From Salpingoeca rosetta (lineage: Eukaryota; Protista; Choanoflagellata): a stretch of DNA of 64,000 bases. The translations under genes and the position numbers were made by a program. The stretch is from positions 803,084 through 867,083 of the forward strand of contig JAWQFM010000004.1 of the NCBI GenBank assembly GCA_033442325.1, in the 5' to 3' direction. Positions 1 through 64,000 of the stretch are shown here, piece after piece. The stretch's first letter is position 1. The number at the start of each line of letters is the position of its first letter. The notes below the pieces were generated by a model. It saw only the letters and a program-made list of their open reading frames with translations. It had not been told where the DNA came from and ran no database searches.

Positions 1-852
1 TGCGTGGTTGGTACGAGCGAGGTCGATGCCTGGTCCCCATGGGATGGACATGGTCTTGATTCGAGATGGTGACAGCGCAGCCGGCACCGCCTCCGCACGC
101 GATCGCTCCAGCAGCTGCTGCGCCTCCTCATCCACCTCGCCATTGGTCATGTCGATGAACAGCTTGGCCGTGTCTGGGTCCGATGCAACGTCGATGCCCT
201 CCAGGCGCCGGTCAAAGACGAAGCACGCCTTGTCGCGCGCCTCTTTCGGCTGCACCTTGAACAGGCCGTTGTCAATCTCCTCCGCCGTCACGCTCTGCAC
301 GTACAGGGCGCGTCGCTCATCAGACAGCCCAGGAGCTCCCGTTGCCGCCTGGCGCAGACACGTCTGCAACGTGGGGAAGATGTCGGACCACCACGCATCA
401 GAGTGCTCCTTCTTCACGGGCTTGAGCTCGCGGGTCGGCGGCACGACGTTCTCGTTGAGGACGAACCACTCGTCCATGTACTCCATGGCCTTGTTGAGTG
501 CAGCTGAGGTCACAGTGGACGCAGTTTGCTTGGCTTGCTTGGCCATCTCGTCCTTCAGCAGCTTGAACTCCTCCTCAGGGATCTTGGCGGGAAAGGGGCG
601 GAAGCCATACTTGTTGCCAAGGATGAGCACATAGCTGATGCCGCTCGATTCTTGCTGGCACCTCTTGATCTCCCGCATGCAAATCTATGAAACGTGTGTG
701 TGGGGAGGGGGAGGGATGTGGGGTGGTCAGTGTGCGCGTTGAAGCTCAGAGTGAGAGTGGGAAGGGATTATCGGATTGCAAGCTGTAACCACCTCACACA
801 CACACTCATTCACACACACGCAGACACACACGCAGACACACACACACACACA

Positions 853-910
<58 letters not shown>

Positions 911-1453
911 CACAAGCACACACACACACACACAAACATACACCCACCCCTCGGTGGTTTCGTGGGCGGGAGAAGCCTCAGAAAGAATGCCCCAGCGCAT
1001 CTCGGAAGACTGGTAAACTTGCACACGCAGGCGTTGTCCGAGGGACTTGAGGTACGGATACACGTTCTCGATCAAGGCGTTGCGCTCTCACCTCCGTGTT
1101 CAGTGAACGTGGGAGGAGAGGAACAGGCGGGATGGTCGGCTGTCGCGTGCCCAGTGTCTGGATCTCGCTGTCGGGAAGTGCGTCGCCTTCCAAAACACGC
1201 TTCAGTGTCTCAGCTGGGTCGCTCACAGGGAATCCAGCTTGGGCACGCGCAGCATCGGCCAAGGCGCTGCTGCCACTGTGCCACGTTTTTGTATCNNNNN
1301 NNNNNNNNNNNNNNNNNNNNNNNNNNNNNNNNNNNNNNNNNNNNNNNNNNNNNNNNNNNNNNNNNNNNNNNNNNNNNNNNNNNNNNNNNNNNNNNTTGCG
1401 CGCTCCTCGGCCAGCTCCTCATGCATCGCCAGCTTGCTCTGGTGGCAGCCCAT
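1..1453 (-). CDS. 5' part of a DUF4062-containing NWD1/NWD2-like (probable NACHT-repeat) protein; continues off the left edge
   Basis: ATG at 1453 gives MGCHQSKLAMHEELAEERA, then the gap at 1296-1395. Exon ~949-1295 encodes (T)IRLFLSSTFTDTEVERNALIENVYPYLK...SEMRWGI...HETTE if about four single-base insertions near 1085-1135 are removed. Exon 1-684 (acceptor at 685-686) encodes ICMREIKRCQQESSGISYVLILGNKYGFRPFPAKIPEEEF...SVTAEEI. These are the DUF4062 motifs of NWD1/NWD2/TEP1-like proteins. The NACHT domain itself is not in the window. Confidence 0.8.
1296..1395. other. assembly gap (100 N)
   Basis: Run of N. Confidence 1.
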
Positions 1454-1799
1454 CTTTGCTCGTTTGCTGTGCTGACGGTTGCAGACACAGTGGGGTGTGG
1501 CGGTGTGAGGGTGAAGTGAGGCGTGAAGTAAAATGAACGCACGCTGTGTCTGCTGTGTCTGTTTGTTGGCTGTGAGGGCGTCGCCAAGCATGTGCACAGG
1601 CAAACAAACAAACAAAATGCGCTGCACGCCGGAGTGTGCAGCGCAGAGCCAAAACGCGCAAAAGCGAGTACATGGGAAACGACGTAAACGCAATGTCACG
1701 AAGAAATAATTGAAAGGGGCGTGGTGAGTGTTCAGTTGGTTGGGCAACGCCCCCTCCCACCTGATGGCCTGATGGCAACGACGACTGAGGACTTTAAAG

Positions 1800-2651
1800 A
1801 CTAGCCTGTTGTCAGCGAGGGTCTGTGTGTGTGACTGTGATCTTATGATCCTGGCGTTGATGGTGTGTAAAGTCTTCTTCTTGGTGGTGGCAGGAAGACT
1901 TTGCCCTCGTTTGAGAAAGCTGCGGTCGAGAATACGCTAGTTGGACGAAATGAGACATGCAACAAGGTCATCATCGCTCATATCATGGTCAATCAACAGA
2001 TCACTACATAGATCAAACATTCACTCTTGATCTCAGGATCTCTGACGTGCTCACTCACTCGAGTGGGCAGTCGACGCCGCGACAACCTCAAGCATAAATG
2101 CATGGGTATGATGAATGCCACACACCAGCCCAGCAGCTCATCGAGTGCAGGCGACCCAGTGTTCTTGATCTCCTCTCTGTGTGCTGACTTGCACTTTTCC
2201 ACTCTGAGTACATGGAACAGTGCTGACCTGATGTGCTGAGCGCAAGCTGATGCATAGCCACTCTTGTATTGTCACCACAACAAGAAGTGTTGAAGGAACT
2301 TTGATACGCACGCAATCAAAGAGGTGCCATCAAGGGGTCGTCAGGCATGATTTATGGTGTTGGTGCCAGCAATTAACAACACGAAAGAATGCGCGACAGA
2401 AGGTACACAGGCACACACCATGAACGCGTCCTTGCCCTCCCACCAACAACACACAAGCAATTCAGTAACGTGGTGGTCCTTGGGGTCTCTCCAGACCTGC
2501 TAACCTGCGCCATGCACTTGAACAACGCAACATGTGTGTTGTGGGTCACAAATACCGTGAGGAGTGGGGAGAAAAGCACAAGTATCCACCTGAAAGCACA
2601 CATAAGGCACAACAGAACACAATATGTACAGCCCATGCAACCCAATACACA

Positions 2652-2703
<52 letters not shown>

Positions 2704-2935
2704 GCGCGCGCAACCCAATACACACACACACACACACATACACAACTCACCATCCAGCAAACGCTGTCCTTCTGCTCATGGTGGCCCAATGACATCCGTT
2801 CCTCGTCCTCCCTCGTCTCTTGCCCAATCAAACCTTGAGCACGCCGTGCCAGCTCTCGCCCTCCACCACCACCCACATCAGCACTGGATCCATACACAGC
2901 TCCTTGCCCACGCCATCTCCTGCAGGAGAGCCTCC
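1800..2935 (-). pseudogene. possible decayed multi-exon gene remnant
   Basis: Minus-strand segments read like protein but are broken by stops and shifts (SKFLQHFLLW*QYKSGYASACAQHIRSALFHVLRVEKCK...; DLLIDHDMSDDDLVACLISSN*RILDR). A GTGAGT donor at ~2750 is followed by a (GT)n intron-like tract and a TTCAG acceptor at ~2590. No family recognised. Confidence 0.3.
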
Positions 2936-3572
2936 TGTGATGCTGCATGGAAGCTCACCAGCATCACTGCTGCTGCTGCTGCTGCTGATGGTGGTGGTGG
3001 TGGTGGTGATGGTTCCTCTCTCATGTGGAAACTATTGTCCAATGGATCAAACAACAGATGCGGTGTGATCCCTTTCCACGAAGCGATGCGACACTGGGCA
3101 CATTGCGGCTCGTTTGATCTCTGTCGAATGAATGGCTGTTTGATTGGGTGGTTCAGGTCGGTGTGAGCAACAGTAGTCGAGAGGTGGAGAGGTGGAGAGG
3201 GTCAACGCTTGCAAACTTGACAACACGCACACACACATGCACAGGATCATTCTCATCATGTCAGCCCTTCTCCCGCCTTCTGTGTCGCCACCATCGCCAC
3301 CTCTACACACTTTCGTGTACATGATCACTGTGACAGCAGAGGTAACAGAACCACTGCCAGCACACCAAACATCATCATCAGCATCATCATCAGATGTCAA
3401 CACGCACCCATCATCGTCGTGTGCAGTGGCCACAACCAACCAGACCAACCAACCAGCGAAGGAGCACAACACACAAACTTGCCACTTCAAGTTCGGAGGA
3501 TTGTGCGCATCATTCATAGACTTTCGTCAACCAACCAACGCATGTCAACCAACCACACACACACACACACAC

Positions 3573-3666
<94 letters not shown>

Positions 3667-3682
3667 TACACACACACACAAC

Positions 3683-6202
<2,520 letters not shown>

Positions 6203-6219
6203 GGGCGTGAGGGTGCGAC

Positions 6220-6287
<68 letters not shown>

Positions 6288-6733
6288 GTTCGCTTGACTT
6301 TGATCATCTCTTCAACGTCTCTCCCCCGTTTCGCTTTCCGCTTCTGCCCCATCTCTCCACCAACGTCCTCTCCTCGTGCCACCAAGCTTTCTCTCCATTG
6401 TCCATGGTTCAAAGGCTCACTGCTGCTCGTTTGTCTCATGCTCAGTGCATACGCTGGCCACTGTATCGACGCCAACATTCTTGACTCGTGGGACACGTGT
6501 GTCTGTGTCTGTTGGAGACAGGGTTCACAAGTGTTTCCTTTCAACCACGACACCACAGTAAACGTGACACGACATGCACGTGTCATAGAAAGGGGGGACA
6601 AGATGATGTTCTTTGGTGAGGTACTGGAACGAAGCGAAGAAACGCGCTAGGTCAAGGTCGTGCCAGGCAGCGAGTATATAACAGCAAAGAGACGAGGGGT
6701 GTCAGCAGGTGGTGTCGGAAAGTGAGTGCGCCA

Positions 6734-7790
6734 TCAGTCTCGCCCCGCAGAGGCTGGGGACATGTGTGCATGCAGTGCTGAGCAGAGGAAGCGCAGGATC
6801 AGGTTTCGACGCGCCGCAGAGGATCGGTGGACGGCTTGAGCGGAGATGAAGCGAAGCAGGAGGTTGCGTTGTGTGGGGAGTTGTCGCTGTTGAGCAGAGG
6901 GAGTTGCGGTGGACTTTTGCTGTTGTGTCGATGGCCCAGTAGGTTGTTGCAGAAGCAGCGCAATCAAGGATTGCTGTCCCATCTTGGTGTGTGGGTGGTC
7001 CGGGCCAAGTGTGTCCAGCCAGATGCTAACTGCTTGTTGCACCACAGTCAATGCCTTCCCGTACTCCCCCTTGCTGTGGTACACGTGGCCCAGGTTGTGG
7101 TATGTGGTTGCTGTGGAGGGATGCTTCTCCCCCAACGTATCCAGCTTGATCTGCAGGCACTTTTGGAAGTAGTGGATGGCGCGGTCACACTCGCCCTTGC
7201 GGGTGTACCCGCTGGCCAGGTTGTTGTATGTGGTTGCTGTGGATGGATGCTCTTCCCCCAACGTGTCCAGTTCTATCTGCAGGCACTTGTGGTAGTAGTA
7301 GATGGCGCGGTCGTACTGGCCCTGGCTGTTGTACACACCACCCAGGTTGTTGTATGTGCTAGCTGTTTCCGAGTGCTGTCCCCCCAACGTGTCCAGCTGT
7401 ATCTGCAGGCACTTCTGGTAGGAGTGGATGGCGCGGTCATACTCGCCCTTGCTGTCGTACACCTGGCCCAGGTTGTTGTATGTGGTTGCGGTGTCGGGGT
7501 GCTTCTCCCCCAACGTGTCCAGCTTGATCTGCAGGCACTTCTGGTAGTAGTGAATGGCACGGTCATACTGGCACTTGCTGAAGTACACAAGGCCCAGGTT
7601 GTTGTAGGTGGTTGCGGTGTCGGGGTGCTTCTCTCCGAAGATGAGCAGTTCTACACCCAACGCTTGCTGAAGAATGTCTCCGCGCTATCGTGCTCTCCGA
7701 AGTCATGCATGACTAATCCCACTCGGTTACACATTGGTGCAACTCTTGGGAGATGTCTCCTGTCTTCATCTTCCTTCCACGAATGACTTC
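6734..7790 (-). CDS. tandem TPR protein (kinesin-light-chain-type 42-aa TPR), 5' end in the gap
   Basis: Five near-identical 126-bp/42-aa repeats (GEKHPDTATTYNNLGxVY..GEYDRAIHYYQKCLQIxLDTL). An upstream repeat (MCNRVGLVMHDFGEHDSAETFF) joins through an apparent 1-nt deletion near 7670, about 120 bp from the gap. Confidence 0.9.
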
Positions 7791-8541
7791 NNNNNNNNNN
7801 NNNNNNNNNNNNNNNNNNNNNNNNNNNNNNNNNNNNNNNNNNNNNNNNNNNNNNNNNNNNNNNNNNNNNNNNNNNNNNNNNNNNNNNNNNNNNNNNNNNN
7901 NNNNNNNNNNNNNNNNNNNNNNNNNNNNNNNNNNNNNNNNNNNNNNNNNNNNNNNNNNNNNNNNNNNNNNNNNNNNNNNNNNNNNNNNNNNNNNNNNNNN
8001 NNNNNNNNNNNNNNNNNNNNNNNNNNNNNNNNNNNNNNNNNNNNNNNNNNNNNNNNNNNNNNNNNNNNNNNNNNNNNNNNNNNNNNNNNNNNNNNNNNNN
8101 NNNNNNNNNNNNNNNNNNNNNNNNNNNNNNNNNNNNNNNNNNNNNNNNNNNNNNNNNNNNNNNNNNNNNNNNNNNNNNNNNNNNNNNNNNNNNNNNNNNN
8201 NNNNNNNNNNNNNNNNNNNNNNNNNNNNNNNNNNNNNNNNNNNNNNNNNNNNNNNNNNNNNNNNNNNNNNNNNNNNNNNNNNNNNNNNNNNNNNNNNNNN
8301 NNNNNNNNNNNNNNNNNNNNNNNNNNNNNNNNNNNNNNNNNNNNNNNNNNNNNNNNNNNNNNNNNNNNNNNNNNNNNNNNNNNNNNNNNNNNNNNNNNNN
8401 NNNNNNNNNNNNNNNNNNNNNNNNNNNNNNNNNNNNNNNNNNNNNNNNNNNNNNNNNNNNNNNNNNNNNNNNNNNNNNNNNNNNNNNNNNNNNNNNNNNN
8501 NNNNNNNNNNNNNNNNNNNNNNNNNNNNNNNNNNNNNNNNN
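7791..8541. other. assembly gap (751 N)
   Basis: Run of N. Confidence 1.
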
Positions 8542-8720
8542 GTGTTCTTGTGGATGGATGAATGAACGCTGAGTGTCTCTTGAGCCTCAGCACAATCAGA
8601 ATTGACAAGCACTGCTTCTCTGTGGTAAGCACTCTTGTTGCTGGCAAAAAGCAAAGCGAAATGCCAAGACGCACTCTCCAACAAAACGCACAACACCACA
8701 ACCCACCAGCCACGATCATC

Positions 8721-9983
8721 ATGTCAACCCTCACCCTCCTCCTCTTCCTCCCACCGCTGCGTCTACTGCTGCTGCTGCTGCTGCTTCTTCTTGTCGCACC
8801 ACTGCCCCAAACTGCAGCGCTCAGTGGTGATGTCGGCATTGGCCGGGACGGGAGCGGCGCCCTGCACATCAACACGAGCGATGCGCTGACTGAACCAGTG
8901 TTTGTGAACGGAGTGGACGTGGGCAAGATGTTCGCGCTTGTGCTTGAACAGCAGCGTGTGGTGTCAAGACAGGCAATTCAGTTGCAAGAGCAACGCGAGG
9001 CGCTGTGCCGTCGCTTCCCGCCAACGACAAGTTCCATTCCAAACATGGGCATGATGGACCGCGGCTGGATTGGCGGCGTGCTGGCCGACAACGGGCTCAT
9101 CTACGGCATCCCGTACTTGTCCACGTCCGTGCTCATCATCGACCCTGCCACCAACACCGCCGACACAACATCCATCTCCGGTTTGCCTGCAGGCGGCAGC
9201 AAATGGACGGGCGGCGTGCTGGCCGACAACGGGCTCATCTATGGGTTTCCGGAAAGCGCAACGTCTGTGCTCATCATCGACCCACGCGCAAACACCGTGG
9301 ACACCACCACCCTGGGCGGACTGCCTTCCGGCGGCGGTGGCGGAAAATGGAGGAGCGGGGTTGCCGCACACAACGGGCACATCTACGGCATTCCGTGGTC
9401 TGCAAGCTCTGTGCTCATCATCAACCCCACTCTCCACACCACAGATGTCACGACGATATCTGGCTTTGGTGGGGACTACTTCAAATGGTTCGGGGGTGTT
9501 CAAGCCGCCAACGGGCTCATCTACAGCGTGCCACACAGCGCAAACGCCGTCCTCATCATCGACCCAGCCAGGAACACCGCAGACACCACATCCATTGCTG
9601 GGTTGACAGGTAGCAGCAAGTGGTTTGGCACCGTGCTCGCGCGGAACGGTCTCATTTACGGCATTCCGAAATCCGCCACGACAGTGCTCGTCATCGACCC
9701 CACCTCAAACACGGCCGACACGACGGCCATCACCGGCCTCTCGAGCGACGGTTCCAAGTGGCTCGGCGGCGTGCTTGCACCAAACGGCAACATCTTCGGC
9801 ATCCCGCTTAATGCGGAATCTGTCCTCATCATCGACCCAGCAACCAACACCACCGACACCACGTCGCTTCCAGTCACTTCTGGCATCGACAAGTGGCATG
9901 AAGGCGTCCTCGCAAGCAATGGCCTCATCTACGCCATTCCACACGTCGCTGGGGATGTGCTGCTCATCGACCCTGGCTGCTGA
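8721..9983 (+). CDS. intronless secreted 7-bladed beta-propeller repeat protein (420 aa)
   Basis: ATG at 8721 starts a Leu-rich signal peptide ([33 protein letters not shown]). This is followed by a GRDGSGALHIN...VFVNGVDV module, a short coiled coil, and seven ~45-aa repeats KWxGGVLAxNGxIYGIPxxAxSVLIIDP.TNT.DTT. Stop at 9981-9983. Confidence 0.9.
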   Translation: MSTLTLLLFLPPLRLLLLLLLLLLVAPLPQTAALSGDVGIGRDGSGALHINTSDALTEPVFVNGVDVGKMFALVLEQQRVVSRQAIQLQEQREALCRRFPPTTSSIPNMGMMDRGWIGGVLADNGLIYGIPYLSTSVLIIDPATNTADTTSISGLPAGGSKWTGGVLADNGLIYGFPESATSVLIIDPRANTVDTTTLGGLPSGGGGGKWRSGVAAHNGHIYGIPWSASSVLIINPTLHTTDVTTISGFGGDYFKWFGGVQAANGLIYSVPHSANAVLIIDPARNTADTTSIAGLTGSSKWFGTVLARNGLIYGIPKSATTVLVIDPTSNTADTTAITGLSSDGSKWLGGVLAPNGNIFGIPLNAESVLIIDPATNTTDTTSLPVTSGIDKWHEGVLASNGLIYAIPHVAGDVLLIDPGC

Positions 9984-10112
9984 CCACATATACTGTACGA
10001 ACGCACACACGTGCCCACGTACACGTGACATCCTCAGTCATGAGATCGATGATGATTCTGCGGTCGGCTTGGTTGGCTGGACACGACCGGGGATGTGCCA
10101 CACGCTGGCCGA

Positions 10113-10517
10113 CGTGGTGCACACGCCTTCCCGACTGCCGAAATGGCGACGCTGGCCAGCGCCTCCGTGCTTGGCATCTCCTTTATGTTTGGCGGCCTGT
10201 TTCTCCCCGGGCCCGACATGCCCGAAGGCTATCGCTGGCTCTGGTATGCCAACTACATTCGGTACGCCCTCAATGCCATGGTGGTGCCCCAGTTCCACTG
10301 CGAAGGCGCTGGAAACGCCACAGGCACGTGTCCCACCATTCCCATTGTCACCGTGGAAGGCGTTCGTGACATGGCAGTGTCCGAGTATGTGCACACCTTC
10401 CTTGGCCTTGACTATGAGGACCGCTGGCTCGGCCTGTTTATTGTCGTCGGCTTTGCGTGCGCATTTCTCGTGCTCTCCTTCCTTGCCGCACGCTTCATCA
10501 ACCACGTGAAGCGATGA
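10113..10517 (+). pseudogene. orphan C-terminal fragment of a PDR/ABCG-type ABC transporter
   Basis: AHAFPTAEMATLASASVLGISFMFGGLFLPGPDMPEGYRWLWYANYIRYALNAMVVPQF...RWLGLFIVVGF...AARFINHVKR* is the typical end of the ABC2 membrane domain of PDR transporters. There is no room for upstream exons because the propeller gene ends ~130 bp earlier. Confidence 0.75.
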
Positions 10518-10966
10518 TGTTCATGATGTCGTGCGTGTGTTGGGTTCATGTGTACTTTGTGCAAAAGACGGCAAGAAGCACGAAATCAAAAAGATGACCA
10601 AAAAGCGAGATCAGAAAGGACCAAAGAGTGCAATGCGACCACCCAGAGAGAAAGATGAACAGAGAGGCAGACACGCACACACCACACACCCAGACAACTA
10701 CTTTCGCTTTTGTTTTCTCCCTCTGCCTTTGCGTGTGTAGTTTGATTTTGCTGCGATGATCTTGGCCATGCGTTTCCGCCGCGCCCTGCAAGAATAGCGA
10801 GGAAAGGTCAAAAGCATGATGGGTGAGGGTGGGGTTGACAACCATGAACACAAATGGGGGACGTTTGAGGCAAGCATGGTACACGAGTTCACGACACGCG
10901 TCAAGGCAGACAGGCAGGCAGAAACACACACACAGACACACACAGACACACACACACACACAGACA

Positions 10967-11029
<63 letters not shown>

Positions 11030-11079
11030 GCACCCACCCAGACAGACAGACACTCCCCCCTCTCCCTCACCCATGACAG

Positions 11080-11899
11080 CTGCCATCACGGCGCTTGTTC
11101 AACACACGGACAACCCTCGCTACATCTTGTCAAAGAGGAGAGTTCGAAGACAAGTGTTGTACGACTATGCCACGGTACGTGTGAGGCCTGGCTTCCACTT
11201 CCCCATGGCACACACACCATGACAGCGATTTCCAGTTTGGTGCTGTCGTGGTGAGGGCGCGAACACAACCAAAGGCACAGGTAGACGGACACAACACACA
11301 CACACACACACAGACACTTTCACACACACACACACAGACACTTTCACACAGACACACACGTACAGACACAAAATGCCATGGCCATGGAACAGCAACACCA
11401 CCAACACCACCAACACCACCAATCGCCGCCGCACCAACCCCACCACCACCAACCGCAGCAACAGCCTGGCACTGCGTTGGCCGTTCCTTCGCAAGACACA
11501 GAGGTCGTCGCCTACGAGCAGGACCCGAACAACCTCGCACTCGTGCGTGTGTGTGCGCATGTGTGTGCGTGTGTGCATGTGTGTGCGTGTTATGAATGTG
11601 TCTGTTTGTGTGTCTGGGCAACTTTTTATCTCTGCGGCTCCGTATCTGCAACACTCGCACATGTCGTTCGTCCTCTGCTCACCTCTGTCAACACCAACTG
11701 CAGATGTTCTGCGAGGTGTTCTTCGGCATGTTTGACCCGCCATCCTTCACCACGGACCTCTTCTTTGACGACTGCGAGCTCAACCTGCACGTGGCACCCG
11801 CAGGCCAAATAGAACAACACCAAGGCTCTGCCAGCGTCGTGTACGTCAGCCACAGCATACAACCACAACAACCCACAGATGTTTCTTCCTCTCCACCTG

Positions 11900-11973
<74 letters not shown>

Positions 11974-12741
11974 GCTCCCATTTCACACCAACTCACTCCT
12001 TTCTTTCTTCCCCCAACCCTCAACACCACGCAATCATAGGCACCGCTTAACGAAATTACCGCAGCAGGACAACGTCCTGTTTCGGCCGGGCGACGGCGGC
12101 ATCCGGTACGATGACGCGTGTCATTGCATTCCGTTCCCATCACTCTGCCCCATGGGCCTTCGCCTCCCCCGCCTTTCAACGCAATGCCTTGCTCTACCCT
12201 GCACCACCGTACCACTGTTGGTTGTTGCCTGACCCGTTTGTGCTCTGCTATGAATGACACAGCGGCATGCTCGAACCACACGGCCTTCTTGCTGTCGAAG
12301 TCCACGGAACCGTACACAGGTGCGTGTGCGTGTGCGTGCGTGTGTGTGTTGCGCGTTAGCATCAGATTGTGTGTGTGTTGCGTGTTAACATCAGTGTGTG
12401 TGTGTGTGTTGCGCGTTAACATCTGTGTGTGTGTGTGTGTGTTGCGCGTTAACATCAGTGTGCGTGTGTGTTGCGCGTTAACATCAGTGTGCGTGTGTGT
12501 TGCGCGTTAACATCAGTGTGCGGGTCTGCCCTTCGATTCGTCCAGCTCATTTTTGAGCCACTCAGCTTCCCTTCCTCACACATGCACGCATTCACGTGCT
12601 TTTCTTGTGCGTAGTCCCGGCGCAGTGATTGGACACTTTCGACAGGCGTGCCTGCTGGCACAGGACCCGTTTTTGCAAGACACGTGGCGGGTGCGCAACA
12701 TCAACATTGAATGCCAGCTCTTTCCGTCGTTGAATGGCTGA
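11080..12741 (+). CDS. C3orf38/DUF4518-like protein (multi-exon; 5' end uncertain, possibly from ~10816)
   Basis: GT-AG exons 11465-11542, 11704-11840, 12040-12105, 12263-12319 and 12615-12741 join in frame: ...LALMFCEVFFGMFDPPSFTTDLFFDDCELNLH...HQGSASVVHRLTKLPQQDNVLFRP..GIRGMLEPHGLLAVEVHGTVHSPGAVIGHFRQACLLAQDPFLQDTWRVRNINI. Exon 11080-11174 (ITALVQHTDNPRYILSKRRVRRQVLYDY) matches the N-terminal part. Recognised from similarity to human C3orf38 as recalled. Confidence 0.75.
12341..12522. repeat. compound minisatellite: six copies of GTTGCGCGTTAACATCAG-like core separated by variable (GT)n
   Basis: Seen directly in the last intron of the C3orf38-like gene. Confidence 0.9.
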
Positions 12742-12829
12742 CAAATGTGACGGGGGTTGGGAGAACGGCCGGAGGGGGGAAGGAAGGGAGTAAACGACAC
12801 GTTGGTTGTTTGTGGGGTGAGAGGTCACC

Positions 12830-12958
12830 AGAGAGAGCAAGAGAGAGAGCAAGAGAGAGCAAGAGAGAGCAAGAGAGAGCAAGAGAGAGCAAGAGAGAGA
12901 GAGAGAGAGCGAGAGCGAGAAAGGAACACAGACACAGACACAGACACAGACACACACA

Positions 12959-13010
<52 letters not shown>
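12830..13010. repeat. (GAGAGAGCAA)n, (GA)n, (GACACA)n and (CA)n compound microsatellite
   Basis: Seen directly in the intergenic region upstream of the HERC2-like gene. Confidence 0.9.
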
Positions 13011-13011
<1 letters not shown>

Positions 13012-13298
13012 GACAGCCACAACAGCATAAATTGCATTCAGCGCCATCTTGGCTGCGACGCGCAACCACAGAAAAAACGACTTCCGCTTCCACACATCCA
13101 CGAACCGCCGCACATCCCGACCTTCTTCCAAGAAGAAGGACACACAGACACGCACGCACACACGTTCACCCCCATCACGAACAACAACAGTAGCAAACAA
13201 GCAGGAGTACAAGCAGCCGCAAAGTGTAGTAGTAGTAGTAGCACCGCTTGTGAGCTGCGTCGACATATGGTGTGGCGCTTGCGCCAAGCACCGTCATC

Positions 13299-13686
13299 AT
13301 GAGCAGCAACAAGCTGGCGTATTGGGAGGCAAAGGGCGACCTCGCCTCCAGCTTCTGCCGGCCAGACCACCTGAACGCGTTGTGGTCGAAGCTGCGCAAG
13401 AACCGCGTTGTCGATGATGACGACGCGAGCTCGTCCCTGCTTCACGACTCCCGCCTCTCCCACTCCGCCATTGGCTGGTCCAACATTACACCTGGCGAGC
13501 TATGCGACTCCCTACAAGAGGAACATCGCGCCCGCAGCTACTTCCTCACAAGGTGCGAGACAATGTAGTTGAGGTGGGGAGGGTGACTATGGTTCCTTTG
13601 ATGGCTTTCTCTGGTCAACCCCACATCAAGCAGTGCCCGTGCCCAGCTCACACGTCCCGTTTGTCCTTCTATCCCGCCATCACACA

Positions 13687-13737
<51 letters not shown>

Positions 13738-14388
13738 GTACTCAACCCCCACCCCCACCCCCCCCCGCACACCCACCCCCCCCACACTCACACACACTCT
13801 CACACACGTAAGATGGTCTGGGCCAATAGCTTGGGTTCCAGGGTGCGCGGTCGCTGTGCACCCTGTAGCTGTGCAGCAACCTGAGTCAGCTCAACCCACT
13901 GCACATCGCGCTCGCGTCCAAGGCCACTTTTGTCATCAGGCAACGAGGGCCAAGGTGATGAACACATGTCCGTGATTTGGGGGGTGGGGGTGGTAGTTCG
14001 TGATGTATCGTGGCTGGTGGTGGCAGTATGTTCGTCGTGGCTGCACTTGTACGGTTACTGGTGCTATTCTGTCACCTCCAGCCGTCAATGCCCCACTGCT
14101 ACTCACGCCTTGCTCACTTCATCTTGCTGCGTGTATCCTCCCTTCTCCCCCCTCTCTCTCACTCACTCACTCACTCACTCACTCACACACACACACACAC
14201 TCTCTCTCTCCTTGCTTTTGCGTGTGCGTGCGTGTAGCTGTGGTCGTGCGGGCCACCAACGTCCAGGCTGCTCGGCCACGAAGGTGAGCAGTGATGGACA
14301 ATGTGCTCTCTTACAATGTTGGGTTTGTCACATTCACAGTCACGTGCATCCTCACACAGTGGCGTTTGCTTCGTTGTCAACTCACATG

Positions 14389-14471
<83 letters not shown>

Positions 14472-14897
14472 CCCCACACCCCCACACACCCCCACAGGGC
14501 ATACGCTGAAGTTGGTGTCTGGGCTGGAGAACGAGCGGTTTGTGCAGGTGGCGGCCATCGACCACGTGCTCGCCCTCACCACCCGCGGTGAAGGTACGGC
14601 GTGGTGTGATATCGTGTAGTGGGGTGTGGTGTCATGTGGTGTTTGTGTGAGTGTTGTTATGATTTGGGCACACGAATGACGCATTTCCCACACTTTACGG
14701 TGTTTTGGTGCTGTGCTGACGTTCGTGTCATTCGCCGCCATATCTGCCCAACCGCTTTATTTTCGCATGGTGCAGTGTACTCGTGGGGCAGCAATTCCTA
14801 TGCGCAGCTCGGCCGCAACGACGACCCTATTGTCCCAACCAAGATCACCAGAGGCGTACGTGCACATGAGGTGGTGGAGGCAGATGTAGTTATGGAC

Positions 14898-14964
<67 letters not shown>

Positions 14965-14998
14965 CACACACACACACAGACCGACAGACAGACAGACA

Positions 14999-15054
<56 letters not shown>

Positions 15055-15613
15055 TACACACACTCTCTCACCCTCTCACACACAGTCACTCACTCACACC
15101 TTCCTCCTCACGCTTCCCCCCGACTGCCAATGTGCTGTGCAGTTTGGGCGGTCGAGCATTGTGTATGTTGCTGTTGGCGGGCAGCACAGCGCTGCTGTTT
15201 CCGAGGACGGCGTCCTCTACACATGGGGCAGGTCAGCTGCTCTCTTCACATGCTGCTGGCACATGCTGTTGCTGTTGCTGTTGCTATTGCTGCTGCTGCT
15301 GCTTGAGGCTCAGTTTGGTTGTGTAGTTATTTGGTTGTTTGGTTGTTTGGTTGTGTTTTGTTTGCCTTTGTGTGCACCTTCTTACATCGCATACACTTTG
15401 CACATGGTGCTCATTTGTCCAATTCACCGGTGCGTGTGTGCAGGGGAAGTTACGGGCGGCTCGGCCACGGCACGAGCGACGACGTCGCGTTTCCGCAGCC
15501 AGTCCTCGCCCTGAAGAGGTTCGCAGTCACAGACATGCGTCAACGCTGCTGTTCTCGGTTCATTGCCGCGACGTGCCCCCTCCCCCCTTCACCACCCACC
15601 GCCACTCACATGA

Positions 15614-15658
<45 letters not shown>

Positions 15659-16372
15659 ACTCACGCACACACACACATACACACACACACACACACACAC
15701 CCCCCCCTGCATGATGACGCATGGCAACAGCAAAGACATTCTGATTGCGACGGTTGCGTGCGGCATTGGGGACGCGCACACGCTCGCCCTGAGCCGGGAC
15801 GGCGTCATCTACGCGTTTGGCGACGGCGACTACGGTTGGGGGCCCGCACCTGCGACTGGTGGTGCTTCGGGTATCACCTGAGACTTGCCTGTGGGACGTG
15901 CTGCATGATCCCTGGCGTCGTTGCATCACAAACGCACTGCCATGCGCCAACTCTTCTCCACGTCCCCTCTCACTCCCCCATCACACCCATCTCCTTCTCT
16001 CACCATCTCCTTCTCACTCCAACCCTTGGCAACAATCACAACCAACGACGACACGACAGGCAAGCTTGGCCTCGGCTCGACGGAGCGCACGCGCGTGCCT
16101 GTTGCGATACCGTGCGACTTTGACGGCACGAAGGTGAAGCAGGTGTGGTGCGGCCGCCAGATTTCCGCCTGCCTCACAGAGGGCGGCGCTCTCTACACAT
16201 GGGGAAAGTACGTCCACCCTGCTTTGTCATCGTACTCGTGCTGCAGCTGCGTCAATGGTGTCTGCCGTGTGCCATGCGCGGTCGCCACTTCTCATGGGGT
16301 TTCACTCTGCCAGCACAATGATTATTCACTCCCTCACGCCCATTGTCGCTCCCCTTCTCTCCAACATCCACC

Positions 16373-16441
<69 letters not shown>

Positions 16442-16664
16442 ATCTTCCCCATGCACCTCACTCACGATCCCCCCCCTCCTGTGCAGCGCGTCTGGCGGGG
16501 CGCTGGGCAACGGCGAGTCGTACGGCGCCGTCGAATCGCCCGCGCGTATCCTCGCAGACCACGTCATCAAGAGCGTACGTGCACACACGCAGCAGTGAAC
16601 AACAGAGGAGAGGGAGGAGGGGGCAGGGACGAATTTGCGCAGAAAGGGTAGTCTGAGGAGCCGC

Positions 16665-16728
<64 letters not shown>

Positions 16729-17139
16729 CGCGTCCTGTTTCAGGCCATCACGCGTACTGGGTATGCTTGTAGGCCCTAGGGGGAAAGGAGCGCTTGGAGT
16801 AGCACATACTACGCGCTTAGAGGGATTTTTCACAAAGTAAAGGAGGAAGGTGCGGATTCGGCTACATGGCCTTAACTCAAAATAGGTACTTCTGAGCCAG
16901 CATGAGAGCTATCCCCATCTTAAAAGCGTTTTTACCAAGCCGCTACAATATGACGCGCTATGCCTCTGGTTCGTTTGTCATCTGGACGCAGCGTGAGTGA
17001 ATGGCTCCTTAATGATGATTGGTCAGCGGGCCGGATTGCNNNNNNNNNNNNNNNNNNNNNNNNNNNNNNNNNNNNNNNNNNNNNNNNNNNNNNNNNNNNN
17101 NNNNNNNNNNNNNNNNNNNNNNNNNNNNNNNNNNNNNNN

Positions 17140-17191
<52 letters not shown>

Positions 17192-18300
17192 CCCCCAACC
17201 ATCCCACCCCAACCACCACAGGTGACGGCCGGGCCCTCGCACATTGCGCTGTGGTCTGGCGACGTGAGGAGTGTGTCCCACAGCCTGTCGCCGTTCACGC
17301 CATCCGCCAACCCCGCGCTCTTGGAGGCGTTTGCGCGGCTGCTGGAACAATTTGCCGGCTCCGACATTACGCAAGACGAGCATGCCACGGCGGCTGCGGT
17401 GTCTACGTGCTGTCTTCTCGAACGCACATTCCAGGTACTGCGTGCTGTCAAATACGAGAATCATGACTGAACCGTTCTTCCAACCACACACACACACACA
17501 CACACACATGTACAACCTGCATGATGGCAAGCATCCACTGATCTCCCTTTCCTCCCCTCCCCCCCCCCAACACACGCAGGTTGCCAGCCGCAATCGACTC
17601 GGAGACATTTCGTCAATCCGTGCGCGGCTCCGGCAGCCGCTGCTTGACCTGGCCGTCGGCACGCGGCCCTGTCCCGACCAACTCCGCACTGCAGCTCGCT
17701 TCTGGTGAGATGCATGAACACAAAACACACCACACATATACAAACACACACACATTCACACACACACAACACACAACACACAACACACGCAACACACAAC
17801 ACACAACACACACACAAACACACACACATTCACGCACACATTCTCACATTCCCCCCTCTTCCGCCCCCCCCCCAACCACAGCGTGCTGCAAGGGTGGGAT
17901 CTGCTGGATGTCCCCGACAACGACCGGCAGCTGCTGCTCGAGTCAATCACGTCAATCGTGTTCAGGTCGCGCGATCCGCCGCCAACAGCAGAGGAGGAGG
18001 CCGCAGCGCGCCAGATGCTGCGCACGCGTTGGAAATGCCTCATGCCCATGAAGGAGCGCCTGCGCTGGCTCTCTCGCCTCCTGCCAGAGAGCCTTGCCAG
18101 CACCCAGCAGCAGCAGCAGCAGCCGCGTGAACAACGCAGCTTCGATAGCGACAGCAGCACGGGCCGCCCTGAGAGCAGAGATAGCACGGCAACGGCCAGC
18201 AGGCCAGCGGACCAGCAGGGCGGCGATGGTGCTGGCTCCGGCCAAGCGACAGCGAGCACAACGGCAACAACGACGGCAACCACCTCGCCCACATCAGCAG

Positions 18301-18333
<33 letters not shown>

Positions 18334-21300
18334 ATGGTGGCGGCGATGAAACCCGCACAGGGCACCAGTTTATGGTGTCAGTGATTGTCAACAGCCTGTT
18401 TCAGCAAGGGGTGGTGGAGCAGGCCGTCAATGCCTTCTTCAACAGCCCACCCAGCCAACAAGAGCAGTTTCTCTTCCAAGCAGACTTGCTGCTGTCATCG
18501 CCGCTGCCGTCGCCCGCGCTCACACCGAGCGGTCTAGGCAGCGCTCGCTCAAGCTCGTTCGACGTGACGGCCGGGCAGCAACAACAGCAACAGCAGCGGC
18601 AGCAGCAACGGGCAAGCAGCAGCACCCCGCTGACGCCGACGACCACCACAAACATGCGCCTGCTGACGCAACGGAGCCAGCTGTCGAGCCAGGCGGAGAC
18701 CTCGGTGTATTCGCCGACGGGCTTTGATGAGAGCGGGTCCTCCTCTCGCATCATGTCCCCGCCAGCAACGGGCCAGTTGCCCCCATCTACGCCGCGTGCG
18801 GTTCGCATGGACGCATTCGAACAGAGCGGGGGCCACACGGCTGTCGGCCTGGCCACAGACCTGCAGTCCATGCTGTTTCTCCTCAACATCTTTGTCACGA
18901 CAATGAAGACGCGGACTGAGCAGGTGGCGCAGCGCATCCACCGCCGTCAGGACATCCCCTCCGCAGACAGCGACGACATTCTGCTCAAGCTGTGCCACCG
19001 CTTCCTGCGCTCCTTCTTCGCCCAGCTCTTGTTTGAGCACGACACGGTGGACGACCTCGCCGAGGACCCTCCCACCGCACAGCCAACCGACCCGCAACAA
19101 CCGCAACAGGAGCAAGCGGGGCAGCCAGGACAACAACAACAGCAGCAGCAGCAGCCTGCGTCGAGTAGCTCAACGCACACAGCAAGCGCCGCTTCTCGTC
19201 CTACCACCACCGCCACCACCACCTCTTCTTCGTCTGCAGTTGATGGCGACTCCACGCCCGTACCGGGCTCAGCAACAGCGAGCCGGACCGCCTCTGACGT
19301 TGCTCCCTCCACTGCAGAGGGAGGCGATGAAGAAGAGGAGGATGAGGACGAAAGGGAGGAGATGGACAGCGGCAGCAGCGCCGCACACCGCGGTGACATG
19401 GACGCCGACGGGTCTGCCTCGTCCACACCCGTTGGTGCTGCCGATGCGTCTGCGCGCGTGGACATGAGCATGAACAGCACGTTTGACGCCGATAGCAACG
19501 CCGACGTGCTCAGCGCTCCTGCGGGTGACAGTGGCAGCGACATTCCAGCCGTGCCCACAACGGCAGCAGCAGCAGCAGCAGCAGCAGCAAAGGGCCCACA
19601 GTACAGCAAAGGCCACATGCTCGGCATCCGGTTACTCACGTTTACGCTGGATCTGCAGCACCGCGTCGTTGAGGAGTGCGTGGCGCGCGAGGTTGCGCCC
19701 GACCAGGTCTTGGAAGTGTGCCGCAGCCTCCCCGTTGCCGTGCTGGGCGAGCTGCTGGTGACACTTGCCTCTGCCGCCAAGCAGCGCGATGCCCTCGCGT
19801 CGTGCTTTGTGTCGGAAGGCCTCAACAACGCCTGCCGTTTGCTCACAGCGCTCAACCAGCTGCTGGACGCAATGCCCTTTACCCCGGAGGCCGTGCAGGC
19901 GCAGTTTGCCTTTGAGACCAAAACCATGTCCAGCGACACGGAGGCGCAGGCGCTGCCATCGCACACGGTGCTGGACCTTAGCCAGCAGCTTGCCTTCTCC
20001 ATCTCCTCCTGCCTCGTTGCAGACTGCGCGAGCGAGGCGATGCGCCTGGACGTGGTTGGCCCCAGCGTGGAGGACGGCGTGCTGGAGAACGCGGCGTTCA
20101 GCGCAGGCCTGGCGCGTCCATCCGTGTTGGAGCACGCACACTGGCAGCGGGTGCTGGACAGCCAGCTGTCGCCAAGAGACGCGTCCCCACAGCGCCGCCC
20201 ATCCACGGCCCCCACGTCTATGACAACAACGCCAACGTCGTCGCCCGCCACAACGCGCGCAGCCGCAGCAGGCAAGAAGACGCGCGGGGGTGAAGAGGAC
20301 ACTGCTCGGCCCGGTGATGCCGGCGCGACGGCTGCGCACATGGAGGTGATTGAGGAACAGGATGGTGAAGCCAATCAGCAGCGTGTTGGCGACGCGACAA
20401 CGCAGCCAGGGCAAGTTGAGGCGCAGCAAGAGGGCGAGCAGGACAGAGCCCACGCAGAAGGATCGACAAGCACAAACACCGGCGCCACAAAGCCGTCGTC
20501 GTCAGCATCAAGTAGGGTGGCATCCAAATCGACGCTGAGCGTGGATGTGCAGCACGGCAAGGGCAAGTCTGTGTCCGCTGGCGCAACCACGCGCCCCAGC
20601 CCCGTTCCAGGGACAACTTCGACCACAACAGCGACCACAACCGCGTCTGCAACAACAGCCACCGGCGCTGCGCCATCAGCAACCACATCGTCGCCCACAG
20701 CTGTTGACGCGAGTGGCGATGGTGGGGAAGGAGAGGGTGACGCAGACGCGAGCACATCGCTGATTGACGTCATGTACAGCTATGCGCAGGAGAACAACCT
20801 TGGGCTGAGCCTCCCGCGCACGCACCTGGTGTGGCGCGTGACGGCTGCGTCGCTAGTTGTGCTCGCCCGCCACCTTGGCCTGACACCGTATCTGCAGTCG
20901 GTGCAGACGATCCGCGACGTCGACGCAAACCCGCTGCTGGCGGAGGTGGTCAAGGTCGCCGTGCTCATGCAGCCGCACGTCATGCGGCTCAAGCAGGAGC
21001 TGCGCATGTCTGACGCCGACCTCCGTGCACGCACGCACCACATCTGCATGTTCTTACTCACCCACGTGCAGCCCACCTCCAGCGGCGTGACAAGCGCCAG
21101 CGCTTCTGCCGCAGAAGCACCAGAAGCAGACAGCAGGTGGCACCAGAGCCGCGCGCGCGTGTCTGTGACGGCGGCGCCACCGCTTGACCCGCAGGCGCTC
21201 TCGACGCGCGTCAACCTGGACTCGAGCGAGCCCTTTGACGAGCTGGACGAGCAGGGGCGTCAGGCCGTGGAGGACCTGCAAAGCGGACTGGAGGGCCACG

Positions 21301-24300
21301 ACCGGGAGACGCTGGCGCAGAACGCCCCGTCCCACCCCTGGTTCATGCTCAACGCGCCGCAGCAGACGTCCCTGCGCGCTATCCCAAAGGAGCTGGCCGA
21401 GCTGATTGTCAGCTTCCTCCGCCAGCCGTTTGCGCTGCGGGAGGTGCGCGAACAGCTTGTGGCGCGGTCTGCGCTGGCCCAGAGCCGCATCAAGGTCCTG
21501 CGACGCCTGTGCAACCTCATTGAGCTGCCCATCACCATGCCCGTGCGCTACCAGCTCCTGTGCGGGCTGCTTGACCCGCGCGCCAACCCGTACCCGTTTA
21601 TGCCGCTTGGCCGCTACATGGACGGCATCTCCTGTGCCGCTGCCGCGGAGAAGCGTGAGCTGACCGAGTACCACACGCGCGTCATGGGCCACATCCTGGA
21701 GCTGCTGCAGGTCTCCTGCTCCCACCTCCTGCGCGACCTCAACGAAACAGGCGAGGCGTCCACCCTGCCACTGCGCATGCTGCACCTGTGCCAGAACCTC
21801 CTCATTCAGCCCCACGAGCCGCCGGCGCTGGAGCAGATTCTCACGTCCGACGCCTTCCACGCGCTCGCTGACGTGTGCTTCCGCGTGCCCTCCATGGTTG
21901 AGACACAGCTGCATGCATCGCAGCGAGCACGGTCAGCCGCCACTGCCGCCGCCCCCACCGCCTCTTCCTCTTCGTCTTCCTCTTCAGCTGCCCGCCCGTC
22001 CACGGGGGCACCATCATCATCCGCATCGACAGCGCTCGGTGGAGGCGCCGGAAGCGGTGATGACAGTGTTGCGGAAGGGCTGGCGCTCTTTGATGGCATT
22101 GAGTCCATCAAGGTGAGCACCAACTCGGGCATGGCCGGCGCGCTGCAGGACCCATCACCGTCCACGCTGTGGGAGAGCAACGGGCGGCGCGGTGCACACT
22201 GGGTGCTGATCAGAACCCGCCCCGGCACGGTGGTGCATCGCCTGAGCATCACGCCCGCATCTTCAGACTCGTTTGCACCGCGGCAGGTGGTGGTGAGCGC
22301 GGGCACGGACCCGGCCAACCTGACGGAGGTGCGCCGCATCAACTGCTCCCAGGCGCTGGACCCAAACGAGGACATTGTCATCCTCGATCGCGCACGCCAG
22401 CACTACCCGTACATTCGCCTGGACGTGTCATCGTGGGGCATCAACGTGCGCCTGCGCCGCGTGTCTGTGCAGTCGCTTGACCTGGCCTCCTTGCGCGCCC
22501 ACATTGCCGGCAAGCCGGGGAACCGGCGTGTTGGCCGGCGCCTCTTCAAGTACCTCGCCCTCTCCGCCAGCACCTGTGTGGACAAGCTCTCAGACACCGC
22601 GTTGGCAGAGCTGGTGGAGCAGTGCCGTGTTGCGCTGCTGCAAGGCGCTGACGACCACAAGGCGTCCATGCTGGCCGTGTTCCGGCGCATGGCCTGCAGC
22701 ACGCGCCTGCAGGTGCTGTTCTGCGCGACGCCCTGGCTGGACATGCTGCTCGACCTCTTCCGCGACGCCACCACCACCGCCCGCATCTTCGTGCTGCGCT
22801 TCATGGCCGCCGCGCTGCCGGGGCTCGCCTCGGAGTCCAGCAAGTCCACCGACGTGCGCATGCTCATTGAGCAGCTCATGCGCGCCGTGTCCGACTTTAC
22901 AGACATGACGGGCACGCCGGAGAACGAGGCCGTGCTGGTGGAGCTGATTGACATGCTGCGCTCGCTGCACTCGCTGCCCGGCTGGCGGGACTCGCTGAAC
23001 GAGGTGATTGTGCAGGACCTGTTTTCCCTGCCGCACCAGCGCGAGCGGCTGCAGGAGGGCACGTACATCCGCGAAGAGGTGCGCGGTGTCCTGGGCACGC
23101 TGACCATGGTGGGCTTGGAGGCCCCGCGCTTCCGCATCGGCGCCACCTGCGAGCATACGCTTCGAGGCACGGGCACCATCACGGAGCTCAACGAGTCAAC
23201 ACTCAAGGTGGAGTTCCATGCCGTCGACGATACGGACGGCCCGCTGGTGCTCTCGCTCGCAGACGCAGAGAAGGAGCTCTCCGTGGAGGTGCTGCGGCCC
23301 TTTGACTTTATGGTGGCGTGCAACACGGGGCACGACCGCATGGCCTTCCGTACGCTCCTGTTTGAGGCATTCTCCTCCTGGCCAGACCACATCCTGTCCC
23401 AGAAGATGCAGCTGGAGATGCTGCAGGCGTGCAAGCTCTTCTTCCGCACGCCGGTGGCCTTTGATCTGTTCCTTGAGGAGCAGCAGTCCGCCACGCCCAA
23501 GGCGCCCTCGTCCCGCTCCTCGTCGGTGTCCACCGCGGTGGGTCCGCTCGGCTCGCCCGCGACCACCAGGGCAGGCGACGTGGACAAGGCGCGCTCGCGG
23601 CCTGCGCGGCGGAAGAAGCGCCGCAAGCACAGGCGTGACGGCTCTGCCCGCCGCACGCGCACGCACAGCGGCCGGCGCTCTCGCAGCCGCAATGCCAGCG
23701 ACCGCAGCCCACGCAGCGTGGATGTTGGGCTCCCCATTGAGGTGGAGGTCGGCGCCACCGATTCGACGCCGCCACCTACAGCCTCTGCTGCAGATGAGGC
23801 TGCCGGCCGCGGAAACAGCAGCGGTAGCAGCAGTGCCAGCAGTGTTGGTGCCCCTGACAGCGCAACCACAACCACAACCACAACCACAAACACAAACACA
23901 ACCACAGCCACAGCTACAGGCACAACCACAGCTGCAGGTACAGGCACAGCGGCAGCGACAGCAACATCTGCGACATCTGCACGTCGCCGTGACGAGGATG
24001 ATGATGGTGATGATGATGGTCCCAACGGTGCGGAGAACGGCAGCCTGAGCCAGACAGAGTCTGATGACTCTGGCTCGGATACCGACAGCAGGACCAGCAG
24101 CGCGAGCGATTCGAGCGACGCCAGCGAGAGCGAAGGCGAAGGCGAAGGCGAAGAACAAGTCGTCGACGAAGCAGTGGCTGAGCAGCACGGGGTGAAGCGC
24201 TCCACGTCCGCCTCGCAGGAGGACAGGCGCTCCGTGGACACCAAGTTCATTGAGACCCTGCTCAACTGGTCCGTCGTGCCGAGCCCCGTGCGCGCAGAGT

Positions 24301-27300
24301 ACGATTTGCCCAGTGTGGCCAGCGTGTGCTCTGAGGTGATCCAGTCGTTCCTGGCCAACGCGCCGCTGCGCAAGCCCGAGATTGACATGAGCGCGTGCGT
24401 GGAGGACGGGTACGATGACGTCACGGCCTCGTCCAACCCGGCGCACATCAAGGACCTGCTGGAGAAGACGCACAACACCTACTGGCAGAGCTGCACGCGG
24501 CAGGACGAACCCTGGGTGCGCGTGTTCATGAAACCCAACCAGTTTATCAGCGTGCTGCGCATTTACCACGACCCGCAGGACGCGTCCTACATGCCCAAGG
24601 AGGTGCAGGTGTCTGTGGGCCCGTCGGCCGGCGAGCTCACGCCGCTGCCGCCAGTGCAGATTCCACACGACTCCACGTCCACGGTGCTGCTGGAGGGCGC
24701 CGACCGCTACCACCGCGTCGTGCAGATCACCATCAAGCAGACGCACAACGGTGGCGTGGACACGCGCATACGGCGGCTGGAGGTGCTTTCCGGGCCAACG
24801 CGCCACGCGCAGAAGAAAACGTCGCTGGAGGACCTGCTTGCGCCCACGCCAGAGGTTGCCCTCGCCTCGGGCGGCAAGTCGGCTGACAGCGAAGAGCACG
24901 AAGGCGGCGAGGGCGGCGGTGCTGCCGGTGGTTCTGGGCGGCGGCGCATCCGTCACGCTCGCCACGACAGCAGGGAGGTGGAAGAGCTGCTGGAAACCTT
25001 GATGGAGCACCACGACGACGCTGCCGGGGCTGGCGATGGCGATCGCGGCGAGCCAGCATCATCATCATCTCCAACCGAGCACGGCCTCCGTCACCACCAT
25101 CGCCACGGTGCGTCGCACACCTCCGGCAACGATGCCGAAAGTCATCATCACCATCACCATCATCACCATCGTCATCGCCAGCAGACCCAAGAAGGCATCC
25201 CAGAGGCAGCGGAGCCGGATGACGAAGCAGGGTATGGCGAGACAGGGGAGGCAGCACGCCTGGGCCCACTCGCTGCCGGTGGCAACAACAGGGATGGCGG
25301 TGATGGCGGCGGGTCATCCGCCAACACGGGCGGCGCCAACGGCGGCGGGAGCATGTCGTCAACTGCATCCGCTGCGACCGGTGGCCGCTACTCGCACCAG
25401 CGACCCAGTGATTTGGTTGCTGGCATGTTTGAGCCCTTCCAGCGCCGTCGTGGTGATGCCAGCGGCACGGGAAGCGGCGTGGCTGCAAGTGTTTCCACAG
25501 CAGCAGGCACTGGTGCCGACGCAGCCACAGCAGCGCGTGGTTCTGTTGGCGGCGCCGGTGGTGAGCGCCATCACGACGACGACGACGACAACGACGACGA
25601 CAACGACAACGTCAGCATCACCTCAGAGACGGGCAGCGTCAGCAGCGCGCGTGCAAGCGCGTCGCAGCTTCCGCTCCCCGTGGCCTTCGTGTGGGGCGCC
25701 AACGCGGGCGGGCAGATGGACTCGCTCTTCTCCGGCGCACAGGACATGTCGCAGGTGCCCAAGCCAAAGCTGTGCACGCTGCTCCCGCGCGGGCTGCAGG
25801 TGGCCAAGATGTGCATCCAGAAGGAAGGCGTGGTGGTGCTGGGCCACAACGGCGCCCTGTACGCGAGCGCGCACTCGGGTCCACTGAAGCGGCTGCTGCC
25901 GCACGGCCCAAAGGTGGTGGACGTGGCGTACGGCGGCTACCACACGCTGGTGGTGACGGAGGACCACCGCCTGCTTGTGTGCGGCACGGGCAAGAACGGT
26001 AAGCTTGGTTTGCGCGACACGCGGGACCAGTCGTCGCTGGTGCCCGTGCCTGGCCTGCGGGATGTGCTGCGAGTTGCGTGCGGTCGCCGCCACAGCGCAG
26101 CCGTCACAGCCACGGGCCAGCTGTACATGTGGGGGTGCAACCACCACGGCCGGCTCGGCCTGGGCGATCAGAACGACCGCTACGAGCCTACCCTCGTGCC
26201 AAACCTGCCGCCCGTGCAGATGGTGGCGTGCGGGGACAGGCACACCCTCGTGCTGACGCAGCGCGGTGGCGTCTACTCGTTTGGCTGCGGAGACCAGGGC
26301 CGGCTTGGCATCCCGGAGGCCCCGCACAAGCTGCTGCGCCCGGCCAAGCTCGACTTTGGACGTGCGCGCATGACACGCGTCATCTGCGGCTGCAACTCCT
26401 CTGCTGCGCTCACTGACACGGGCCAGCTGTATGTGTGGGGCACCGGGCGGTCGTACCGCTTGGGCACGGGGTCCATGACCTCGCACATGCTGCCCATTCG
26501 CGTGACAGACCTCGCCTCGCACAAGATTGTGGACGCCAGCCTCGGCCACGAGCACGGCGTCGCCGTCTCGGAGACGGGCGATGTGTTTGTGTGGGGCAGC
26601 AACGACTCGAGCCAGCTGGGCGGGGCAACGGCAGACGCCGCCGCACCGCGCCCACTGCTCCACCCGGAGCTGCGCGGCAAGGGCCTGAACCGGGTCAGCT
26701 GCGGCAGCAGGGCCGTGGCGGTGTGGCGCGATGCGGCCAACGCCGTGCCGGAGGAGGAGCGAAGCGATCAGCCGTTCACAGAGCCCATGCCCGTGCCGGA
26801 GGACCGGCTGGGCCGCATGTGCATTGAGGAGCGCGACGACTCGAGTGTGGAGCGCATTGTGGAGCAGGTGGGCACGTCGCCACCGCTGATGGCGCTGGTG
26901 GCCCACCTGCCAGACCCGGAGGCGCAGCAGAAGTCTGTGGCCTACTTCCTCAAGGCCATGCGCGTGTATCAGGCCCGGCAGCTGGTCACGCTGTGGCTTT
27001 CGAGGGGCGTGCATGCGCTGGAGGGCGTGCCGTGGGGGCCGGACCGCCTGCTGCTGGTGCTGATTGACCTCATGCGCGTGTTGTCTGTGCGGGCGGCGGC
27101 AGATGAGCCGTGCCGCGTCATCTCCGCGGCCATCCACACCCTGTGCGGGAAGCACAGCCACCTCTCGCGCGTGCTGGTTGAGATTTGCGTGATGGAGACC
27201 AAGCGTGCAATGCCCTCGTCAAACCTGGCAGAGGACGGCATGGTGACGGATGAGATGCTGCTCACGCGCGTGTGCAGCCTGGGTCTGATCCGCGCCACCA

Positions 27301-30300
27301 TTGACTGCACCATCTCCTACTCGTCCAACCTGTCCATGCTGCGGCTCTCCCATGCGCTCGCTTCGCTGTGGATCAGCAACCCCGCGAATCGGGTGCGCCA
27401 GTGGGTGCTTGCCCGCCTCAACACGCTCCTGCACAACGGCAGCCGCGACTTCTTGAGCGAGCTGCGGCGCTTGGTGCACTTCCGCGAGCAGGAGTCTGGC
27501 CACCAGCAGGAGGAGGCTGCAGCCGCCACCACCACAGCCACAGCCGCGCTGGCGACCGAGGGCGCGGGTGCCCGTGACACGGGCGTGCTGGAGCTTCTTG
27601 GCTCCTCAGCGTCCACCGGCGTTGCTGCCAGTAGCAGTGGCGGTAATGGAGGCGGCCGGGATGGAGCGCGACGCGCCCGTGAGCAGAGGCACCACCACAT
27701 GCAGCTGGAAGCACAGCACCAACACCAGCAGCAGCGGCGGGGCCAGCGGATGGAGCGCGGCGGCCTGCGGGGCGACGAGCAGCCCCAAGAAGAAGAGCAA
27801 CAACAACAACAACAACAACAACAACAGCACGGCCACCTCCGCCAACGGCGCCACCCACAGCAGGAGCTGCGCCCGCATGGCGGTGACGATACCGTCGACG
27901 AGGGCGCGCTGGGGCGTGAGGCCATTGAACCGCTCGTCGCACGCGGAAGCGGCGGCGGCGACCGTGACGGCGGTGTTGGCGACGAGGAAGACAGCCTCAG
28001 CGCCACGGAAACCAGCACGATATCGCGCATGGGTGCGAGCGTGGATGCGAGTGCGGCAGACGATGACGAGGAGGACGAGGACCTGGACACGGTCACCAGC
28101 GCCCGCAGCAGCAACGGGCGCAACAGCATCAGCACAAGCCCTCACGCTGCCGACGACACGTTTGACGACAGCGAGCTTGAACTGCAGACGTCCTCGCACA
28201 GCGGGTTTGACGACAACCGCAGCAATGATGGGCGTGCGCACGGTGTTGGCAGTCACCATGTCGGACGCAGTTCAGGCGGCACAGCGGGCGACGGCGGGGG
28301 CTCTGGCCCTCATCGCCATCATCAGCATCATCACCACCACCACCACCGTCACAGCCACCATCGTCACAGCCATCATCGTCACAGCCACGGCCACGGTAGG
28401 CACAGCCAAGAGCACCACGGGCACCACCACAGCCAGCACCACCATGCCCGCCGTCGTGGCAGCGGCGGGCACGGCATGTCGGGGTCGTCGTCGTCAGCGA
28501 CGGGCGTTCCCTCGCGGCGCAGCGCCGGTGGTGGGCACACGGGCCGGGTGCTGAGCCTGAGCGAGTTTGCCTCGTTCAACGTGAGCGGCAGCGGGCACTT
28601 GAACGTGTGTGAGCTGAGCCTGCTGCTGCTGCACCGCGACGTGAGCAACTGCTACTTCCAGCTCGCGCACACGTTTGCGCAGGTTGGGCTGACGTTCTCG
28701 CACCGCTTTGACTACGAGGCAACGCACCGCTTCCTGCTGCAGACGCGCCTGCACAAGACGGCCCACAAGCCGCTGTTTGGCTCTGGCGACGACGAGGACG
28801 AGCTGCAGTCGAGCGTGGGCAGCGTGCTGCGGGAGTTCTCGCACAGCCTGTGGGCGACGCTTGAGATGCAGCACCAGCACGAGACGACGCTGGAGAAGGA
28901 CGGGCGCATCCTCATGCGGTCCGACTTCAACCGCGTCATGTGCCGCGTTGCCGCCGGCCTGGACCTCCCACCGGGCAGCGCGGTGAGCAGCGCTGAGAAG
29001 CCGTCGTGGTTCCGCGTGTACTGCACGACGAGCCGCGAGTTCAACCGCCTGGTGGACCGACGGCCGTTTACGGAGGAGTTTGCGCAGCGCATCAAGGCGG
29101 CGCTTGAAGGGCGCGGGGACGAGGAGGAGCCGCCGGAGGTGCGGGAGAGCCTGGGCTACCTGGACAACGGCGTTTACACGGCGCAGATGGACAAGTCGAT
29201 TCTGCACTGGAAGGCGGAGGCGCCGCAGGAGCTGCGGCTGGCGTACTCGAAGGACGCGGCGCCGACGGTGAACATGCCGCGGCTCACGTTCCAGCCGCTC
29301 AACGAAGGGCACGTGAAGACGTCGAACAAGAACACCACGGTCATGATGCAGTCGGAGGCCTCTGAGGAGAACACGTGGGTGATGGCGGACGAGGTGCTCA
29401 CCTCCGGCATGCACTACTGGACGGTGCGGTGCGACAGCAAAGGGTCTGCGCGCCGCTATGTTGGTGTTGGCGTCGGCAAACCAAACGCCGCGTACCCTCT
29501 GGGCGCAGCGCGCATCCTGTCCGAGGGCCTGCTCAAGTCCGGTACCTCTGCCATCAAGATCCCGCGCGGGTTCTCACCAAACGACATCATTGGCGTGTTC
29601 CTGGACCTGAACCGCAACATGGTGGCATTTGACGTGAACGGGCACAAGCGGGGCGAGATTGAGCTGCCCGGTCTTGCACCGGGCGAAGGCGTGCGTCCGC
29701 TCGTCTACCTCTTCTACCCCGGCGATCGGGTGCGTTTTTTGAGAGAAGTACATAATGTGTATATTTATGCGTGCGCGTGTGCATGTTTTGTGAGTGTACG
29801 GGTGTGCTTGTACACATGTGTGTCTGTACATTTGTGTTTGTACACGTGTGTATGTTGTTGGCAGTTCTCGCCCCGTTACCCACTTCACCCAACACCACCT
29901 CACCACTCAATACCGCACCACTCAATTCCCCACCACTCAATTCCCCACCATCCAACCCCTCCCCCCACTCAATACCTCACCACTCAATTCCCCACCACTC
30001 AATTCCCCACCATCCAACCCCCTCCCCCCCACCCAACACCTCACCACTCAATTCCCCACCACTCAATCCTCCCCCAACTCAATACCTCACCATCTGCCCC
30101 TCGCTTTTTCTTTCGAATTCCCCATGCAGATTTCGTTTGTGTATGGGCTGCCGCTGCCTGCGTGCTATCGCATGGGCAACGACACCCGCAGTCTGTTTGC
30201 TGTTGCTGGTCGCCGCGCCATTGTTCTCCGCGCGGCGCCATCCGTTGACTCGAGCCGCCTGGGCGTGCTGCCACCTGCGTCCTCGCACCACCGCCACCCG

Positions 30301-31945
30301 GTCGTGGTCATGGCGGTGGACTACCGCAGCAACCGCGAGGGCGTGTGGCTGCGGCTGGCCAACCCGGACAACAAGTGGGGCGAGGGCCAGTGCTGGTGTC
30401 TCCTGCGCGACCCATCCGGCGCGCAGAACCTGAACGCGGTCGACAAGGACATGGACCCGCGGCTGGTGATCAACTACACGGAGGAGGCGCCACCCGACAC
30501 GCAGCTCGGGGCAGCCGGCACCGCTGCAGGGAAGAAGGTCGCGCAATGCATCACGACAGCGTCGCGGCACAACGTGCGGGCGGGGCCGAGCCTGGACGCG
30601 ATGGTGATTGGCGGCATTGCACCGTCGATGATGGTGTACTACACGAGCAAGGTGAGCGAGGGCGGCGGGGTGTGGCTGCTGCTGGACGCGGAGTCGAAGG
30701 AGCGCGTGGTGGAGCCCAACATGCGGCACCTGGACGCGTATGTGCTGTTCAAGGGCAGCGACGAGGTGGCGTACTTCAAGCTGGAGGAGCCGCCACCAGT
30801 CATCACGGAGCCGCCGCCAGCGTACCCGGCCCTGCACGGCATCCCCGTTGGGCAAATCAAGCGGCGCTGCTTCCTGCTGGAGACGCTGAGCTCCTCTGTG
30901 CTGTCGCTGGCGAGCCTGATTGAGTTCCAGTCGATGGAGACGAGCGGGGGCGTGTCGCTCGGTCTCGGGGGTACACAGAAGTCCCTGCAGGCGCTGCAGG
31001 ATCTACTGCTGCTGACGCACAAGGAGCGGCTGATCAAGGCGGTCATCTCGCGCACGATGGCGTCGTCGACGGTGCGCGTGACCATCACCCTCAACCGCGT
31101 GCAGATCCACCGGCAGCCGTCCGGCGTCGCCGGGATTTACGGGCAGAACTCTGTGTTTGCGCAGGCGTGCCGTGAGCTGCGCAATGCGGACCCGAGCGTG
31201 TTCCTGGCGCCCAACCGCTGCTGGAAGGTGAAGTTTGCTGGCGAGGGCGTGGACGACGCCGGCGGCGGGTACTCCGAGAGCATCTCGGAGATGTGTGAGG
31301 AGCTGGTCAACGGGTCCCTGACGCTGCTCATCCCAACGCCGAACAAGGTGCAGGACAGCGGTGACAGCCGCGACGTCTACCTCTTCAACCCGGCAGCCAA
31401 CTCGCCCGCAGAGCTGGAGGTGCGCCTGTTGTTGTTGTTGTTGTTGTTGTGGGAGGGGGGAAAGAGGTATTGGAGTTGGGTGAGATGAGGTCTGGACTGC
31501 TTCTGTGCTGTTGTGCGTGTGTGCGTGTGGGTGTGTTTGTTTGGGGGAGGGGAGTTGGGGTCGTGTTGGGGTTGAGGCGTTCCTGCGCGTTGTACTTGTA
31601 ACGAATGTAACTCACACTCACGTTGACTGCGCACGTGTGTTGTGGTTGTTTCAGCTGTTTGAGTTCTTGGGCGTCTTGATCGGCATCGCCATTCGCACCA
31701 ACAAGTGAGGCCAAAGGCGTGTTTTCATGTGCGCATCTGCGGATGTATTTGTTTGCGGGAGCTGTCACACTCCTCGCTTCATATCCTCACTCTCTTCCTC
31801 ACCTCCGCCATTATGTCGTGCAATTCTTGCTTTGCAGTCCGATTTCGCTACCGCTGGCTGGTCCCGTCTGGAAGCAGCTGACGTGAGTACTTGATGTTGT
31901 GCAATGTGTGTGTGTGTGTGCGTGTGCGTGTGTGTGTGTGCGCGT

Positions 31946-32020
<75 letters not shown>

Positions 32021-32211
32021 AGGTGCTCGATTACATGCTGTCAAGCTGATTGCAGACAGTCTTCATGTTGGACGATATCACTCTGCGAATCATTGCTAAA
32101 ATGCATGTGTGTGCGTGTGTGTTTCGTGTTCAGTGGCGTTGCACTGACGATTGCGGATCTGCGCGAAGTCGACACGGATTACGTCACCACCCTCGAAATC
32201 ATCAAGAGTGA

Positions 32212-32256
<45 letters not shown>

Positions 32257-32326
32257 TACGCGCTCTCTGCTGTAAGTGCATACCGCCAGTTTCATCCCAA
32301 CACTACTTGTGTGCCTTGCATCCTTG

Positions 32327-32363
<37 letters not shown>

Positions 32364-34076
32364 ACGCACGCACACGCACACACACGCACACACACAGGCC
32401 TGAGCGAGGAAGCGTTCTCCAGCTATGGTATTGGCGGCGACACACCGAGTACGTACTGCTCCTGGTCACTTGCACAGCAGCGGTGTGATGCAGCCGTGAT
32501 ACAAGGAGTGACAATCAAGGTTTGACTCAGTCTTCCTCGCTCACCTTCCATCCTCCTTACCGTCTGCCTGACCTGTTTGTACTTGTGTGCGCGTTGTGTG
32601 TGTGTGTGTGTGCAGGTGCGAAGGAAGGGCTGACATACCAGGTGCTGGACGTCCCGCGCCTCACGTCTGCCACCCGCGACGAATACGTGCGCAAGGCGCT
32701 CCACCTTCGCCTCCACGAGTTTGATGCACAGGTGCGATTGGTTGTGCATGAATGCGTGTATGTAAAGTGTGTGTGTGCATGTGTGTATGTATGTGCGTGC
32801 GTGCGTGCCTACCTGCTCTCATGGGCGCGGCTTTTCTTTCCACCGTGCATAATCAATCGTTCGTTCCTCTCTTCCCCGCTCTAACTTTGCACTCAACCAA
32901 CAACCCCAACTGTTCCTCACGTCTGGTGCGCAGGTGCGGGCTGTGCGTCGTGGTGTTGCGCGCGTGGTGCCACTGCCGCTGCTGTCACTGCTGCAGCCAA
33001 ACGAACTGCAGGAGTTTGTGCTCGGCAAGCAGGAATTCGATCTCTCCCTGCTGGTGCGTATTGCGTCGTGTTCACCTGTCACCCGTGTGCAACGTTTGGG
33101 GGCGAAGAGATTGCGATTTGTGAAAGTGGGTTGGCTCAATGGATGCTGTTGTCACTACTGTCGCTGTTGTCACTGCTCTTCATTTTGATTTACCACCTCA
33201 TGTCACGACTCGTCCTTGACGTGTACCTTCTTCCTTCCGAGCAGCAAGTGATGACGCGCTACAAAGGGCTTCGCTCCAACTCTGCGCTCGCCGGGTGGTT
33301 CTGGGACGCCATCAAGGCCCTCACGCCCGTCGAACTCTCCCTCTTCCTCCGATTCGTCTCGTACGTTTGCGTGGCATGCATGTGCGCCTGTGCCTGCGTG
33401 TGTGCGTGTGCGTATGTGCGTGTGCGTGTGCGTGTGTGCGTGTGCGTGTGTATGTGCGTGTGCGTGTGCGTGTGCGTGTGCGTGTGCGTGTGCGTGTGCG
33501 TGTGCGTGTGCGTGTGCGTGCAGGTGTGTATTTTCGTTATTGTGGTTCGATACTCGTAATTGCACTGGCCAGTGCTCACGCGTGACTCACTCCCGCACTC
33601 CGAACCAATGCAACACCATGACTGCCTTTGATCATCCACACTTCAGGGGCCGCACGCGATTGCCGCGCACCCAGGCCGACTTTGAAGGAAAGCACTTTGT
33701 GCTACAGGCGCTTGACCGTTACGAGGCCGGCTCCAGCCACGCAGACAGCGCCCTCCCAGAGGCCATCACCTGCTTCTTTACCCTCAAAATCCCGAGGTGG
33801 GCTTTTGCGTGTACGTGTGTGTGTGTGTGTGCATGTGTGTGTGCATGTGTGTGTGTGCATGTGTGTGTGTGCATGCATGTGTGTGTGTGTGTTTGGTATT
33901 CTCTTGTGTGTCCGACGGAGAATTTCCACTTACACCTCCCAATGTACCGTGACTACTTCCTCCCCAGGTACTCGAGTTACGAGGTGTTGTTGAAGAAGCT
34001 TCGCTATGCCATCAACAACTGCAAGGCCATTGACACGGACAATTACGCCCGCACCACGCTGCCGCCTGGCTCGTGA
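13299..34076 (+). CDS. HERC2: giant HERC2-like HECT E3 ubiquitin ligase (~5,000 aa): RCC1-like domain, DOC x2, RCC1-like domain, SPRY, two SH3b-like repeats, HECT
   Basis: The N-terminal KGDLASSFCRPDHLNALWSKLRKNRVV resembles the large-HERC N-terminal helix. RCC1 repeats lie in many small exons at ~13810-17270 (YSWGSNSYAQLG, TWGRGSYGRLGHG, AFGDGDYGKLGLG). The giant exon 17882-29729 holds DOC domains (~22100-22470, ~24405-24790), RCC1 repeats (~25680-26730) and SPRY (~29280-29729). Exon 30130-31419 has WKVKFAGEGVDDAGGGYSESISEMCEEL. The catalytic LPEAITCFFTLKIPRY and terminal AINNCKAIDTDNYART match HERC2. Some 5' exons are garbled and one gap lies inside. Confidence 0.9.
17040..17139. other. assembly gap (100 N) within the HERC2-like gene
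   Basis: Run of N. Confidence 1.
29885..30095. repeat. intronic minisatellite built on a CACCACTCAATTCCC 15-mer
   Basis: Repeated CACCACTCAAT(T/A)CC units in the intron at 29730-30129. Confidence 0.9.
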
Positions 34077-34172
34077 TGTTATTCTCGCGTGGAGTGAGAG
34101 AGTGTGTTTGTGTGTGTACGTTTGTGTGTGCGTGTGTGCGCATGTGTGTGTACGTTTGTGTGTGTGTGCGCT

Positions 34173-34203
<31 letters not shown>

Positions 34204-34292
34204 ATAGCAACTCAGCTCTCTTCCTCTCTTCTTCCACCTTTCTCTGTCGTGTCGCAGTGTGTACAAGAAAGTTTGTGGAAAATATAGCATAA

Positions 34293-34328
34293 GTTTCCGT
34301 TAACAACCATCACTTTTGCCAAGGAAGC
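34293..34328. promoter_or_regulatory. candidate RFX X-box-like sites upstream of DYNLT1
   Basis: GTTTCCGTTAACAAC (34293-34307) and TTTGCCAAGGAAGC (34315-34328) lie 55-90 bp upstream of the ATG. Both are imperfect matches to GTYRCC-N0-3-RGYAAC. Confidence 0.35.
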
Positions 34329-34383
34329 CAAACCGACACTCACTACAACCAACCAACAACCAGCAAACACACCACCAGCAGCC

Positions 34384-34433
34384 ATGGCAGACTACGAAGG
34401 CGTGGAGGATGTAAGTCCCATCTGCGCGTACGC

Positions 34434-34491
<58 letters not shown>

Positions 34492-34783
34492 GTGTGTGTG
34501 TGTGCGTGCGTGTGTGTGTGTGAATTTGTATCTTGTTTCAGCGCATCCCGCACGTTGTGTCCCGATCTACGTCGCTGTGTCGTCGAACTCATCCTGACTC
34601 ACGCATCGTGTTTGGATTCCCCAAAGACATCCTTTAACGTGGACGATGTCAGCACCATCATTCGCGAGGTGAGGCAAAGTGGTGCTGTGTGTGCTGTGTG
34701 CTGTGTGTGTATGTGTGTGTGTGTGTTGCGTGCTCCGCTGTGTGCGCCACCACTCGTGTTTATCAACTTTCCGTTAGTCTACA

Positions 34784-34832
<49 letters not shown>

Positions 34833-35525
34833 ATGCACTTTGGAGAGCAGTCGATTGAACAGAGCATCGGTCAGAGCAGTTACCAGCACTCAAAGGTGAA
34901 CCAATGGACGTCAAACGTGGTTGAGCAGTGCCTGAAGCGCCTCACCTCCCTGGGAAAGCCTTTCAAATACATCGGTGCGTGTGTGTGCCATGTGTATGCT
35001 CAAGGGTGGTGGGCGTGTTGTTTCGTCGCTGTTGTAGATTGTAGGATTGCTGGATGATGTGAACCTGAGGGATATTGTGCGCGCTTCGCGTACAACCATG
35101 TTCCGTGTCCAACAACCATGCTTCGTGTACAACCATGCGCGGTGTCGTTTACAGCCCCCTCCCCCTTCCTTCATGCCCATCTCACCCCTTCGCACGCCTC
35201 TTCTTGCTTGTGCAGTCAACTGCGTCATGCTGCAAAAGAACGGCGCTGGCCTTCACACAGCAAGCTCCTGCTACTGGGACAACAGCACAGACGGTACGTG
35301 AGGATGATGTGATGGTTCGCAATGGAGCCATGGGCGCGCGTGCGTTGACATCGTGCACACGATTGCGCACCGCACTGCGCTTTGCCTCACTTCCACATGC
35401 ACCCATTCACACCCATTCACACACAAACATACACACAAACACCCGCTCATGCAGGGAGCTGCACTGTTCGCTGGGACAACAAGACAATGTATGTTGTCGT
35501 GAGCGTGTTTGGCCTCGCCATCTGA
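34384..35525 (+). CDS. DYNLT1: dynein light chain Tctex-type 1 (113 aa)
   Basis: Exons 34384-34410, 34627-34668, 34851-34974, 35216-35293 and 35455-35525 give [113 protein letters not shown]. Confidence 0.97.
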
Positions 35526-35728
35526 GGAAAGGCGGCGCTGTTACCCGTTGTGTGCGATGTGTTTGGTCGCCTGGGGGGGATTGAAAGACAAGGAAGTATG
35601 CAGCACACGCGCGTGTCTGTATGTGGATGTGTTTGTGAATCGTCGTGCGCCCTTGTGTGCTGGTCTTGCAAATCGGAGTGGTGGGGACAGGTGTGTTGCT
35701 GTACAACCACCGTCCTCAAGTTGTGCGT

Positions 35729-35761
<33 letters not shown>

Positions 35762-35950
35762 AAGTGCGGTTGGTTCGCCTCTTGCTGTTTCATCATCATC
35801 ATTGTACCAACCTCGAAACAACTGTTATCGTTTACTTCGTTGCGACTGCGCGCCTTTGTGGTGATTCGAAATGTACACGAGGAATCGCGGAGGGGAGAAG
35901 TGGTGATGCACGTGGTTGGTACATGGCACACGGCACACAAACTAGCGCTC

Positions 35951-36026
<76 letters not shown>

Positions 36027-36044
36027 CACATACAAAGAGGTTGC

Positions 36045-38135
<2,091 letters not shown>

Positions 38136-38720
38136 CTCCGCGGTCGCTCTCAAAGCCCTGGTGAAAATTGGTGGGAGTTGTACATGGAATTCGAGCCATG
38201 CTCCATTCGTGAGTTTTGCTGGCCGTGCAAGAAGAACAACGCACAAAAAACGCTTGATTGCGAGGAGGAAAGAAAGGTGAGACAGCAAAAGGAGCTGGCT
38301 TGTTGAAACGCCTCCCAGCGAGCGAGTGGAAGAGGTGTGGTGGGCTTGTGGTGGTGTGTGTGTGTGCGAGCCATGGGGGCAGGACGGAGGTACCGTGGGT
38401 GGCTGAGAGAAGTGCAGCAATTGGCTTGTATTTCTTCGTGTGCTGTGATCGTGGTGGATCTCACATGTTGTCGAAGAACTCGCTGCTCTTGTTCCACCAT
38501 TGTTCGCAATCTCACTGGCGCACGCCTTCTCGTTCAGTGGTGATCATGCAGTGGCTCGTGCTTCTTTCTTTCTCTCACGAACACTCTCACACATACCCCC
38601 GCATACACACCCACATCCTCACACCCACTCGCACCATCTTGCTCTCTTCTTTCCCAGCAATCACTGAACAGTACAGTACATAAGGACCACGTTTGTTTGG
38701 TTTGCACGTCACACAGAACC

Positions 38721-41700
38721 ATGCCTCCGGTAAGCCAGCACATAACACGTGCACATGCACTTGTGTATGTGTGTGTGTGCACGCACGTGTGTGAATGCAT
38801 GTATATGCGTTTTTACTCGTGGCTTTGGAATGACGCATACAAAGACCCACCTTCCTGCACCTGCTTCTCCATCACCATCGCGTGATCGTCCTTGACACTG
38901 CCTCTCTTCCACCTGCCCGTCTCTCTTTCATCCTCTCATCTTCACACCTCACAACGCGGTCCTGTCAACCACACCTTCCACCCTCTCAACACCACACGCA
39001 CAGCCCTTGAAGTGGGCAGGGTCCACGACCTCGATGGAGGGCCGCCTGATGGTTGCCGTGCACGAGGTGATTGAGCTGAACCTCCAGCCAAACGAGACAC
39101 TGGGCCTGCGCGTGTCTGGCGGTACCGACACAGTGGACGAGGGTGAGGACCCCGGCCTGTTTGTGGAGGAAGTCCTGGAGGGCGCCGGCAGCCGCGACGG
39201 CCGCATCAAGGTCGACGACAAGATCATCGAGGTGAACGGCACGCGCCTTGGCGAGCGCACGCACGAGGAGTACATGGGCGTGCTCACGGAGGCCGTTGGT
39301 AGCCTGAACGTGGTGCTGCTCGTGAGCCGCATGCGCGAAGTTGGCTCCGTCTCCTGGGAGGAGTTCTTCGCGGGCCGATACGGCCACATGACCACGCAGG
39401 GCCGGTACGCGTCAGGGTCCATTGCCTACGTCAGCGAGGGCTTTGGCGTCGTGGAGCTTGAGCAGAGCGCATCAGAGACGTTTGGTCTCGCGCTGGCCGG
39501 CGCCAAGAGCAAAGAGGAGGCACGTGTTGCTGCGGGTGTGTACATTGCCGCCATCCGCGCCGGTGGCCCCGCAGCCGCAGCGGCTATTGACGGCACGCTG
39601 TCTCGCGGCCAGCAGATTGTGGAGATCAATGGGTGGGCGTGTGCGCGCGCCACCGTGGCGGAGGTGGAGCTGCTTCTCAACCGGTTTGCACGCGCCACCA
39701 TCGTTGTGAAGGAGAACCCCGAGGGCTTCCTGCCGTTCTCCGACGAGAGCCTGAACCGGTATTACGCGCCGCTCACCGTCGACGGGCAGGAGGCGACCAC
39801 GGAGTCTCTTCGACAGGTCTCGCTGCCGTTTGACCCGACCGGCAACACGAAGCTTGGCCTGCGCATCATCGGCGTGCCGCCCAACACCAAGTTTGATGCG
39901 CACGGCGTGTTTGTCAATGGCTGTGCACCGGGCACGGCCGCAGCCGACCGCCTCAACGTCGGCGACCAGATCATCGGTGGGATTGCTTGTGTGTGTGTAA
40001 ATGTGTATGAATGTGTGTATGAATATGAACGTGTGAATATGTGTGCGTGTGTGCGTGTGTGTGTGTGTGTAACACATGTGTGTGCAACGCATGTGTGTGT
40101 AACACATGTGTGTGCAACGCATGTGTGTGAACATGTGAATATGCGTGTGTATGTGTATGAACATGTTTGTTTCTGTGGCGCGCATGTGTACGTAACCCTG
40201 CGTGTGACTGCATGTGCCTCGATCTTCGTCCCGCGCCGTCCTTGCTCACCATGCCCCTCCCTCCCACACGTCTCCACCCCCGACCCCCTTCCTCTGTGAT
40301 CCAGAGATCAACGGGTGCACGCTCGCTGGCGCCACGCACGACGTTGCCGCCAACACGCTGCGTGCGTCCAAGGGCACGGCCAAGCTGCTTGTGGTACACA
40401 ACGCCCCCGGCTACGAATACATGACGCGCATGGTCGAGGAGCACGAGCGCGAGCTTGACCAGGACCCGGACGCCCGCCGCCACATCAAGGATGTGCTCGT
40501 GCCAGACGTGCGCATCCCAGAGGTGCAGACGGTCCGCGACGCCGACGCGCAGGAAAACAAGGTGGTGGTGCGGGTGGCACGGCCCGTGGGCCAGCCAATT
40601 GGCGTCACCATCCACGTGCGGGAGGTGGCTGGGCGCCGCATCCCGCTCATCACCAACGTCAGCGCAGGCAGCGTGGCCGCCGACACGGGCAAGCTGCGCG
40701 TGGGGCAGCAAGTGTTCGCGCTCAACACCACCGCGCTCTCCGAAAACACACCGCACAGGGACATTGAGAACGTGCTTGCAGACACGTCACTGGACCACAT
40801 TGAGCTGACAGTCTCTGCAGAGCCCGTCGTGGACGTGAGCGAGCTGCTCGCCAACCTCATCCTCACCCACACGTCCACCGCCATCTCCCACCAGCACGTG
40901 CGCCTGGTGCGCATCCCAGACAACATCAACGGGCTCGGCTTTGCCTTTGTTGGCCCGAGCGAGGAGAGCGGGCTGGCGCCGTTTGGTGCGTACGTGTCGC
41001 GCACGACCGTGGGTGAGCTCAACACGGGGGACCAGCTCCTGGCCGTCTCCTCCAACAACCACGGCAAGTTTGAGTGCTTGTTTGACTGCTCATACAAGAA
41101 GGCCATGTCGCTGCTGATGCGGGCGAAGATGGCGCGGGAGACATACCTCGTCGTGTGCTCCAACCCGGAGGGGTACGCGTTCTTCTCTGCAATGACGACC
41201 AACAGCGTGGACCTGGAGCAGGTGCTGCCGCCGCCCATCTCACCCCGCGCCGCCGTCGCCGCCGTCAGGGAGTCGGTCGCCGCTGAACACCAGCGCAGAC
41301 AGCAGCAGCAGCAGCATCAGCAGCAGCAGCAAGGGGAGGAGAAGCAGGATACAGAGAAGGGACAGGAGCGCATCGATGGTGAGAGTGGGGAGCAACGTCA
41401 GGGTGAGGGCGGCCATGCACAGGCGGAATCAACAGAGGTCCAAGGCGAGCAAGGCGAGGGTGTTGCCGCAGCTACTTCTGACAAGAGTGCAGAGCAGCCA
41501 GCGGGTGTCGAATCGCAACCCGCCACAGCCGCTGTGAACGCCACGACAGACTCCGCCACCGCTGCTGGCCCGGCACACACGGCCAACGCCAGCATGACGG
41601 CGCCGCCGCAGCGCTCGTCCTTCTTCACCGTCACAGAGGCGCCCTTCCACGTGCGGGCGCACTTTGCGTGGGTGCCGCAGAACGAGACGCAGCTTGGGTT

Positions 41701-41961
41701 TGCCGAGCGCGACGTGCTGCGTGTCGAAGAGCTTCTCTCTGGCGACTTTTGGGTGGCCACACACCTTGGCACGGGCGCACGGGGCCAGATCCCGTCTGCC
41801 GCGTACTACGAGGAGTTTTTCAAGGCGACACCGCTGTGGCAGCAGAAGCTGCACATTGCGCAGACGATTGACCAGACCATGCGCGACGCCGACGAGGCGG
41901 TTAGTTTGTTTTGTTATTGTGTGTTGGAGGGGGGAGCGAGGATGGGCTCTCTTGCTTGTGT

Positions 41962-42009
<48 letters not shown>

Positions 42010-43082
42010 GCGTTGTTTTGTTTGTGTGCTTCGATGGCGAGGTGCGCATTCGGAACCCCGCAATGCTCTTTAACACCGACATGTCATGCACACATGCGCA
42101 CATGCGCACATCTTGACCAGACGCGCAAGGAGGCGCGCGACGACGTGCTGACGGTGCACTCGTACACGGTGGTGGAGTGGCAGCAGCTCGAAGGGGCCGT
42201 GCGCCCGCTGGCCGTGTTTGGCATGGAGGCTCACAAGGTGATGGTGGGCGCAATGCACCTCCTCCCAGACATGGCCATTGCCACGCCGCTGCGCTGCACA
42301 AGCCGCCCCATGCGTGACGGCGAGACAAACGGGCAGGAGTACGAGTTTGTCTCGCGCGAGGAAATGGAGCGCCGTCTTGCTGCGAAAGAACTCATTGAAG
42401 TCGGCAGCTTCAAGGTCCGGCAGTTGTGGGCGTTGCCTTATTGCTGGTGTGCTTGTGAACTTGGTTGTGTGTGCACGCATGTGTGCGTGTGTGTGTGTGC
42501 ACGTACGTGCGTGCATGTGTGTGTGTGTGTGTACGCGTGTGTGCACGTGTGTGCGTGTGTATGTGCTAACTTGTGCGCGCAGACATTACAAATCACACGC
42601 TGCCTCTTCCAGATCCACCGCGCTTGCCTCACACACGCACACACACACAACACATGCTCTGCAATTTTACACCTACCCCCTTGCTACTCTCCCCTCTCTA
42701 CCCCAGGGCAACCTGTATGGCACGACCATCGAGGCTGTTGCAGCCCCTGCGCGTGACGGCAAGCTCGTGCTGATGCAGTGCCACCCACCGGCCATTCGTC
42801 GCCTGCAGCTCCTGGGCGACATCCACCCGATTGTCGCCTTTGTTGCGCCCGCACCGGAGCGCCTGCAGACACGGGCGGACGGCAGCGCCATCGACGAAGC
42901 CGCGCAGGCTGCGGCGTGGGAGCAGGTTGAGCACGGCCACACGTTTACACACGTGCTGCAGGAGGGACCCGTGCCCGCACTTGCCCAGCAGGTGGCAGCC
43001 ATTGTGAGCGAGGAGGCGAGAGCCGAGGGGCTCTGGGCCGCTGTTCCCGCCCTTCTTCCACGCGCACCGGTGCGTGTCTCGT

Positions 43083-43153
<71 letters not shown>

Positions 43154-44861
43154 AATCTGGTGCATTTTGTGTTTTGTTAACCAACTGTGTCTCCGCCATC
43201 AGTGCTTGATGTCCTGACTTTGTGGTGTTCACTTATTTGTGTCGCATTTATCAAGTCATATGCATCCTTCACTCACCCCTCACTCACGCTTACACACCTC
43301 TTGACTGGCCCGCCAGCTGTCGCAGGCCGCATCACCATCCAAGATGTCGCTTGGTCTGACAACGGCCCCGGCAACGCTGGGCAACACGTCCATGACAGCT
43401 ACCAACGCGGTTGACACGAGTACCGCTGCTGCTGCCGCTGGCGCGACTGAAGAGGACGAGTCACTCGCCATGTACTCGCAGTCGACCCAGCTCAAGTGCG
43501 ACTTTGAGACGGTCGTGGTGCAGCGGCTCGGCAAGCACAAGTACGGCTTCAAGCTCGTGGCTGATGACGAGACTGGTGTGCCGACTGTTGCGCCCGGCGA
43601 CGACATTGTGTATGTCAACGGGTCCTTTGGTGCCGGCGCCCGCGTCCTCTGCGTCGGCGGCCAGAACGTCATTGCAGAATCCTCATCGAAGGTGCGCGCA
43701 CGCCTTTCGTGTGTCGATATGTGACCTTGTGTCGTTTTGCGTGTGTGCGTGTGTGTGCACGTGTGTGTGTATGTGTGTGTGCACGTGTATGTTCGTCCAA
43801 GAGCATCTTCTTTCTTGCATCAAGTACAACTCACTTTTGTCCATGCAACACAACCCCCCCCTTCACTTCTTTCTCTCCCTTTCTATGTTCGCGCTGTAGC
43901 TGAAGGATGCGGTGAAGAAGAACACGGAGACGCTGAGCGTGGTCCTGTTCCCGCGGCACCTCAACGTGCGCGCCGTCAAGCTGAAGAAGCGCAACAACAC
44001 GTTTGGCCTCAAGATGTCCACGCCCGAGGGCTTCCCCGCCACCATCATCACAGGCGTGCCGCAGGAAAACATTGTCCGCGAGGGCTCATGCAGGCGCGGC
44101 GACGCCATCGTGGCCGTGAGTTGTGTATGCGTGTGTGTGCGCGCAAATGTGTGTGTGTGTGTGTGTGCTTGCGCTTGAAGATTCGCGCGTGTGAAAATGT
44201 GTTTGTACCCTCTGTTTGTGCGTGCGCTGCAACTCGCGTGTGAACTGATTCACCGCGCTCCTGTCTTCGTGTTTGCTTTGTGCGGTGCTGCCAGGTTAAC
44301 GGCGCGCCGATGCTGCGCTGCTCGCTGGAGGAGGTCACGTCCGCGTTCACACAGCAGAAAACAGCGCGCATCGCCGTTGCAGACGCTGATGACGTCATGG
44401 TGCGAACATCCCATCCCGCCTTGTGCATTCGTGTGCGAACCACTTGTCTGTTTGAAGCGTGCTTGCAGCCTCGACCACGGCCTGAGGGCCTCGATTGCGC
44501 GTCATTCCCCTGCATACAACAAACCTGAGCATGCACACGCACATCACACACGCACGCGCGTGCACTGAGCTGTCGTCTCTTTCCTCACCCTCGCGTCCCC
44601 ACTTGGCTCCATTCTTCATAACAGCTGACGTCCTCTGGGACGAGCCGGCGGGTTGAGCTGCGGCGCTTTCAGACCAATTATGGCCTGGAGATTGCCATGC
44701 TCGACGACCTACCCGTGGTCCTGCGCATTACCGCAGCCACCGTCGCAGCCGCATCCGACCTCAACGTCGGCGACGCCATCTACAAGGTGCTGCACCGCCA
44801 CCCACACAGACGACGCATTGTGGCGTGCACGAAGAGAGAGAGAAAGGGCTTGTGTGTGTTT

Positions 44862-44932
<71 letters not shown>

Positions 44933-47900
44933 CTTGCCCAGTGACAATGCAGGCTTCGTCATCACGTCATCGTTCAACCACACGTATTGCCCCCCCCCCC
45001 CCACTTCGCCACCCCCATCCCCCATCACCCCATCTCCTCCCTGTGTGACTGTAGATCAACGGCATGACGACGCGCAACGCCTCGTACGACACAATTATGT
45101 CGACGGTGCGCACCAGCGCCACGCTCGACCTCGTTGTCGACAAGTGTCCGCGATTCGCCAGGCGCGAGGTGACGGTTGAGCGCTCCGCCACCGCTGGCTA
45201 CGGCATGCATGTGCAGACGACGTTTGGGTACTGCCCTGTTGTGACGCGCGTGGTTGAGGGCAGCCCTGCGGCGACAGGCAACGCCATCCTCCCCGGCGAC
45301 GAAATCGTGGAGGTGCGCAGAAGCTGGTGGTGATTGCGGTGGTTGGCTGCGGTGGTGATCGACGAAGTTGTGGTGGTGTTGATCGTGTGGACAGCACCCC
45401 TCTCTCTCTGCGAGACAATTATCAAGTGGTCATTCACACACACACACACACACCTACACACACACACACATACGCACGCACATACGCACGCACATACGCA
45501 CGCACACACGCACACGCACCCGTACGTACAGATCAACGGTACGGCCACGCAGGGCAAGATGCACGAGGAAGTGGTTGCAATGCTCTCCCGCGCCACCACG
45601 GCCAAGCTGTCCCTGCGCCATCCCACCACGCCCACCGCCGCCCCCATGGCGCCGGCGATCGTGCCCGCAGCAGCAACAGCCTCTGAGCAGCAGCAGCCGA
45701 CTAAGGAGGAAGAGACGAACAACGATGCGCAGCAGCAAGAAGAGACGCACCAGCAGCCACCGAAGCAGCAAGTTGAGGTGCAAGACGCAAGCGTGAAGAG
45801 CTTCAGTAACGCGCGCAAGGTTGTGTTCCGTGGCGCCTCTGTGTCGCGTCTTGGCCTCAGGTTCCAGCGCGTGGAGGGCGATGCGTTCTTCAAGGTGGCG
45901 GAGGTGCTTGACGGCGGGCTCGCCAAGGAATCTGGTGCCATCAGCCCCGGTGACGCCGTCGCAGAGGTGCGCATGAAGGGGGCGAAGAGGGGGTGGGGAT
46001 GGTAGTTTGATGCTCGCAGGTGCGTGAGTTTTTGGGAGCGTGTGTGTTGGCGTGGTTTTGACGTGTGATGACAGTGATGAAGATGTTGCGACAGTTGAGA
46101 TTGATGCGTTCCACTTCTGTGGTTCAGCTCATTGCTATTTGCGGGTGAACACCACACTTCAACATACATATCGCTGTCACCCTGTGCCAGGTAAACGGCA
46201 TTGCGTTCAACACGCGCGAGGGACTGGCCCGCGCCCTCAGTGCTGCGGAGGACACCGTCTCCATTGTTGTCGGCACACCACGACAGGAACAAGCAGGCGC
46301 CGTGAGTTGCTACATATGTTCGTGTGGGGCTGCATGCAAGTGCGTGGTGGCGTGCTGCAATGTTGATGACCATTATCGCTCCTCTCCTCGCTCACATACC
46401 CCTATCATGCTTCTCGATCTGCCCTCCTCGTGCGTGTTTGCGCTTGAGCAGCGCGTTGTGCTCGATACGCACAGCGAGCGGCTTGGCCTGAAGATTGTGT
46501 GTGTGCAGGACTCGTTCCCCATTGTTTCGGTAGTTGATGCTGACGGCGCCGCCGCCAAGGAGCCCGCACTCGTCCCCGGCGTCACCATCCTCAAGGTGCA
46601 CACGAATCACAGGCACTGCTCTCGAGATGACACGTGCATGGTTGTTTGCCATGTGGCGTCGATTAGACGCCTAATGCGTGCATACTCGTGTTTGTTATCT
46701 GCCATGTAAATCTGACTTCCAACTCACGTCATTGGCCGCCTGTTCACCCTCCCCAAACACAACTATCACATCATCGTCATGTCCCCCACCCACCCCTTGT
46801 TGCGTTACGCAGGTGAACGGCCGGGATATGCATGGTGCGACGAGTGAGGACCTGCGGGCAGCGTTGGCTGCCTCGTCCCTCATTGAACTCGTCCTCGGCG
46901 ATCGCGTATCGCTCCCTCAACCGCCACAGGAGCAGGAGCAGCAACAGGGGGAGGGCTCACAGGGTGGAGGTACCAACCTGCACCCCATTCGCATTGCGCG
47001 CATTACGCCTGTGGAGGGCGAGAGCCTCGGCATTGCCATCCGCACGCACGAGGGTACTGACCTGTGCCCCGTTGTTCCGGCCATCATCGCTGGCTCCCTC
47101 GCAGAGAAGGAGGGCACAATCACGGCTGGCGACGAAATTGTCACCGTGCGTCTGCATACTTGCGCGCGTGTGTGTGCGTGTGTGTGTGTGTGTGTGTCTG
47201 TGTGTCTGTGTGTCTGTGTGTCTGTGCGCGTGTGTGTACGCAAGTGGTTGTCATTTTCGTTTCCTTCTTTATCGCTCTCATCCCTTCTATGTCTCTTTGC
47301 CGCACCAGATCAACGGCACACCTACGAGCGGCCTGACCCATGAGGGCGTGGTTGCGCTGCTCAAGCAGCCACGTGACGTCATCGAGATTGGTGTGCGCCA
47401 GTCCCTGCAGGCGGTGCGTTGACCAATGTGCTCATTCATGTGTTGATTCCGCTTCTGTTTCGTTTCTTCCTGTCATGCTCGTCTTTGACGATCACACTCA
47501 TCTTGTACTGTCATGCTGGGACTGTTCTCTGCCGTCGCGTCACCGTTTACGATGTGTTTCACACTGTCGTCAACTCCTCGCTCCTCCCCTTCTTCTTTCT
47601 GGTTTTCAGCTTGAGCCGTTTGAGGCTGCACAGAGCAATGTCGTGCGCCTGGAGAAGTCTGGTGGTGCCTTTGGCCTCAACCTCATCACCGCCGAGCGCG
47701 TGCCCGCGGTTGTGGTCGGTATTGCCCCTAACAGCGCAGCGCAGCACTCAAATGCATTTGCCGTTGGTGACGTCATCATGAAGGTGCGTGCGTGTGTGCG
47801 TGTGTGTGTGTGTGCGTGCGTGTGTGCGTGCGTGTGAGTGTGGGTGTGTGTGTGTGCGTGTGTGTGTATGTGTGTGTATGTGCGTGGTTGTTTGCGTGCA

Positions 47901-49206
47901 CATGCGCGTTGGAATCGTCCCTGCCTTGCAAGGTGGTGGAGACTCTTTAGGCATGCCCGCTGCGCATGTGCTTGTGCTTGTCACCGAGCACCCCAATAAT
48001 TTCCCTCTCGCCAATCGTGTATTCTCACTCACCGTTTGCATACTTTCCATGATTCACGTCCCACCCCTCTTCCTCTTGGCGCTGCAGATCAATGGCGAGT
48101 CCACAGTCGACCTGACTCACGACGAGCTCGTCAGCATCTTCCGCTCCTCCGACATGGTTGAGCTTGAGTCTGCGCCGCGTGAGGACGGTGAGGTGAAGGC
48201 TGTGGAGGCGACGCGCGGGCCCAGCGGCCTTGGCCTGGTCATCAAGTCGGATGATCGCGGTAACTCGTTTATCACCAAGGTCGCAGAGGGCTCACCTGCC
48301 GCAGACGCTGGCGTCCCCCTCTTTGCCAAGATCCTGGCGGTGCGTTACAGTGTGCATGTGTGTGCGCATGTATGTGTGTGCATGTGTGCGTGCGTGTTTG
48401 CATGTGTGTGCGTGCGTGTTTGCATGTGTGCGCATGTGTATATGTGCACATGTTTGTGTGTGTGGATGTATGTGCTTAAATATGTGTGCGCGCTCTTGTT
48501 CTTGGGTACAATGCTGACAATCCGCGCACTGCCACTTAACATCCTTCCCTTTTCCCCTTCCCAACTGCAGGTGAACAACTCGCCTGTGATTGGTCTGTCA
48601 CATGACGATGTTGTGGCGCACCTTCGCGCCACCACCGTCTCCCTGCTCCTCCGCTGTCCCGCCGGTCCCGTCACCGCTGACATGTACGTGCGCTCTGTAC
48701 GAGCTCTGATTGTATAGTTATTTTGTGCGTGTGGTGTTGATAAACCCAGGCCATGCATGCCTTAACCTCTTCATACCTTTCAGCTCACAGTATTCGCCCT
48801 TGCGTTTTCACTGTGCTTCATCGCTGTCACGTACAGGTTTGACATGAGGATGGACCAACCAGCAGTACCACCGTCAGCATCGCAGCAGCAGGCGGCGGCA
48901 GCGCAGGGCGAGGCAACCCAAACAGCAGCAGCGGCAGATAAAGAGGAGGATTCGTCCACTGCCGCGCCGCCCTCGTATGACGACGTTGGTGGCGGCGATG
49001 AGGGTGACGCAAACACCCGGGTTGTGACGCTCACGCGTGGCGAGCGAGGCTACGGCTTCCGGCTCATCACCAACGAGGACCACGCGTCGCCGATTGTGAT
49101 TGAGGCGCTGCCAAACACGCCCGCCACCAACGTCCTCCGTCCCGGCGACGCAATCCTATCCGTGAGTTGACCAGCGAGAGCGAGAGATGGTGATGGTGAT
49201 GATGCG

Positions 49207-49248
<42 letters not shown>

Positions 49249-50731
49249 CGCGTGTGTGTATGTGTATGTGTGTGTGTGCGTGCGTGTGCGTGTGTGTGTG
49301 TGTGTGTTCCGTGCAGCAATAGTCTCGCTTCTCACACCACTTCACCCGCGCTTCAGATCAACGGCACGTCAACTGCGAATCTGACACACGAGGAAGTGCT
49401 TGCGCTGATCCAGAGTGCCGGCAGCATCAACCTGCGCGTCAGGCACGACGGCGACGTCTTCTTCAACCTCCTCCAAAACTCTCGCCAGCACGAACTCGGC
49501 ACCCCCGTGCCAGGTGCTGTGTGTGGGTGTTACATCTGTCTGTGTGTTCGCGCTCACTGTGTCGCTCTGCATGTGTGTCAGCATATGCGTGCACGTCACA
49601 AGTGCTGCGGTCTTGCCTTTTGCCCCCCCCCCCCACAACCAACCCTCGACCGCTCAAACCTGTTTCCATCTTTCTTTTCTTTTTTTTTTTTTCCTTCTTC
49701 TTCTTCTTCCCTTCACACCATGCCCTCGCCCCCCCCCCCCATATGCCAATCCGCAACCAATGCAGGTCTCTCCAAGGGCACGCAGACGACGGTGCTGAAA
49801 CGTGGTGGTGGCGGTTACGGCCTGCGCATCGAGACGCTGGAGGGTCTTCGCCACATCATTGTGGAGGTGATCCCTGGCGGCGCCGCTGCGGACTCAAAGC
49901 AGGTACACGTCGGGCAGGAGATTCTTGAGATCAATGGTCAGGCTGCTCGCGGCGTGGAGCACAACGGCGTGGTCAGCATGCTGGCGTCCACGGACGAGGC
50001 GCACGTTAAGCTGACCCTGCCGCCGCAGCTTGGGGACTGCACCCTCGTGCGGCTTCGTCGCGACGACAACGGGAGTCTTGGCCTGAGGCTGCAGATGCCG
50101 CAGCAGGAGTCGCCGCTGTCGTACCCGATCATCTCCCACGTTGGCGAGCACAACGCCGCGCACCTGCAGCCGGGCGACTTCATCATCCGCGTCAACGGCG
50201 CCAGCGTGATGGGCAAGCCGCTCGAGGAATTCGCACCCGCGTTCCTGTCTGACCCGGTCGTTGTGGACGTGTACCGCCCGGCGCCGGGCACCGACGCCAC
50301 CGCCGCATCGCCAGAGGCACCGGCCACGACGACAGCGGCGACGGCAGCAGCACAGGACGCGGCCACACCAGCGCAGGAGGCTGGAGAAACGCCGGCTGAC
50401 AGCGGTGCTCAATCACAACTGCAGTCGTACACCAGCGAGCAGACGCAGGCACAGGCTTCTGCTGCGACAGCAAACACGCCGGCCACCGAGCAAGCGCCAG
50501 CACAGCAGCAGCAGCAGCAGTCACCGCAGGAGGAGGGTGACGGGCAAGGGGCCCGCAAGACTGTGATACTGCAGCGCACGTCGACTGGGTTTGGGCTGCA
50601 GATTGCCTCACCAAACGAGGAAGGCCCGCACTACCACCAGATTACGCTCGTGCTGCCCACTGCCCGCGTTGTCAGCGGCACCGTTGAGGCGGGCGACATC
50701 ATCGAGCAGGTGGGTCGTGGGCATGTGTGCG

Positions 50732-50767
<36 letters not shown>

Positions 50768-51167
50768 TGTTTGGTGTGTATTGGTATGTTGACTTGTGTA
50801 TGTTTAATTGTGTGCGTGAGTGTGCGTGTGTGTGAGTTTCACGATTTGTGCGGTTTTCCAACACATTTCTTCATCCATTCATCACACTTTCATGGTTCCC
50901 TCCTCCTCCCAACAGATCAACGGCGAGGATGTGACTGCGCGCACACACGAGCAGCTTGTGGACATTCTCTCTGGGCAGTCCATGCTGGAGATGGTGGTAC
51001 GCAAGCCATCGCCGGAGCAGGCGCAGCTGGCAGAGCCCGTGCAGGCGTTCCAGCAGCTGATGACCCGTACCCAGCAGCAGCCGAACGGCCACGCCGCTGG
51101 TGTTGGTGAGCAGGCCGAGGCACAGGCTGGCACCACAGCTGAGACCGCTCCCGAACAACAACCACAG

Positions 51168-51201
<34 letters not shown>

Positions 51202-52193
51202 AAACTGGCACAGAGCAAGGCGAGGACAAGGGCTATCAGTCACAGTCGGCGGCTGGACGTGCAACGGCTGATACCGGAGCCAACGCAGTTCAACAGCAGC
51301 AGCAGCAGCAGCAGCAGCATGATGCTGATGAGGAGGCCACGGCAGATGCCGGTGATGTGTCTGAACCAACTCCGCAGATTGTCGAAGATGATGCCACAGC
51401 TCCTCCCGCCCCACCAGCTCGCCGCACGGTGACCGTTGCGAAGAACGAGCGTGGACTTGGGATGAAGTTTCTTGGCCTCGGACAGGGCCTCGGCGTCATT
51501 GTAACCGCCCTCATGCCCGACACACCTGCACACGCATGTCCTGACCTCAACATCTACGACACCATCTGCAAAGTGTGTTTGCCTGCGATGGGGTTGCTTT
51601 TGTGTGTGTGTGTGTGTGTGTGTCTGCGTGTGTGTGTGTGTGTGTGCGTGTGTGTGTGTACGTATGTGTGTGTGTGTGTGTGTGTGTGTGCGTATGTGTG
51701 TGTATGTGTTTTGCTTGCAATAGGATTGCATTCTTGCGTGAGTGTGCGTGTCTGTTTGTGTATCACCCACACCCTCATGCCGTCCTTTCAAACCCCCGCT
51801 CCCGTGCAGATCAACGGTACGGATGTGCTTGACCTTGAGCACGATGCTGTGCGCGACATTCTTGTGAGCGGCTCCTCCTTTGAGCTTGAGGTGCTGCCTG
51901 CGCCCGCCGCCAAGGTCGCCATCCTCGTCCGCGAGTCCAAGGATGACCCGCTCGGCGTTGCCGTTGTCGACGACGACCACCACCGCGTGCGCGTGGCCAA
52001 CGTGTCTGAGGCGGCGCGGTTTGCAGACGCGCAGCTGGAGCCCGGCGAGGAGATTGTGAGCGTCAACCACAGGGACGTGCGGACAATGTCTGCCATGCAA
52101 GTTGGCGTGTTTATGCGCACGGCATCGGACGTGCTCGTCATTGCGGCCAACCCATGCGCTGACCCGCTGCCAGAGCACGAGACAACCGCTTAG
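38721..52193 (+). CDS. multi-PDZ MAGUK-like scaffold (~2,800 aa, ~23 exons): 5 PDZ - SH3 - guanylate kinase - 15 PDZ
   Basis: Probable 9-nt first exon (ATG CCT CCG|GTAAGC at 38721) spliced to 39004. Twenty PDZ domains carry GLG(F/L)-like loops and GD.I..(I/V)NG. SH3 at ~41640-41800 (FHVRAHFAW...FWVATHLGTGARGQIPS). DLG-type GK at ~42160-43050 (TSRPMRDGETNGQEYEFVSREEMERRL...GNLYGTTIEAV). The junctions checked, including GK to PDZ6 (43069/43326), are GT-AG and in frame. Stop at 52191-52193. Confidence 0.88.
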
Positions 52194-52935
52194 GGCCGCT
52201 CGCGCGCTGCACGTGGTGGCGATGGGTGGTGACAATTGAGTCGTGAGTAGTTGTCGTGAGTGTACTCTCGTGTTGACACGCGTTCAAGAATGGCTTGCGT
52301 TGAGATGAGATGGTGTGACAAAGGCGTGTTGATTGGTTGATGCTTGCTTCGTGTGTGGTGGGGGGGGGGGTGTGAAGGTGGTGTGAAGATGGATGGCGAG
52401 TTGCGGCGGCGAGGCGTGCCAATGTATGTTGTAAACTAAGGCTTGGTGTGTTTGATGACTTGCTTTTGTTTTGTTGTTGTTCTCGCTTTGGGTCCGGTGG
52501 TTGTTTGTTCGTATGCTTCTTGCGTGTTGTTGTTTCGTTTGGCGTGGTGAGTGGTGTAGCGACCGTGATTGTGGTGTGTGCTTGGTGTTTTGGTGTTTTG
52601 GTGTGTTTGCTTGGTGTTGTTGCCGACTTGGCAAGAAGTGAAACACAGACTCTCAACTCAAGGCCCCCAGCTATGCTTTCTCTGACGTTTCATTGTGAGC
52701 GAGGTTCAGCAAGCACAACAAGCACAAGCAACAACGGGGGGGGGAAGGGTGAAGAAAGATACAGGTCAATCATTTGTGTATGTATGTGACGGGACTCGGC
52801 ACAGCATTCAAGCCAACCAACAAAACAAGCGAAGCGATAACACACCACACATGGTACGATACACACAACCCAAAACCAAAACCAAACCAACCAAAACACC
52901 GTGCAAAGAAGGGAGTGGAAGGACGTGTGCTGCTC

Positions 52936-53178
52936 CTAGGGCTTGCGGCGGCGGCGCTTCTTGTTTGTCTTTGCGTCCACGAGGGCCTGCGCTTGCTTCT
53001 TGAGCGCATCGCGCGAGGCAAACTCGTCGTCGTCGTCGCTGTCAGATTCGCCATCTGCAAGAGGTGTTGACGGGTTAATGTGAGGGCGCAAAAAGGCAAA
53101 TCGGGAAGGGGTGGGGGAGGGGAGTGGGTTGGCGTGTACATGACAAGCCGAAACACGTGCGAGCGTCGACGTGCACAT

Positions 53179-53263
<85 letters not shown>

Positions 53264-53653
53264 GCGTCTTGTGTGTCGAGCGGGACGCGTGTGTTGTGTT
53301 CTGGGAGGATGTATGGGATGCTCTCTGCTTCGAGACCACCGGGAAGTTCGTTCTTGCGCGCCTCAAGCTCCTCGTTCAGCTTCTTCAGGCGAAGCTCTGC
53401 CTCCGTCAGTTTGTCCTGCACGTTGCTCGCCGCGCGGAATTGCACCTGATAGCAAGATGAGGAGGAAAAGGGGTGGATAGGAGAGGTCAGTTGAGTAGTG
53501 GGCCGTGCTGATGGAACGCAGCTCCGAGAGCAGGCCATTGAGGCACACAACACGAACAACACCACACCCAGGAACCCCGCAACAGCCACAACCATGACAG
53601 CAACAGCCACAACCACAACCACGACAGCAACAGCCACAACCACAACCACGACA

Positions 53654-53717
<64 letters not shown>

Positions 53718-54883
53718 CTTCAACAACAACAACTTAAACAACAGCAACAACAACAACAACTTAAACAACAACAACTGCCTTACCGGCTTGATGGAGCCGA
53801 GTTTCTCGTAGAGCGCCTCCACGCCGGCGGAGAGGGCGACAAGAACCTTCGTGGCCCTCTCCGTGCTCTGCTGCGCCTTGCTGCCACGCCGCTCCACGTC
53901 CCGCAGGTGCGCCTCAAACTCGGCGAGCATGCGCTGGTTGCCCGTGTTTCGCGCCTCGCCAGAGTACTTGAGGGCCTCAAACTGCTTCTGCAACTTCTGG
54001 TGTTCCTGCCGCAGCTTGTGCAGCTGCTCTGTGTTGTCCTGCTGCAGTTGCTTGAGGTGGTCCTGTGTCTCCCCTTGCGTTGCAAAGCGCTGCACGACCT
54101 CGTTGACGTCGGAGGCGCCCGTGGCGTCGCGGATGCGGCGCATCGCCTGCTCATATGTCTCCAACTTTTCCTTGCACTCGTCGCTCGCCTCCTTGTCTGC
54201 TCAGTTGGATGGAAGGCATGATTTAGGAGGGGGGGGGGAAGATTTTGTGTGCGTGTGTGTGTGTGTGTGCGTGTGTGAGTGTGTGCGTGCGTGTGTGTGT
54301 GTGCGTGTGTGTGTATGTGTGTGTGTGCGTGTGTGTGTGTATGTATGTGTGTGTGTGTGTGAATGGAGACCAAGACACAAGCAGATACAGACACAGACAT
54401 GTGCAACAAGGCAAAGAGCGATGAATGCGGCGTTGAACAACACACAACGACGACAACACACAGAGCACATTATTTGTTGGCCACACACCACCGGAGTTTT
54501 GTTCGACGCCGGCCGATGCCATGCGCAGTCGCTTCTCCATGGCCTCAAACTGGCGACGGCGCTCCTCAGCCAACGCCTTCAGCCGGGATTTCTCTTCGTC
54601 GCGCTTCTTGCGCGCGGTGCTGATCTCCTTCTCCTTTGCTGCAAGGTGCTTCCGCGCCTCGTCGCGCGCCTTGCACGCGTCCACGCACATGGCCTACAGG
54701 TATGTGTGTGTGTGTGTGTGCGTGAGAGAGCGGAGGGTGTGTTGAGGCAGAGAGAGAGAGTGTGTGTGTGCATGAAAAGACGATGCGCAAAGCTAGTTGC
54801 AGCAGATGTGCTGTCACTTTGAAAAACAACCGCACAAGGCAGCACGTACACATCCTGACACAACGGCACGTCAATCAAACCAT

Positions 54884-54921
<38 letters not shown>

Positions 54922-56091
54922 CGACCCGCACGAGCTCCTCCTTGCGCTGTGAGAGAGTCTTCTCGAGTTCTGTGATGCTGTTGTCAAAGTGCAGCCTGTC
55001 CTGCTCCAGCTTGCGGATAATCTGCTTGTATGTCTTGCCGACGTGCTGGGCCTCGTTGAACTTGATGTTGGCCTTGTCCAGCCTGTTCTCGAGCGTGCGC
55101 AGCTTCTGGCTCTCCTGCGACGCGCCGCCGCTGTTCTTCTGCTGGTGTGCCTCTTCAAGCGTGAGTTCGTGCAGCTGCTTCTTCAGCTCCTCCAGCCGCT
55201 TCTCCTTCTGCTTGGCCTCGTGCCGGAGCGTGTTGCGCCTCATCTTTGTCTTTGTAATCTTCTCCTGCATGGAGTTGGTGCCCGTCTCCTCGACAACATG
55301 TGTGTTGAACTTGAGCTGCACGCATGTGTTTGTGTGTGTGTGTGGTGGGGGGGGGAGGGGGTTATGATGTGGGTGCGTGTGTGTATGTTTGTGTGTGCGA
55401 ATTGTTGAGCGAGAAAGAGAGTGTGTGTGTGTGAGTGAGTGAGTGAGTGTGTGTGTGTGAGTGTGTGTGAGAGAGAGTGTGTGTGTGTTTGTGTGTGTGT
55501 GTTTGTGAGTGAATGCGCTCATGTGTGAGAGCTCATGTTGAGTGTGTGGTTCACGATGCAGACACGGTGGAAACAGCAGGAACGTTCATCATGTCATTTC
55601 CAGCACAGCTTCTTCGCGCCACATATGGCACCGACCTTGATATCCTTGAGTTTCTGCGTGAGCTGCTTGTTCTCCTTCTTGAGCTTGGCGATTTTGTCCT
55701 TGTTGGTCTTGATGACCGCTTGCGAGTTCTCATAGTATGCCTTGCGATCACCCTCTGTCCAAATTGGTTGGTGCATAAGGCGGTGAGTTTGGGTGGCGGA
55801 TGTGAGCAACTGCAATGCCAGCACCCATCGCAGCAAAACAACAAACAACCAAACAGCTACATCACACACATACACGCACACGCCCAACAAACTCAACACC
55901 ATCATCGCATGAAGCAACTGCTGCGACAAAACCAGCCACAAAACCAGTTTCAACACCAGCTACAACACCCACTCACACACCACACACACACTCATACACA
56001 GACACAGACACACACCAAGGAGGGTGAGCTTCTTCTTGAGCTCGTCTGGTGCCTCATCGTGGAGGCGCTGTGTTCTCCCCAGCGTTGCCAT
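52936..56091 (-). CDS. CCDC151: outer dynein arm docking complex subunit CCDC151/ODAD3
   Basis: [25 protein letters not shown]|[94 protein letters not shown], and the C-terminal [16 protein letters not shown] are characteristic CCDC151 coiled-coil motifs. Multi-exon. Confidence 0.88.
53570..53778. repeat. intronic (CAA)/(CAG)/(CCACAA)n trinucleotide-type repeat
   Basis: Lies in the CCDC151 intron at ~53447-53783; the apparent poly-Leu, poly-Val and poly-Thr ORFs are spurious. Confidence 0.85.
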
Positions 56092-56143
56092 CGTCGCGGG
56101 TGTGTTTGTCGGTGTTGGTGGTTGCGCCGCTTGCTTGTTGCTT

Positions 56144-56158
56144 GTTGTTCTTAGCGAC
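56144..56158. promoter_or_regulatory. candidate RFX X-box-like site upstream of CCDC151
   Basis: GTTGTTCTTAGCGAC (GTCGCTAAGAACAAC on the gene strand) lies ~55-67 bp upstream of the ATG of an axonemal gene. A GTTGCCAT half-site also overlaps the start codon. Confidence 0.4.
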
Positions 56159-56653
56159 CAAGCAGAAGAGAGAAAAGTGCCTGCTAATTTCGCTGACTCG
56201 ACACTTTTTGTTAAATTTTCATGGTGTCGTAAAGAGGGATGGCGGTGCTTTGGTTGGTGGAGTTCCTGCTGTCGAACTCCAACCAATCTCCCACTACCAT
56301 CATCTCCCCACATCCTTCCCACACCTTCATCCCTTCCCACCTTCATCGATTCAGTGTACAGTTAAGAGGAACATACAGGCAGGCAGGCAAGCAAGCAAGG
56401 GTGATAAGAACAAGAAGAAAGACAAGAAAGAGCACGCCACACGGATAGGAACAAGAAGAGGTGGAAGGGGAAGGAGCGTTATGCCACAACACGCACACAA
56501 TCTTTGTCACAAGAACCAAGAACCCAAGCACAAGCAGGCAACACAAAGCAATGGATATGCACAAGGATGGCCGGTACAACACATACAACACACACACACA
56601 ATGGTGACAGAGGGGCGACTTTCTGTGGTGTTGTTGGAGCGTGGCTTCGGGGT

Positions 56654-57848
56654 TTAGTCACGCTTGAAGCGTGTTGGACGCTGTGGCTCTTGTGGCGCTG
56701 CGGCGAGGTGGAGTGCACGCATCACATCGTCGACACTGCAATCACTCAGCACAAACAGGGCACACAAACCTGCCACATGTGTGTGAATTGGAGGTTGGGG
56801 GGGGGTGTTAGAGCAGAAGTGTGAGATGTGAAGTGCGAGATGTGTAGAGTATGTGGTGTGCGGCAGGAAGCGCGTGGGGCGGCATTTGTATATCAAAAGG
56901 AAAAGCGGCAATCAAACGGCGGTGTTTGAGAGGGGCGCAGAACGGCAACTGCACACAAATACTCAGAAGGGCGTGCTACACGCAGTTGGTACCACGATCT
57001 TCATTCACACACACTCTCTCTCACCGCAGATGAAGAGGAGCATAATGTCCGAGATGACCCAGGAGAAGAGGCCGAACAAGAAGGAGCCCAACGCGAGGAT
57101 GATGATCACATACTGTCGACACGGTTAAGCACATGGTGCAGCAAGAGGTGTGGGGGAACGCAAAGAGTGAATGAGAGGAGGGTGGATAGGTGGGTGGGAA
57201 ATGAGCAAGTGCACGCCTACGCTTGCGCGCTCCCACATACGCACACACACGCACACACGATACGAAACGCACGCACACGCGACACGCAACGCACATGCAC
57301 ACACACACACACACCACAATAACCCCTCCGCCCCCCTTCCTCTTCTGTAATTGCCTCACCACAATTGGCCGGGATGTGCGGAGCGCTGCGAGCCGACTGC
57401 AGGCCGTCTCGACGGCCGAGTGGGCAGAGGCAATCTTGCCTGCAAGCTGGTTGATGGCGATGCGCTGGTCGTTGGTAATCTTCTTGTTCTTGCTCTTCAT
57501 GTTGCGCTGGTAGCACAGGATAAAGTGGGCAGGGATGGCCAGCGCCGCGACGCAGAGGAAGAGGAAGGACATCACGGATGCGTTCCAGAAGGGAAGCCAG
57601 ACACAAAACGCCGTCCACCCAAGCAGCGTCGCCAGGAAGCGCTTCGGGTGCCGGCGCGGGTGCATCACGGACTGGAACAGCACACAGATGTGCCGCTGAT
57701 GGAACAAGAACTCGTCCCAGTCCTTGTGTCGCTCGCAACAAAAGGCGCCCGCCGCTGCTGCCGATGCCGACGACGACGACGCCGATGTCGCCGCTTGTGT
57801 CGCATGTTGCCTCTGCTGCTGCTGCTGCTGCTGTAACGACCGCCTCAT
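56654..57848 (-). CDS. ARL6IP1/RETREG-like reticulon-homology ER-shaping protein
   Basis: Exons ~57361-57848, ~57025-57112 and 56654-56769 give ...FLATLLGWTAFCVWLPFWNASVMSFLFLCVAALAIPAHF...ITNDQRIAINQLAGKIASAHSAVETACSRLAALRTSRPIV|YVIIILALGSFLFGLFSWVISDIMLLFIC|GLCALFVL...RFKRD*. Two hydrophobic hairpins flank an amphipathic linker, as in ARL6IP1. Confidence 0.65.
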
Positions 57849-57889
57849 GTCTGTGTGTCGTGTATGTTGTGATGTGTGTATGAATGGAT

Positions 57890-58030
57890 GTATGCGTGTG
57901 TCGGTGGTGTGGTGACCTTTGCTGTGGTCAGGAGCTGGAGCTGGCCGTCTGTATGTGAGGGTATGCGTGGTGGTGTGGTGACCTTTGCTGTGGTCAAGAG
58001 ATGGAGCTGGCCGGCTGTATGTGTTGAGGG
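57890..58030. repeat. tandem ~70-bp duplication upstream of the ARL6IP1-like gene
   Basis: Two copies of GTATGCGTG..GGTGGTGTGGTGACCTTTGCTGTGGTCA.GAG.TGGAGCTGGCCG.CTGTATGTG. Confidence 0.9.
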
Positions 58031-58097
58031 TGTGGTGTTTGGTCCGTTCCTTTCAACCTCGCAATCGTTGTCCACGAAATTTTCGGTGTATGCTTAA

Positions 58098-58109
58098 ACT
58101 GAATTCAGT
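58098..58109. promoter_or_regulatory. single ACTGA-NN-TCAGT palindrome (ACTGAATTCAGT)
   Basis: Same motif as the array at 60592-60736; lies ~250 bp upstream of the ARL6IP1-like ATG. Confidence 0.45.
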
Positions 58110-58476
58110 CTTTCAGAGGGAAGTTGTTTCAGTCAGGCAAGCGAGGCAGGGCAAGCAGGTCAGCATGGCATGGGTGGCAGCAAAGTTAGATGGATGGCCC
58201 CAACAAGCAAGCAAGGGAGCCACCAGTGAACGTCATCAACGGGGGAATTGTGTGTCCGTTCAATGGCATAAAGGAAACCAAAGAAAAGAAGGGAACACGG
58301 CAGTTTGTAGGGATCAACAAACGACAAAAACAAATGGGTCACAAGCAGGATAACAAAATCGTGACATCATGTTGTTGTTGTTGTTGTTGTTGTTGTTGGT
58401 GGTGGTGGGTTGGTATCGGATGGCATCCGTTTCTGCTCTTGTTGGTCGGTCGGTCGGTCGGTTACGGGTGGGTGGT

Positions 58477-60132
58477 TTACTGCTGCTTCTTGTTGTTGGA
58501 AGCAGTGGTGGTGGAGTCGTCGTCGCTGTGCAGCTCGGCAATCTCGTCCTTGACGGCGCTGATGGCCTCCGTGGCCTGCTGCAGGTTCTCCACAAGCTCC
58601 TCTGGCAGCTCAAGCTGGGTGCCGACCTGGAAGCGGCCGGGCCCAATGCACGAGTCGAGGCCGCCAAGCTCACGCGAGCGGCGGTACGCGGCCCAGATGG
58701 CGTCAGAGAAGACGGTGCGCATGCCGCCGCGCTCAAGCTGGTACAGCGCAGCCGCCGTAGTGCCGCCAGGGGAGGTGATGTCGTTCTTCAGCATCGACGG
58801 GTGCTCGCCAGAGGCCAGGGCCAGGTTGACCGCGCCGCGGACCGTGTGCAGCACGAGCTTGCGGGACACGTCGCGCGCAAAGCCCATGTGCACGCCGGCG
58901 TCAATCATGGCCTCGAACATGAGCTGGCACATGGCGGGCCCGCTGCCGGAGAGGGCGGTGGCCATATCCAGCATGCGCTCGTCGGAGAGCAGCACCTCTG
59001 CACCAAAGGCGCTGAGGAGCTCCTTGGCCTGGCGCCGCTGCTCCGGCGACACCTCCTGCGTAAACGTCCAGCTGGTGATGGATTCGTTGATGAGGGCGGG
59101 CGTGTTGGGCATGGCGCGCACGACACGCTTGACGCCGAGGCCCTCGCGGATCTGGCTCAGCGTGAAGCCGGCAGCAATGGACACGACCAGGCAGTCCTTG
59201 GAAATGGTGTCGCGGATGCTGTCAAAGACGAGCGCCATGGTCTGCGGCTTGACGGCGAGGATGAGAATGTCAGCGCCCTTGGCGGCAGAGGCGTTGTTTG
59301 CCGTGGTGAGGATGTGGAAGCGGTCCTTGAGGTAGGTGCGGCGGCCCGCGTTGGGGTCGCACGCCGTCACCTGCGTTGCCTCCACGGCACCGCCGTTGAC
59401 CATGCCGCCCATCATCGCCTCCGCCATCTTGCCGCTGCCCAGGAACACAATCTTCTTGTCCTTGAGCGCGACCGAGGGCTGGCGCTGCTTGACTTGCTCC
59501 TCGCCCTGGCTCTGCTGCTCGTTTTGCGCCTGCTTGCCGTCGTCGGGCACTTCTTCAACCACGGCCTCCGCGTTGGCGCTCTGCAGCGTCTTGCGACTTC
59601 TCCTCAGGGCGCACGCCGTTGTGTGCAGGAAGCGGGCGCTGGGCATGGTCGGGGGCCGGCTCAGCATCTGCGAGGGCGGGAATTTGGCCGCGTGGTAGCG
59701 CATGTCCGGGCGCGGGCGGGCCAGCGGCTGCTGCTTGAGCAGGCCGCGTGCCTTGAGCGACGCGCGTTTCGTCGCACTGCCAGCAGTGTTGCTGCTATTT
59801 CTGGGGGCTGCGGGTGCGGGTTCTGCGCGCATGAAGCGCGTCGACGTGTGCATCTGGCGGGCGGTGCAGGCGGTGGGAGGGCGCGACATGACCTCCGTCG
59901 GCGGGAATTTTGCCGCGTGGTAGCGCAGGTCTGGGCGGCCCGATGTCCTGCCGACGCGCATGGCGGCTGCGGACGACTTGTTCGCCGCAGAGCTGCCGCG
60001 CATGATGGTGGCCGGGGAGATGATCTTGGTGCGCGTGCGCGGTGCGGTCTGCGCGGCCGCGGCCGCAGCCCGGCTGGCTTGGGCACTGACGGACAGCGCT
60101 CTCCTTGTTGTTCGTGTCATGGGAGTGGCCAT
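58477..60132 (-). CDS. PYCR: pyrroline-5-carboxylate reductase with a ~220-aa N-terminal extension (intronless, 551 aa)
   Basis: KIVFLGSGKMAEAM (NADPH-binding), ADILILAVKPQ, VVSIAAG, VVRAMPNTPALI, DMATALSGSGPA and ITSPGGTTAAAL are the P5CR signature motifs. The extension is Arg/Ser/Ala-rich and nearly free of acidic residues, like a mitochondrial presequence. Confidence 0.95.
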   Translation of the reverse strand: MATPMTRTTRRALSVSAQASRAAAAAAQTAPRTRTKIISPATIMRGSSAANKSSAAAMRVGRTSGRPDLRYHAAKFPPTEVMSRPPTACTARQMHTSTRFMRAEPAPAAPRNSSNTAGSATKRASLKARGLLKQQPLARPRPDMRYHAAKFPPSQMLSRPPTMPSARFLHTTACALRRSRKTLQSANAEAVVEEVPDDGKQAQNEQQSQGEEQVKQRQPSVALKDKKIVFLGSGKMAEAMMGGMVNGGAVEATQVTACDPNAGRRTYLKDRFHILTTANNASAAKGADILILAVKPQTMALVFDSIRDTISKDCLVVSIAAGFTLSQIREGLGVKRVVRAMPNTPALINESITSWTFTQEVSPEQRRQAKELLSAFGAEVLLSDERMLDMATALSGSGPAMCQLMFEAMIDAGVHMGFARDVSRKLVLHTVRGAVNLALASGEHPSMLKNDITSPGGTTAAALYQLERGGMRTVFSDAIWAAYRRSRELGGLDSCIGPGRFQVGTQLELPEELVENLQQATEAISAVKDEIAELHSDDDSTTTASNNKKQQ

Positions 60133-60591
60133 CTTGTTGAGTAAGGGTGGGAGGGTATGTGTTGTTGTCGTTGTTGTTGTTGCTGGGGATCTGTTACTTC
60201 TGTTCTGTTCTAGTGAGGAGACTACACTGCAGTAATGTAATGCGACGTGGAAGGAAAGTGGTCACAGACAACTTGTGTGGAGAAGGGAGATTGGTTGACT
60301 TGAGATCGGATTGAGTTGGGAGTTTGAGATGAGAGAGGACAGGGCGAGAGGTGATGGGTGTGTGGCGTGATGATGTGTGGCGCAAAGTCTGATGATGATC
60401 TGAGAGGTAAATGGTGACTTTTCTGGGAAGGAAGCGAGCAAGGTTGATGGTGGTGGTGGTGCTGCTGCTGCTGTGGCCGCATGTCGTCGCTTGAAGCGCA
60501 GGTTGGTTGGTTGGTTGGTGGTGTTGCTCACATCTGCCACTTTCCATCGCATGTCCGTGATCGCAGAAACGAACCCAAACCAAGAACAGCG

Positions 60592-60736
60592 CCTGAAGTC
60601 AGTGGAATCGTCTAAACTGAAATCAGTCGATACAGTGGTTCGTAACCAACTGAGTTCAGTTGTTGACTCATTAAATGGAGATTTTGTTCATTTCAGGGGG
60701 TACTGATGTCAGTCGAATGTTGGAACTGAGATCAGT
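60592..60736. promoter_or_regulatory. array of five 12-bp palindromes ACTGA-NN-TCAGT plus a TGACTCA site, upstream of PYCR
   Basis: CCTGAAGTCAGT 60592-60603, ACTGAAATCAGT 60616-60627, ACTGAGTTCAGT 60649-60660, ACTGATGTCAGT 60702-60713 and ACTGAGATCAGT 60725-60736; TGACTCA at 60664-60670. The repeats are seen directly; a regulatory role is inferred. Confidence 0.7.
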
Positions 60737-61377
60737 TGATGTGCGGGAAGTTTAAGGCGGTTTTGAAGAAAAACGTCATCGGGCACATGGCAAACCCATT
60801 TGAAGAAATTGCCGAATATTAGGAACGTCTTGAAAGAAGAAAATCTATTTCGGGCACGTGCAAAGCCCGGTCAAAACGGCGCACAAACACAAGCATGTAG
60901 AATACAACTTGTGGTGTATGATGGAGTCCGCGACACGCGACACTCAGAAGTATGTGTTTGTTTGCATTGTGTGGGTGTGTGCGGGTGTGCGGGTGTGTGT
61001 GTGTGTGGGTGTGTGGGTGTGTGGGTGTGTTTGCATGCGCGTCTCTGTCTCTCCCTGTCACTCACTCTCTCACTCACACACACACACTCTCTCTCGCTCT
61101 CTCTCCTCTGTCCGTCACAACCACACCACGACCTGCAACAAATTCATTAGATGTACATAATTGTAGAATTGTCGTTGTAACAAACGCGCAGGTGATGCGC
61201 AGGACATAATTAACCAAGCATGGGGTGGTTGAAAACGGAAAGTTGGCGCCACACACACACACTCTCGCACACTCACACACGCACACAAACGGACACAACA
61301 CATGCACACGCACACACTCACACACTCACACACACGCACACACACATATGCCGCATAGGTCAAATCAGTTAATGAAA

Positions 61378-64000
<2,623 letters not shown>

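Follow-up and report, generated by a model that had tools for sequence, protein, structure and literature searches.

A duplicated 32-residue module in the presequence-like leader of a choanoflagellate pyrroline-5-carboxylate reductase

Why does a proline-synthesis enzyme carry the same short peptide twice, ahead of its catalytic domain? The question is raised by a 64,000-nucleotide stretch of the Salpingoeca rosetta genome (the window; assembly GCA_033442325.1, contig JAWQFM010000004.1, positions 803,084 to 867,083 of the forward strand). A first-pass annotation of this DNA had described an N-terminal extension of about 220 residues with two copies of a Pro-Pro peptide, 75 codons apart, at 59600-59937. 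It had suggested that the copies could be proline-responsive stalling or feedback modules, each followed by a cleavage site. I analyzed the gene, its relatives, and the selection acting on the repeated peptide. All coordinates are those of the window, and all features lie on its minus strand.

The gene and its N-terminal extension

The gene is a complete, intronless CDS (58477..60132) encoding 551 amino acids plus a stop codon, as judged from the ORF, Pfam, and stranded RNA-seq. A Pfam search of the ORF found the N-terminal NADP Rossmann domain (PF03807, E 1.2e-18) at aa 227-322 and the P5CR dimerisation domain (PF14748, E 5.4e-35) at aa 385-489. The product is a pyrroline-5-carboxylate reductase (P5CR/ProC), whose catalytic domain is modelled by AF2 with a pLDDT above 90 throughout. 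The C-terminal extension (aa 490-551; 58480..58665) is kept across choanoflagellate P5CRs and has a confident AF2 helix at aa 511-541. S. rosetta has two P5CR paralogues: A is the gene at 58477-60132, and B is its sister. The S. rosetta P5CR P0003 (NCBI) has a 100% identical coding copy at another place in the same assembly. Variant letters in the catalytic part of the RNA-seq reads were considered as RNA editing or alleles, and both were rejected because the letters are those of paralogue B, that is, the reads are cross-mapped.

Is the extension really translated? Stranded reads are continuous from 58200 to about 60550 with no splice joints and include the whole extension. Within the 5′ leader (60133..60550), the read depth drops between about 60390 and 60550. 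The main AUG lies at 60132 in the context AAGATGG, and no AUG occurs between 60481 and 60132. In the main transcripts, the start codon of the 551-aa ORF comes first among the AUGs, and translation probably begins there. Both the transcript and its first AUG lie upstream of both copies. Longer transcript leaders contain uORFs unrelated to the repeated peptide.

The extension itself (aa 1-221; 59470..60132) was delimited by composition and AF2 and has no Pfam domain. Its first 186 residues contain 34 K/R, 4 D/E, 40 S/T, and 36 A, a basic and presequence-like composition, and aa 187-221 form an acidic, Q-rich linker. In the AF2 model, the pLDDT is below 50 across nearly all of aa 1-210, with isolated residues scoring higher, and the sole helix within the leader (aa 172-186) is of low confidence. 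Docking of the leader peptide onto its own enzyme was rejected on the same model, in which aa 1-210 are left disordered and do not dock. When aa 55-190 were compared with a structure atlas, only low-TM matches to disordered regions were found. A small block, ISPATIMR (aa 38-45; 59998..60021), is common to the orthologue P0002 of a close relative only.

Two copies of a module and selection on its peptide

The repeated unit, hereafter the module, is 32 residues long in each copy. Copy 1 (aa 66-97, RPDLRYHAAKFPP..SRPPT..ARQMHT; 59842..59937) was delimited by ORF translation and alignment of the copies. Copy 2 (aa 141-172; 59617..59712) is, together with its downstream flank, the positional orthologue of the single copies found in P0002 and in P0004 of Barroeca monosierra. 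The offset between the copies is exactly 75 codons, and 20 of the 32 residues are identical; the extent, layout, and spacing described before are thus confirmed. At the identical residues there are eight synonymous differences: the seven listed in the first-pass annotation are correct, and the eighth, which it missed, is ACG/ACA at T96/T171. The DNA self-alignment score of the two copies is 66, against 23.8 ± 2.8 (maximum 32) in codon shuffles. The repeat is real and far above chance. The flanks resemble each other no more than shuffled sequence does, at the protein or DNA level, in line with the earlier description of them as unalignable, and a tandem duplication of the whole 75-codon unit has left no detectable trace there. 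The basic linker of 43 residues between the copies (aa 98-140; 59713..59841) does not align to anything.

The invariant alignment columns define a core, R-x-D-[LM]-R-Y-H-A-A-K-[FY]-P-P, at aa 66-78 in copy 1 (59899..59937) and at aa 141-153 in copy 2 (59674..59712). The module as a whole consists of three conserved islands at fixed spacing: the 13-residue core, five residues, R-P-P, four to seven residues of which the first is usually T, and finally A-R-x-φ-H-T. [FY]-P-P and R-P-P occur unchanged in each of the four module copies. The S. rosetta copies have F-P-P-[T/S] and R-P-P-T, never three or more consecutive prolines, while P0002 and B. monosierra have P-P-P; the alignment indicates that an ancestral PPP became PP[T/S] in both S. 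rosetta copies.

Is it the peptide or the DNA that is conserved? Between copy 2 and B. monosierra, dN in the 13-codon core is 0.07, while pS is 0.76 and the synonymous sites are saturated; GC3 is 0.87 versus 0.41 in this comparison. Against the 0.07 of the core, dN is 1.13 in the remainder of the extension and 0.153 in the catalytic domain. Since the core has changed so little despite saturated synonymous sites, and the rest of the extension so much, the comparison indicates that the amino-acid sequence, not the DNA, is under selection in the core, as the first-pass annotation had argued from the two copies. An RNA or DNA element and an antisense gene were ruled out as causes of the conservation, given the saturation of synonymous sites and the near absence of antisense reads.

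The similarity of the copies might have no function and be the remnant of a recent internal duplication whose flanks were replaced by indels. The comparison of the copies alone is indeed weak against this: omega over all 32 codons is 0.56, and the copies share a rare AAA lysine codon, as expected under common descent. Yet omega in the core alone is 0.08 (dN 0.034, dS 0.42), and the module is kept in two further species whose extensions are otherwise unalignable, with saturated synonymous sites. I therefore give this explanation almost no credence.

The module is the sole significant similarity between the leaders of P0002 and B. monosierra P0004 (z ~16). In the tree (B. monosierra,(P0002,(A,B))), the support for A+B is 96/92. 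Thus, the gene duplication is dated within the S. rosetta lineage, and one module is the ancestral state. Paralogue B has lost the core, and the Choanoeca P5CRs are without it. Homology of the paralogue B leader to the module was considered and rejected, the similarity being not significant at the DNA level and weak at the protein level (z 2.9). The whole assembly, searched with leader pieces of 177 and 113 residues and with a degenerate DNA pattern for YHAAKFPP (up to two mismatches), yielded the two copies alone. A profile HMM of the four copies, run against 1.84 billion protein representatives, found its own cluster only. Word-based protein searches with the leader and with a 161-aa piece of P0002, aimed at fragments, added nothing further, and metagenome contigs scanned once by DNA pattern and once by module alignment gave no relative. 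A search among relatives and other proline genes, proposed with the original observation, thus succeeded for two orthologues and failed for Choanoeca and for every other S. rosetta gene, including those of the proline pathway. Of the two outcomes that the first-pass annotation had named as fatal to its idea, neither has come about: the motif exists in orthologues, and the repeats lie behind the start of both transcript and ORF. The motif definition is thin, resting on three carrier species.

A proposed presequence with a specific recognition unit, and rival readings

What may the module do? An MTS-like N-terminus was found in all five choanoflagellate orthologues, and in all five the basic region closes with R..H-[ST] just ahead of an acidic or polar linker. 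The closing site has the form R-x-φ-H-T in the S. rosetta clade and R-A-H-S-T or R-H-H-S-T in Choanoeca. By their patterns, the ends of the modules are putative MPP/MIP processing sites: A-R-Q-M-H-T at aa 91-96 (59845..59862) and A-R-F-L-H-T at aa 166-171 (59620..59637). Compared by eye with the published definitions of the R-2, R-3, and R-10 cleavage motifs (PMC3578813), all module ends fit the loose R-2 pattern. Only copy 2 fully fits R-10, R-x↓(F/L/I)-x-x-(T/S/G); position 1 is M in copy 1 and P0002, and T/S/G is missing from position 4 in B. monosierra. The likeness to mitochondrial processing sites noted earlier is thus partly borne out by the published motifs. A mitochondrial location of P5CR-A is suggested by composition and motif patterns; cleavage at R-x-φ-H-T and a specific binder of the module are presumed.

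I favour, with roughly even confidence, the reading that the module is a lineage-specific unit for recognition and processing, which closes a long mitochondrial presequence and has been duplicated in S. rosetta. On this view, the first ~186 residues would act as a very long presequence, and the last island, A-R-x-φ-H-T, would be where the matrix peptidases MPP and MIP cut. The first two islands may serve to dock a specific factor that acts on the precursor ahead of its cleavage or while it is being cleaved; an import receptor and a chaperone are candidates, as is the peptidase itself. One module would have been present in the ancestor. In paralogue A, the module would have been copied 75 codons upstream and both copies kept by purifying selection, giving two recognition and cleavage units and possibly stepwise removal of the presequence; in paralogue B, the core would have been left to decay. 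MPP can scan on downstream, past a strong presequence, and cut the same precursor a second time (PMC8734313), and some presequences contain sites at which particular factors, TOMM34 among them, bind (PMC12306757, PMC12895284).

The highest helical hydrophobic moments in the leader are at aa 1-15, 56-67, 92-102, and 174-187. The conserved core is not among these most amphipathic windows, and its strict conservation therefore still calls for a specific binder. Generic recognition by Tom20 or MPP is not known to require 11 contiguous invariant residues. Further points against the presequence reading are that 170-186 residues would be unusually long, that copy 2 alone fits R-10 in full, that the carriers are just three species, and that paralogue B and the Choanoeca enzymes manage without the core.

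The binder need not belong to import. The module may be a short linear motif on the mature or precursor protein, with no role in targeting or processing, through which a lineage-specific partner (a regulator, scaffold, kinase, or protease) controls the activity, stability, or sub-organellar location of P5CR-A. Docking motifs typically show up as contiguous invariant residues within disordered sequence, the core is not notably amphipathic, and the doubling of the motif in one paralogue and its loss from the other after gene duplication would fit regulatory subfunctionalisation. I nevertheless consider this reading unlikely. The module lies within a presequence-like composition, directly 5′ of a processing-like site. 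The lack of any other carrier in the genome or among the 1.84 billion representatives means that it is not a general docking motif, and AF2 shows no intramolecular docking. Compared by eye, it also matches none of the PTS2, class I or II SH3, WW, EVH1, and 14-3-3 consensus patterns.

Is the module read by the ribosome instead? The core, held in the exit tunnel, might act together with the PP and RPP codons to pause translation, either to give time for mitochondrial delivery or to tune P5CR synthesis to proline, prolyl-tRNA, eIF5A, or a metabolite. The conservation is on the peptide rather than the nucleotides, its length would suit the exit tunnel, and the two proline pairs are invariant in every copy, with PPP in the orthologues. 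By the time the ribosome translates the modules, about 77 and 152 residues after the N-terminus, an N-terminal signal has already emerged from it. Precedents are the TIM50 polyproline stretch (PMC7413667, PMC11551009) and CGS1 MTO1 (PMC3083191). On the other side, the loss of the third proline from both S. rosetta copies would weaken a stall, the core is missing from paralogue B and Choanoeca, and RNA-seq read ends do not pile up at the modules, which is a weak test of pausing. A stall on scarce prolyl-tRNA would presumably yield less P5CR, the opposite of useful feedback. Moreover, a ribosome standing on the PP codons would not yet have made A-R-x-φ-H-T, although this island is conserved as part of the same 32-aa module. 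I consider pausing of any kind very unlikely, and the proline sensing and arrest proposed by the first-pass annotation found neither support nor refutation.

The processing-like site that closes each module allows one more reading. The leader might be a small polyprotein, from which two cuts at R-x-φ-H-T free one or two conserved peptides of at most about 75 residues that function in the matrix, and the duplication would double their dose. Internal MPP cuts in composite precursors are known (PMC8734313), and the peptide is conserved, whereas cleaved presequences normally drift freely. The HMM search of the 1.84 billion representatives found no free-standing homologue, however, the peptide is predicted to be disordered, and of the 75 residues from one site to the next no more than 32 are conserved. 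This reading is very unlikely.

The module among known leader peptides

Presequences are usually viewed as free of consensus and free to drift, and recent work suggests protein-specific codes in some of them. Here, a 32-residue stretch in a presequence-like leader has remained constant across species despite fully reshuffled codon usage. One paralogue doubled and kept it and the other dropped it, which makes a clean natural experiment on sequence-specific leader information, whether this serves to bind a factor, to direct stepwise processing, or to pause translation. S. rosetta is genetically tractable.

Metabolite-dependent arrest has been demonstrated for the fungal arginine attenuator peptide and for TnaC, each encoded by an upstream or leader ORF of its own. 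The P5CR module shares with them a peptide-level conservation tied to an amino-acid pathway but lies within the main ORF. A further comparison is with Arabidopsis CGS1, whose main ORF includes, in its N-terminal part, the 14 conserved residues of MTO1 that direct AdoMet-responsive translation arrest (PMC3083191). Both are short stretches conserved at the peptide level, in a dispensable N-terminal part of an amino-acid biosynthesis enzyme, near an organellar targeting peptide. Arrest has been demonstrated for MTO1 and would be hypothetical for the P5CR module, which also differs in its duplication and in the processing-like site at its end. In TIM50, seven prolines about 60 residues downstream of the MTS stall ribosomes and promote mRNA localisation (PMC7413667, PMC11551009). 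The P5CR leader likewise has proline runs tens of residues 3′ of a putative N-terminal mitochondrial signal, but where TIM50 has seven consecutive prolines, the S. rosetta copies offer no more than PP and RPP, and their conservation reaches well beyond the prolines. Were pausing the true role, translation control would be tied to proline metabolism in an organism closely related to animals, and the CGS1 MTO1 system of plants would have a counterpart among holozoans.

Presequences are usually 20-60 residues long, and the leader of paralogue A is far longer. The Neurospora ATP synthase subunit 9 presequence is cut twice by MPP. No consensus is known in presequences outside the cleavage motif. 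The human GDH N53 is a long presequence with two helices (PMC5095901), and internal MPP sites occur in Arg5,6 and Atp25 (PMC8734313). The P5CR-A leader resembles these long or twice-cleaved presequences (subunit 9, GDH N53, Arg5,6, and Atp25) in its basic, acid-poor N-terminus and its serial processing-like R-x-φ sites. It differs from them in having a sequence-specific 32-aa module that is kept across species and duplicated as a unit. Another comparison is with the Oxa1 presequence, which recruits TOMM34/Cns1 (PMC12306757, PMC12895284). Although the P5CR module is limited to one enzyme in one small choanoflagellate clade and its factor is hypothetical, the two would be alike in that parts of a long presequence serve as sites for factors that set import efficiency.

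Paralogues and transcription of the P5CR gene

The P5CR gene of the window is an uninterrupted ORF of 551 aa on the minus strand (58477-60132). Two Pfam domains lie within the C-terminal 330 residues, namely PF03807 (NADP Rossmann; aa 227-322) and PF14748 (P5CR dimerisation; aa 385-489). The first ~221 residues, which comprise the leader, match no family in Pfam. A C-terminal extension (aa 490-551; 58480-58665, minus strand) is common to choanoflagellate P5CRs, with the pattern GGLDS.[IV]GPGR...LELPEELVENLQQ.TE..., and AlphaFold2 confidently predicts a helix at aa 511-541.

Elsewhere in the 55.4-Mb assembly, the plus strand of a different contig (G000:C17:568299-569597; locus L014:1501-2799) encodes a protein 100% identical to the NCBI S. 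rosetta P5CR (P0003, 433 aa). S. rosetta therefore possesses two paralogues of P5CR, A (window) and B (P0003). The closest sequences beyond these two are P0002 (464 aa), an orthologue from a close S. rosetta relative found in the Logan assembly of run SRR24908159, and P0004 (477 aa) of Barroeca monosierra, with 87% and 81% identity in the catalytic part, followed by Choanoeca flexa and C. perplexa (55-57%). The maximum-likelihood tree was (B. monosierra,(P0002,(A,B))), in which the A+B pair received 96/92 support and B sat on a longer branch. Thus, the gene duplication is specific to the S. rosetta lineage. A third stretch (G000:C16:482327-482638, locus L016, minus strand) resembles P5CR weakly, with 38% identity across 105 aa (E 1e-13), and could represent one exon of a more remote paralogue.

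In three stranded RNA-seq runs of 2026, coverage of paralogue A was continuous from 58200 to about 60400-60550, nearly all reads were oriented as minus-strand mRNA, and no splice joints were found at the locus. Judged by read depth, the main start falls near 60390-60470 in one run, whereas a second run places it further upstream. The likely start AUG lies at 60132 (context AAGATGG), and no AUG exists between 60481 and this codon. Upstream AUGs at 60552, 60547, 60533, and 60482 (minus strand; uORFs of 96, 117, 1, and 86 codons) are confined to longer, less abundant 5′ leaders; the 60552 uORF is in the phase of the main ORF, yet terminates ahead of it. Farther upstream, abundant (GT)n/(CA)n microsatellites in intergenic DNA (60950-61800) create many spurious ORFs on both strands. 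Leader reads cannot derive from paralogue B, since B has no similarity in that region. In the catalytic part, variant letters were exactly those of B at 8/8 checkable positions. Thus, they represent cross-mapped transcripts of paralogue B, whose mRNA is therefore present.

A duplicated and conserved peptide module

The leader of paralogue A contains two copies of a 32-aa module, copy 1 at aa 66-97 (59842-59937) and copy 2 at aa 141-172 (59617-59712), exactly 75 codons apart. The first-pass annotation had described this duplication from the sequence alone, with unalignable flanks and seven synonymous changes. The duplication is real: 20 of the 32 residues are identical, and the DNA alignment score is 66 versus 23.8 ± 2.8 in codon-shuffled controls. 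Outside the copies, whether ahead of, between, or past them, similarity does not exceed that of shuffled sequence. All seven changes are present, but the count at identical residues is eight, including ACG/ACA at Thr96/171. The annotation allowed that transcription or translation might start downstream of the repeats; RNA-seq reads span the leader, at a depth over the modules similar to that of the enzyme part, and the start AUG is upstream of both copies.

One copy each was found in P0002 and B. monosierra, at the same place, just ahead of the acidic pre-enzyme linker. P0002 has an in-frame stop directly ahead of its first AUG, and B. monosierra has one 15 codons upstream of its start with no AUG between; thus, both leaders are complete. 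Three islands are invariant over the four copies: R-x-D-[LM]-R-Y-H-A-A-K-[FY]-P-P; R-P-P, five residues further in every copy; and A-R-x-φ-H-T, 4-7 residues past R-P-P, the first of these usually being T. Copy 2, together with the flank that follows it (ALRRSRKT.QSA), is positionally orthologous to the single copies, and copy 1 with the 43-aa linker is an S. rosetta addition. A small block, ISPATIMR (aa 38-45; 59998-60021, minus strand), which contains Ser-Pro, is common to P0002 only.

With S. rosetta left out, the leaders of P0002 and B. monosierra have a single significant local similarity to each other (score 146 versus 39 ± 7), and this is anchored on the module. In the comparison with B. 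monosierra (Nei-Gojobori), dN is 0.07 for the core (the first 13 codons), 1.13 for the other alignable leader columns, and 0.153 for the catalytic domain. Since synonymous sites of the core are saturated (pS 0.76) and GC3 has diverged (0.87 in S. rosetta, 0.41 in B. monosierra), a nucleotide-level cause of the conservation is ruled out. Between copies 1 and 2, omega is 0.56 over 32 codons and 0.08 over the core. The earlier proposal of selection on the peptide is upheld, and the orthologues support it far better than the two S. rosetta copies alone. That the module has no function is exceedingly improbable.

In each copy, the Lys immediately ahead of F-P-P is encoded by the rare codon AAA (59908-59910 and 59683-59685, minus strand). 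AAA accounts for 3 of 25 Lys codons in paralogue A (GC3 0.87), two of them in the modules; P0002 has AAG. The shared AAA was probably inherited through the module duplication.

Distribution of the module and translational pausing

The core is absent from the leader of paralogue B, which is shorter than that of A, aligns weakly to the module, and has R-H-T-S and R-R-M-H-T sites. The weak alignment suggests that a module copy decayed in place while R-x-M-H-T was kept. A search of the remaining S. rosetta genome found no occurrence of the motif, in other proline-pathway genes or elsewhere; a four-copy profile found no further protein among 1.84 billion representatives, and fragment and metagenome searches added nothing. 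Judged from these searches, the module arose within a single small clade of craspedids and is tied to P5CR.

The first-pass annotation had proposed proline-responsive stalling. Broadened to a nascent-chain pause of any kind, this has real precedents: TIM50 has a run of seven prolines about 60 aa past its MTS (PMC7413667), and, as an especially close case, the MTO1 region of CGS1, a conserved 14-aa stretch near the N-terminal end of the main ORF of a biosynthetic enzyme, arrests translation in response to AdoMet (PMC3083191). However, a third island is conserved downstream of the prolines, other proline genes lack the motif, and a stall brought on by scarce proline would push P5CR synthesis the wrong way. 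Moreover, the third proline of the orthologues (PPP) is Thr (ACG) and Ser (TCG) in the S. rosetta copies (59896-59898 and 59671-59673, minus strand). Each codon is one step from CCG, so that these may be parallel changes away from triple proline. A pause is improbable; of the earlier interpretation, peptide selection and a processing-like site are supported, proline sensing is not.

A putative long presequence

Residues 1-186 of paralogue A contain 34 Lys/Arg versus 4 Asp/Glu and abundant Ser, Thr, and Ala, and are followed by an acidic, Gln-rich stretch (aa 187-221). In an AlphaFold2 model (59-sequence alignment), the enzyme part has pLDDT above 90, while nearly all of aa 1-210 is below 50, with no packing onto the enzyme domain. 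In 5/5 choanoflagellate orthologues, the N-terminus is MTS-like and the basic region ends at an R..H-[ST] site, which is R-x-φ-H-T in the S. rosetta clade and R-A-H-S-T or R-H-H-S-T in Choanoeca, whose leaders lack the core. Published cleavage motifs are R-2 (xRx|x(S/x)), R-3, and R-10 (Rx|(F/L/I)xx(T/S/G)xxxx|), the last being that of the intermediate peptidase (PMC3578813). The copy 2 site matches R-10 in full and the others in part. Release of a bioactive peptide is a very improbable alternative.

The most economical reading, to which I give about an even chance, is that the leader serves as a mitochondrial presequence of great length, with a conserved recognition and processing module at its distal end. 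Duplication of this module in paralogue A would lead to two-step leader removal. By itself, this reading leaves the invariance of 11 contiguous residues unexplained, and the core is not among the most amphipathic windows of the leader. Generic Tom20 or MPP recognition needs no such invariance; thus, a specific binder of the core would be implied. In the main rival reading, which is unlikely, the module stays on the protein as a docking motif for a lineage-specific regulator.

The presequence reading draws support from precedents. Past a strong presequence, MPP scans further downstream and makes a second cut (PMC8734313), and specific presequences can recruit specific factors such as TOMM34 (PMC12306757; PMC12895284). 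Long presequences can also hold more than one functional element (PMC5095901). The module is real, under selection, and restricted to one lineage, and within S. rosetta only one of the two P5CR leaders has it. This leader is a tractable natural system for asking which specific information is carried by presequences. Mitochondrial presequences are known; a sequence-specific, duplicated element within one would be new.

What the first reader, a model, noticed from the sequence alone, without database searches (positions are those of the whole stretch)
60592..60736. Operator-like array of five ACTGA-NN-TCAGT palindromes upstream of P5C reductase
Seen: four perfect and one single-mismatch copies of a 12-bp inverted repeat lie within 145 bp. 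The arms are fixed, the 2-nt centre differs in every copy (AG, AA, GT, TG, GA), and the intervening sequence is unrelated. Start-to-start spacings are 24, 33, 53 and 23 bp. With 10 fixed positions, well under one chance hit is expected in 64 kb. Fixed arms with a free centre are typical of a dimeric DNA-binding protein site rather than a tandem duplication. The array is 460-600 bp upstream of the PYCR ATG. Known: the core resembles bZIP Maf/CRE-type CTGA-NN-TCAG elements, and proline is a common osmolyte. Inference: this may be a cooperative enhancer of an undescribed stress or osmotic regulon.
Basis: partly seen in the sequence, partly recalled or inferred. Interest (0 to 1): 0.8.

Follow-up and report, generated by a model that had tools for sequence, protein, structure and literature searches.

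The report
Palindrome cluster at a choanoflagellate promoter
Five copies of the 12-bp palindrome ACTGA-NN-TCAGT sit where the transcript of a proline-synthesis gene of the choanoflagellate Salpingoeca rosetta begins, and a sixth sits just upstream of the next gene's transcript start, so this looks like a promoter element for an unknown dimeric DNA-binding protein, not a distant stress enhancer.

Summary
There are four perfect copies and one single-mismatch copy of ACTGA-NN-TCAGT at 60592-60736. I found a sixth perfect copy at 58098-58109. Only 0.09 copies are expected by chance in 64 kb.

The window is Salpingoeca rosetta scaffold GL832960.1. The P5C reductase gene lies on the minus strand, with its ATG at 60132.

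Stranded RNA-seq places the 5' edge of its transcript inside, or at the gene-side edge of, the array. No reads cover 60649-61042. The sixth copy lies 13-27 bp upstream of the mapped 5' ends of the next gene, the unrelated reticulon-like PTSG_11900.

The array is therefore promoter-proximal, not a distal enhancer. The fixed 2-bp spacer, invariant arms, free centre and unrelated spacers fit a homodimeric DNA-binding protein best. That protein is unidentified.

Nothing supports an osmotic regulon or a Maf factor:
- The 85%-identical P5CR paralogue locus (21 kb, 8 genes) has no copy.
- The flanks are not Maf-like.
- Published work dates the origin of Maf bZIPs to animals.

A transposon origin could not be excluded genome-wide. 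No other copy, terminal repeat or transposase was found in the 85 kb held.

An earlier, unchecked note of this scan (s1-435471) reports the same palindrome in three promoters on another scaffold.

The parts
60592..60603 (.). Palindrome copy 1, CCTGAAGTCAGT (one mismatch); nearest to the gene and probably inside the transcribed leader
60616..60627 (.). Palindrome copy 2, ACTGAAATCAGT; shares the 16-mer TAAACTGAAWTCAGTC with copy 6
   Evidence: family D12
60649..60660 (.). Palindrome copy 3, ACTGAGTTCAGT; read depth is zero from 60649 upstream
60702..60713 (.). Palindrome copy 4, ACTGATGTCAGT; in untranscribed DNA
60725..60736 (.). Palindrome copy 5, ACTGAGATCAGT; in untranscribed DNA
58098..58109 (.). 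Palindrome copy 6, ACTGAATTCAGT; a single site between the 3' end of the P5CR mRNA and the start of PTSG_11900
58477..60132 (-). P5C reductase coding sequence: 551 aa, one exon, with a lineage-specific N-terminal extension
60133..60648 (-). 5' leader of the P5CR mRNA (about 460-520 nt). The upper limit is known only at bin level: reads are present in 60452-60648 and absent in 60649-61042
   Evidence: raw stranded reads X21, X22; contigs of X13 and X17 reach 60279 and 60438
56654..57848 (-). PTSG_11900, a reticulon-like protein of 230 aa in three exons (introns 57359-57113 and a 255-nt one)
57849..58085 (-). 5' UTR of PTSG_11900. Read ends pile up at 58071, 58073 and 58076; contigs end at 58076 and 58085
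   Evidence: tables 6 and 8
60765..60868 (.). Two copies (60765-60797 and 60836-60868, 73% identical) of a 33-nt element with a CACRTG core, upstream of the palindrome array; possibly a second cis-element
   Evidence: family D3

Best explanation
The array is a cluster of five binding sites for one unidentified sequence-specific protein that binds DNA as a symmetric dimer. Each subunit would read one ACTGA arm, and the 2-bp centre is not read. The fuller site, written on the gene's strand, is TCR-ACTGA-NN-TCAGT-T.

The cluster lies in the AT-richer gap between the 3' end of the upstream gene and the start of the P5C reductase transcript. Three copies are just upstream of the transcribed region. 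One or two are at or inside its first bases. A single copy of the same site lies 13-27 bp upstream of the mapped 5' ends of the next gene.

The element therefore acts at the promoter. The bound factor most likely helps to open or define the promoter, or fixes where transcription starts. It may activate or repress.

Shown: the sites, their statistics, their position relative to the transcripts, their absence from the paralogue's locus, and the absence of repeat or transposon hallmarks in the DNA held.

Inferred: that a protein binds, that it is a dimer, and the direction of its effect.
For: - Statistics: five perfect copies in 64 kb against 0.09 expected. All have spacer 2 and partial matches are not enriched.
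- Six different centre dinucleotides, unrelated spacers and irregular spacing rule out tandem duplication.
- Stranded RNA-seq: P5CR transcript reads are present in 60452-60648 at gene-body depth and are zero in 60649-61042. PTSG_11900 read ends lie at 58071-58076 and contig ends at 58076 and 58085, next to the copy at 58098-58109.
- The two copies nearest the transcript starts share 15 of 16 bases, flanks included (D12).
- The array lies in the local G+C minimum: 0.41 against 0.58 for the window.
- Published S. rosetta ATAC-seq finds regulation overwhelmingly promoter-proximal (PMC12572184).
- An unchecked note, s1-435471, reports the same palindrome in three other promoters of this genome.
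Against: - No binding protein is known and no binding data were available.
- Only about 91 kb of this genome could be read, roughly 20 promoters of which 2 carry the site. Neither generality nor a target-gene set can be stated.
- The transcript start of P5CR is known only to about 60 bp, and RNA-seq under-reports true 5' ends.
- The five-site gene is 10-40 times less expressed than the one-site gene in both samples. More sites therefore do not simply mean more transcription.
- Copy number of the array in the whole genome was not testable.
Confidence: 0.55

Rival explanations
1. Palindromic initiator. Each arm, TCAGT(Y), is an initiator of the Drosophila TCAGTY type, and the palindrome is a back-to-back, direction-neutral start site. 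Transcription would begin inside the motif, not downstream of a bound factor.
For: Nine of 11 perfect arms are followed by a pyrimidine, giving TCAGTY. Transcribed regions abut a palindrome at both genes, and RNA-seq typically loses the last 10-25 nt of a 5' end (own knowledge). Unchecked notes in this genome mention palindromic initiator-like motifs and this palindrome in bidirectional promoters (s1-432506, s1-435471).
Against: Two independent initiators need no fixed 2-bp spacing or perfectly invariant arms, and initiators are normally degenerate. No plus-strand (divergent) RNA is seen at either place. No reads start from the three distal copies. Read-end pile-ups lie 22-27 nt from the motif edge and not in it. 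About 18 of roughly 20 promoters in the DNA held lack the motif.
Confidence: 0.15
2. Relic or end of a mobile element. The palindromes would be transposase-binding subterminal repeats of a DNA transposon, possibly now used as a promoter.
For: A metagenome scan found a dispersed repeat family in an unrelated, AT-richer organism: at least 9 contigs, 79-96% identical over about 240-440 bp. It is built of irregularly spaced GCACTGA-NN-TCAGTGC copies with variable centres. Such arrays can therefore belong to repeats. The half-site contains CAGT, a common start of Tc1/pogo-type termini (own knowledge).
Against: There is no second copy of 60500-60950 in the 85 kb of S. rosetta DNA held, and no similarity to the metagenomic family. 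There are no terminal inverted repeats around the array and no transposase-like ORF. The flanks of the six sites agree for only 2-3 bases. The sixth site stands alone at another promoter.
Confidence: 0.1
3. One reading: a cooperative enhancer bound by a Maf/CRE-type bZIP that drives a stress or osmotic regulon including proline synthesis.
For: The TGA-N2-TCA frame equals that of CRE and the 14-bp Maf element. Proline is a common osmolyte (own knowledge). An AP-1/GCN4 heptamer, TGACTCA, lies between copies 3 and 4.
Against: The position is at the promoter, not distal. None of six centres is CG, and none of 12 arms has the Maf GC flank. MAF-NFE2 is reported as metazoan-born. The paralogous P5CR lacks the site. 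The neighbouring unrelated gene has it. There is no co-variation of the two genes between two RNA samples.
Confidence: 0.07
4. Barrier between tandem genes. The tightly bound factor blocks read-through polymerases from the upstream same-strand gene and shields the downstream promoter, as yeast Reb1 or Rap1 roadblocks do.
For: Both places lie between the 3' end of one minus-strand gene and the start of the next. The single copy at 58098 lies in the very short gap between the P5CR 3' UTR (reads to the 58088-58284 bin) and the next start. Multiple high-affinity sites would suit a block.
Against: Upstream-gene reads stop about 400 bp before the array, so no read-through is seen reaching it. No pile-up of 3' ends is seen at either site. 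Depth is too low to judge.
Confidence: 0.08

Closest known systems
Promoter-proximal sites of 'promoter-defining' factors (Drosophila DRE TATCGATA/DREF, vertebrate NRF1 GCGCATGCGC, yeast Reb1/Abf1/Rap1)
   Same: A short, sharply defined, often palindromic motif. It is found in a subset of promoters within about 150 bp of the transcript start, sometimes in several copies, in compact genomes with little distal regulation.
   Different: The sequence is different. No binder is known, and no genome-wide distribution is available yet. Five copies in 145 bp is unusually dense.
Maf recognition element (14-bp form TGCTGA-CG-TCAGCA)
   Same: The same frame: a CTGA-N2-TCAG core extended outwards by flanking bases, read by a dimer.
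   Different: The flank is A, not G (ACTGA versus GCTGA), in all arms. The centre is free instead of CG. The Maf family is reported to have arisen in animals (PMC4736632).
CRE/ATF site TGACGTCA
   Same: An 8-bp TGA-NN-TCA palindrome.
   Different: The CG centre that bZIP basic regions contact is absent in all six sites. Conservation lies outside the 8-mer.
Drosophila-type initiator TCAGTY
   Same: Each arm plus the next base reads TCAGTY in 9 of 11 arms, and the sites abut transcript 5' ends.
   Different: Initiators are single, oriented and degenerate. Here two arms are locked at a 2-bp spacing and repeated five times.
Subterminal repeat arrays of DNA transposons (e.g. En/Spm TnpA 12-bp motifs) and the metagenomic GCACTGA-NN-TCAGTGC family found here (L089, L020, L017, L040, L046, L094)
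   Same: Irregularly spaced copies of one short motif with unrelated spacers. The metagenomic family even shares the ACTGA-NN-TCAGT core and the free centre.
   Different: The S. rosetta array has no detectable second copy, terminal repeat or transposase in the DNA held. Its flanks differ, with no GC...GC extension.

Membership tests
Homotypic transcription-factor site cluster in a proximal promoter | Three or more copies of one motif within about 200 bp, far above chance | tested here: met
   Five copies in 145 bp; 0.09 expected per 64 kb
Homotypic transcription-factor site cluster in a proximal promoter | Lies within about 150 bp of the transcript start | tested here: met
   The 5' edge of P5CR reads falls in 60452-60648, with zero depth in 60649-61042. 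The sixth copy is 13-27 bp from the 5' ends of PTSG_11900
Homotypic transcription-factor site cluster in a proximal promoter | A protein binds the motif | not testable with these tools
   Needs a footprint, pull-down or DAP-seq
Maf recognition element | TGA-N1/2-TCA core | tested here: met
   All six sites have TGA-NN-TCA
Maf recognition element | Flanking GC (TGCTGA...TCAGCA) | tested here: not met
   Arms read ACTGA (11 of 12) or CCTGA (1 of 12), never GCTGA
Maf recognition element | A Maf-family bZIP exists in the organism | tested here: not met
   From the literature only: MAF-NFE2 is listed as being of metazoan origin (PMC4736632). The S. rosetta proteome was not searched here
CRE/ATF site | Central CG of TGACGTCA | tested here: not met
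   Centres are AG, AA, GT, TG, GA and AT
Initiator (TCAGTY type) | Sequence TCAGTY | tested here: met
   Nine of 11 perfect arms
Initiator (TCAGTY type) | Transcription starts at the A of TCA | tested here: inconclusive
   Read ends lie 13-27 nt downstream of the motif edge, but RNA-seq truncates 5' ends. P5CR is known only at bin level
Tandem repeat / satellite | Units alike over their whole length, with a regular period | tested here: not met
   Spacings are 24, 33, 53 and 23 bp, and the spacers are unrelated. Most metagenome hits, by contrast, are regular repeats
Transposon end / dispersed repeat | Multiple copies in the genome | tested here: inconclusive
   No other copy in 85 kb of S. rosetta DNA. 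The whole genome is not searchable with these tools
Transposon end / dispersed repeat | Terminal inverted repeats, target duplication, transposase ORF | tested here: not met
   No inverted repeats beyond the palindromes themselves. No Pfam hit on the flanking ORFs
Distal enhancer | Acts from a distance, separate from the core promoter | tested here: not met
   The array overlaps or abuts the transcript start
Structured RNA | Transcribed, with a match to a family or a conserved fold | tested here: not met
   Zero reads over the three distal copies. No Rfam match in the array. The fold z-score of -3.6 follows trivially from repeated palindromes

The most novel reading that the evidence does not exclude
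RACTGA-N2-TCAGTY is a so far undescribed, genome-wide promoter-defining element of choanoflagellates. An unknown dimeric factor binds it and sets the transcript start some 15-30 bp downstream. In tandem gene pairs the factor also shields the promoter from the upstream gene. [quoted passage not shown]
Probability: 0.25. Interest if true: 0.65.

Novelty: new member of a known kind. Interest (0 to 1): 0.42.

Why it matters
Salpingoeca rosetta is the main laboratory model for the ancestry of animal gene regulation. In the papers I could search, the only S. rosetta cis-regulatory motif I met that is tied to a factor is the RFX X-box, and the published ATAC-seq study reports no motif analysis.

A sharply defined palindrome at two neighbouring transcript starts, once as a five-copy cluster, is a ready handle. 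It can be scanned genome-wide, checked against existing ATAC-seq data and used as bait to find its factor. It can also be tested by reporter transfection, which is established in this species.

If it is common, it would add a piece to the promoter grammar of pre-animal genomes. If it is confined to a few genes, it defines a small co-regulated set. Taken alone it is an ordinary kind of feature, a transcription-factor site cluster, not a new mechanism.

Tried and rejected
- Orthologous-promoter comparison failed. The closest P5CR relatives (P0003, P0005; 81-85% identical) exist only as transcript-like Logan contigs with about 150 nt upstream. More distant choanoflagellate hits are transcriptome entries without contigs.
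- More S. rosetta loci could not be obtained. The third protein search (a TPR query, hoping for many paralogues) returned a single S. rosetta protein on a 3.8-kb contig, so that search was wasted. Spliced neighbours cannot be looked up without typing sequences, so walking along the scaffold was not possible.
- PTSG_11900 is on record on the genome contig only, so transcript contigs could not refine its start.
- A metagenome scan for triple arrays gave 94 contigs. Nearly all are regular tandem repeats whose unit happens to hold the motif. None resembles the S. rosetta array.
- Rfam gave only sub-threshold hits on microsatellites.
- The RNA fold z-score was rejected as uninformative.
- Literature searches found no description of the motif. 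The supplement of the ATAC-seq paper is not held.
- An RFX X-box search in the window, as a positive control at the ciliary ODAD1 promoter, found nothing.
- Myb (YAACKG), HSF (GAA-NN-TTC), TALE homeodomain, p53 and EBF consensus sites were considered from memory and rejected on sequence.
- A partial resemblance of 60731-60756 to Tc1-type termini was recalled from memory. It was not pursued: there is no TA flank, no second end and no transposase.

Full report
**What is there.** The sequence at 60592-60736 holds four perfect copies of ACTGA-NN-TCAGT (60616, 60649, 60702, 60725) and one copy with a single mismatch (60592, CCTGAAGTCAGT). The centres are AG, AA, GT, TG and GA. Start-to-start spacings are 24, 33, 53 and 23 bp. 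A sixth perfect copy, ACTGAATTCAGT, lies at 58098-58109. Shuffles that preserve dinucleotides give 0.09 copies per 64 kb, and none of 100 shuffles reached 5. The Poisson probability is about 5e-8.

Only a 2-bp spacer occurs; spacers 0-8 and the everted arrangement give nothing comparable. Variants with two mismatches are not enriched: 15 were found against 32 expected. The sites are therefore sharp. Between the copies the DNA is unrelated. Beyond the 12 bp, only 2-3 flanking bases agree.

**Where it is.** The window is Salpingoeca rosetta assembly GCA_000188695.1, scaffold GL832960.1 (source names). All genes at this end of the window lie on the minus strand:
- a 3250-aa gene whose coding part ends near 61378;
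- the single-exon P5C reductase, 60132 to 58477, 551 aa, with Pfam P5CR_dimer and F420_oxidored;
- PTSG_11900, a 230-aa reticulon-like protein with its ATG at 57848 and three exons (the Pfam Reticulon match is only marginal);
- an ODAD1-like gene.

**Transcripts.** I laid two stranded 2026 RNA-seq runs and two older runs' contigs on 57300-63200. Almost all pairs have the first mate on the plus strand. This fits minus-strand RNAs, as the coding strands require.

P5CR reads run from its 3' UTR up into the bin 60452-60648. In run X22 the depth there (7.6) is as high as in the gene body (2.5-10). Depth is zero in 60649-60845 and 60846-61042 in both runs. Contigs of two independent older runs reach 60279 and 60438. 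The mRNA therefore has a leader of about 460-520 nt, and its 5' edge lies inside or at the gene-side edge of the array. Copies 3-5 are in untranscribed DNA just upstream. Copies 1-2 are at or within the first bases of the RNA. This is bin-level resolution, and microsatellites in that bin were skipped by the tool, so I give the start only as about 60590-60650.

For the highly expressed PTSG_11900, read ends pile up at 58071, 58073 and 58076. Contigs from two other studies end at 58076 and 58085. That is 13-27 bp from the edge of the copy at 58098-58109. No plus-strand RNA is seen at either place. The reads of the upstream gene stop about 400 bp before the array.

The array also lies in the local G+C minimum, 0.41 against 0.58 for the window. 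Both occurrences of the palindrome in this window thus abut a transcript start. The two copies nearest the starts agree in 15 of 16 bases, flanks included: TAAACTGAAWTCAGTC (family D12).

**How general is it?** I could read only about 91 kb of this genome. The window plus a 6-kb extension (L001) holds only these six copies. S. rosetta has a second P5CR gene (P0004, 433 aa, 85% identical) on scaffold GL832972.1. Its 21-kb locus, with 8 annotated genes, has no copy even at one mismatch.

So the motif is not a universal core-promoter element, and it does not go with P5CR as such. Roughly 2 of 20 promoters seen carry it. An earlier first-reader note of this scan (s1-435471) reports '(G)ACTGAATTCA(GTC)' in three bidirectional promoters on another scaffold of this genome. 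I could not check that note, so it is a lead, not support. If it holds, the element is widespread.

In the two RNA samples PTSG_11900 differs about 3-fold while P5CR does not change. The five-site gene is expressed 10-40 times less than the one-site gene. This gives no sign of simple dose-dependent activation or of co-regulation, though two samples are very few.

**Mechanism.** Ten invariant positions split into two inverted 5-bp arms, a strictly fixed spacer, a centre that differs in all six copies, and no degenerate 'shadow' copies. This is the signature of a symmetric dimer in which each subunit reads one arm. The position says promoter, not enhancer.

My best reading (0.55) is a homotypic cluster of sites for an unidentified dimeric factor acting at the promoter. 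It would define or open the promoter, or fix the start some 15-30 bp downstream. The sign of its effect is unknown. This agrees with the published finding that accessible chromatin in S. rosetta is overwhelmingly at promoters (PMC12572184). That study reports no motif analysis, and I found no paper describing this motif.

**Rivals.**

(a) Palindromic initiator (0.15). Each arm plus the next base reads TCAGTY in 9 of 11 arms. This is the Drosophila initiator consensus (own knowledge). RNA-seq cannot exclude starts inside the motif. But independent initiators need neither fixed spacing nor perfect arms. No divergent RNA is seen. The distal copies give no reads, and the read-end pile-ups lie 22-27 nt away.

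(b) Transposon relic (0.10). My metagenome scan for triple arrays returned 94 contigs. Nearly all are regular tandem repeats whose unit happens to contain the motif. One family is different. It comprises at least 9 contigs from related samples, 79-96% identical over about 240-440 bp. It consists of irregularly spaced GCACTGA-NN-TCAGTGC copies with variable centres. That is a dispersed repeat in an unrelated, AT-richer organism, and it shows that such arrays can be parts of mobile DNA. For S. rosetta I found:
- no second copy of 60500-60950 in the 85 kb searched and no similarity to that family;
- no terminal inverted repeats;
- no transposase-like ORF.
The decisive whole-genome BLAST is not possible with these tools.

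Only the TGA-N2-TCA frame is shared. No arm has the Maf GC flank and no centre is CG. MAF-NFE2 bZIPs are listed as a metazoan innovation (PMC4736632).

(d) A roadblock between tandem genes (0.08). This is attractive because both places lie between one gene's 3' end and the next gene's start. However, no read-through or 3'-end pile-up is visible at this depth.

Structured RNA is excluded. The distal copies are not transcribed and there is no Rfam match. The fold z-score of -3.6 is a trivial result of repeated palindromes.

**Verdict.** This is a real, highly non-random promoter-proximal cluster of a sharp palindromic site, in an organism whose cis-regulatory vocabulary is almost unknown. It is an ordinary kind of thing, a transcription-factor site cluster, with an unknown reader. 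The specific story of a distal cooperative enhancer of an osmotic regulon with a Maf-like binder is not supported. I score interest at 0.42 and class it as a new member of a known kind. The most novel reading still open is a genome-wide promoter-defining or insulating element of choanoflagellates. I give that about 0.25.

Noticed in passing
window 60664-60670: An AP-1/GCN4-type heptamer, TGACTCA, lies between palindrome copies 3 and 4 in the promoter of an amino-acid biosynthesis gene. The window holds six such heptamers counting both orientations, so this one alone is not significant.
   Followed up: partly
window 60765-60797 and 60836-60868: Two copies (73% identical) of a 33-nt element, GAAGAAAA...TCGGGCAC(A/G)TG(G)CAAA(C/G)CCC, with an E-box-like CACRTG core, lie just upstream of the palindrome array. 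They may be a second cis-element pair.
   Followed up: no
window 57903-57957 and 57969-58023: A 55-nt direct repeat, 95% identical and 66 bp apart, lies inside the 5' UTR of PTSG_11900.
   Followed up: no
window 58477-60132; L002 10001-11302: S. rosetta has two intronless P5CR genes (85% identical) in an intron-rich genome. After choanoflagellate hits, the best matches are bacterial (Chloroflexota/Anaerolineae genomes assembled from metagenomes, 51-54% identity). This hints at an old bacterial origin of the gene, but no tree was built.
   Followed up: no
L089 5864-6267; also L020, L017, L040, L046, L094, L032, L041, L022, L059: A dispersed repeat family in metagenome contigs of one sample group (GC 0.41-0.44). 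It is built of irregularly spaced GCACTGA-NN-TCAGTGC palindromes with variable centres. It is probably the end of a mobile element of an unidentified eukaryote.
   Followed up: partly
window 57300-58087 versus 58482-60648: PTSG_11900 depth is about 3-fold higher in run X22 than in X21, while P5CR and the upstream gene are unchanged. P5CR is expressed 10-40 times less than its one-site neighbour.
   Followed up: no
window 58088-58284: The P5CR 3' UTR runs to within about 100-200 bp, possibly less, of the next gene's transcript start. The two tandem genes are almost contiguous, with the single palindrome in the gap.
   Followed up: no
window 60524, 62605-62649, 57300-57465: Odd read joints link these places, some of them between opposite strands. 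All sit at microsatellite borders, so I take them for mapping or template-switch artefacts.
   Followed up: no
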